This document shows, piece after piece, positions 1 through 64,000 of a stretch of 64,000 bases of DNA. The stretch is taken from assembly GCA_964016885.1 (NCBI GenBank), contig OZ024741.1, positions 81,716,001 through 81,780,000 of the forward strand, read 5' to 3'. The position numbers were made by a program, and so were the translations under genes. The notes beneath the pieces were generated by a model, which saw only the letters and a list, made by a program, of their open reading frames with translations, did not search any database and was not told where the DNA came from. The stretch's first letter is position 1. Each line of letters begins with the position of its first letter. This DNA is from Eledone cirrhosa. Its lineage: Eukaryota.

Positions 1-145
1 ACCACTACATCATGCCTCATAGGTAGATAGTACCGCGATGGCATCTTTGGACAGCTGCTTATGAGATGGGTGACATCTTCGATGTTAATTCTGCAGAGTC
101 TGCACGTGTTGTCACATCTAGGCGTTTTGCCTGCATCCCTGTTGA
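1..145 (-). mobile_element. 5'-truncated fragment of an RLE-type (R4/Dong/NeSL-like) non-LTR retrotransposon, running off the window start
   Basis: Manual minus-strand translation gives INRDAGKTPRCDNTCRLCRINIEDVTHLISSCPKMPSRYYLPMRHDVV, a CCHC knuckle plus RHD motif like that of the Dong-like copies at 36-39 kb. It abuts a (TACA)n tract. Confidence 0.75.
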
Positions 146-235
146 TGTATGTATGTATGTATGTATGTATGTATGTATGTATGTATGTATGTATGTATGT
201 ATGTATGTATGTATGTATGTATGTATGTATGTATG
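145..235. repeat. (TATG)n microsatellite
   Basis: Direct reading. Further (TATG)n tracts lie at about 588-617 and 11742-11840. Confidence 0.98.
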
Positions 236-588
236 ATATAACACCTGCAACCCTGATGGTATCCAATGATGTTGACTTGTTCTTCTTTTTGGTAAATATC
301 ATCTTGGTTAAGAGAGTGGGACTGGCTTTGTGCAGTGCCTTTGCTCACTATAAAAGCTTCACGGCACAGGCATTGCTTTATATCTGGAGATCTCTCTGCA
401 CTTGTCGTCACATGGTACCAAAGGCAAAGCACTATGTGTCAATAATTGTCACAAGTGTAGTGTTTGTACCAGAGTTTTCAAGTCGCTGGCTGGACTAAAA
501 AGTCACACTCGTTCAGCGCATCGGTAGGGGTTCTCCTACATGAATATAAAGTAGTGGCCGTACTCGAAAACGCGTTGGCAGCCACCAT
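236..588 (+). mobile_element. 5'-truncated copy of a short non-autonomous retroelement (same family as 12761-13364)
   Basis: Near-identical reverse complement of about 12761-13111. Flanked on both sides by (TATG)n. Confidence 0.8.
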
Positions 589-619
589 GTATGTATGTAT
601 GTATGTATGTATGTATGTG

Positions 620-1800
620 GCTTGTGTATGTCTTGGAATATAGCAGTTCATCACAACTGCTAAATTAGGGGACGTTGCAGTGCCCATGGCCTTCACAGAT
701 TGATGCTGCTGTTTAAACTGTAGCAGGTCACTCCTCTGAAAAAGAAATGAGTAGGGGGGTTGTTTTAGAGCAGGGGTCGGCAAACATTTGGTGTGACCGT
801 ACCACATTGCTATACAGTGTCTCATCGGCGGGCCACATAGTCATGGAGTGTCTCGTCGGTGGGCCATGATATAAAAATATAATAAATAGTATGATAATTG
901 TTTTGGAGAAATAAATAATGAGAACATATATAAAAACCAATACAGTAATATGATAAAATGCTATGACATCTTTAATAAACTGTGACAAAATCACGATACC
1001 TGGCGGTGAATTTAGATCAGGGTTGCTATTTGTTTGTTGAAAAAAAAATGTATTTTAATAATACTGAAAACCTTTAACATAGAAAAATAAATAAACATTG
1101 ATTATTATCGAATACAGTCACTTACAGATGTTTTACTACCAGACAGCTAACTGAAACGAAAGATTTTGAGGATGAAATGAAATAACTGTATGCCAGACAC
1201 ACTGACTTGTGTTAGGTAAGTCTGGGTCATTCCACATCCCTTCCATAACATACTATCTATGCACATATATACACAAATACACACACCGCACACAGTCCCC
1301 CTTGACCACGATATCTGACTATTCTATCTGTCTGAGTTTGTTAGTTATTGTCTTGCAAATAATTACGTTCAGCTAAGTGAGTCTTGTGGCTAGACGTCTT
1401 CTGTAGTCGGTATTATAATCCAAAATAATTCAGAGCAATTTTTGGGGGATCACTTAACCTAAGTTTGAATCATGTTGGCGGGCCGGATGTGGCCCGCGGA
1501 CCAAAGTTTGCCGACCCCTGTTTAAGAGGTTTGAAATTGTGGGTGGGAAATAGTAGCTGTGGTGGAGTTTGAAGAGGTCAGTTCAGACACTATGGGTGAC
1601 GACAGAAATGGAGACGAGTGAGTCAGAAATGCTCGAGTGGAGTTAGCATGAGAACACTAAGTTTCAAAGAGCAGTGACTATTGCAGTAGAGGTAGAAGAG
1701 AGATAGAGCGGCAACATTACGTCTGTGTGTCAGAGACTGATGATTGTCAGAAACTGACTTCAAACCGATAAACGAAGTGGCACTTTTCTTAATGCAGTCT
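620..1800 (-). mobile_element. Decayed CR1/L2/Jockey-group LINE 3' fragment, split by the hAT MITE
   Basis: Minus strand at about 1670-1750 reads DNHQSLTHRRNVAALSLFYLYCNSHCS, typical of the post-RT C-terminus. The sequence appears to resume left of position 771. Confidence 0.6.
771..1520. mobile_element. Non-autonomous hAT (Charlie/Buster-type) MITE, 750 bp
   Basis: 15-bp TIRs CAGGGGTCGGCAAAC / GTTTGCCGACCCCTG. 8-bp TSD TTTTAGAG / TTTAAGAG (1 mismatch). Subterminal GGCGGGCCGGATGTGGCCCGCGG motif. Confidence 0.9.
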
Positions 1801-1849
1801 TGGGTACAAGTGGCATTTTTCTTAATGCAGTGTGTGTGCTGGATCCACG

Positions 1850-2160
1850 CGTGTTTCCACGATGAGTGGTTCAGTGGCTAGAAGAACAAAACGGCCTATT
1901 CGTGAAATTACTTTCCAAGTAGCGGAGTCTTCCACAGGCAGCTATAACCTTAACGTAGTTCTCGAAGAGATTCAGCCTGGTACAGTATGTGGCAAAGCTT
2001 GCCTTTTGAATTACAGGTAGAATTCATTTTTCCATATGAGTTGACAGAAACAACTTGAAGTAAAATGTCTTGTCCAGGGACATTACACGCCACCGGGAAT
2101 TGAGCTAACGCCATTACGACCGTGAACCGAACACCCTAAACACTAAGCTATTCACCTTTA
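1850..2160 (-). mobile_element. tRNA-derived SINE family B (central CCTTGAGCAAGACACTT-like domain), diverged
   Basis: Collinear with 23820-24131 and with the head at 12488-12605. A/B-box-like head on the minus strand. Confidence 0.75.
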
Positions 2161-2805
2161 CAGGATATCATTGTGAGCAGCTGCAGCACCACCTCCTGGC
2201 GTGTGAGAAGAACGCAGCAACAATGATTGTTTACAGACTTTCAATACACCTGCCATTCAAACATAATTCTTTTTAAACTGATGATCAATTTTCCAGAGAA
2301 TTCTTTGTAAAATAACTTCATTTCTGCACTGCCACCATTAAAATACACATTGATTTCCAATAGTTCACTGCTCTATGACTACATTTTTCTCTGTCCCTCC
2401 TCTCTCTATCACATTCTCTCTAACAATTAATTCTCCCTTCCGTTCTCTCTATCTCTTACTTCTATATTTTCTATTCTTGTTACTTGTAAATGGAGCATGC
2501 GTGGTTCTGTATGGGGCTTAGTGTGAATTGGAATCTACATCCATCGGTTTCAACGATGAGTGTACCAATTGTTCGATCAACGGAACTGTGTCCTCATGAA
2601 ATTAACATGCGAGTTAATAACAATGAAAGTGGCTGAATATTCCATAAACACGAATAGTATTAAATAGATTTGGTGAGTTTTTAACAAAGTATTCTTTGTG
2701 AAAGAAAATGTGCAACTGAATGGAATGATCAGTTGCAAAGCGTCGATTTAATTTATAAAAATATTGTGTATGTTGACAGTTATTGTAGATATAATCTATC
2801 TATAT

Positions 2806-5647
2806 CACAGGTTCTCAACCTATTTCGATGAAACGCCTCCCCCTACCCTATTTTCGATTTTTCAATATACTACTGATTTTGATATCAGTAGATTACTAAA
2901 AAATTGATTAACAATATTCCAAAGATACCATTGCAGGCAGTTGAGTGTATAAATGCATTACTTGAAAGGAAGTATATAAATTTTAAAAAAAGGAACATAA
3001 ATGATTTTTTTATGAATAAGGACCAGTTGAATTTGTTATATTCCCACCAGGCGATACCAACTATTTTGAACATTTATACAAGAGCAACTCTGTCTATCCA
3101 AAGAGTGCTCTTTTCTGGAAGAAAGTGGCAATTATATCATTTCCAAGCTTTTCCAATTTTCCCTTTAATGAAACGGACAGAATAAATGTTGATATTTAAC
3201 TTGATCTCCCCTCCGCTTTGTGAGCTTAGAGACCACGGAAGAGGGTTTTCATGACCACGTAAGAGGGTATATTCATTAGTAAACGGTAAAATATATACAA
3301 CAAAGGAGTAAGTGAATCGTGGTAGATGGTTTCCAGTCCAGTCAGGCTGCAACTACGAATAAAAAAAAATTGTTAGTTTGCTTCGTAGCAATAGCATATG
3401 CAAGTATTCAGATAAATCGACTTACTTTAACTTTGACCTCATTTCAATGGGACCCTTTAGCTTCATGGAGTCTAGCTAACTCTTTGACGTCAGGCTGGAT
3501 ATTTGGAAGATGTAGCCGGAGATCTCCACGTGTAATTACATTGTAGCGGTTGCGAGCCTTACTGTACAGTCTGGAAACAGCGCCAAACCCTCTCGATTAA
3601 TTATGAGCTTCGAAAAGGCAGAACAAATCTCTTAGCCTCTGCATGTAGGAGTGGAATTCGACGCTGAATTTCCTCTTGCATCCAAAAAATGGGTTCATGT
3701 ATTTTGGAAAATCTAATTTTGATCATGTCATCTGTGTGAAGGTCAATGAATTTTTCCTGAAATTTAACGTCGAAATCGTCGACGTTAGCTATGAAGGGAT
3801 CTGCTATCCACATTGGGATGTCCATCTGCAAAAGGTCGACAAACCGTTCGGTCATGTTGTTTTGTAGCGCACGGAGGTGCGCGGTATAAATTTGGAGTTT
3901 TGATGTTTTGAACATTGGTGACACTAAGAAAATTATAGCATTCCCGTTGACAAAGATTCCTTTCGATGACATTTAATTTGGCCAGGAATGTTTTCACAGC
4001 ATTCCTTGCTTTAAACAAGGTGATCCCCTCCCCTCTGTAAAGCCATAATGAGGTTATTGCATTTGTCGCAGACGTCGACGAGATAGGCGCAGTCTTGCAT
4101 CACACCGAGGGTTTTCTTGTACAGTTCTGTGTTGCGAGTAGGGCACTTGCCCTTTGAAAGCCACCTCACTTCAGTATGAAGGAGCAACTCGGCGAAATCT
4201 CGTCAATACCTTTGCACAGTTGCCGGAAAATTCGTTCATTGAGGGCATGGGTTTGATAAAATTGATGACATCAAAGACCACCTGCAAAGACTTGCTCAGC
4301 TGCTCACTGAGTTTCTTCGCAGCCAAGTGTTATCGATGAACGACACAATGAACAAACAAATACAGATGAATTTTCTCTCTTCAGAATAGTGACGAAACCC
4401 TTATGTTGGCCGACCATCGCTCTTGCGCCGTCCGTAGCACATGATACAGAGGTATCACTGTTTCTTCGAGGTATCCCTTGACAGATTCAAAGATGGTGGC
4501 ACCTTTATTATCTGTGGCTAGATTCAGAACGAAGAGAAGCTCCTCGTGCATTTCGTTTTCGTGGATAAATCGGACGTATTCCAGCAGTATGGACTGATTC
4601 TCGGAAAGCGTGCTTTCATCAAGTTGCAAAGCAAATTGTGTCGATTTCAAGATGTTGCATAATTTGTGTTCAACATTTTCCGCCATTTCGTCAATGCATC
4701 TCCTTATTGAGTCGTTACTCAGCAGATTACGTTTCAAGGTCTTTAACGGGTTCTGATGTAGTACTGTTGAAAGAACTTGAGATTACAGGAACTACCAATG
4801 TTTCACCGAAGGAATTGGGCTTGCCACATATTGTGATTATGCTGGCAATATTGTAAGATGCGACAAATCCATCAACATTTGAAGCTTCAACTTTTGAAAA
4901 GGCAGAAGAAATTAGTGTTGTTTTCTGAAATTGGTCCCTAAGAGTCTGAAAGTATGCTAAATCTTTATACCTCTTATCGAGGTGCCTCACCTCCAGGTGT
5001 CTACTCAAACGCGATGGCTTCATCGCCTCATTCGAAAAGGACTCCTTGCAAATTAAATACATGGGTGACAGGTGGTTGGATGGCGATGGGATGAATCTGA
5101 ACGGCAAGTAATCAACGCTGTACTGCCTGCATTTTTTCTTCATTGCTGAGGCCATTTTCTGTTTATCGAATGTGTTTGGTAAAACCACGCAATATTCGCC
5201 TATATAAGCCTATAAAATTATGTATAAGGAACTTACTATAATGAGTCCTGTTCCAGTAATGATAAAGTTTCAAGTAACGTTGGGTTGAGTCAATAATTTC
5301 AGACATGAAATACATTGTTATCGGTGAAGGAGAGACAAGATTGTAACTGGCTGCGCTCAAAGTGTCCTTGACCCAGTTGACTGTCGGTTTTTCAATTTTT
5401 AGGATCTCAATTACTGGTTAATGTCTAGACACGCCTGCACACCTGCTCACAGCTGCGGTCAGACCATAGTTATGCTGTCTGCATGCTCATTCAAATGCAT
5501 TCATACTGGCTGTCTCAGAGACGTTCAAATATGGCTTATAAAACTTACCAAAGTAAATAGCCCCCCATCACCCCCCTAACGCCCCCTGGACATTCCAAAG
5601 CCCCCCACCTCGGTGGGGGGTATGTTCCGCCCCGTTGAGAACCTTTG
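2806..5647 (-). mobile_element. Full-length decayed hAT transposon (Buster/Charlie, ZBED5/SCAND3-like), 2842 bp
   Basis: 14-bp TIRs CACAGGTTCTCAAC / GTTGAGAACCTTTG (1 mismatch). Perfect 8-bp TSD ATCTATAT at 2798-2805 and 5648-5655. Confidence 0.93.
3440..5188 (-). pseudogene. hAT transposase pseudogene (frameshifts and stops)
   Basis: ORF pieces 4727-5188 (RQYSVDYL, ICKESFSNEAMKPSRLSRHL BED finger), 4381-4737 (LSNDSIRR, FALQLDEST), 3785-4018 and 3601-3972. Confidence 0.9.
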
Positions 5648-6704
5648 ATCTATATAAATGATACATCTCAGGGTAATGTAGGAAAGCAGTTTCTGGCATT
5701 TAGAACTTCAGTCGTAAGGTGCCTAGTAATACCAGCGGACAGAATTGAGAAAGGGTCACCTCGGATGAAAGTGAAGTGACGCGTTGAAATAACCATTATA
5801 ATTTGCATGGCTAACTCCTCCAGGCAGCCAACTCCGCTCCGATAGCAGTGAGTAGGTAGTTGTTGAATGACAAACCTATCGGAAAATGGCAAATACTTCA
5901 ACAGCTTGCGATTTTAAGCTTGTTTAGGAGCAAACCCTAGGTCTGTCGCCGAATGAACTACGAGGCAGCTGGATGTCATGTCCTGGATGATGGACTGGCC
6001 ATTGAAGATATATGAAGATTGTGATGCCATCTGGTCATTTGCCCTACCATGGGTCCAATCCTACAGACTCAAATTGGGAAAGGGAGCTATGCTTAATGAT
6101 ATAATTCAATTTACAGACGGTGCCCTATCCGCAATGTAAAAATATGACATATAATATATATAATAATTGTGTACATGTTGATAAAGGGGAGGCAGCATAA
6201 CATCAGGTTGAGAAAACTCTGGAGGCATAGAATAGCGGTTGGGCTTAGAGTTTTCTCCCTTACGGTGATACAGGTTCATGTGGAGCAAGGCGTTAATTTT
6301 ACTTAAAAGGGCTCTTAATACTTGATGATATCGTAGGAACGCCGTCTTGACATACAGCATTTTAAACCTGGCGGAGCCCATTACTCTACGTTTTTTAATA
6401 CAACGCCCTAACGACACTGCTACTACTTTTCCGAATTTTCCGACCGCGTATGTTCTAAACAGCACTATTTAAAACGGCGTAAGATGCAGGCACACTGTAT
6501 TTGTTAGTCGTAAAGGGAAAATAACATGAAATCCCTTTCACTATCTGAATTACATTTTAAATGGCTTCATTAAATGAAATAGGCAAGTGAAGCAGTGATT
6601 GGCATTTTGGAACTTTATTTCAGCACAAATACTGGAGCCCTATTTCAACACAAGTACCCGACAACGCTATCGGTAAAAGCGATCTATGGCAGTATAAAAA
6701 GAAA

Positions 6705-7440
6705 TGAGCTTTAAATTTTCCCGATTCAAATTGAGAATGTAAAGGCAAAGAGATCATTTATATTTAATTCAAATATCAAGTGGAAGGAGATTGTGAAGGA
6801 CTTTAAATTTCCTTTAGGTGGCAGTGAGTCGAAGAATGAGTCGATATTTCAATCAAGTCATGAATTTCCTTTTTACATTTCTTTCAAAGAGAGAATAGAG
6901 ACAAAACGAGTAGTCCTTTAGACTTTATTAATGCTTTAAACAGAACGAGAATACATTTTTATTTCCCCTCAAATTGAAGAAAGAGAGAAGAGAAAAGAAG
7001 AAACGATTAGGGTTGTGTATTGCATTAAATTGTAAATGAAAAAAAAAACGTTTTATATTTCATTTAAATGGAAAGTGGGAAACTAAAGAGCAGGTCTCTA
7101 AATTTATTTCAAGAAATGAACAAAAACTTAAAGGAAGATTTTTGATTTTTCTTCAATTCTTCATTTGGGTAAATGATGGATGGAAATGAAGATAAATTTT
7201 GGAATTATATAGTTAAATAGAAAAAAAAAAACCTATATATTTAACATTTTATTCAAATTCTGAGCAGAACGAAGAAGGATAAGATCTTCAAGATTTAGTG
7301 ATGTAAATGAAAGGAGGAAAATTGTTTTAATGTCATTCAAATGACTCCAGTAGCGAATTAGGAAAGTTTATTAAATTTCATTCAAATGGCAAGCTGTAAT
7401 AAAATCATCTACCTTTAAATTTCATTCTCATGGTGAATGG
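6705..7440. repeat. Highly degenerate ~45-bp tandem repeat
   Basis: TTTAAATTTCATTCAAAT-like motif recurs at about 6711, 6757, 6801, 7052, 7097, 7140, 7240, 7326, 7371 and 7414. Confidence 0.55.
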
Positions 7441-8025
7441 ATACATCAAAGGAAGAAAAAATATATATTAGCAATGTTATAATTATTTGACAAATTTGTT
7501 AAAGCGTTGGGCTAAAGAACTCGGGCTTTGTTACAACACGCCGCACTCTGAGTTCAAATCGCGCTCGAGGTCATTTTTGCCTTTTATTCTGGGGGAAAGG
7601 AAAGCTCGAAAACAAAATAGTAGTCATGGGACGGCGAATTCGCGGGCATGTCGGAATCGGATTGAATGCTTTGCCGTATCTGAATCAGCTCTATGCATAT
7701 TGAGTTCAAATTCCACTTCCTTCTAAGAGACGTAACCGACAAGTATCTGTAATAGAAAGAATAACGGAATCCTACAAAAATACAAATGTCTAAAATATCT
7801 TGTTATTCTGTGGCACTATAAGAGACTTAAATGAAAAAAAAAACATGCCTGCACTACATCATCAGTGTAGAATTAAGAAGTTCGCTTTGCCTCAACAGAA
7901 CATGATTGGCGTAACATATAATAGCGCAGTGCCTCAGACAAATGTCTTCTGCTCATAGTAGACTCGGCTCAATCAAAGCCTTGTGAAAAAAACAGCAATA
8001 AACGGAAAATTATCGGATACACGTA

Positions 8026-8027
<2 letters not shown>

Positions 8028-8118
<91 letters not shown>
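8028..8118. repeat. (CA)n microsatellite
   Basis: Direct reading. Confidence 0.98.
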
Positions 8119-8121
<3 letters not shown>

Positions 8122-8326
8122 CCGCACACACACACAAATATACACGGATACAAACAAATATGCATATGTATGAATGTTATATATATATATATGAGGTCTG
8201 ATAGCATACAGTTATATAACTGCTATAGATCAGAAAATATTTTCAATATGATCGACCCTCCGAAACGATCGTAAAACAATGATATGTAAAATAACTTGAC
8301 TTTGTTGTTTTTATTTTTATTGTTAA

Positions 8327-10610
8327 CTAGCAGATTTACCAGGCGTTGCTCGGGGTTTGAAATTATGCTAAGAATATACAGCTAGGAAGTAAAAGAAGAA
8401 CATTATTTGTCTCCAACCTGTCAAAATAAGCAGAAGTCTTCAATAAATAATGCAAACGAATATTTAGTGCAATCTTTGTACACATAAAACTATGTTGATA
8501 ATGAAGGAAAACATTGAACAGGATGAGGTTATACAAATTATTAAAGACAATACACGTTGCAAATACCTGTCTGTAAAAAAACAGGCAGTTTTGCTAAAGT
8601 ACAAAAAGTTGTAATGAAAGCAGAGTTGTATACAAACAAAAAAACAGTGAGAGTAGAATAAGAGAAAATCTATTCTTTGAGAGCATCTTTGCTGTGTCTG
8701 GTTAAATTTTGAACTTATAATCTAAAATATCCTGCATGACATATTCATTGGTATGTTTTGTAATGAGTAAGGTGAAGTCAAGGCGGAGTTGTAATAAGTG
8801 TTTTTGTTAACACTAAAGCACTTCAGGATAGACGATATTCTTTGTTTTTCTTTTCGGAACAAACGCAAAGAGATTATCTCTACTGACAACTCGTGAGCAG
8901 GCAACGTAGAATTGTCCGTGCGAAAAGCAAGGTTCATCTAAGTGAATTCCAGCGACGGACAGAGTTTGACCTTGCGATTTGTTTATAGACATCGCAAAGG
9001 CAACACGAAGGGGAAATTGGGTTCGGCGAAAGGAGAAGGGAGTATCCACGCCTGATGTAGTCAGGGTAATTTTTGTTATTATCACATCCTCGCCTTTTCC
9101 ACATCCGGATAGAGCAAATTAACCTTACCATTGGAGCAGCACATTCCAGCCGATTCTCCCGCCCACTTTTTAGTTTTACAATGTTGGCAAGTATTTGACA
9201 TGGCATATATTTGAATATCAGGATGGATTTGATAGTTTACATTAGGGTCATAATTAACTGCCTTAAGGTACCATCGTGAGCGTGGTGCCTTTGAAATACC
9301 TCGTGATAAAGCTCTACGCTGAGCGTTACCCTCCAGCCGAACAGCTCGACTTGTTACAGTCTCTACAGCTCGTGCCATAGCAGTAGCTGAAGCATTTCTC
9401 AATTGGCGACTTTGACGTTCTTGCTCAGTCTCAATTGTTCTTGCTGCAGCATTAGCTGAAGCATTACGCGCACGGCGTCTTTCATATTTTTGTTCTGTCT
9501 CTGCAGATCTTGCTGCAGCAGTATCTGTAGCATCCATAGCAAAGCGTGTTTCACGTTGCTCTGTAGTCTCTGAAGCAGTTGCTTTAGCATTATTGGTTCG
9601 TCGCACTAACCGACGCTCAGCGGCGGACAAAGATGCTGCAATAACTGTATTCACCGCATTTTGTGATTGTCTATTTTCTATTATCGGCGGAGCGTCATTT
9701 ACACGCATAGTTTTCTTCGACCGAGAGGTCAAAGTCCGAGAGCCAATATGTGCATACTTTCTTTCGGTGAAAAATTGTAAAGTCAAAATGTATGAATTGA
9801 AGCGTTACAGTAAAATTAAAAATATACTGGCAAAACTTAAAAAAATCCTTTCAATAACTACATCCTGTTCAGTATATTCCTTCATGGACAAAAAAGTTTG
9901 ATGTGTACGAATACAGCTGGAAGCGTAGATAATGCCTGCCTCAAATGTGGACGAAATTACTTTACCAATGTAAAAGTTGTAGGTCCCAATGGTTTGAATG
10001 GAAAGTCCCATAAGGATTGTTCTAAAAATAAACAAACCATCATCAAAATCTTGTCAATTCGAGACTGCCGTGAGATTAGGCCCTTACCGCGAAAATTAAC
10101 ACTTAATATAGTGAAACAAGTTAAAACAACAAGTGTTTTTTTCACTTTGAAAGTGCAACAAATTTTTTTTGTATCAACATGGCTTATGAAAGTAGCGATA
10201 CCGACTTTGAAGATTTTACACACGACGACATTCAGAATAAACAAGAAACAAACGATAATATTAGTGATTTATCTTCAAATGAATCTGATGTTTGTATTTC
10301 TGAAATTTCGTCCGACGATGATTGTTGTTTTGAAAGTGAAAACGAAGGTCTCCATATCTCCCTCTCTCCCTCTCTTTATAAGGATTGTCAATAAAGTTGG
10401 TTATCTCCTTTACATCAATTTTGCTACCGATAATTTTGCTATCGATTTTTTATTGCTCAAAGTGGGTCGATTTGAAAAATGTGACCATCTTAGTGACCTG
10501 TGCAACGTGCACAGAAAATTTGGTCAAATTCGGTTGGTAATTGTAAAAGCCTTAGGTATCCAAAGTTGTACACAGACACAGACACATCCTCGCTTTTATA
10601 TATATAGAGA
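8327..10610 (-). mobile_element. Internally deleted Helitron, 2284 bp
   Basis: On the minus strand it begins A|TCTCTATATATATAAAAG and ends with the hairpin CCCGAGCAACGCCTGG followed by CTAG|T. It is inserted between A and T and encodes Rep/helicase remnants. Confidence 0.9.
8813..9786 (-). pseudogene. Helitron Rep/helicase remnant: N-terminal charged repeats and zinc finger joined to the PIF1-like C-terminal motifs
   Basis: 9082-9786 has ETTEQRETR-type repeats and CQHCKTKKWAGESAGMCCSNGKV. 8813-9085 has RTQFPLRVAFAMSINKSQGQTL...FSHGQFYVACSRV. The Rep domain and helicase core are missing. Confidence 0.88.
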
Positions 10611-11163
10611 TTTAATACCTAATATCTGACTCTGTATCTAAGGAATTAACTCAGCGGAACACTGAACTTCTCTATGGATTTCATTGGATTACTCGCCATC
10701 TGATTACATTGAGTTCTATCTACGGTACGGACCCTACCACCAAAGGTAGACCACACTGAAAAAGAATACATATATGTATATTTCTACCACCTCTTCTTCT
10801 CATCCTAACTCTCTCTCTCCTTGTCTCTTCCTCTTTCTCTCTCTCTCTATATATGTATAGATAGACATACACACCCACATTAACGTACACATAAATACAT
10901 GCATTCATACATACATGAATATATGCATGCAGAGACCCAGTGTATGTGTGTGTGTCTCTGTGTGTGTGTGTGTACGTGTGCGTGTGCGTGTGTGTGTATG
11001 TATGTATCTACACATATACATAAGTATTCTATATAAGAGAGAAAAAGAAGGATAAAATACGGTAGTATATGTTTGTAGATAAGCGAGAATAAAGGAATAC
11101 AGATGAATGGTGTGGAATTAAGCTTAAGGATGAGAATGGAACTATACCAAAATGTTATGCCTC

Positions 11164-11164
<1 letters not shown>

Positions 11165-11215
<51 letters not shown>

Positions 11216-11219
11216 TTAT

Positions 11220-11265
<46 letters not shown>

Positions 11266-11306
11266 GATATATATATATAGATGTATATATACATATAGAT
11301 ATATAC

Positions 11307-11353
<47 letters not shown>

Positions 11354-11609
11354 TATATATATATATGTATATATATGTATGTATATATATATGTATATAT
11401 ATATGTATCTATGTATATGTATATATATAAGTATGTATATATGTATGTATGTGTATATGTATGTGTATGTGCATATATATATATATTTATTTATATATCT
11501 ATTTATATATCTGTATATGATATCTATCTAGCTATCTATCTCTTTCCCTCTATATAAACGATATGCATTCACAGTATGCCTATAAATATATATCTATATC
11601 TATCTATCT

Positions 11610-11659
<50 letters not shown>

Positions 11660-11840
11660 GCCCATACACACACACACATATATATATATGTACATGCATA
11701 AAAACATATATACATACTATATTTGTCTATATATGCATTAATGTATGTATGTATGTATGTATGTAAGTATGTATGTATGTATGTATGTATGTATGTATGT
11801 ATGTATGTATGTATGTATGTATGTTTGTATGTTTGTATGT
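11165..11840. repeat. Compound (TA)n/(TATG)n microsatellite region
   Basis: Direct reading. The YI-repeat ORFs here are artefacts. Confidence 0.95.
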
Positions 11841-12324
11841 AAGTGTGGTGGTGGTCAGAAATTTAAAGCAACACTGAAAGCATAGCTTCGTTGTAGAGGA
11901 AGGAATCCCGGGCCTGTACAGTAATTCCTTCTGTATTGTTTACATTGTTATAACTATCCATATTTCTCCATACATTCACTCCCTGCTGCTCGACTCTTTC
12001 AATAAGCAGGTCCTTAGTATTGACATCTGAATGACGTATTTTTGGCTTCATGTCGACAAAAAGACTGCATCATCTTTGCGTCCTTTTATTGATCTAAGCC
12101 GCAATAAGAAATCAATGTTGTCTCTGTTGATATAGTTCATATAGTTGATATAGTTCTTCTGTTTATGCTGGGCTGCTGGGAGTAATTCGTCACAGAGACG
12201 TTATATTTTATAAAACTATCCTTTGCAACGTACGCTACGTAAACGGGGTGTTATGAATAATAAATCCTTTACATCTAAACATTTTTCCTTTCGTCATCCA
12301 TACCATGTAGAGAATGAATTATTG

Positions 12325-12370
<46 letters not shown>

Positions 12371-12380
12371 TAAATACATA

Positions 12381-12487
<107 letters not shown>

Positions 12488-12605
12488 GAAGGTGTGTGGC
12501 TGATAGGTTAGAGAATTCGCAATCGTGGAGTTGTGAGTTCGATTCTTGGACCGGGCGATGCATTATGTCATTGAGCAAGACACTTTATTTCACGTTGCTC
12601 CTTCT
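12488..12605 (+). mobile_element. SINE family B head (3'-truncated)
   Basis: GAAGGTGTGTGGCTGATAGG (A-box-like), GAGTTCGATTC (B-box-like), TTGAGCAAGACACTTT. Confidence 0.75.
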
Positions 12606-12695
12606 ACTTGAAGGTACGACCGATAGATAGTATTATGAATTGGAAAGACCAACGGAAACATTGCATCCTCGGTCCGATTTGACGAAAGTCGATCG

Positions 12696-12748
<53 letters not shown>

Positions 12749-12760
12749 ATATATTTATAT

Positions 12761-13364
12761 GGTGGCTGCCAACTTGTTTTCGAGTACGGCCACTACTTTA
12801 TATCCATGTAGGAGAACCCCTACCGATGCGCTGAACAAGTGTGACTTTTTAGTCCAGCCAGCGACTTGAAAACTCTGGTACAAACACTACACCTGTGACA
12901 ATTACTGACACACAGTGCTGGGCCCATGGTACCATGTGACGACAAGTGCAGAGAGGTCTCCAGATATAAAGCAATGCCTGTGCCGTGAAGCTTTTATAGT
13001 GAGCAAAGGCACTGCACAAAGCCAGTCCCACTCTCTTAACCAAGATGATATTTACCAAAAAGAAGAACAAGTCAACATCATTGGATACCATCAGGGTTGC
13101 AGGTGTTATATCAGAGTTTTCCTTCTCCTAGAATTCTGCCTTGACAAAGGCTAAGGGGTCATCTCTCCCGGTGATTTTGGATGGCCATTGACTCTTAAGA
13201 GGTCCTTTGCCCTTTGACAGGTTTTGTTTTTAGTCCTACAGGATGTCCAAAGTCACCCTCCTCACCAAGAAACCTTGGTGGGGTTGCCAGTTTAGTCGCC
13301 AACGACCCGACCATGAGACAGGTTGTACTGGGATACATGTTACCAGTAGCACCAACTGGTGACC
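12761..13364 (-). mobile_element. ~600-bp non-autonomous retroelement with an RTE-like 5' region, in (TA)n
   Basis: Shares about 350 bp with 236-588. The minus strand contains CTAGGAGAAGGAAAACTC and GGCGACTAA, motifs I recall from RTE 5' UTRs. Confidence 0.65.
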
Positions 13365-13469
13365 TATATATTTATATATATATATATACATACATACAGG
13401 CAAACACATGTGTATATGTCTGTTAACCAGCATTTTCTCCGGCGCTTTACTGATTCTGTCAATCCACCA

Positions 13470-13862
13470 TCCGTATTATAACTGTTTCTGATCTAGGCGC
13501 AAACGGAGGTGAAAGTCGTTTAAATTTACTCCAGTACGTCACTGGTATTTAATTTTATCCAACCCGTAATGATGAAAGGCAAAGCTAACCTCGGTGGAAT
13601 TTGAACTCATAACGTAAACGGACGTAACTTTATACAGCACAGCATGGTTTCTGATGCTCCACCGCTCGTATAGTATCAATAATAATTATTAAGATTTCTT
13701 ATTTAAGCAGAAGGCCAGCAATTTGTGAGGAGTTGAATGTCGATTATATCGACTCCAATATTTTAATCTTGCTTTATTTTATCAAGATCGAATGGATCAA
13801 AGAAAAACATTGACCTCAGTGTTACTTGAACTCAGAAATTAAAGTTTTATGTGACGCTCTAA
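13470..13862 (-). mobile_element. Cluster of SINE family A copies (diverged)
   Basis: Repeated GATGAAAGGCAAAG...CCTCGG...GATTTGAACTC and CTGGTA-TTTATT motifs, reverse complement of 16148-16366. Confidence 0.7.
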
Positions 13863-13865
13863 TAA

Positions 13866-15598
13866 CACCGTGTAACATATTTTTTGTTCCCCGGTTCTAA
13901 GTGTCATTTCATGGTTTGTTATATCCCATTATTATAAAAAAAAACACTATTATTTAATCAGAAGTTTGGGTTTGTGGTCAGGAGTTTGATATTTCGAAAT
14001 TTTCATATTTTTCAAGAAAAAACACATTAAAAAAAAATTTATCAGTTCATATAATTAAATCAACAGAGTATATATTTATTTTATTACACAAGCTTATCAA
14101 AAGCAAACAAGTAAAAACAAATAACATTTATAAAGCAACTTATACACATCAGAAATGACTGGATTTCCTGGATTTGCGGTTGTAGTCCAGGTCGCATTCC
14201 CGCACTAGCCCCCAGATATAGTCCCCCGTCATTTTTTCATTGTAGTGACCCTGGTACCTCCGCTCTATCTCTTTCACATATTGCTGGATCGTTCGCCTTG
14301 TTCTTCTGAGTAGGTGCCCATATTGTCCTTGAATTTTTCCAGGTGAGCGTCCAGCATATGGAGTTTAAGCGACATCCTGCATCCCATGGCGCCGAAAGCC
14401 TTTATCAGATACTGCACCAGTTGCTAATAGTTTTCAGCTCTGTAATTGTCCAGGAATCCCTTAACAACTGCCTTGAAACAGTTCCATGCTGTTCTCTCAA
14501 TCCTATTGAGCTTATTGGAGAACTCGGTAGACTCAAACACCTTCTTTATCTGAGGTCCAACAAAAATTCCACCTTTGATTTTGGCCACAGATAACTTGGG
14601 GAATAACTCAAGAAGGTACTTAAAAGCGGCTGATTCTTGGTTGAGAGCCTTCACAAACTGCTTCATCAACCCCAACTTAATGTGCATGGCGGCATGAGCA
14701 CAATCCTGGGATCAACCAATGGCTCCCACACGACGTTCCGGGTCCCAACTAAACATTCTGTTCGCTGCTCCCAGTTCTTTCTTTTGTAGTGGTCAGAGGT
14801 GGCTCTGCTGTCCCAAAGGCAGAAGAAGCAATGGAATTTGATAAAGCCTCCTTGGAATCCAAGCAGGAAAGCCACCATCTTGAAGTCTCCAATGATTTCC
14901 CAATTGTACTGGTTGTATTGCAGAGCTTCCAAGAGGACTTTCACACTGTAGTAATCTTCCTTCAGGCAGACTGAATGAGCTAGGGGCAGTGTCGGGAACT
15001 TGTTTCCATTGTGGAGGAGGACAGCCTTCAAACTTGTAGTGGAGCTGTCTATAAATAGCCGCCACTCCTTGGGCACAAACGGCACCCCAATAACGTTAAA
15101 CAGTCCAGGCACGTCATGGCAGAAGCAGAGGCCATCCCTAAGAGTGTAAAAGCCTGAGAAAGGTTCGTGTCGACTTCTCTGACTTGTCACCTGCAGTTCC
15201 TCCTTGACCAAGTTACACTGCTTCATCATGGAGACGAATGCTTAAAACACAACTTACCCTTTATTTAGGGTGCGAAAATACAGTATCAATAAATCTCTTT
15301 AATCCTCTTTTTAACAATTTTATACTTTATTGCACTTTTATAATTTTCTTTAGGTATTACTCTTTATTTTATCATTTTAATTTAACCTGAAACATATATA
15401 AAAATCATTTAACATAAGCAAATTAAACTTACATACAACGTAAAATCCAGCATACAAATAATTCTAGCTTAGAATGTTTACAAACCCAAACTTTTAACTG
15501 TTTAATAGCACTTTATTTTTATTTATTTGGGACCTAAGCAACACAAAAAAGTGATTACAAGCCAGGATCAGAGAAAAAAAAATTTTTGTTACACGGTG
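13866..15598 (-). mobile_element. Chapaev3-like (CMC superfamily) DNA transposon, internally deleted, 1733 bp
   Basis: TIRs CACCGTGTAACA / TGTTACACGGTG. 3-bp TAA flanks both ends (13863-13865 and 15599-15601). Confidence 0.8.
14150..15229 (-). pseudogene. Chapaev-type transposase C-terminal half, frameshifted
   Basis: WRLFIDSSTTSLKAVLLHNGN, GDFKMV, CFFCLWDSRA, HIKLGLMKQFVKAL in ORFs 14666-15229 and 14424-14687. Confidence 0.85.
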
Positions 15599-15601
15599 TA
15601 A

Positions 15602-16114
15602 ATGTTTCTTCTTTTGGCACAAAACCAGCAATTATCCCAGTGTATTACTGGTGCTTTATTTTATCGACCCCGTAACGATGGAAGGCAGCAATTTTAGGAG
15701 AGGAGAAATCTGATTATAAAGCTCTCACTCAGTACTTGACTGGTACTTTGTTTTATTGATCCTGGAGGGATGAAATAAAAAAAATAATCGGGGAAGGATT
15801 TGAACACGGAACATAAAGAACCGTAAAAAATACTTCAAAGCATAGCTTTCTACGTTCTATCGACTCAACTCGTCCACAGCCCGTACAATGATAATAATGG
15901 TTTCAGGTTTACGCACAAGGATAACAATTTTGAGGGAGGGAAAAGTCTATTAAATCGACCCTAGTACATTACTGGTGTTTTATTTTATTGAACCCGTAAG
16001 GCTGAAAGGCAAAGTTAACCTCGGCGGGATTTGAAATCAGAACGTAAAGGGACGTAACTCGATGCTGAAAAGCATGGTGTCCGACGCTCTACCGATCTTG
16101 ATAATCCACCACCC
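15602..16114 (-). mobile_element. Tandem SINE family A copies (most complete at about 15892-16114)
   Basis: Reverse complement of 16148-16366. Confidence 0.8.
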
Positions 16115-16147
16115 TTACAATGAGAATAATAATTGTTATTACAACAA

Positions 16148-16366
16148 GGGCGGTGGATTAGCAGTATCGGTAGAGAGTCGGACACCATGCTTTGCAGCAT
16201 AGAGTTACGGCCATTTATTATCCTAAATCCCAACGAGGTTAACTTTGCCTTTCATCCTTACGGGGTCGATAAAATAAAGTATTAGTCACGCACTGGGGTC
16301 GATATAATCGACTTCCCCCTCCCCCAAAATTGCTGGCCTTGTGCCTATATAATAAACCATTATTAC
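16148..16366 (+). mobile_element. tRNA-derived SINE family A (central CCTTTCATCCTTACGGGGTCGATAAAATAAAGTA domain)
   Basis: Homologous copies at 23331-23534 (-), 51668-51788 (+), 57460-57660 (+) and 59155-59325 (+). Ends GGCCTTGTGCC...AAACCATTATTA. Confidence 0.85.
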
Positions 16367-17706
16367 AACAACACAAAAAAAAAAATGAACATCAACAATA
16401 TCCTAAACGAAATGTAAGACAAAACGGTTGAATCACATTCAAAGATATAAAAGCAAGGTGATTTGAACTCAATGAAACAGATGAAATACTTCGAACCATA
16501 GCATTACTTTCAACATTTTAACGGCTCTACCAATTCTTTGCCATTACAAAACCAAACATAAAAACAACAAAATGAAAAAAAAACACACAAAAAATTACGA
16601 TAATCGTAATAATAACAGAAAGATTTCCAAAAATTCTAGAATGAAGAAAAAACAACAACCCCAAAAAACAACAACATGTAAATGTGTGTTGTAATAATTA
16701 AATGAAGCTTCAGAAACAGATATGGGTGGTATGTTTACTAATCAGTGAATTATATCAGATATTGGGGATGCTGGGATGCTAGAAAATAAATGTTTTCTTC
16801 TATGTAAGAATTCAATTATATAATGTACGAAATCCTGTCTTTTTTTTGTCAATTCATTTAACTGTTTTGTTTTAGTTATTTTTTTTATTAATTGTATTCG
16901 TTATAACAAAAACAACAACGACAACAATAATAATAATAATTTTTATTATTATTATTCCTTATCGTTATTACTATTGTTAATATTATTGCTAATACCATTA
17001 TCACTACCATTGTTATTATTAACATTACTATTATATCATTACTATTTTCTTCTTATTATTAATATAATTATTTTCAATATCATTGGAATCCTATTGTTGT
17101 TGCTGTTAAAATTATTAACATCAATATTATTATTATCATTATTATATGATTTGTTGTGCTGGCTCTGTGAATTTGTGTGTGTATGTGTGCTTGATTTGTG
17201 TGTGTATGTGTGCTCGATTTTTATGTATTTATGTTTGTGTGTGCTTGTGTGTGTATGTGTGTGTGTATATATATATGTGTGCATGTATGTGTATCTTTTC
17301 ATATCTTTGCATGCATTCTCAAGAGATAAGAGTTAGAAAAAGTATCTATAACTATATTATAACTAACACATGCAATAATTTGTAAAATGTTACCAAGGAA
17401 AAATGTTTAAAAAGAATTCAGTTTTCGAAGCTGTTTAAATAATAACAAATCATGACAAATAATAAATTAATAAAAACATAAAGAAAGCAAAAAAGCTGCT
17501 TTCAATCCACTCTTCTAATAAACACATATACGGAGGCACACACTCGCACACGCAATATTAAAAATACATAACTTCACATAGGAGATATACACATACACTT
17601 ACATTTCTCTCTCTCGCGCTATATATATATTTCAAAAAGCAAACCTCAAAAACAAACATATATATATATATATGTATATATATATGTATATATGTATATA
17701 TATATG

Positions 17707-17743
<37 letters not shown>

Positions 17744-17915
17744 GTATATATGTATATATATATGTATATATATATATATATGTATATATGTATATATATA
17801 TAAGTTGAAAAAAATGAAAACGAAATTTAATTTCTCACTCTTAGTATGGCACTTACTTAAATGTAAGTATGTATGTATACGTACATACATATATGTATAC
17901 AGACGTACAGTAGCA

Positions 17916-17960
<45 letters not shown>

Positions 17961-17971
<11 letters not shown>

Positions 17972-18267
17972 CATATACATATATACATACAGGTACACAT
18001 ACATATATGCACGCATCAGTTTAGCGGACGCTTATTATAACGCCGCTTTGTTCGTTTGTCAACAAACTGAACAGCCTGAATTTATGCCATACGGTGTTAA
18101 GGCAACCACGTCACCTTTTTGTTCAACACTGACACAGGAACGATGTACTAGTTTCAAGCTTGTATATATATATATATATATATATACATACATATACATA
18201 TATACATACAGGTACACATACATATATGCACGCATCAGTTTAGCGGACGCTTATTATAACGCCGCTT
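17961..18267 (+). mobile_element. 219-bp-period partial tandem unit with a decayed hammerhead motif, in (TA)n
   Basis: About 90 bp direct repeat (AGGTACAC at 17991 and 18210). The interior has CTGAACA-GCCT...AGGC-AACCACGTC. Confidence 0.55.
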
Positions 18268-18319
18268 GTATATATATATATATGTATATATGTATATATA
18301 TATAAAAATGTATATATAT

Positions 18320-20645
<2,326 letters not shown>

Positions 20646-20654
20646 GTATATATG

Positions 20655-20753
<99 letters not shown>

Positions 20754-20979
20754 ATATTTTTAGTTTCTGAATTTGTTTAGCAAGATTCTTTATCTGAAAA
20801 CGTGTGTTGATACCGATATTGTTATACTTTGGGAGGGTCATGTTGCCAATAAGAAACACACGCACCAGTTGCGTTGTTGCATTCACTTCAATTTATTATA
20901 AATTAAATTTATAAATTTAGGAATTTATAAATTTCCGGTTGCGTGGTTGGTTCCACAACCAGATGATTGTTCATATATT

Positions 20980-21022
20980 GTCAAAGTTCTTTCGTCAGAC
21001 ATTCTGTGACCTCTTCAGTAAC
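20980..21022 (-). ncRNA. Minimal type I hammerhead ribozyme motif (Penelope-like terminal relic, about 20760-21330)
   Basis: GTTA-CTGAAGA-G-GTCA(9 nt)TGAC-GAAA-GAAC-TT-TGAC. Stem I is GTTA/TGAC. Confidence 0.65.
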
Positions 21023-21325
21023 TGGGGATTATTTTCTTTGTTTTTGTGCCTCTCCTTTGTTCTGTCTTACGCCATCTTGTTTTTGTGTGTGTTGTGTGCT
21101 TAGTTTGCGCATGTTTTACATCCGGGTGTCTGTGTGTGTTTATATTAGTTTATTTATTTGTTTATTTACATGTTACTGGTTGGTTGTTTGTTCTATGTGT
21201 GTGTGTGTTTTCATTTTGTCCGTAATTGAAAGTTGTGATGTTGCTGTTCCATTCATGTTTTCTATTTAAATATGGTTGGAGTTCATTTATGTTTATTGCC
21301 TCTGTGAGGCAATGTTAACATTTTG

Positions 21326-21366
<41 letters not shown>

Positions 21367-21459
21367 ACATTTATATATATATATATTTACACATAACATT
21401 TATATATATATATATATACACATATCATTTATATATATATATATATATATATAAATGAA

Positions 21460-21541
<82 letters not shown>

Positions 21542-21777
21542 CATTTATATATATATATATATATAAATGATATGTGTATATATATATACTTGTATGTATT
21601 TGTGTATGAATATACGTGACAATATGATATTGTGAAATGTGTGGCAAACAATGTAATTAACCTAGGTTAGTTAATAAGATATTAAGTATCTTAAATCATA
21701 TATATACGAGTATATATATGGATGGATGGATGTATATAGACGTTATATTTATACATACATATCTCTCTCTCTCTCTT

Positions 21778-21851
<74 letters not shown>

Positions 21852-23212
21852 CTCCCATACACAAACACACACATGTATAACTATGTAAATGCGCATGCGT
21901 GAGTATGTGAAAACTTGGTTAATTACATTTTGGGCGCCACGCTTATTTCACATCACATCTTATCAACCTACCTCTTTTTTTTCCACGCGTTTTTACGTCA
22001 TCCATTATAGATGGCGAGAAAATATACATATTGCACTATATATTGTTGTGTGCTACACAATACAATACACAGTACACAGTTCACAGTGTACACTCTTTCA
22101 ATGTGTGACAAAAGCAAATGGCGTATTGCATGAAACTTAACTTGATGGAAAGATTATCAAATTGAATGTTATATGCGCCATTTTAGATTTTCGTTTTCAT
22201 CATTTGTGTGATAAAAGGTAAACAAAGTTGCGATATTGACTCTAATGTAATAAATCCGTTAATACATTAAAAATATTTCAAAAGCCCGTTCTACAGAATT
22301 TTTAAAAACGATAAATCTCATATCCAGATAAATTCACGAATAGATTTTACTTAATAAATTCATTTGCCTATTATGCATATACATACATACACACACACAT
22401 ACACACACATACACGCACACACACATATATATATATATATATGCATATTCATATGTGTGTGTATGACCATATGTGTGTGTGTATTTATATATATTTATAG
22501 AAAATGAGCGTATAATGTTTGTGTATTGCGCTTACACAAACATCACTCTTTGTCTATTTATATATGCACATACACATATCCATCTATCTATCTATATATC
22601 CATCTATTTATTAATCACTCTCTGATACACCCCCCCCCCCACTCTCTCTCTCATATATATATATTCAGTTCTTTGTAAATCTTATCAAAAGACTGAAACT
22701 GAAATTTCAATATCAGCTGAAAACAAAATGAATAAATGTATCTAATATTATTTTCTCGTTTTGGATCAACTGCTAAATGAGACTGTAGTATTGTTTCTGC
22801 TTTTAGGTGATAAACGAACTGATATTCTAGTAAATTATGATTGTGTTTGTGTTAAGTATTAGAGTTTGTGCCTCCTAGCGTTTAAAAAAACATTCGTATA
22901 TCTGTGCGTGTGTTTTATTACACTGTAATACTAAGGTTTATGAACTCACGCTACGTAAATGTTCAACGCTAGAGCAGATATGCCTAAGCGGAAGTTTTAT
23001 ATATAAAAATACAAGATAATCCATGTTATATGAGAACTATTTTGTGTAGGAGGCAGATTTGGGAAATAAGGAGAGAAGTGGTTTCATCCTTACTTTTTCT
23101 CCGTATCAAAGGAGTTATCTTTATGGTTGAGGACTTAAAATCGAATGTATATTTATATGATCTTTTGTGAATAACCTTGTTATATAGCGTGTATATTAGT
23201 TTTCGGATACAT

Positions 23213-23534
<322 letters not shown>

Positions 23535-23535
23535 T

Positions 23536-23583
<48 letters not shown>

Positions 23584-23819
23584 ACAGCAAACACAACGCC
23601 GACGACAACTAAAACAAGAACACCACCACCAACAATAATAATAATGTTTTAAATTGAAATATATTTAACTGTTCCTCATACAAACTTTATCACTCTTGAG
23701 TGGAGCAAGTTATATATTTAGTTGCCAGAAATTTGTTCGTTTCATTTATCTCATAACATAACATAGATACTGATTGCTAACATCCAATTAAAATTTATGT
23801 GTCATATAAGATAATTTTT

Positions 23820-24131
23820 AGTCGGTTCCGATGACGAGTGTTCAAAGGAACCACTGAATAGTTGTTCGTGAAATTTATATGCAAGTGGCTGAGCAGCAAC
23901 TCATATGTACGCGTATTCTTCACGTAGTTCTCAGGGAGATCCAGCATGACTCAGTATCTGTGACAAAGGTTCCCCTTTGAATCACGGGTACAACTCATTT
24001 TTGTCAGCTAAATGGGCTGTAGCAAAGAAACTAAAGTGCTTTGATCAAGGATGCAATACGTCGACGGTAATCGAACTCAGAACCTTACCATCCTGAACTG
24101 AACACCTTAACCACTAAGCCTTATACCTTCA
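23820..24131 (-). mobile_element. SINE family B
   Basis: Collinear with 1850-2160. Confidence 0.75.
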
Positions 24132-24461
24132 CTGTTCTTGATATGCTACATCTGAAAAACGAAATACGGAAGTTATGACTAAAACACATTTGATGGTTTG
24201 TTTGCTGAATGAGAGATGAGCTTCGGTTAAACAATAAGATCAACAACATGTATAGTTCTCTCTCTCGCTACACTCTCTCACTCATTCTCTCTATCCCAAC
24301 TATCCTTTCTCAATGTTTCTCCAAAATTAATTATATAAATTGGGTAATAGTAAAATACCAATTAATTATTTGCATAACATTCTTATCTTGATATATTTCC
24401 ACACGAAAGAACAGAAAAACTTGATGATGATGATGATGATAATAACAATAACAACAACAAC

Positions 24462-24518
<57 letters not shown>

Positions 24519-24947
24519 AATAATATCTAGAGATAACTATTATTCATTTTGTGTCAAGATACATTTTAGGTCAAGTCAATACGGATTTAAGCTGACTTAA
24601 TGGAATACACATTAATCTTAAAACTGATTGGTCATTTCTTCTGTCTGTCGCTAAGTAGGTTTACTTGAACCTAATTGGTTTTATATGTGGCCAATGTAAG
24701 CTGTCATACTGATGGCAATAACATTCAATTGCCTCGAAATCATATAAAAACATCAAATTTATATCTAATAAAACCGCATTAGGACGTTTAATATCTACTG
24801 ATATATTATCGTCTGTAAATATCATCTAATATCAAAGAACTTTCTAATAACATCAAACAAGTAGAACAGTACATAATGACGACGACAATGATGATCATAA
24901 TGAGGATGATGATGATGATGGCGACAATAATAACAACCACAAACAGC

Positions 24948-24985
<38 letters not shown>

Positions 24986-25259
24986 TTTCATTTATTGGCC
25001 ACAAGGGCCGACATGTAGGGGACAATACAAAGACAGGGACAGTGGGGGTTTACAATAAGGTCGAGTAAAAGAGCACAATGGCAAGACTAATTTAACAATG
25101 AAAATATAAAATATAAAATAAACTATGCAAAACATAACAAAATAAATTCCCCGATAGGGGGTGGACGACCCTGGGGTGATTCGGGTACCCCACCAATCCT
25201 GAACCACCCTGCGCTTCTAGGGCACCCAGGAGAGCACCCCTCTCCTCAAGTTAGCTAGC

Positions 25260-28200
25260 CTATAGGCGCATGGTCAGAGTAGGCCCATTCACACGAGCCA
25301 TTCTTGCCACATTCACCCACCTTTTAGCAAATGTACTGGGGGGAAGCACTTCTCTCTCCACCCTCACCCTCCTTTCCAGGTGAAACTTGAAGAAGTTGAT
25401 GAGGGATTGGCCGAAGAGAAAAGTGTCTGTCTTTAGTCCTTTCAACCTGGTCCACCATATAATCTCTTTCGCAACTGCCACCAGACAGAGGAAAATGTCA
25501 TGCTCTTCCTGACCTAAGGAAGGTGGCGGCTCGATCTTCACTATGGACTCGGCCGATAACTGGATTCGTTCCACACGCGACAGTAGCTGTTCGACATAAC
25601 TCCACAAGTCAGTAATGCACGGACATTGGACAAGTGCGTGCAGAACGGTTTCGTCGTTCTGTGCGCATCTTGGGCAGGTCCGTCTGACAGCACTTCCGTG
25701 CCTGTAGAGATTATCCCGAACCGGCAGTGCCCGCCGGTAGCACTGCCAAGCGAGGGATTTCTGGAAATTGTCCATCGTCCCCGGCTCAAAAGTCCTCCGG
25801 TACAGACTGGTCAGTTCGACTTCGTCGAGGCCCAAAGCTTCTCCGAGTGCGTCATCGCACTTGCCCACCACTAATCCTCTATAAAACTCGAGAGTGGAAG
25901 TTCCACTGATCGCATTGCCCGCTTGGTAGAGGGCAGTGAGTGCCTGGAAACATTCCAGGTGCCAGTCACCCAGTCTCGGTCTCTTCTTGACCCAGGACTG
26001 CAGCTCAGTCAAAGAAATGAGCTGCGGAAAGGCCTGTCTGATAAACGGCGACCACACCTGTTCACCATTGAGGCAGAATATCTGGAGATGTCGCAGCCTC
26101 AACGCATGTCTGCGCATCATTAGCCACGGCATGCCCAGTCCTCCGTGTAGAGGGTGCTGGCAGCAGATGGACCGCCTCACCAACGGAACTTGTCCCCTCC
26201 ACAAGAATTTGAAGAGGAGCCGTTCCAACTTGACGAGGCGCGGACGGGGGCAAGGCACAACGGTTAGGCGGTAATAGATGACGGACGCGATGTACGCATT
26301 CGCCACCTCCGCGCGACCTTTCAGTGATAGCTTCCTCCCGGCCCATTTTTGGGTGAGACTGGCTACTCTGCTCGTTACCTCGTCCCAATTCTTTTCCACC
26401 TGGAGGTCTGGTCCGAACCAAACCCCGAGCAACTTTACTGGTCCGTCCGTCCAGCGCCCCACGACGCTGTTGGACGGCATGGGCTTGCCTCTCCAGGTTC
26501 CGAGCTGCAAGCCCACCGACTTTTCCGGGTTAAGTTTGGCTCCTGTCAACCTTTCATATTCCTTCAATAAGGTGCCGACCACCTCGATTTCTGAGGTGTT
26601 CGACACCATCACGGTGATGTCGTCCGCATAAGCCGACACCGCCTTTCCACGTTCCGGCTCGAGCGGGATGCCCTGCAACAGCTCCAGCTTCCGCAGTAAA
26701 GGCTCGAGAGTCAATACGTACAGAAGGGAAGAGAGAGGGCACCCTTGACGGACCGATCGGGAGAGCCGAAATGGTTCCGAGAGGTGGCCATTAACTTTGA
26801 CCACCGAGCGTGTGCCGCTGTGCATTGCAACGATACAGCTTCTAAAGACAGGGCCGAAGCCAGCTGCTTTGAGGACAAACTCCAGATACCGATGGTCGAC
26901 CCTATCGAATGCTTTCGATTGATCTAAATTGATCAGTGCCCCACCGAAGCCAGGTTTACACCCTACCCTCTCTATGATGTATCGCACGAGGTGGAGATTG
27001 TCGTGTATGGACCTGGCTGGGATTGCGCAAGTTTGCGCCTCCCCAACCAAATCCTCGACGACAAGCGCCAATCTCTTTGCTAACACCTTGGCCAAAATCT
27101 TAAACTCTGTGTTGAGCAGAGTTATGGGCCTGAAGTTGTCTAGTGTATCCCTCTTGTTCTCGTCTTTCCTTATCCGCGTCACCACTCCCCTGCTCACAGA
27201 ACTGGGAATACTCCCATTCTGCTGCCAGTTACAGTAGAGTGCTTCAAGGAGTTCGGAGAACAAGTCTGGCATATTTACGTAAAGCTCGTAGGGCAGGCCA
27301 TCCAAGCCTGGTGACTTGCGCCTCATGCAGCTGACAAGGGCGTCCTGAATTTCAGCTGAAGTAATCGGCCTTTCGCAGCGCTCAGCGTCGACCGTCGAGA
27401 TGCGCGGCAAGCCGTCAAGGTAGGGACTGAAATCCGCTACTCTCTCTGACCCGCCACTCTCCCCGAACTATCGAGCAAAGTGCTGGCGAAAGGCCTCACA
27501 CATCCGCTTGGAATCGCTTATCTCGTGTCCGTCTCAGTCCGCCAAAGACCGAATTGTGGTTTTATTACCATGCTGCGCCTCCGCCACGCGGGCCCATCGA
27601 ACAGCTTTAGTTCCCTCGTTTCTCAGCGCACGCGCCTTAGCTCTGACAATGCAACCTTCGTGTTTGCATTGAAGAAATGGTCTAATGCCATTCTCGCCGC
27701 TAGCACGTCAGTTGCGATGCCACTACAAATAGCCTCGTCTAACTTATCTACCAGCTCCCCCTCCTTTCTATTTTTCTCTAACGCTAGTTCTTTGCTGAAC
27801 TCTATCGAAGTTACTCTAATCTCTCTTTTGAGAGCCCCCCCACCATCTGTTGTTGATGATCCCCCCTGTCAACTTTTGCTTAACTAACTTATTGACTCGG
27901 TCCCTGTAAGCCTTACGTGCCGGAAATGACATGTTCAGCTTCCAGTAACCAGGTCCTAACCTACGCGTTTTATTTAGGTCGACCGTACAGATCACAAATT
28001 TGTGATCTGAATAGGCGACCGTTTTAAAAAGTGGACAGCCCACACTATTTCTATCTATTTTCCTAATGAAGATTCTGTCTATATACGATCTAGATGACCC
28101 CATTCGGTTGGTCCATGTCCATACTGGCACATTGGGAAATCTAGTCGATACCTGTCAGACAGTTGGAACTGGCTGAGTAGGTGCTTGAGGCTTTTGCACC

Positions 28201-28681
28201 CCCCGCTCCTATCGGCTACTCCCACACAATCCCAGCGTGCGTCTAAGATGCCATTCCAGTCCCCCGCTAACAGTAAAGGGCGAGACGTACCCAGTAAGGT
28301 CTCCAGGCGCCTAAAGAAGTCAGGTCATCCGGCCCCTGTAGGGGCGTAGACGGCCAGCAGTCTAAATGCACCACCTTCGCTACTGCTCACATCCAAGACC
28401 ACACACTTACCGTCCGGGTCCCGGAAGATCGACCTTACCTCGAGATCCAGTCCTTTCCTAAACAGCACTGCCACCCCACCCCCCATTCCCGGCCTGCTAA
28501 CAGATGCGAAGATCTGATAGTCGTCGAAAATGGCGGCTAGTGCACGCGTGTCGGAAATTCTGGTCTCGCTTACGGCAATCACATCCATTTCCAGCGACCG
28601 GAGGTCGTTGAGCAGGCGACCCTGCTTCCAGGGTGACCCCAGGCCGCGAACATTTAAACTTCCTACTCTTAATATGGCCAT
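25260..28681 (-). pseudogene. Tx1-A ORF2: APE endonuclease, RT and C-terminal zinc finger (frameshifted in the 5' third)
   Basis: SLNVRGL...DVIAVSETR, SDHK, PGYWKLN, KSPGLDGLPYE, LDQSKAFDRV, RQGCPLS, AYADD, CPRCAQNDETVLHALVQC. Confidence 0.93.
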
Positions 28682-28716
28682 ATTGGTAAGCTAAGAGAGA
28701 GAGAGGGAAGGTTTAC

Positions 28717-30496
28717 TTACCTCCCGGGTCTTGTGAAGGTCGGGTGGTTCGACCTCCATGGTGTGCTCATTTCAAAAATCTCCCCCTCTGTTTGAATGTC
28801 CTCGCTTCGCGCTAAGAGGGCCATCAGTTTATCGTTGGCTCTTCTGACAAGCACGAAGTTTTTAACATTTTGTTGGTGTGGTTTTATTTGTTTTCGTTTT
28901 GGTGAAGGTGGTGGCGATGGTTTTGGTGGTGTTGTTTCGGGTATGTCTATGTTTGTTGTAGGTGTGGTGTCTGCAATTTCAGGTATTTGTGTGTTTATTT
29001 GTACTTGTGTTTGTTTAGGTTGTTTGCGTTTCGGGGATTGTGGAGGTGGTGTCGATGTTGCTGATGGTGCTGATGTTATTGGGGAAGTGTCTGCGTTAGT
29101 GGTGTCTGTATTTTTTGTTGTGTGTGTTTTTGTGTTTTGTAGGGGCTTTTTTTTTTGTGTGAGTTTTCTCTGTTTTTTTGCACTTTTGGGTTTTCCTTCA
29201 TCTTCGCTGCTGGAAGACAAAGGGTCTGTGTCTGTGAGTGTCTCTGTGTCTGTGTGTGCGTTTATTTATTTTTGTCTATGTATATAGTTGGGGGGGGGGG
29301 GGGGGGTAGGAGGAGTGGGAGAGCTTTCCTCGTTTTCTCCTTGGATTGGTTTTGGGTGATCCGGCTGCTTTTGATGTTGGTGTCCGTGTTTTTGTTGATG
29401 TTGTTTTTGGTGGTGGTGGTGGTGCAGCTTTCCGTGCTGACACTGGCGTTGGCAACAACGGTTTGCGACCCCCTGCATTTTTGCGCTGAGGGCAGAAGGC
29501 TTGAAGATGCGTGGCTTCCTCGCAAACGAAGCAGCGTGGCCTTCTTCCGTCAATCATTAGTTGGATTGTTGTCCCGTCATGCAGGCGGGCAAAATCTGGG
29601 ATGTTATTTATATCCTCCGATTTCATTTGGAGAAGAATCTCCAAATCCATTCCGGACCAGTCTTCTCTCTCTGTCCTTTTGATGTCCAGGAGGGTGGTGT
29701 CTGTCCCCTCCTCGATTACGCATCCCAGCAGCCACCATATGTTCATTCCTGGTGGGATGCTGGGAATGCGTACCTTCACTGTCCTTTTACCCATATAGGA
29801 CGGATGCATGATAATGCGTTCCGTTCTGCAGGGGATCACCGAGTGCTTAATAGCGAGGGCCTCGGATTTGAACAGTACCGAGATGGTACCGAACTGTTTG
29901 CCTCTTGCTTTGTACTCTATGTTACTTCCGATGTACTCCAAAGCAGCCTCTACCTCTGCTTGGCTCGCAAGTTCCACTTTTCGTGTCTGCACCGAAATAC
30001 ATCGAAAGAGCACCGTCCTCCTTTGCATGGCCGCTATTGCCTCGTCCGGGATGGTCAGGTTTGCCCAGGACTTCTCCCGTTTAATTAGCCTCCACGCTTT
30101 GGCTAACTGTTCGTTTTTATCGCTAATATCAATATCGATATTCAATAAGCGCTTTGTTTTTGCTGCTGCTGCTGCTGCAGCAAATGTGGTGTTTCTGAGG
30201 CTCTTATTGTTGTTGTTGTCATTCTTGCTGTTGCCACCGCCATCCTTGTTTACATTGAAGCTGTCGGTGTTTTTGTCGTTATTGCTCTGAGTGGTGGTGG
30301 TGGCGGTGGTGGTGATGTCGTTTTCAGATGATACTGCTGCTATGCCAGAAGATTGTGATGGTAGCTTTTTAGTTTTGCCTTCACATTCAGTAGAGTGGAT
30401 GACAGGCATGACTGTAGCCGTCGTAGTCGTGGCAGTGGCTGCCTTTAAACTTTTGACCTGAACGTTGTTTACCGTTTCAAGGTCGAACATTTCCAT
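28717..30496 (-). pseudogene. Tx1-A ORF1 (gag-like, CCHC knuckle), probably frameshifted near a G-homopolymer
   Basis: 406-aa ORF with GRRPRCFVCEEATHLQAFC. A low-complexity Pro/Thr/Lys tail continues in 28717-29220. Confidence 0.8.
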
Positions 30497-30976
30497 AATT
30501 TTCTTTTGGTGGGGGAGCGATTTTTTTTCGAAGATTTTAAAAATAAATCTGAATATTCGGGCTTAAAGCCCGAATATTGAGAGGTATCCCTCTCTTTAAA
30601 TCAAGATGTGTACCTTAAGTTTCGTTAATGACAAGAAAATACAAAAAAAAGACACTTTAAAACAGCTTAAAGCTACGAACCGTTTCCCCCGCAGACTTGT
30701 CTGTCTTCACACATGTGCGGCCATATAAATAATAATAATAATAATGTTTTCTTTATTAACCACAAAGGTTCACATAAAGTAGACATTAAGGACAGTACAG
30801 GACAATACAGGACGGTACCTGCGTGTAAAAAAACAGAGGTTGAAATAAAATAACAAAGAAAAATTCCCCAATAGGGGGGAGACTTCCAAGGGACATTTGT
30901 GGAGAAAGCCCATTAAAAGACCACAGTGGCCCTGACCACCAGGGCAAGTGCCCTCTCCCAGTTTTCCACCTTTAAT

Positions 30977-33900
30977 TTACAGACACATACTCAGAGAAAG
31001 CCCATTCATTCGGGCCATACTTGCTTCTCTCACCCATCTTTCAACAAAATGCTGGGAAGAGAGCACTTCCCTCTCTACCCTGATTTTCCTTTTCAAATGA
31101 AATTTGAAAAAGTTAATCAGGGCATCACCGAAGAGGTAAGTGCTCGTCTTCAGCCCTTTCAAACGTGTCCACCATACTATCTCTTTCGCCATGGCCACCA
31201 GACAGATAAAAACTGCCTGCCATTCCAGGCTAAAGGAAGGGGGCGGGGCAATCCTCACGATGGACTCAGCTGATAGCTGGATCCGTCCTACACGTGACAG
31301 CAGGTGTTCGACATAAACCCACAAGTCAGCAATGCTCGGACACTGGACGAGTGCGTGCAGGACGGTTTCGTCGCCCTGCGCGCATCTCGGACATGCCCGG
31401 CTGACGGCACCTCCATGCCTGTAGAGTTTATCCCGAACTGGCAAAGCTCCTCGGTAGCACTGCCAGGCCAGGGATTTCTGGAAGTTGTCCATAGGCCCCG
31501 GCCCGAAAGTCCTTCCGAAGAGATTGGCTAGTTGATTTTCGTCGACGCCTAGAGTTTCTCCAAGTACGTCGTCGCTCTTCCCCTCCACTAATCCCCTATA
31601 GAACGCCAAGGTGGAGTTTCCACCGATCACATTGCCCAATTGGTCGAGGGCTATGAGCGCCTGAAGACATTCCAGTCTCCAAGTGCTCCCTCTCGGTCTT
31701 CGCTTGACCCAGGACTGCAGCTCCGTCAAGGAGACGAGCTGGGGAAAAACGTGTCTTGCAAACGGCGACCACACCTGATCACCGTCGAGGAAGAGGTGGA
31801 GATGTCGTAGCCTGAGCGCGTGTCTGCGCATCATCAGCCACGGCATGCCCAGCCCTCCACGTAGCGGGTGTTGACAGCAGATGGACCGCCTGACCATCGG
31901 AGCGCGTCCCTTCCACAAAAAGCGAAAGAGCCAACGCTCCAGCGCAGTCAGGCGGGGCTTAGGACAAGGTACGACGGTCAGGCGGTAGTAGATAACGGAC
32001 GCGATGTATGCATTCGCCACCTCCGCTCGACCTTTCAGGGATAGCTTCCTCTCGGCCCATTTCTGGGTGAGAGAAGCCACCCAGAAATTGAACGGTTCCG
32101 AAAGGTGACCGTTCACTCTCACTACAGAGCAGATGTCGCTGTGCATGGCAGTGATCCAGCCTCTGAAGACGGGCCCAAAGCCAGCCGCCCTCAGGACTGC
32201 CGTTAGGTAACGATGGTAGACCCTATCGAAGGCTTTCGACTGATCTAAATTGATCAAAGACCCACCCGTGCCAGGTTCCCTAGCTACCCTCTCTACGATG
32301 TATCGCATGAGGTGGAGGTTGTCGTGGATGGATCTGTCGGGAATGGCGCATGTCTGTGCCTCTCCCACCAGACCACCAACGACAAGCGCCAACCTCTTTG
32401 CTAGCACCTTGGCCAAAATCTTGAACTCTGTGTTTAGCAGAGTTATGGGCCTAAAATTATCTATGTTATCCCCCTTGTTCGGATCCTTTCTCAGCAGCGT
32501 CACCGCTCCTCGGCTCACAGAGCTGGGAATTCTCCCGTTCTGTTGCCAGTTGCAGTAGACGTCCGCCAAGAGGCCTCCGAACAAGTTTGGCATTTGTACG
32601 TAAAGTTCATAGGGCAGACCATCCAAACCAGGCGATTTACCCATTGTGCAACTAGTCATTGCATCCCGTACTTCAGCGGTTGTTATCGGCTTTTCGCAAC
32701 ACTCCACCTCAGTGGCCGAAAGCCGCGGCAGTCCGTCGAGGTAGACACTAAAGTCCATCCCTCGATCCGGCCCGCCACTGCCCCCGAACAGTTGAGCGAA
32801 GTGTCGCTGAAAAGCTTCACACATTTGCCCGGGATCGAGTAGCATGCGCCCGTCGTGGTCCACCAAAGACCGGATCGTGGCTTTGTTGCCACGACGCGCC
32901 TCCGCCACTCGGGCCCATTGAACGGCTTTCGTCCCCTCGTGTCTGAGAGCACGCACCCTAGCTCTGACAACGCAGCCTTCGTGCTTTGCATTGAAGAATT
33001 GGTCAAGGGCCAATTTCGCCGCAAGTACGTCGGTCGCGATGCCTTTGCTAAGCGCCTCATCTAATTTTCTAACTAATTCTCCCTCTGCTCTATTTTTCTC
33101 TATTGCTAAAGTCTTACTAAACCTAATGGACTCTATTCTAATTGCTCTTTTCAGAGCAAACCACCACTTGTTGTTGATGATGGCCCCCGTCAACGCCCGC
33201 TTAACTAGTTCGCTAATCCGGTCTCTGTAGGCCTTGCGCGCTGGTAAGGACGCGTTTAGCTTCCAGTAGCCGGGTCCTCGTCTATGAAGCCTATCTAAGT
33301 CAAGCACACAGATCACGAATTTGTGGTCCGTGTAGCTGACTATCTTGAATTGTGGACAGCCTATGCTAGACCTATCTATTTCCCTACAAAATACTCTATC
33401 TAGATATGATCTGGATGACCCTATGCGATTTGTCCAAGTCCACATTGGTACATTCGGGAAATCCATTCGGTACCTGTCAGACAGTTCAAAACGTCTGAGC
33501 AGGTTGGTGAGACTCTTGCACCCTCCTTCCCTATCCACTAATCCCACACAATCCCAGCGTGCATCTAAGATCCCGTTCCAGTCGCCCACTAACACTAAAG
33601 AGCGGGACGTTCCAAGAAAGGTCTCCAGACGCCGGAAGAAATCAGGCCGCCCTGCTCCTGTCGGGGCATAGACGGCCACTAACCTGAAAGCTTGCCCGTC
33701 TCCGCTGGTCACGTCCAGCACCACCAACTTACCTTCTGGGTCCAGGAAGATGGCCCGTATGGCAAGATCCAAACCTCTCCGAAAAAGCACAGCAACTCCT
33801 CCCCCCGATCCCGGACGGCTGGGAGATGCGTACACATCGTAGCCGCCGAAGATCGGTGCGAAAGCCTGTGCTTCGGAGATTCTGGTCTCGCTGATGGCCA

Positions 33901-34003
33901 CTACATCTATGTTTAGTGACCTGAGGTCGTTGAGCAGGTGGCCCTGCTTCCATGACGACCCCAAGCCACGCGCATTTATGCTGCCTATTCTGAGTGAGAT
34001 CAT
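30977..34003 (-). CDS. Tx1-B ORF2 (1008 aa open frame) with an in-frame deletion of the RT catalytic core
   Basis: APE and N-terminal RT motifs are present. VNGHLSEPFNF joins directly to WVASLTQKW, so RQGCPLS and YADD are absent. Confidence 0.85.
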   Translation of the reverse strand: MISLRIGSINARGLGSSWKQGHLLNDLRSLNIDVVAISETRISEAQAFAPIFGGYDVYASPSRPGSGGGVAVLFRRGLDLAIRAIFLDPEGKLVVLDVTSGDGQAFRLVAVYAPTGAGRPDFFRRLETFLGTSRSLVLVGDWNGILDARWDCVGLVDREGGCKSLTNLLRRFELSDRYRMDFPNVPMWTWTNRIGSSRSYLDRVFCREIDRSSIGCPQFKIVSYTDHKFVICVLDLDRLHRRGPGYWKLNASLPARKAYRDRISELVKRALTGAIINNKWWFALKRAIRIESIRFSKTLAIEKNRAEGELVRKLDEALSKGIATDVLAAKLALDQFFNAKHEGCVVRARVRALRHEGTKAVQWARVAEARRGNKATIRSLVDHDGRMLLDPGQMCEAFQRHFAQLFGGSGGPDRGMDFSVYLDGLPRLSATEVECCEKPITTAEVRDAMTSCTMGKSPGLDGLPYELYVQMPNLFGGLLADVYCNWQQNGRIPSSVSRGAVTLLRKDPNKGDNIDNFRPITLLNTEFKILAKVLAKRLALVVGGLVGEAQTCAIPDRSIHDNLHLMRYIVERVAREPGTGGSLINLDQSKAFDRVYHRYLTAVLRAAGFGPVFRGWITAMHSDICSVVRVNGHLSEPFNFWVASLTQKWAERKLSLKGRAEVANAYIASVIYYRLTVVPCPKPRLTALERWLFRFLWKGRAPMVRRSICCQHPLRGGLGMPWLMMRRHALRLRHLHLFLDGDQVWSPFARHVFPQLVSLTELQSWVKRRPRGSTWRLECLQALIALDQLGNVIGGNSTLAFYRGLVEGKSDDVLGETLGVDENQLANLFGRTFGPGPMDNFQKSLAWQCYRGALPVRDKLYRHGGAVSRACPRCAQGDETVLHALVQCPSIADLWVYVEHLLSRVGRIQLSAESIVRIAPPPSFSLEWQAVFICLVAMAKEIVWWTRLKGLKTSTYLFGDALINFFKFHLKRKIRVEREVLSSQHFVERWVREASMARMNGLSLSMCL

Positions 34004-34037
34004 GTTGAAAAGGAGTGGAAAAGATGGGAAAGACCAC

Positions 34038-35976
34038 TTACCTTACTTCTCGTAGGGGAAGGACGGTTTTTCCATCCTTTTCACTGCTTGTGGCCTCCTC
34101 AGGAAGGATGTCCTTATAAATCCTCCTGGAGTGTGCTTGTCGGAAGTCTCCGATGTCTTTGGGGAATTTTTGTTTTAGTGTCATGTACGTTTTCTGTGTG
34201 ATGCGAGTGATTTGTATGTGTGGAGGTGGTGTGAATTTTGGTGTTGTTGTGTAGTCTTTTTCTGTGATGCTGGTGTTGTGTTGGATGTAGTGTAATAATT
34301 GCTTGTTGTTCAAATTTAATGCTGTGTAGTGTGTATCGTTTTGGTTGTTTTGTTTTGTTTGCGTTTGTTGTGGGTTTGTTTCTGTTTCGCATTTTGGTGA
34401 CTTTTGTGGTGTAGGTGATGGTGGTGTTGGGGTTAATGATGGTGATGGTGTTGGTGTTTGGGTTGATGGGGTTGGTGATGCTGGTGTGGATGGTGGCATA
34501 TCTGTCCTAACTTTTTTGTTTCTTAATTTATTTGTTTCCCTCTGTATTTTGTTTTTGGAGGGGGAAGGAAGAGAATTTTTTCTTTTTTGGTTTCTTTTTT
34601 TTTTCCGGATATCGTTTCCCACTCCTCGTCGTCAAAATCTGTCTCCAGTTGTGATAGGCCGGGGAGTGGAAAATCTTCCACAGCCGTTAGTTTTGGTTGT
34701 GGCGTGGTGGATGGTGTAGGCGCTGGTGCTAGTTCTGAAGCGTTGGGTGGTGGTGGTGTTGGTTTTGCTACTGTTGCTGGGGTTGTTGCTGTTATAGAGG
34801 CTTCTGTTGTTGCTGCTACAGTTGTTGCTGCCATCTCTGCTACTGGTGGTGTTGATGGTTGTGTCACTGGGGTGGGTAGGAGAGGTGGCCTCAACCTTTT
34901 AGCCTGAGGGCAGAAAGCCCTTAGGTGGGTTCCTTCACCACAAACGACACACCTAGGTCTTCTGCCCTCGACAATTACCGTGAGGTGGCTGCCGTCAGTG
35001 CGGTCTATTACCTCTGGGATCTCCTCAATGCTTTTTTGGTCCGCTTGGATCAGGAGCTCCATCCCAGATCCGGACCAGATCTCCTGCTTTTCTTTTGCTA
35101 TTGCTATTATTTTCGTGTTGGCTTCGATGCCGGCGAGGACAGCCGCTATTAGCCAGGGAATTTCGATGGCCGGTGGAACGTGGGTCACCCTGATCTTTAC
35201 GAGTCTCTGGCCACAATAGCTTGGGACGAGTGTGAAGTCGTCACTTCTCAATGGGGCCATGGAGTGTTCTCTAGCCTCCTCTGGTGTTTCAAAGAACACG
35301 TCCACGGTTCCATACTATTGCCCACGTCTGATGTGGGTTTTTCTTGCCCACACATGTCCCAAAGCTTTTTGGATTTGGGACTCGGATGCCCGTTCCACTC
35401 GGCGCGATTTTACATTTATTGTTCTATACGACACGGTGCATAGGCGCCGATGATCCATTTTATTAGGTGGGGGGTGAGGCTGACCCTGTACCCATCTTTC
35501 TTTACCATTTGTTTGGCATTTTCTAAATCCTCCTGAGTTACCGTAAATGCTTCGAACTGTTTTGCTACTCTGGCGAAACTGAGGGTCGGTTTTATAATGT
35601 CATTGTTGTTGTTGTTGCTATCGTTAATATTAATTTTAGTTTCAGTTGTGGTGGTGGTGACGTCAGTCGTCTTTGGTGGGGAAGAGTCCATTTTGCTTGA
35701 TTTCATTTCGACATCACGAGTTAATTTATTTTTTTCTTCTTTTGTTTCTGTTGTCGCGGTGGTGGTGGTGGTGGAGGCTTTAACACCTGCAGTCATTGGT
35801 AATGGCGGGAAATGAATGTCTGCCTGAGACAAATTTAAAATATTGCTAGTGCTTATATTTTTTTTTGTGTTGGCAAACGTAGTAACATTTACAATGGTGG
35901 TGTCGGTGTGAGGTGTTAATTTGTGAGGAAGGCTTTCAGCTGTTTCGTGCAGAGGTGAATTAGCCATTTCTTTCAA
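34038..35976 (-). pseudogene. Tx1-B ORF1, frameshifted
   Basis: Pieces 35416-35976, 34523-35305 (GRRPRCVVCGEGTHLRAFC) and 34038-34622. Confidence 0.8.
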
Positions 35977-36175
35977 AGAAATTTTTTTGATAATAATAAA
36001 AGTTTAAATTTTGGGCACAAGGCCCCAATCTTTTTGGGTGTCCTTTTCGGAAAACAATGTATGTGCGCTTATAAACAGTTAACAATAAAATTTTCCATAA
36101 ATGACAATTTTTAACAAACGGAAATAACAAACCTTTGCGGAGCTCACGATGATACGATTTCCTACGTAGGTCGCC

Positions 36176-36245
<70 letters not shown>
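36176..36245. repeat. (AAT)n microsatellite between inserted elements
   Basis: Direct reading. Other remnants at 24948-24983, 30728-30744, 37080-37140, 39685-39703 and 44751-44810. Confidence 0.97.
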
Positions 36246-37078
36246 GTACCTTCATAGTACCTTCTTTGAGAAAACTGAATTTAGAGATCCACAGACATGG
36301 AACTGGTTGAGAAGAGGAGACCTCAAAAAGGCTACAGAAGGAATGATAATGGCTGCGCAGGAGCAGGCCCTCAAAACGAAGTGGTTGAAGCACCGTATTT
36401 ACAAGGAGGAGGCTAGCCCACTGTGCAGGATCTGTGGAGAGAGAGAGGAGACTGTGGCTCACATTGTGTCCGAGTGTAAACACCTAGCCCAGACCCACTA
36501 TAAGGGCTAGAGACACGATGTGATGGGCAGGGTGATCCACTGGCACCTGTGCAAAGTAAACAATTTACCACATTCTGAGAAATGGTAAGAGCATAGGCCG
36601 GAGGCGGTGATGGAGAACAATCAGGTGAAGGTGCTGTGGGATTTTAGGATACAGACGGACAAAAAACTGGAACACAATAGACCTGACCTGGTGGTTGTGG
36701 ACAAAGAAAAAAGATCGTGTCTGATTGTGGATGTGGCCTGCCCGTTCGACACGAGAGTGCAAGAGAAGGAGAGGGAGAAAATTAACCGATACCAGGACCT
36801 AAAGTGGGAGGTGAAAAGGATTTGGAACTGCCATGAAGTCAAAGTGATCCCGATTGTCATAGGCGCACTGGGGACTATCTCAAAAGGTTTCCAGGGATGG
36901 TTAAAGAAAATCGGCCCCTTCACGCTTTTTGGAACGCTTCAAAAGGCATGCTTGCTTGGAACAGCAAGAACCCTCCGATACGTCCTGAATATCTGAGGCT
37001 GCAGGTAGTGGCTTGATATTCATTCCAACGGACTTTCTAGTTAACCAACATCAATGACTGAGATTCAAGGAATAACAA
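36246..37078 (+). mobile_element. R4/Dong-type RLE retrotransposon, 5'-truncated copy 1 (stops)
   Basis: CRICGEREETVAHIVSEC, RPDLVVVD...IVDVACP...EKINRYQDL (PD-(D/E)xK), followed by an (AAT)n tail. Confidence 0.9.
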
Positions 37079-37079
37079 C

Positions 37080-37140
<61 letters not shown>

Positions 37141-38636
37141 TTAAGTGAGAAGGAGTTGGATGTGCTTGTTGACACTGTCCGTATTTTCAGCAGTGATATA
37201 TGTATGCAGTTTGGTATTGGTAAATGTGGAGTCATTGTGATGAGGAGGGGTAGGTTGAGCAGAAGTAACGGGATCCAGATACCAACAGGTGAGATGATAA
37301 AGGAAATTGACTCTGAGGAAGGATACAAGTATTTGGGCGTTCTGGAGGCTGATGGCATAAAGAACAAAAAAATGAAGGAATTGTTAAGAACTGAATACAT
37401 TCGGAGAGTAAGGAGCGTATTGAAGTCACATCTGAACAGCAGAAATGCCATAAGCGCAGTAAATTCCCGAGCTGTGTCTATTATTAGGTACAGTGCGGGA
37501 ATTCTGAGATGGAATGTTGCTGAACAAAAAGAAATGGATAGGAAGACTAGGAAGCTATTGACTATCTACAACATGTTCCACAAGAGGAGTGATGTCGATA
37601 GACTCTACCTAAGGAGATCTGAGGGTGGAAGAGGTCTTATCAGCATAGAGGACTGTGTTCAGATGGAGAAAAACAACCTATACAAATACGTGACCTATAG
37701 TAAGGAGCCAATGCTCAGAGCTGTACTGAAGGAGGGGACAGTAGGCCAGGGGATACCCAAGGAGGAAATAACATCAAGGAGGAAGAGCAGCCTTAAGGGA
37801 AAATCCCTTCATAGTACCTTCTTTGAGAAAACTGAATTTAGAGATCCACAGACATGGAACTGGTTGAGAAGAGGAGACCTCAAAAAGGCTACAGAAGGAA
37901 TGCTAATGGCTGCGCAGGAGCAGGCCCTCAAAACGAAGTGGTTGAAGCACCATATCTACAAGGAGGAGGCTAGCCCACTGTGCAGGATCTGTGGAGAGAG
38001 AGAGGAGACTGTGGCTCACATTGTGTCCGAGTGTAAACACCTAGCCCAGACCCACTATAAGGGCTGGAGACACGATGTGATGGGCAGGGTGATCCACTGG
38101 CACCTGTGCAAAGTAAACAATCTACCACATTCTGAGAAATGGTATGAGCATAGGCCAGAGGCGGTGATGGAGAACAATCAGGTGAAGGTGCTGTGGGATT
38201 TTAGGATACAGACGGACAAAAAACTGGAACACAATAGACCTGACCTGGTGGTTGTGGACAAAGAAAAAAGATCGTGCCTGATTGTGGATGTGGCCTGCCC
38301 GTTCGACACGAGAGTGCAAGAGAAGGAGAGGGAGAAAATTAACCGATACCAGGACCTAAAGTGGGAGGTGAAAAGGATTTGGAACTGCCATGAAGTCAAA
38401 GTGATCCCGATTGTCATAGGCGCACTGGGGACTATCTCCAAAGGTTTCCAGGGATGGTTAAAGAAAATCGGCCCCTTCACGCTTTTTGGAACGCTTCAAA
38501 AGGCATGCTTGCTTGGAACGGCAAGAACCCTCCGATACGTCCTGAATATCTGAGGCTGCAGGTAGTGGCTTGATATTCAATCCAACGGACTTTCCAGTTA
38601 ACCAACATCAATGACTGAGATTCAAGGAATAACAAT
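37141..38636 (+). mobile_element. R4/Dong-type RLE retrotransposon, 5'-truncated copy 2 (open frame to 38553)
   Basis: Late RT (MQFGIGKC, YKYLGV), RLYLRRSEGGRGL, CCHC knuckle, RHD and RLE motifs. Confidence 0.92.
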
Positions 38637-38657
38637 AACAATAATATTAATAATAAT

Positions 38658-39680
38658 AAGGAGATCTGAGGGTGGAAGAGGTCTTATCAGCATAGAGGAC
38701 TGTGTTCAGATGGAGAAAAAGAACCTACACAAATACGTGACTGATAGTAAGGAGCCAATGCTCAGAGCTGTACTGAAGGAGAGGACAATAGGCCAGGGGA
38801 TGTCCAAGGAGGAAATAACATCAAGGAGAAAGAGCAGCCTTCAGGAAAAATCCCTTCATAGTACCTTCTTTGAGAAAACTGAATTTAGAGATCCACAAAC
38901 ATGGAACTGGTTGAAAAGAGGAGACCTTAAAAAGGCTACAGAAGGAATGTTAATGGCTGCGCAGGAGCAGGCCCTCAAAACGAAGTGGTTGAAACACCAC
39001 ATTTACAAGGAGGAGGCTAGCCCACTGTGCAGGATCTGTGGAGAGAGAGAGGACACTGTGGCTCACATTGTATCTGAGTGTAAACACCTAGCCCAGACTC
39101 ACTATAAGGGCTGGAGACATGATATGATGGGCAGGGTGATCCACTGGCACCTGTGCAAAGTAAACAATTTACCACATTCTGAGAAGTGGTATGAGCATAG
39201 GCCAGAGGCGGTGATAGAAAACGATCAGGTGAAGGTGCTGTGGGATTTTAGGATACAGACGGACAAGAAAATGGAACACAATAGACCTCATCTGGTGGTT
39301 TTGGACAAATAAAAAAGATCGTGCCTGATTGTGGATGTGGCCTGCCCATTCGACACGAGAGTGCAAGAGAAGGAGAGGGAGAAAATTAACCGATACCAGG
39401 ACTTAAAGTGGGAGGTAAAAAGAATTTGGAACTGCCATGAAGTCAAAGTGGTCCCGATTGTCATAGGTGCACTAGGGACTATCTCAAAAAGTTTCCAGGG
39501 ATGGTTAAAGAAAATTGGCCCCTTCACGCTTTTTGGAACGCTTCAAAAGGCATGCTTGCTGGGAACAGCAAGAACCCTCCGATACGTCCTGAATATCTGA
39601 GGCTGCAGGTAGTGGCTTGATATTCATCTCAACAAACATTCCAGTTAACTAACATCAATGACTGAGACTCAAAGAGTAAT
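38658..39680 (+). mobile_element. R4/Dong-type RLE retrotransposon, 5'-truncated copy 3 (more diverged)
   Basis: Collinear with copy 2 from RRSEGGRGL onward. Premature stop at about 39310. Confidence 0.9.
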
Positions 39681-39703
39681 AACAATAATAATAATAATAA
39701 TAA

Positions 39704-42700
39704 TGATTTCTTTATTAATCACAAGGGTTTACATAAAGTAGACATTAAGGACAGTGCAGAACAATACAGGACGTTACTAATGGGCATTTCTGCGTGTAAA
39801 AAACAAAAACAGAGGATGTAACAAAAAAATAACAATGAAAAATTCCCCACTAATCCTCTATAGAACGCCAAGATGGAGTTTCCACCGATCACATTGCCCG
39901 ATTGGTCGAGGGCTGTGAGCGCCTGAAGACATTACAGTCTCCAAGCGCTCCCTCTCGGTCTTCGCTTGACCCAGGACTGCAGCTCAGTCAAGGAGACGAG
40001 CTGGGAAAGACGCGTCTAGCAAACGGCGACCACACCTGATCACCGTCGAGGAAGAGGTGGAGATGTTGTAGCCTCAGCGCATGTCTGCGCATCATCTGTC
40101 ACGGCATTCCCAGCCCTCTACGTAGAGAGTGTTGACAGCAGATGGACCGCCTGACCATCGGAGCGCGTCCCTTCCACAAAAAGCGAAAGAGCAAACGCTC
40201 CAGCGCAGTCAGGCGGGGCTTAGGAAAAGGTACGACGTTTAGGCGGTAGTAGATGACGGACGCGATATACGCGTTAGCCATCTCCGCTCGACCTTTCGAG
40301 GATAGCTTCCTCTCGGCCCATTTCTGGGTGAGAGAAGCCACCCTGCTCGTCACCTCGTCCCAGTTTTTGTCCGTCTGGAGTTCCGGACCGAACCAGACCC
40401 CTAGCAATTTAACCGGTCCATCCGTCCAGCGCCCGACGACGCTGTTGGACGGCATGGACCTGCCTCTCCAGGTGCCGAGCTGCAGGCCCACTGACTTTTC
40501 TTGCTTGATCATTGCTCCTGTCACCGCTTCGTATTCTCTTAGTGTAGTGCCGATCGCCTCGATGTCTTTGGCGTTCGACACCACTATGGTGACATCGTCC
40601 GCATATGTTGACACGGATCTTCTGCATCCTAGTTCGCGCGGGACGCCCCTAAACGTCTCCAGTTTGTGCAGTAATGGCTCGAGAGTCAATACGTACAAGA
40701 GGGACGAGAGGGGACATCCTTTGCGGACCGAGCGCATGATGTTGAACGGTTCCGAAAGGTGACCGTTCACTCTCACCACAGAGCAGATGTCGCTGTGCAT
40801 GGCAGCGATCCAGCCTCTGAAGACGAGCCCAAAGCCAGCCGCCCTCAGGACTGCCGTTAGGTAACGATGGTCGTCCCTATCGAAAGCTTTCGACTGATCT
40901 AAATTGATCAAGGACCCACCCGTGCCAGGTTCCCTAGCTACCCTCTCTACGATGTATCGCATGAGGTGGAGGTTGTCGTGGATGGATCTGTCGGGAATGG
41001 CGCATGTCTGCGCCTCTCCCACCAGACCACCAACGACAAGCGCCAACCTCTTTGCTAGCACCTTGGCCAAAATCTTGAACTCTGTTCAGCAGAGTTATGG
41101 GCCTAAAATTATTTATGTTATCCCTCTTGTTCCGATCCTTTCTCAGCAGCGCCACATCTCCTCGGCTCATAGAGCTGGGAATACTCCCGTTCTGTTGCCA
41201 GTTGCAGTAGATGTCCGCCAAGAGGCCTCCGAACAAGTCTAGCATCTGTACGTAATGTTCATAGGGCAGACCATCCAAACCAGGCGATTTACCCCTTGTG
41301 CAGCTAGTCATTGCCTCCCATACTTCAGCGGCAGTCCGTCGAGGTAGACACTAAAATCGATCCTTCGATCCGGCCCGCCGCTGCCCCCGAACAGCTGAGC
41401 GAAGTGTCGCTGAAAAGCTTCACACATTTGCCGGGATCGAGTAGCATACGCCCGTCGTGGTCCACCAAAGACCGGATCGTGACTTTGTTGCCACGACGCG
41501 CCTCCGCCACTCGGGCCCATTGAACAGCTTTTGTCCCCTCGTGTCTGAGAGCACGCACCCTAGCTCTGACAACGCAGCCTTCGTGCTTTGCATTGAAGAA
41601 TTGGTCAAGGGCCAATTTCGCCGCAAGTACGTCGGTCGCGATGCCTTTGCTAAGCGCCTCGTCTAATTTTCTAACTAATTCTCCCTCTGCTCTATTTTTC
41701 TCTATTGCTAAAACGTTACTAAACCTAATAGACTCTATTCTAATTGCTCTTTTCAGAGCAAACCACCACTTGTTGTTGATGATGGCCTCCGTCAACGCCC
41801 GCTTAACTAGTTCGCTAATCCAGTCTCTGTAGGCCTTGCGCGTTGGTAAGGGCGCGTTTAGCTTCCAGTAGCCGGGTCCTCGTCTATGAAGCCTACCTAA
41901 GTCAAGCACACCGATCACGAATTTGTGGTCCGTGTAGCTGACTATCTTGAATTGTGGACAGCCTATGCTAGACCTATCTATTTCCCTACAAAATACTCTA
42001 TCTAGATATGATCTGGATGACCCTATGCGATTTGTCCAGGTCCACATTGGCACATTCGGGAAATCCAATCGGTACCTGTCAGACAGTTCAAAACCCCTGA
42101 GCAGGTTGGCAAGGCTCTTGCACCCTCCTCCCCTATCCGCTAATCCCACATAGTCCCAGCGTGCATCTAAGATCCCGTTCCAGTCGCCCACTAACACTAA
42201 AGAGCGGGACGTTCCAAGAAAGTTCTCCAGACGCCGGAAGAAATCAGGCCGCCCTGCTCCTGTCGGGGCATAGACGGCCACTAGCCTGAAAGCTTGCCCG
42301 TCTCCGCTGGTCACGTATAGCACCACCAACTTACCTTCTGGGTCCAGGAAGATGGCCCGTATGGCGAGATCCAAACCTCTCCGAAAAAGCACAGCAACTC
42401 CTCCCCCGATCCCGGACGGCTGGGAGATGCGTACACATCGTAGCCGCCGAGGATCGGTGCGAAGGCCCGTGCCTCGGAGATTCTGGTCTCGCTGATGGCC
42501 ATTACATCTATGTTTAGTGACCTGAGGTCGTTTAGCAGGTGGCCCTGCTTCCATGACGACCCCAAGCCACGCGCATTTAAGCTGCCTATTCTGAGTGAGG
42601 TCATGTTGAAATAGAGTGGAAAAGATGGGAAAGACCACTTACCTTATTTCTCGTAGAGGAAGGATGGTTTGTCCATCCTTTTCACTGCTTCTGGCCTCCT

Positions 42701-44750
42701 CCGGAAGGATGTCCTTATAAATCCTCCTGGAGAGTGTTTGTCGGAAGTCTCCGATGTCTTTGAGGAATTTTTGTTTTAGTGTCGTGTAGGTTTTCTGTGT
42801 GATGCGAGTGATTTGTATGTGTGGAGGTGGTTTGAACTTTTGGGTTGTTGTATAGTTTTTTTCTGTGATGCTGGTGTTGTGTTGGATGTAGTGTAATAAT
42901 TGCTTGTTGTTCAAATTTAATGCTGTGTAGTGTGTATCGTTTTGGTTGTTTTGCTTTGTTTGCGTTTGTTGTGGGTTTGTTTCTGTTACGCTTTTTGGTG
43001 ACTTTTGTGGTGTTGGTGATGGTGGTGTTGGGGTTAATGATGGTGATAGTGTTGGTGTTTGTGGTGATGGGGTTGGTGATGCTGGTGTGGATGGTGGCAT
43101 ATCTGTCCTAACTTTTTTGTTTGATAATTTATTTGTTTCCCTCTCTATTTTGTTTTTGGAGGGGGAAGGAAGATAATTTTTTCTTTTTTGGTTTCTTTTT
43201 TTTTTCCGGATATCGTTTCCCACTCCTCGTCGTCACAATCTGTCTCCAGTTGCGATAAGCCGGGGAGTGGAAAAATCTTCCACAGGCATTGGTTTTGGTT
43301 GTGGCGTGGTGGATGGTGTAGGCGCTGGTGCTAGTTCTGGCGCGTTGGGTGGTGGTGGTGTTGGTTTTGCTACTGTTGCTGGGGTTGTTGCTGTTACAGT
43401 TGCTTTTGTTGTTGCTGCTACAGTTGTTGCTGCCATTTCTGCTGCTGGTGGTGTTGATGGTTGAGTCACTGGGGTGGGTAAGAGAGGTGGCCTCAACCTT
43501 TTAGCATGAGGGCAGAAAGCCCTTAGGTGGGTTCCTTCACCACAAACGACACACCTAGGCCTTCTGCCCTCGACGATTATGGTGAGGTGGCTGCCGTCAG
43601 TGAGGTCTATTACCTCTGGGATCTCCTCAATGCTTTTTTGGTCCGCTTGGATCAGGAGCTCCATCCCAGATCCTGACCAATTCTCCTGCTTTTCTTTCGC
43701 TATTTCGATTACCTTGGTGTTGGCCTCGATGCCGGCGAGAACGGCAGCCATTAGCCAGGGAATTTCGATGGCCGGTGGAACGTGGGTCACCCTGTTCTTC
43801 ACAAGTCTCTGGCCACAATAGCTTGGGACGAGTGTGAAGTCGTCACTTTCTAATGGGGCCATGGAGTGTTCTCTGGCCTATTGTGGTGTTTAAAAAACAC
43901 GTCCACGGTTCCATATTTCTGCCCACGTCTGATGTGGTTTTTTTTTGCCCACACATGTCCCAAAGCTTTTTGGATTTGGGACTTGGATGCCCGTTCCACT
44001 CGGCGCGATGTTATGTTAATTGTCCGATAAGACACGGTGCATAGGCGACGATGCTCCATTTTATTAGGTGGCAGGGGGTGAGGGTGAGGATGACCCTGTA
44101 CCCATCTTTCTTTACCATTTCTTTGGCTTCTTCGCACGTTTTTGCTACTCTGGCAAAACTCAGGGTAGTTTTCTTAATTACATTGTTGCTGTTGTTGTTA
44201 TCGTTAATTTTGTTATTGTTAATTTTAGTTTCAGTTGTGGTAGTGGTGGCGTCAGTGGTGTTCGGTGTGGAAGAGTTCATTTTGGTTGAATTCATTTCGA
44301 TATCACGAGTTAATTTATTTTTTCTTTTGTTTCTCTTGTCGCTGTGGTGGTGGTGGGGTGGCGGCTTTAACACCTGCAGTAATTGGTAATGGCGGAAAAT
44401 GAACGTCTGCCTGAGACAAATTTAAAATATTGCTACTGCTTACATTTCCAGTGCTGGCAAACGTAGCAATATTTACAATGGTGGTGTCGGTGTGAGGTGT
44501 TAGTTTGTGAGGAACGAGTGACTCTGACACATCCATGATTTTTCAAAGAAAAACTTTTGTTTGATAATTATAAAAAGTTTAAATTTTGGGGTCAAGGCTC
44601 CAATATTTTTGAGTGTCCTTTTCAGAAAGCAATGTATGTGCACTTATATACAGTTAACAATAACATTTTTCCATAAATGGCAATTTTAAACAACTGAAAA
44701 TAACAAACCTTTGCGGAGCTCACGTTGATACGATTTACTACGTAGGTCCC
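39704..44750 (-). mobile_element. L1/Tx1-clade element, copy C (same family as B), frameshifted, with a 3' internal deletion
   Basis: Collinear with copy B and retains RKGCPLS/TYADD. At about 39850 the 3' UTR joins directly to the thumb region. Confidence 0.92.
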
Positions 44751-44803
<53 letters not shown>

Positions 44804-44805
44804 TA

Positions 44806-45060
44806 ATAATGGTTTTATTTATTGGCCACAAGGGCTGACATAGGGTACAATACAATAGACGGGGACAGTGGGTGTTTTACACAAAAATCGAGTAAAAATA
44901 GGAAAACAATAACAATAAAGAAGAAAAATACAATAATGATTTCTTTATTAACCACAAGGGTTTACATAAAGAATACAATAATGAAAATTCCTCAATAGCA
45001 GGGATAACCACCCAGGTTGACTCAGGTATACCATCAATCCTAAACCACCCGACGTTATTA
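44806..45060 (-). mobile_element. Two very short 3'-end fragments of Tx1 A-type and B/C-type elements
   Basis: TTATTGGCCACAAGGGCTGACAT matches the A 3' end. TTTCTTTATTAACCACAAGGGTTTACATAAAG matches the B/C 3' end. Confidence 0.8.
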
Positions 45061-45299
45061 GTAATGATAACACCAACAACAACATGATTACTCTTTCTCA
45101 AAGAAATAATGGATTGGCATCCGGCGGTGTGCAGCCTTATCTCATGGGCAGGAGGATCTCTTTAATCTTATCAGATAATCATACTAGAGCGAGTATCTCA
45201 AACAAAGTGATATCGTGGGGTAGATAGTGCTCTAGTTGGAGACAAACGCGTAGTGAAGGCAACCTATCTAGAAAAAGGAAAACTCCAAAATCAGATCAC

Positions 45300-46640
45300 G
45301 TATAATAAAACATATTAGGTTAATGTCTGACGCGGGTTAATTCACCTCGGCATTTAAGCAGGGAAGGCAATCTATCTTGAGATGATATATCAATAAAACT
45401 ATTCGTAGAAAAGAAAACCCTCACAAACCACTCTAACATGATGCAAAACAATAATGAGGCTGGAACCAATTTCCCCGGCAGTTTTGGAGCCCTTCTTACA
45501 AACATACACATCATACAAAAATAGCACTATTAGGCGCCACTCATATAACGAAGTGATCTGACCTCGGCAGGCTGTTATCAAGTAAGAGGTCACATAAAAT
45601 GAGCGCGCAACTAAACTGAGGTGGACGAAGGCAAAGTATACTATTCTCATTGAATGTCATGTCAAACAAAGAGAGGTTAGGGTAGAAACACATAGATAAA
45701 TGTAGAAACAGACAAAAACATAACAGATACGATTGAGGCTAAAGATCGAAACTTGGGAAATCTTAAAATCAAGGAAGCAATTATCATTAGCAAACTCACA
45801 CCATACATCAACAGTTGATAAGAATTTAACACGCAATTCCTAATTTAACCAACCACACACACCACCGACTAATTAGACCTCAGCACACATCATATAAACA
45901 AAACACAAAATATAAAACACATCTAACACGTAAAGCACAACACACTGACAAGCTACAATATACCCATTACATATACCCATTGTAAAATTATAACACATTT
46001 ATGTATGTTTGGCACAGTGTCTATCAGAATTTATATCAACACACAACACAAACAGAACACTAAACACACAACACATTAAAGCATGAAAACACACAGCACA
46101 CCAACGGCAAGCCACATCCCAGCACAAGACACCTGTTTGCCTATTGGAACTTAATGCACAACACCGCCTCTGGCTGGTAAGTGTATGACATACATATATG
46201 CCTGCATGTGTGCAGGTCTACGCATATATTGTTCCTTGATTTGTATAGTGGTGTGTTTGTGTGTGCATGTATGTATGCAAGAACTATAACACACACAAAA
46301 TATGCTTTGCATACCAACACAATTCCTATATTTGTGCCAGACACATTAATAATACATAAATAAATATATAAAATAAGTAAATTAACAAATACAATATTAA
46401 ATTCAAAAACGGAAAAATACACGAACACGCATGCACACACAAAGACGTTAACTTCTCACACCTCCTACTACGACTTCTGGCTAGTAACGGCATAAACAGA
46501 AAAAAAATGGCACATACAAACTAAAACGTTTTCTCTATTTTCCAAGGGTTTCGACTTCAGATGAGATTTTATCTCAAAAATTAAGGTCGCATTTAAATGT
46601 AAAACAGAACAGCGTTGTTACCTTCTTTTATCTTAATTTG
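45300..46640 (+). mobile_element. Highly decayed Penelope-like element 3' fragment (GIY-YIG tail and UTR)
   Basis: About 45725-45815 reads TIEAKDRNLGNLKIKEAIIISKLTPYINS. Decayed HHR-like CTGACAA-GCTACAAT...ATTGTA-AAA at about 45946-45990. Confidence 0.5.
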
Positions 46641-47053
46641 CACCACAACTTATGCATTGTTGCAGCCTTCTATTTACATACATACTTAAACTTAACGCAC
46701 AATGCTTCAAGCAAACCAGAGAACTCTCTTATATATATATATATATTAGCTTCGTACGGACGTACAATAGCACACACACACGCAAACACACACACACACA
46801 CGCACAAACACACGCACACCCACCCACACACAGACACACACACACATACACACACACACACACACAAGTATAGCTCTTTTTCCAAAACGTTTTTTTTTTT
46901 CCATTTCAGGTTGATGCGCTACATTATCCACTTTTCTAAAAAATATATCATACACAAAACGCCAGCATCAACAGTTTTCCAAGAGATGTCAACATGAATG
47001 GACCTGTTATTTTTTATCGCCCGTTCCTTCAATCTATCTTATTTCTCATTCTT

Positions 47054-47089
47054 TCTTCTGATGAAGGACTAGCGTCCGAAACGTTAAGA
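47054..47089 (+). ncRNA. Minimal type I hammerhead ribozyme motif
   Basis: TCTT-CTGATGA-A-GGAC(TAGC)GTCC-GAA-ACGT-T-AAGA. Confidence 0.7.
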
Positions 47090-47207
47090 CCCTCTTCCTG
47101 CTATTTCAAGCGTTAACCCAATATCTTCCTTCCATATACTGTACCGATTGTGTTGTTATTTCTGTTTACCTTTTACATACATTTATATATATATATATAT
47201 ATATATA

Positions 47208-47354
<147 letters not shown>

Positions 47355-47519
47355 GTATATATGTATGTGTGTGTGTGTATGTGTGTGTATATATACATAT
47401 ATATAGGTATGTGTAGGTCTGTTTCTGTGAATGTATTTGTATGTAAGCTTGTATGTGTACGTGCGTGGGTATATAATAACTGTGCCAGTGTTTATTTATT
47501 TTCTAATAACTTGAGAGAT

Positions 47520-47652
47520 CGATTGATTTTCTAAATCGACATTCTCGGTAAAAGAAATAAGCACTGGCGTCAATATAAACGAGTAAATCCTTTAATGGTG
47601 GTGCCCCAGCACGGCCGCAGTCCATTGACAGAAAGCACTAATAGAATAAAAG
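47520..47652 (+). mobile_element. SINE 3' tail fragment (third tail type)
   Basis: GGTGCCCCAGCACGGCCGCAGTCCATTGACAGAAAG...AATAAAAGAA, recognised from memory as an octopus SINE-like tail. Confidence 0.5.
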
Positions 47653-47775
47653 AACGTCAAGAGACTTAGTTTGTCTGGTTTGCATTAAGGAAAGAGACTA
47701 TACATGTATATGTATATATATATGTGTGTATATATATATACATATACATTTATATATATAGATATATATATATAT

Positions 47776-47900
<125 letters not shown>

Positions 47901-48048
47901 TATTTATATATATATGTATATATATATATATATATATAGATATATATATATATACACACATATATATATATATACATATTTATATATATATATATATATA
48001 TATACATTTACATATATATACATATATAAATGTATATATGTGTATATA

Positions 48049-48191
<143 letters not shown>

Positions 48192-48543
48192 TTATCAGCA
48201 AAAACAAAAGCTACTTGTTTTAATACTTATTTATTCAGGCAATGGTTTGTGTAGAGAATTTAACAACTAATAAAACTTTCTACCATTCAATAGCAGTTGA
48301 AAATAGTTGCTTCATAGTCAGCTTACATGTACATGGATATGTATAAACACACGCACACAAACACACACACACTCACACACACACTGACACACACACACGC
48401 ACGCACACACGCACCTCACACGTACACACACACGCGCGCGCACACACACACGCGCGCGCACACATATATATATACGCGCACACACATATATGTGTCTATA
48501 TATACACATACACACACACACAAATATATATATATATATATAC

Positions 48544-48634
<91 letters not shown>

Positions 48635-49018
48635 ACGAAGGAATTGTGGTAAGGAACCAGATGGACCATAACGCCGTCGAAACGGCTTAAGCTCTGCCGT
48701 CGGGGTCATACTTGTTCCTATATATATATACATGTAGATATGTTGGTAGAAATCCGTCGATGTAAGATCAATGAAAACAGTGCTCGATCTGTTGGAAGAG
48801 AGCTTATTTAGTGTAAACAAAGTTTCATACACTTAATATGTCTGTGGTACTGATGGTTTCGGTGTCCAGTCATGGCGACTACTATATAATGGAGGAGACA
48901 CGTTTAAACTGGCGCTTCATTCAGGTATGTGTGTGGACGAAAATATTGGTAACACATACATGTTAAGTGTATAAAACTTTGTTTACATACATACACATAT
49001 ATATATATATATATACAT

Positions 49019-49052
<34 letters not shown>

Positions 49053-49249
49053 GTATACACACACACGCACGCACACACACATATATATATATATCAAGTA
49101 AGAATATTTTCGAAACAGCGAGTGGATTTGAAATTATTAGAAATGTTAGCTATCGCCGTATTTTGACTAAAGAAATTAAAGAAATTATTTAGCCTGATAG
49201 TGGGGTTAAGAACCCTCGGAGAAATGGAAAAAGATGAGTATTGACATAC

Positions 49250-49303
<54 letters not shown>

Positions 49304-49441
49304 TAATAATAAAAACAACGATTTGTCATGTCTTCATTGCGTTTGTGTAGTGACGCGCATTTCGCTATTGATCACCTCAAGGTTCGATCTGAAATCAAAA
49401 GCTTGTCGGACTCCTGTTGTGGTAATGACAGAATAAATGAG

Positions 49442-49486
<45 letters not shown>

Positions 49487-49702
49487 ATTAATATAAGCCA
49501 GGATGTTTATGCTATACTATTGAAACTGTCGAGTCAAACTATCTGGTAAATAGTTCTCTTGTTTACGCATTCATTCCTGATATACATAATCAAAACCTTA
49601 TCTACTTCCACACACACACAAACACACACACACACAAACACACACACACATACACACATACACACATACACATATATATATATATATACATACATATATA
49701 TA

Positions 49703-49885
49703 TATAAGGAAAAAAGTAGAAATCGAAAATGCAACTGTAGTCTTTTTAAGAATATTTATTTGTTTCCTTTACCGGTTTCACAGTTCTTATGCTTTTCATA
49801 AGAACTGTGAAACCGGTAAAGGAAATAAATAAATATTCTTAAAAAGACTCCAGCTGCATTTTCGATTTCATTTTTTTTCCTTATA
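49703..49885. repeat. Fold-back palindrome (~90-bp arms, 5-nt loop)
   Basis: ...TTTACCGGTTTCACAGTTCTTATG-CTTTT-CATAAGAACTGTGAAACCGGTAAA... Confidence 0.95.
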
Positions 49886-49927
49886 CTTTCACTCGTGTAG
49901 GACATCTCTTTTTCTTATATATATATA

Positions 49928-50537
49928 TGTGTGGTTACATACAGACTAGCTGACACTCACTGTAAAGTGTCTAGTGAAAAGCTGAGTACATGTACATATG
50001 TATACATGTGTGTATTTATATGCTTACTAATACTTCCGTATACATATGTAGATGTACACTTTAACTTAATTGTTTAAGCGTCAGTCATACAAAAGTGAGT
50101 TAGAAGCGAAACGAAATTTAATTTCGTTTCGTTATTTGTTTTTATCGTTTCCGCTGAACCGGTGCGTACAATGACTCACGTTCTATGCAAATTAGTCTAC
50201 CCACTACTAATTTTCATAGAAAAAGCATATAACGATATGTGCTTTTACAATTCTCCAGAGAAGCCGGAAGATGGGTAAATATTGCTGATGAGATGTAATA
50301 ACATCGAAACTAGTCCAATATTCCTGTCTGGCCCTCTGAAGAATAGAGGAAATGTGTTTCCTTGAAAACCCGTATGACTCTAAAACCCGGTCCGTCTGTG
50401 TGGTTACATACAGACTAGCTGACACTTACTGTAAAGTGTCTAGTGAAAAGCTGAGTACATGTACATATGTATACATGTGTGTATTTATATGCATACTAAT
50501 ACTTCCGTATACATATGTAGATGTACACTTTAACTTA
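49928..50537 (+). mobile_element. Retrozyme-like partial tandem: 469-bp monomer with 141-bp terminal redundancy
   Basis: Direct repeats at 49928-50068 and 50397-50537 with few mismatches. Internal HHR, no recognisable protein, (TA)n on both sides. Confidence 0.8.
50278..50322 (+). ncRNA. Canonical minimal type I hammerhead ribozyme
   Basis: AATATTG-CTGATGA-GATGT(AATA)ACATC-GAAA-CTAG-TC-CAATATT: 7-bp stem I, 5-bp stem II, palindromic loop III, GUC site at 50313-50315. Confidence 0.88.
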
Positions 50538-50633
50538 TATATATATATATATTTGGAAAATATTTACTGTAGAGTGCTTCCAATCTACTGTAAAACTCAT
50601 TCTTTGATGTACTCATTGAATCTTGTTTAACTC

Positions 50634-50720
<87 letters not shown>

Positions 50721-50984
50721 ATATATATATTATATATATATATATTTTTTTTTAGGGTAAATATTGATGCAATTCAATTCAAGCACTCAACGTACTTTCC
50801 CACGTAGAAGTAACGGATTATATTTAGAATAGGAAAATGGGAAGTACCAAAGATGCCGTCTGATGTGATAATTGCACTGGGTAAGCGGAATTGCGTTGGT
50901 GACTGTCGTCATTGAAATATGTAACACGATTTTATCAATAAACGATTTTAACACCTGAACTACTTCGTATTTTATAATTCTATT

Positions 50985-51027
<43 letters not shown>

Positions 51028-51429
51028 TTATATATATATGTATATATATATGTATGTATATATATATATATATATGTGTGTGTGTATGTGTGTAATAGTT
51101 CCAATGTGAGATTATTATCTGTGTTTCTGGATTTGACACGACGAGGAATTTACCCATGGGAAAAATACTACAAACATAATTGTTCCTTTGAAATAGAATT
51201 AGGTTAGAAGGAGATCACTATACAAAAATGTCTCGCGGCTCTCGCCGTCTGATGTCTGATCACTGTTCTACCAATTCCTAAAATAGGTGATATCTTATTT
51301 TTGTTTCCGAACGTAAAAAGTATTATAAAATTATTTTATGACGCATTTTTTCTATTTGTTGATTGTTTGTTTTTATGTTGTCGGATTTTAGTCTTACAAT
51401 ATATACACACACAGACACACTCTCTTTCT

Positions 51430-51556
<127 letters not shown>

Positions 51557-51843
51557 TTCCTCCCCCTTCTCTCCTCCTCTCTCTGACAGACACGCATTAC
51601 ACTCTGTACATTTTCTTCGTCTACCGTACTTAACTCGATTTATTCAACTACTATCTATTGTTGTCAACTGAGTTCAAATCCCGCCGAGGTTAAATTTGCC
51701 TTTCATCCTTACGAGGGCGATAAAATAAAGTACCAGTAATGCACTGGGATAATTGTCGGCCTTGTGCCAAAAGTATAAATAATTATTACAGTATCTTCAT
51801 TGTGGTAACTCTATTTTCAAATTTCGAATTTTCCAATGCTTTT

Positions 51844-52307
<464 letters not shown>

Positions 52308-52338
52308 TAATAACTTGTGTGTTACACCTCTATTCTTT

Positions 52339-52614
<276 letters not shown>

Positions 52615-52870
52615 ATGTATATATACACACAATCAGCTCCTGATTATTACTGGAATTCTATAAGAATCCAGCTTCTATAATTTTCGGCAAAGGTAGATGA
52701 GTGCGTGGCTTTGATAAACGCCGAGCAGTGAGAAACAGCTGTCAGCCATTCTCCCAGCCTTTGCCGAAAATATAAGTAAGTGAGATATTCACTACTTTAA
52801 AGCTGATAGCGAATGGTCGTCTAAACGTTTTAATTAAACATACGGTATATTGCCAAATATAGTATATATA

Positions 52871-52955
<85 letters not shown>

Positions 52956-52976
52956 TTATATATATATATATATGTA

Positions 52977-53047
<71 letters not shown>

Positions 53048-53071
53048 GTATATGTATATATATATATATAC

Positions 53072-53179
<108 letters not shown>

Positions 53180-53211
53180 GTATATGTATATATATATATA
53201 TACATATATAT

Positions 53212-53294
<83 letters not shown>

Positions 53295-53297
<3 letters not shown>

Positions 53298-56200
53298 ATA
53301 ATAATAAATTTGAAGACTAAAATCCAAAGAGGGCTCGATAAGGATAAATATATATCAAATATATAAGAACCGTAGAGCAAAAAATTATTAAAATAACAGA
53401 TTAAAGTTTAAGCCAAGAATCGCTGCTTTCACCCTTAACGGGATCTTCTGAAACTAACAAAGTCAATCTGTAAACGCAGAAGTGGATATTTCAAAAAACG
53501 TTGCAACCGGAGGAAGACAGGAAGACGATACTTTGGTTCGTGGAAACGTTCCCTGGCAAAGAACGGGAAAAAACGAATATAATACGTCATTAATAGGAAC
53601 GGTAAAAAACAATTACGCGCAAAGACAGAACCACGTTTATGGTATAAAAGAGGTCGTAGACTAATGTTCTCTTAGGTGGATCATAGAGACGTTCTCTGGC
53701 AATGAACGAAAAAAAACGAAGATAATACGTCATATGTAGAGCGGGGAGAACAATTGCACGCAAAGACAAAATCACGTAAATGGTATAGCAGAAGTCGTAG
53801 ACTAAAATTCTAACTAGGAGACCGAATGAATCTCCGCTTCAGAGTTAAGAACAAAGTGCATAAATACAATAAAGAGATAATAGAAATTAAATAAATATAT
53901 ACACGCATACAAATACGTACAACACAAGCATACGCGAAAACACTTACCATAGGTATACAAAACCACGCACATATAAATATGTGTGTGTTTGTATGCGTGT
54001 ATACAAATAAATAAATAATTACATAAACGTATATAAATAAATAAATACGTATATAACAAGCGCACACACATACCTACATCTAAATACACAAATGTTCGGA
54101 GACGTAAGTCAACCCAAACATGAAGTACACATATACACACACCCTACAACGTACGAAGCTGCGTACTCACACAGACGCAAAACACCCGTATACACATAAC
54201 CAAACCATATGTTCCAGAAAATAAAAAATAAAAAATTATACGCCATAACATATACAATCAAATATACGTACGAGAAGGTATACGTACCTTCACAAAACAT
54301 ACAGGTAATATATACTTACCTATGCAAATAAGTAATGGTATAAACAAACATATACTTAGCTACCACATCAAGACGTAAAATATCCACGTATAGATCGTAC
54401 TATCCGTTAGGGTATAACGTGGGGCTGTAATTCAGGAAAGTTTTGTGTAATTTATGTTTACAAGCCGAAATTGCCTCAGATTTTTTGTTTAAGATGTGGT
54501 CTGTGGCGTAGAGTATTTCCAGGGCCTCAGCGGCGCAGAGGTCACATGGTCTTTTATTTCCGTTATACGATATAGCCCTAGCTAGGATCTCCCAGTGTAA
54601 CTTATATTGGGTGTGGTTGACTCCAGATATAAGCTGAAAGTGACGTCATATTCCTTCTCAGAGGGTAACGAAAAAGAATGGGTATACATGTAAAGACGCT
54701 GCTTGAATCTATTGGCGGTTAACCCTATGTAGGCCCTACGGGACCTGGGTGTTTCAACCTTACATTTGTAGACAATGTTACTAGAGAGGCATTTCCCGGA
54801 TAGGGGGCAATCAACCCGATTCCTACAATTACAGTTAGTACTAACTACAGGGTTGCACGTGTTCCACCGGCTAGGTCGTGTAGCTAAATTTGAAGCTGTG
54901 ATGTTATGTACAAGGTTAGGAGTCGTAGAGTAAGAAACTTTAATAGTATTTCTATTAAAAATTTTACTATATTTATGTGTAGGGGGAAAATGCTTCGTAA
55001 TAAGGCAAAGAAAGATCTTAGCTAATGGTGTGGCCACCACCAAATTATATGGTGGGTTATACCAACAATGGCGACGGGATATATTTCTTCTAGGTCTATT
55101 TTCGTACTCTGTATATACTACCTTATCGACAAATCCACTCCGAGCAAGAGCTTCATTGTAATAAGTGGAATGGTCGTTGAAAATATGCTCGTTAGTAGAT
55201 AGACGGGAAAGCCTCAACGAAACGTTTCTTACCAGGTTCTTGGTTATGCTGGCAGGATGGTTGGAATGCTTACTTATGTAATTAAGCGTATCATTCGGCT
55301 TTCTATACGGGTAATACAACCCATTCAATAGGTTGAGGGTAACGTCGAGGTAATTAACCACCGAGAGATTGGCCTCAACCTGTATAGAGAGGTTGAAGCC
55401 TTTAAAGAAGGCTGTGAGTTCTTTTCTGAACCTGTCGCAAGCACGAGGTCCACACTTAGTCATGGCCAAAAGACCATCATCACGGTACAAACCACCGCCC
55501 CCGTTTGGGAATTCGTCCTTGATAGAGAAAAGAAGGAAAAGGCCGATAAGATCAGTAACCTCCGCAGAATCGCTGGCGCCCATACTCACGTCGAATGGGG
55601 TAGTATTGGATTTTTTAATCCAAATAGAGTCGTCGAAATTAATCACCGACTTACGGGCATTGAGGATGACATCAACTTCGAAATCCTTAACCACTGTGAG
55701 TGTTTTAGCGAAATTGATAGCTCTAAGGAGAAGTGGTAACATGATGGAGGAGTAGTAATTGTTGATGTCGAATTGGATAAAACGGCAATGTTCCTTGTTA
55801 CATATGCCGTTGAACCAATCAATCAACGCGAAAGAATTGTTCCACGGTGCAAGAGGGGCCAAACTTCTAATTTCAGGTATAATTCTATCAAGAATCGTTT
55901 TACTAAGTCTACCTAAATCGGACTTCGTAGGGTTAATAAGCCGAATGGAGGGGTTGTTCGGAAAATTGGATTTGTGATCCTTCAAGGTAAAGTGGGGAGA
56001 AATAGGGTCCAGAGGTTCGGTCCGGTCCAGGATGTTGAGATCAGATGTGATTTTAAACCCAGCATCGTTGATTTCATTGATGACACGCCGATTAGTTTTA
56101 CGGTAATCCTTAGTTACAGCATTATGTAGTAGTTGATGGTAAGTACTACGCTCCACTTGATATAGGTTGCCAGTTTTGTCGGAATGGACGTGCACGGCAT

Positions 56201-56373
56201 TAGAATCCTTAATAGAACGAATTCTATTCTTCAGGTCCTGCTGGAAGGAATTGCTCCTATTCCGAAATTTGATACTCCGTATGAGTTCCAAGACATCGTT
56301 TTCGAAGGGTAGCAATGCTGGGTTACGCGGGGTGGTCATTTTAGATTTTAAACCCAAATTTATCCTGTTTGTT
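53295..56373 (-). mobile_element. Penelope-like element of the Naiad type, 5'-truncated, between (TA)n tracts
   Basis: RT plus GIY-YIG ORF, followed by a ~1.1-kb 3' region with ~140-bp tandem units and HHR remnants. Confidence 0.85.
54400..56373 (-). pseudogene. Naiad-like RT and GIY-YIG endonuclease (frameshifts near the C-terminus)
   Basis: SDKTGNLY, TLKDHK, RLINPTKS, QFDINNYYSSI, MGASDSAEV, GLYRDDGL, NYLDVTL, SNHP, CNCRNRVDCPLSGKC, NIVYKC...YIGLT. Beyond the frameshifts: SLSAYIW, WEIL, CDLC, LNKKSE, CKH, stop at 54400. Confidence 0.88.
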
Positions 56374-56462
<89 letters not shown>

Positions 56463-56471
56463 TAGGCGATA

Positions 56472-56583
56472 CCCGCTGATGAAGTCACATACGCCGATTA
56501 AATGCATAATTATGCATTATTGCAGACAGAGGGTGCACTGCACCCTGCTGCTGCATTAAGTGTGGCCAAAACTCGAGTGCGGG
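56472..56583 (+). ncRNA. Near-canonical hammerhead with a long branched stem II (core mutated)
   Basis: CCCG-CTGATGA-A-GTCACA...TGTGGC-C-AAAA-CTCGAG-TG-CGGG. GAAA is changed to AAAA and there is a G at the cleavage position. Confidence 0.55.
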
Positions 56584-56729
56584 AACTATTATAGGCACCC
56601 GTTTTACGTGTGTTGTATTGAAGCGAATAACTATGTGTATATTCTGGGAATGTATCCTACATTGCCCATTGAATGCGCTTAGATACAACCGGTCCTGGCA
56701 TTGATAAATATGGTGGGTCCGTCACTACT

Positions 56730-56825
<96 letters not shown>

Positions 56826-57459
56826 GCCTAGCAGAGATATTGCATAATATCGACCCGATGGTACAGGTTTGTCATAGTTTACTGAGTCAGTTTACTCGTT
56901 GTTGTGGTCCCTGCGGCTGGCTTACCGGTCGCTATCTTCAATTTGCAAAGCTGTCTAAACATAATGTCATCACTCTAAGGTAAAATACCTTATTGAGTGC
57001 TTAGCTGCACATTCCGGTTGCATTCGTTAGCATAGCTGCAGCCAGAGCTTCGATTATGCTCTACTTCCATTTATATATATATATATATATAGTATATATA
57101 TAACATTTTCAAAATATTGATATTATTACTGTGAAAACTTTATCTAAATAGTAATTGGAATTTAACAAGAATTCTTATTCCGAAATATATGTATACTGAT
57201 GATGGTGATGCTAATGATGAAAATGATGATGATGACAATGATAACGATGATGAAACTGATGATAATGCTGATGAACAAAATTAATTTTCACATATATTAC
57301 TTTAATAAGTTTTACAAAACGCTACTTTCACGACCATTGGGGAACACCTATATCAGAAAGATTATTTTTATATCAGCCACCTCAATGGTGGTTTGTTTTA
57401 TCGAGTCTCATTCAGCAAAACATTGCAATAACTATGGTGGTTAAAGATAAGAAATGTAA

Positions 57460-57660
57460 AGCCGGGGTATTGTAAGCATCGGTAGAGCGTCAAACACAAT
57501 GTTTTGTGGTATTTAATTACGACTTTTACGTTGTATGTTCAAATCCAACCAAAGTCATTTTTGCCTTTCCTCCTTCCAAGGTCGATAAGATAAACTATTA
57601 GTTAAGTACTTGTGGTCGATATAATCGACTTTCCCTTCCTCAAATTGCTGGCCTTGTGAG
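57460..57660 (+). mobile_element. SINE family A (diverged)
   Basis: GTTCAAATCC B-box-like motif, TTTGCCTTTCCTCC core, GCTGGCCTTGTG tail. Confidence 0.75.
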
Positions 57661-57989
57661 AACTAACAGCCCAGTTACTTGCACTTTAATTCAAGAGCAT
57701 ACTGCTCTGTTGATCAAACAACAGAAACACTCATCACCGATAGTGATGGAGGTCCCGCATAGTACTGTCACAAAATAAACAGAAATACAGTGCGGCAAAG
57801 AAATATTGCGCTGCTCCCAAAACAGTTGATTGGTTAACACAGTGTCATAGTTCTCTCCTAAAGCAGATGTGGTCTAATGGTTGGTGCTACTCTCCAACGA
57901 CTACAATAATAACTTTCCTGTTAGAACTACTCTACCTTAACTAAACAACCATTCAAGCAGACAGATGTTTTTTCTTTCTGTGCTAACGC

Positions 57990-58071
<82 letters not shown>

Positions 58072-58090
58072 TTTATCTATCTATCTATCA
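57990..58090. repeat. (ATCT)n microsatellite
   Basis: Direct reading. Confidence 0.97.
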
Positions 58091-59154
58091 GTCTATCTGT
58101 CTGTATTTTCGTCTGTCAGTCTGGCTGGCTGGCTATCAGACTGTCTGTCTGTTCCTAACTTGAAGTGTAAACTTCGTGGAAGTCACATCAAAAACATCAA
58201 TTATTGACAGATGGTAAAGTTAAATCATAACAAGTAAAGAACCACAACGGACACCACATCTGGATATTTAGCTTAGGAGACAAAAATTTGGAAAATTAAT
58301 TGACTCCTTTATTCGTATGTGTAAAGTGCATTGGCGTGGAATTAATATCGGTTCCTCTCTCATCCGGTTTTCATTATTCATGAATAATAATCTGAAATCT
58401 CCCACTGATACTGATTTTTTAAAAACATAAACCACGTTACATTCCCATTACTCTGTCTGCTGAACAGAAATATAGATCTATAGATCTTTTACGTTGACAC
58501 TAGACCAAAATGATTTGAAATGGCTATCATCTATAGTTGAGTGAATCGAATGCAGTATATATCTGGTACTGGTAATTAATTTAGTAATTGAAATCTAGGA
58601 AAATTAAAGGAGTCAATCATCAGATCAGACCAAGGAAATTACTGTATTACATCCTCATTGATATTTTCGTTATTAGTGGCAATTCCTAGTAGAAAGAAGT
58701 TAGATTTGAATTCAAAATGCTTTAGAGTCGGATCAGATAGCGCAAAATATCTCGTCCGATTCTGGACTGGTACTTCATTTATCATCCTCGAAAGGACGAA
58801 AGGCAAAGTGGAGGAGCACATAGAGATAGAATATACACTGAGTCATTTGATCCGAAGGAGGTGAAGTGCGATGATTTTTTTTAAATGAGCAGAGCTTGTG
58901 TGTGTAGGGTTTTGTTTTTGTTTAATGTTTGTCTTTGGCTTCCATTTGTTGTTAAACGAGACGAATAATGTAGTAGCTTATACGTAAAAAAAGTTGTATG
59001 GCCACTGGTGGAGTTGTCTTAACCATATGTCTGTTAGGTGAATGTTTACTTAGACCTCTACAACAAGAACAAAATGAGAAATAAATGCATGTACAATTCC
59101 AAATGCAAATGGATTATACACATGCAAAATACAAACATATTATATACATGCATA

Positions 59155-59325
59155 GGGCGGTGGAGGGTCGGACGCCATGCTTTCCAGCATAGTTCGCCTC
59201 TATACGATCTGAGTTCAAATCTCGCCGAGGTTGACTTTGCCTTTCATCCTTACGGGGTCGATAAAATAAAGTACCAGTAATGCACTGGATTATGGCTGGC
59301 CTTGTGCCTAAAGTAGAAACAATTA
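59155..59325 (+). mobile_element. SINE family A
   Basis: GAGTTCAAATCTC B-box-like motif, core identical to 16245-16280, GGCCTTGTGCC tail. Confidence 0.85.
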
Positions 59326-59514
59326 TATACATGCATAATATAAATGCAACACTCGCTTACAAAACACAGTTTTAAACACACACAAATTCTAGATTTAAAA
59401 CAGATAGAAGATATGCGAGACATGCAAAAACACGGATATGAAACATACAAAAAAAAATACAACTATAAAATACATATAAAACAGAACACCAGAGATATAC
59501 AACATAAACAAACA

Positions 59515-62500
59515 GAGACTACACACATGTGAAACACAGATTGACAACACATACAACACACATGTAAAACACAGACAACACACGTGTGAGACACGGATTT
59601 AAAATAGAGACAACAGACATGTGAAACACAGATTTACAATAGAGATAACAGACATGTGAAACACAGATTTGCAACACATAAAACACACATGTGAAACACT
59701 GATTTACAACACAGACAACACACGTGTGAGACACGGATTTACAACACATACAACACACATGTGAAACACAGATTTACAACAGAGACAACACACATGTGAA
59801 ACACAGATTTACAACAGAGACAACACACATGTGAAACACAGATTTACAACAGAGACAACACACATGTGAAACACAGATTTACAACAGAGACAACACACGT
59901 GTGAGACACAGATTTACAACATATACAACACACATGTGAAACACAGATTTATAACAGAAACAACAGACATGTGAAACACAGATTTACAACAAATACAACA
60001 CACATGTGAAAAACATATTTACCACACAGACAACACACATGTGAAACACAGATTTACAATAGAGACAACAGACATGTGAAACACAGATTTATATCACAGA
60101 CAACACACATGTAAAACACAGATTTACCACAGAGATAACACACATGTGAAACACAGATTTACAATAGAGACAACAGACATGTGAAACACAGATTTACAAT
60201 AGAGACAACAGACATGTGAAACAGAGATTTACAACACAGAAAACACACGTGTGACACACAGATTTAATACAGAGACAACACACATGTGAAACACAGATTT
60301 ACAACACATACAACACACATGTGAAACACAGCTTTACAACACAGACAACAAAAATGTGAGACACAGATTTACAACAGAGACAACACACATGTGAAACACA
60401 GATTTACATCAGAGACAACACACATGTGAAACACAGATTTACAACACATACAACACTCATGTGAAACACAGATCAACAACAGAGACAACACACGCGTGGA
60501 ACAAAGATTTACAACACATACAACACACATGTGAAACACAGATTTACAACACAGACAACACACATGTGAAACACAGATTTACAACAAAGACAACACACAT
60601 GTGGAACACAGATTTACAACACAGACAGCATACATGTGAAACACAGTTTTATAACACAGAAAACACGCATGTGAAACACAGATTTACAACATATACAACA
60701 AAAATATGAAACACATATTTACAAAAGAGACAACACACATGTGAAAACCAGATTTACAACAGAGACAACACACATGTGAAACACAGATTTACAACACATA
60801 CAGCACCCGTGTGAAACACCGATATACAACACACATGTGAAACACATATTTACAACACAGAAAACACACATGTGAAACACAGATTTACAACACATACAAC
60901 GCATATGTGATACACAGATTTACAACACAGACAACGCACATGTGAAACACAGATTTACAACACAGACAACACACGTGTGAGACACAGATTTACAACACAG
61001 ACAACACACATGTGAAACACAGATTTACAACACAGACAACACACATGTGAAACACAGATTTACAACAGAGACAACACACGTGTGAGACACAGATTTACAA
61101 CACAGACAACACACATGTGAAACACAGATTTACAACACAGACAACACACATGTAAAACACAGATTTACAACAGAGACAACACACGTGTGAGACACAGATT
61201 TACAACAGAGACAACAAACATGTGAAACACAGATTTACAACACATGCAACAGACATGTGAAACACAGATTTACAACACATACGACACACATGTGAAACAC
61301 AGATTTACAACACAGACAACACACATGTGAAACACAGATTTACAACACATACAACACACGTGTGTAACACAGACTTACAACACAGACATCACACATGTGA
61401 AACACAGATTTACAACAGAGACAACACACATGTGAAACACAGATTTACAACAGAGACAACACACATGTGAAACACAGATTTACAACACATACAACACACA
61501 TGTGAAGCATAGTTTACAACACAGACAACACACGTGTGAGACACATATTTACAGTACATACAACACACATGTGAAACACAGATTCACAATAGAGATAACA
61601 GACATGTAAAACACAGATTTGCAATACATACAACACACATGTGAAACACTGATTTACAACACAGACAACACAAGTGTGAGACACAGATTTACAACACATA
61701 CAACACACAGGTGAAACACAGATTTAAAACACATACAACACTTATGTGAAACACAGATTTACAACACAGACAACACACATGTGAAACACAGACTTACAAC
61801 ACATACAACGCACATGTGAAACACAGATTTACAACAGAGACAACACACGTGTGACACACAGATTTACAACAGAGACAACACACATATGAAACACAGATTT
61901 ACAACAGAGACAACACACATGTGAAACACAGATTCACAACAGAGACAACACACGTGTGAGACACAGATTTACAACATATACAACACACATGTGAAACACA
62001 GATTTACAACAGAGACAACAGACACGTGAAACACAGATATAAAACAAATACAGCAGACATGTGAAAAACATATTTACAACAGAGACAACACACATGTGAA
62101 ACACAGATTTACAACACATACAACGTACATGTGAAACACAGATTGACAACAGAGACAACACACATGTGAAACACAGATTTACAACACATACAACACACGT
62201 GTGAGACACAGATTTACCATAGAGAAAACATACATGTGAAATACAGATTTACAACACATACAACACACGTGTGAAACACATATTTACCACACAGACGACA
62301 CACATGTGAAACACAGATTTACAATAGAGACAACAGACATGTGAAACACAGATTTACCACACATACATCACACATGTGAAACACAGATTAACAACAGAGA
62401 AAACACACATGTGAAACACAGATTTACAACAGAGACAACACACATGTGAAACACAGATTTACAACAGAGACAACACACGTGTGAGACACAGATTTACAAC

Positions 62501-64000
62501 ATATACAACACACATGTGAAACACAGATTTACAACAGAAACAACAGAGATGTGAAACACAGATTTACAACAAATACAACACACATGTGAAAAACATATTT
62601 ACCACACAGACAACACACATGTGAAACACAGATTTACAATAGAGACAGCAGACATGTGAAACACAGATTTACATCACAGACAACACACATGTAAAACACA
62701 GATTTACCACACATACAGCACACATGTGAAACACAGATTAACAACAGAGAAAACACACATGTGAAACACAGATTTACAACAGAGACAACACACATGTGAA
62801 ACACAGATTTACAACAGAGACAACACACATGTGAAACACAGATTTACAACAGAGACAACACACGTGTGAGACACAGATTTACAACATATACAACACACAT
62901 GTGAAACACAGATTTACAACAGAAACAACAGACATGTGAAACACAGATTTACAACAAATACAACACACATGTGAAAAACATATTTACCACACAGACAACA
63001 CACATGTGAAACACAGATTCACAATAGAGACAGCAGACATGTGAAACACAGATTTACATCACAGACAACACACATGTAAAACACAGATTTACCACACAGA
63101 CAACACACATGTAAAACACAGATTTACAATAGAGACAACAGACATGTGAAACACAGATTTATAACATAGACAACACACATGTAAAACACAGATTTACCAC
63201 ACAGACAACACACATGTGAAACACAGATTTACAATAGAGACAACAGACATGTGAAACACAGATTTACCACACATACAGCACACATGTGAACACAGATTTA
63301 CAACACATACAACACACATGTGAATCACAGATTTACAACACAGACAACACACGTGTGACACACAGATTTAATACAGAGACAACACACATGTGAAACACAG
63401 ATTTACAACACATACAACACACATATGAAACACAGCTTTACAACACAGACAAGAAAAACGTGAGACACAGATTTACAACAGAGACAACACACATGTGAAA
63501 CACAGATTTACAACAGAGACAACACACATGTGAAACACAGATTTACAACACATACAACACACATGTGAAACACAGATTTACAACACAGACAACACAATGT
63601 GAAACACAGATTTACAACAAAGACAACACACATGTGAAACACAGATTTACAACACATACAACGCACGTGTGCAACACAGATTTACAACACATACAACGCA
63701 CATGTGAAACACAGATTTGCAGCACAGACAACACACGTGTGAGACACAGATTTACAACACAGACAACACACATGTGAAACACAGATTTACAACACAGACA
63801 ACACACATGTAAAACACAGATTTACAACAGAGACAACACACGTGTGAGACACAGATTTACAACAGAGACAACAAACATGTGAAACACAGATTTACAACAC
63901 ATACAACAGACATGTGAAACACAGATTTACAACATATACGACACACATGTGAAACACAGGTTTACAACACAGACAACACACATGTGAAACACAGATTTAC
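59515..64000. repeat. 35-bp satellite array (consensus ACACATGTGAAACACAGATTTACAACASASACAAC), running off the window end
   Basis: GTGAAA recurs at 59761, 59796 and 59831 (period 35). More than 120 copies. Confidence 0.97.

What the first reader, a model, noticed from the sequence alone, without database searches (positions are those of the whole stretch)
49703..49885. Long palindrome centred on a hammerhead stem II hairpin: possible cDNA snap-back product
Seen: the symmetry axis is a hairpin followed immediately by GAAA-CCGG-TA (49809-49818), the 3' half of a minimal Penelope-type HHR with a palindromic tetraloop. The 5' half (CTGANGA and stem I) is absent and replaced by the reverse complement of the downstream sequence. 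Established: Penelope-like elements carry minimal HHRs and often leave inverted terminal repeats. Inference: reverse transcription passed the uncleaved or re-ligated site, and the cDNA 3' end folded at stem II and self-primed second-strand synthesis. The ribozyme hairpin would then double as a fold-back primer. I know of no description of this positional rule.
Basis: partly seen in the sequence, partly recalled or inferred. Interest (0 to 1): 0.75.

Follow-up and report, generated by a model that had tools for sequence, protein, structure and literature searches.

The report
Mirror-image Penelope stump marks transcript start
The 183-base palindrome is a back-to-back pair of ends of an abundant Penelope-type jumping gene, a known insertion shape; in its relatives the mirror centre usually lies about 60 bases before the predicted ribozyme, likely where the element's RNA starts, and not on the ribozyme hairpin as first proposed.

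Summary
The palindrome is real: 89-bp arms, 6 mismatches. It is a stump of an endonuclease-bearing Penelope-like element (PLE): an inverted tail-less pLTR end plus a direct end with a 32-nt tail, in (TA)n. Full-length RT + GIY-YIG copies end in the same sequence. GAAA-CCGG-TA is the 3' half of a minimal hammerhead, but the core is the published U3-A8 variant (TTGAAAA), not CTGANGA, and the long hairpin is not stem II.

The stem II rule fails. Of 100 family arms seeded 3' of the cut site, 1 starts in core/stem II, 49 start 54-65 nt upstream of GAAA, and none start in the next 20 nt. That wall lies 30 nt behind a TATA box, and two more families repeat it. So RT likely reads through the uncleaved ribozyme to the transcript's 5' end. 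All 27 palindromic pairs carry one tail, and the spacer belongs to either arm (9 vs 8), which favours joining of two cDNAs over one snap-back. This copy is off-hotspot.

The architecture and the self-priming idea are published; the scan noted such stumps, and a similar wall, before on other DNA. Also seen: two overlapping ORFs at a slippery site.

The parts
49672..49704 (.). (TA)n-rich target on the left; the exact boundary is blurred by TA
   Evidence: sequence; most relatives abut (TA)n
49703..49798 (-). Inverted, tail-less copy of the PLE pLTR end; reaches position -19 (GAAA = 0); includes the 5-nt spacer and the 2 nt shared with the right arm
49766..49798 (-). Nearly complete minimal hammerhead on the minus strand (core from U4, 3-bp stem II, GAAA, CCGG loop, predicted cut between 49770 and 49769); U3 is replaced and the 5' strand of stem I is lost at the junction
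   Evidence: U3-A8 variant in PMC4209133
49792..49798 (.). Junction: 5-nt spacer (reverse complement of core A6-G10.1) plus a 2-nt microhomology; about 45 nt 3' of the family hotspot
49797..49885 (+). Direct copy of the pLTR end, starting at -12 inside the 5' strand of stem II
   Evidence: near-identical to the old long copy L028 (4 mismatches over 117 nt, tail included) and alignable to full-length copy L045
49809..49818 (+). GAAA-CCGG-TA: 3' half of the U3-A8 minimal hammerhead; predicted cut after 49818
49886..49917 (+). One-sided PLE tail (32 nt; about 61 nt in young copies, where it ends about 27 nt before the ORF1 ATG)
49918..49929 (.). (TA)n target on the right
51942..52341 (+). Sister-family stump of the same build (palindrome to about 52307 plus tail); axis at -61, on the hotspot; compensatory changes in stems I and II, GCAA in place of GAAA

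Best explanation
The palindrome is a dead, head-to-head pair of pLTR ends of an endonuclease-bearing Penelope-like retrotransposon, likely made during insertion into (TA)n when two cDNAs, primed from the two cut strands at two fixed start sites on the RNA (arm end and tail end), were joined at their 3' ends. Shown: family identity, one tail per pair, the U3-A8 hammerhead motif, and a sharp pile-up of 5' ends at -65..-54, 30 nt behind a TATA box. Inferred: that pile-up is the transcription start, so the commonest product is a 150-210-nt run-off (strong-stop-like) cDNA that has read through the uncleaved hammerhead. This copy stops short of that wall (-19 and -12), through early termination, trimming at a 2-nt microhomology or a later central deletion; its centre falls in the hammerhead by chance.
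For: Identity: in 20 of 20 loci picked by the GIY-YIG domain the arm lies 3' of the ORF, after about 1.1 kb of UTR; tandem pLTRs and inverted tail-less copies occur; RVT_1 and GIY-YIG hits. Copy number: 405, 11,417 and 14,614 exact matches to three 28-29-mers, 0 for reversed controls. Wall: 49 of 100 arms start at -65..-54, 0 at -85..-66, 30 run past -86, 21 lie at -53..+34; old subfamily 34 of 84 at -64..-51 and none at -127..-65; sister family 7 of 23 at about -65..-62, 9 run on, 7 start 3' of the core; an unrelated C3-G8 hammerhead family 12 of 46 at -104..-87, 0 at -134..-105, TATA box at -134. A TATA-like box lies 30-34 nt before the wall in 78 of 88 long copies. 20 of the 49 wall arms sit directly on microsatellite, 17 of them with a tail. 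Joining: 27 of 27 pairs have exactly one tail; spacer from the tailed arm 9, from the tail-less arm 8; 7 centres of 2 nt or less. In vitro, a PLE protein nicks both strands, starts RT at two internal sites that bound the tail, and uses uncleaved RNA (PMC11167929); TSSs lie in pLTRs (PMC8557442).
Against: No RNA data place the transcription start; TATA and Inr matches are consensus matches only. Four of 100 arms start at +10..+14, at the predicted cut (p = 0.03, uncorrected), so some template may be cleaved. Several junctions use 4-5-nt natural inverted repeats with 18-25-nt loops and a longer tailed arm (L108, L135, L163, L175), which fits snap-back equally well. Some pairs (L216, L265) look like internal deletions, so spacer ownership may be blurred after insertion. 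Ribozyme activity is untested, and the covariation rests on three related lineages (8 rows). The samples are the first matches in genome order on two contigs, not random draws.
Confidence: 0.68

Rival explanations
1. Single-cDNA snap-back (self-priming): one cDNA folds back on a short internal inverted repeat and copies itself. The first reader placed the fold at hammerhead stem II.
For: Proposed for PLE palindromic junctions in PMC3846280. Junctions with 4-5-nt microhomology at natural inverted repeats occur, and the tailed arm is the longer one in 9 of 27 pairs.
Against: The tail-less arm is longer in 8 of 27 pairs and in this copy; 7 of 27 centres are 2 nt or less, and L223 and L254 have no loop; the fold at this junction is a 2-bp stem at +0.8 kcal/mol; 1 of 100 arms starts in core/stem II.
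Confidence: 0.15
2. This copy was inserted as the common wall-centred palindrome (about 270 bp) and later lost its middle by a cruciform-type deletion at a 2-nt microhomology. This concerns this copy only and is compatible with the family mechanism.
For: The copy is old (6 of 89 arm mismatches); 255-271-bp forms of the same subfamily exist (L022, L031, L034); L216 and L265 keep a scrap of wall sequence beside a deletion; centres vary among the closest copies.
Against: Off-wall junctions also occur in near-identical young copies, so they can be primary. No orthologous longer allele was available.
Confidence: 0.35
3. The wall at -62 is an RT stall or RNA-processing site, not the transcription start.
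For: Short inverted repeats lie just 3' of the wall; 30 of 100 arms pass it.
Against: It lies 30-32 nt behind a TATA-like box in three lineages and in an unrelated family with different sequence. Arms that pass it are expected from read-through of tandem copies.
Confidence: 0.2
4. A MITE or fold-back DNA transposon, or an assembly artefact.
For: Constant outer ends beside TA and a high copy number.
Against: The arm is the end of an RT + GIY-YIG element; one tail per pair, never two; internal ends vary and many copies are single arms; the arms differ at 6 sites, which a fold-back read would not give.
Confidence: 0.03

Closest known systems
Insertion units of EN+ Penelope-like elements with an inverted 5'-truncated pLTR and a one-sided tail (PMC3846280, passages and Discussion read; PMC8557442, passages read)
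   Same: Head-to-head inverted pLTR, tail on one end only, tandem pLTRs, (TA)n targets, RT with C-terminal GIY-YIG, CX2-5CxxC linker of the Neptune/Nematis type.
   Different: The tail is about 61 nt in young copies against the 30-40 nt described. Half of the arms share one 5' end behind a TATA box instead of random truncation. Full-length copies have two overlapping ORFs.
Minimal hammerheads of metazoan PLEs, U3-A8 variant (PMC4209133, parts 1-2 of 4 read)
   Same: Short stem I, palindromic 4-nt loop III, G10.1-C11.1 pair, U3-A8 covariation in the core, location in the pLTR.
   Different: Stem II is 3-5 bp and lacks the bulged base after A9; the old subfamily has G10.1-U11.1 and the sister family reads GCAA. 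Activity is untested.
Poseidon element of Anolis, in vitro (PMC11167929, parts 1-2 of 4 read)
   Same: Two RT start sites bounding the tail, both strands nicked, AT-rich targets, uncleaved RNA as template.
   Different: Another clade; its hammerhead overlaps the ORF start, while here it lies about 150 nt upstream of the ATG. The parts read report no 5' run-off wall.
L1 twin priming and LTR strong-stop cDNA (recalled, no call)
   Same: Two cDNAs from opposite target strands joined by microhomology; a short cDNA running off the RNA 5' end.
   Different: Here both primers would start near the 5' end of the RNA at fixed internal sites, which gives a palindrome and not an internal inversion.

Membership tests
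EN+ Penelope-like element | RT with a C-terminal GIY-YIG endonuclease | tested here: met
   775-aa ORF: RVT_1 E 1.3e-6 (28.7 bits, just under the 29.6 cut-off), GIY-YIG E 3e-6; GIY-YIG linked to the old subfamily in L035
EN+ Penelope-like element | pLTRs in tandem or inverted arrangement | tested here: met
   L042-L046, L051, L053 and L055 among 20 loci
EN+ Penelope-like element | Tail on one end of the insertion | tested here: met
   27 of 27 pairs; window 49886-49917
EN+ Penelope-like element | Single ORF | tested here: not met
   409-aa and 775-aa ORFs overlap by 87 nt in 8 loci (771 aa in L044); the same slippery-type junction lies at 18 places in 17 of 20 loci. Possibly one protein by frameshift or splicing
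Neptune/Nematis clades | CX2-5CxxC linker before the endonuclease | tested here: met
   C-X4-C-X2-C in the translation
Neptune/Nematis clades | RT phylogeny placing it in one clade | not tested
Minimal type I hammerhead | Canonical CUGANGA core | tested here: not met
   absent from the pLTRs scanned; no Rfam hammerhead hit in three loci at E 0.05
Minimal type I hammerhead | Core with a 3-8 pair, GAAA, UH and palindromic loop III | tested here: met
   U3-A8 in 246 of 254 motif contexts
Minimal type I hammerhead | Stems I and II with compensatory changes | tested here: met
   90% of cells paired, 3 pairs changed on both sides, slid controls 18-55%; only three lineages; the pair-count shuffle was not exceeded (211 of 500)
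Minimal type I hammerhead | Self-cleavage | not testable with these tools
   4 of 100 arms start at the predicted cut, inconclusive
MITE | Symmetric TIR ends with a constant interior, no RT parent | tested here: not met
   one-sided tail, variable centres, RT parent

The most novel reading that the evidence does not exclude
Because Penelope RT starts just inside the 5' end of its RNA, its main product is a strong-stop-like run-off cDNA that reads through the uncleaved hammerhead to the cap. Thousands of genomic stumps therefore map each family's transcription start, and head-to-head palindromes are two such cDNAs joined. In this family the replicase is also made through a -1 ribosomal frameshift, unlike the single ORF described for canonical EN+ PLEs.
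Probability: 0.55. Interest if true: 0.6.

Novelty: new member of a known kind. Interest (0 to 1): 0.38.

Why it matters
The locus itself is an ordinary dead stump, one of thousands. The family data bear on an open question that the cited papers name: how PLEs build inverted pLTRs and tails, and what the hammerhead does. They give a sharp prediction (capped starts at -62, 30 nt behind the TATA box), show that most inserted copies came from uncleaved RNA, and favour two-strand priming over self-priming. A young family with more than 10,000 exact seed matches and intact ORFs suits a genome-wide count and an in vitro test.

Tried and rejected
Strict CTGANGA scans and Rfam found no hammerhead in this family, and for a time I took it to have none; the U3-A8 variant in PMC4209133 reversed that. 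The seeds overlap the motif and cannot see 5' ends 3' of about -10, so the main count uses a seed 3' of the cut site. One search aligned 84 of 89 old loci, covering 93 of the first 100 listed matches; its far-upstream values are partly alignment breaks. In one search one of the 8 'loop 2 or less' rows (L257) is an alignment artefact and was dropped, leaving 7; the BLAST pairing missed some pairs seen. The repeat-masking step was faulty and was redone; outputs were cut and read in part. Early ideas dropped: MITE, Crypton or Helentron with asymmetric ends; GAAACCGGTA as a mere promoter word; TCAGTT as initiator. No RNA holder was listed. Contigs of four public runs (one study) carry the family, but no listed piece spans the locus, so there is no long-read check. 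No clear pseudoknot appeared after the slippery site (that fold cannot form pseudoknots). Cap-derived G could not be judged. Literature searches listed no paper on a TSS wall, on twin priming in PLEs, or on a frameshifted EN+ PLE. The library lacks most subscription papers (Schostak 2008 and Arkhipova 2006 were not read), and figures and supplements were not seen; Fig. 1 of PMC8557442 shows an optional frameshifted ORF1 whose clade I could not read.

Full report
Observation. Window 49703-49885 is a palindrome of two 89-bp arms with 6 mismatches around a 5-nt spacer; it folds at z = -22.8. GAAA-CCGG-TA is at 49809-49818. The genome is a 3.0-Gb assembly rich in microsatellites; earlier scan notes call it an octopus, which I did not test.

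What it is. A DNA search gave 86 matches from 40 scored of 2,747 candidates. Close copies differ in their centres, and some arms run on into about 850 bp of non-coding DNA that follows a GIY-YIG coding stretch. That domain found a large young family (150 scored of 21,941 candidates). In 20 of 20 such loci the arm lies 3' of the ORF; tandem pLTRs and inverted, tail-less, 5'-truncated copies are common. The 775-aa ORF has RT, a C-X4-C-X2-C linker and GIY-YIG. This is the architecture described for EN+ Penelope-like elements (PMC3846280, PMC8557442). Exact seeds give 405 old, 11,417 young and 14,614 combined matches.

The hammerhead. No CTGANGA precedes GAAA in the pLTRs scanned, and Rfam found none in three loci. 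But PMC4209133 describes a U3-A8 core, and the family fits it: a 3-4-bp stem I, TTGAAAA, a 3-5-bp stem II, GAAA, a CCGG loop and TA. U3-A8 is present in 246 of 254 motif contexts. Across young, old and sister lineages 90% of cells pair and three pairs change on both sides; this rests on three related lineages only. In this copy the junction cuts through the core/stem II boundary: the left arm reaches -19 and the right arm -12 (GAAA = 0), sharing 2 nt.

The positional rule. With a seed 3' of the cut site, 100 arms from the loci of the first 100 listed matches gave: 30 running past -86, none at -85..-66, 49 at -65..-54 and 21 at -53..+34, of which 1 lies in core/stem II and 4 at the predicted cut. 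Eighty-five keep the whole hammerhead. The old subfamily agrees (34 of 84 at -64..-51, none at -127..-65; this seed is blind 3' of -10), and only 2 of 17 old palindrome axes fall in the motif. The sister family, with a stump at window 51942-52341, shows the same wall (7 of 23). A TATA-like box lies 30-34 nt before the wall in 78 of 88 long copies. As an independent test I mapped an unrelated family with a canonical C3-G8 hammerhead (1,815 seed matches): 12 of 46 arms start at -104..-87, none at -134..-105, with a TATA box at -134, and 3 start inside the ribozyme. There is a positional rule, but it points to the likely transcription start and not to stem II.

Mechanism. PMC11167929 shows in vitro that a PLE protein nicks both strands, starts RT at two internal sites near the RNA 5' end that bound the tail, and uses uncleaved RNA. 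TSSs lie within pLTRs (PMC8557442). It follows, by inference, that RT primed at the tail end or arm end runs 150-210 nt to the 5' end of the transcript. Single products inserted in microsatellite give the solo stumps (20 of 49 wall arms); two products give palindromes. All 27 pairs examined have exactly one tail; the spacer belongs to the tailed arm in 9 and to the tail-less arm in 8; 7 have centres of 2 nt or less. One cDNA folding back from the tailed end predicts spacers only from the tailed arm and needs a loop, so joining of two cDNAs fits better. Against this, several junctions use 4-5-nt inverted repeats that suit snap-back, and later deletions may blur the count. For this copy the spacer is from the tail-less arm and the fold-back stem would be unstable (+0.8 kcal/mol); early stop and later deletion cannot be told apart.

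Novelty. The element, the layout, the self-priming idea and the U3-A8 core are published. My searches listed no paper on a TSS wall or twin priming in PLEs, within a library that lacks most subscription papers. Unreviewed notes of this scan already describe such stumps, two-strand priming and, in another genome, arms that stop before the ribozyme; they are not independent support. No RNA holder was listed, so the start site is untested.

Side result. Full-length copies have a 409-aa ORF overlapping the 775-aa ORF by 87 nt in the -1 frame, with a T TTT TTA heptamer that is the same at 18 places in 17 of 20 loci. A programmed frameshift is likely, but splicing is not excluded.

Verdict. Observation partly confirmed; interpretation partly supported; a new member of a known kind; interest 0.38.

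Noticed in passing
L045:3397-6860 (also L043, L044, L046, L047, L051, L053, L055): Full-length EN+ PLE with a 409-aa ORF (no Pfam hit) overlapping the RT-EN ORF by 87 nt in the -1 frame at a T TTT TTA heptamer; likely a programmed frameshift, although canonical EN+ PLEs are described as single-ORF.
   Followed up: partly
window 50267-50337: Canonical minimal hammerhead (CTGATGA core, CTAG loop; Rfam HH9, E 4.6e-4) of another element, lying between two 141-bp direct repeats (49928-50068 and 50397-50537).
   Followed up: no
window 51942-52341: Sister-family stump whose hammerhead has GCAA in place of GAAA in all 16 of 23 copies where the core is present, with compensatory stem changes kept.
   Followed up: partly
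L043:3870-4035: Possible 5' UTR intron: a GTAAAG donor-like site at the hammerhead cut site, and a CTAAT branch-like motif with AG just before the ORF1 ATG; not tested.
   Followed up: no
window 48635-48720 and 50556-50637: Fragments of two other tail-plus-palindrome families in (TA)n; the second is the tail of the C3-G8 family used as a control.
   Followed up: partly
L214, L243 (two pairs), L248, L279, L280: The same 1-nt-centre junction at -62/-61 recurs in 6 of 27 pairs; it may reflect blunt joining of two full run-off cDNAs or spread of one palindromic master copy.
   Followed up: no
L035:3200-3560, L028: The old-subfamily pLTR holds repeated units with CCAAT-like, E-box-like and E2F-like words upstream of the TATA box (motif names recalled).
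   Followed up: no
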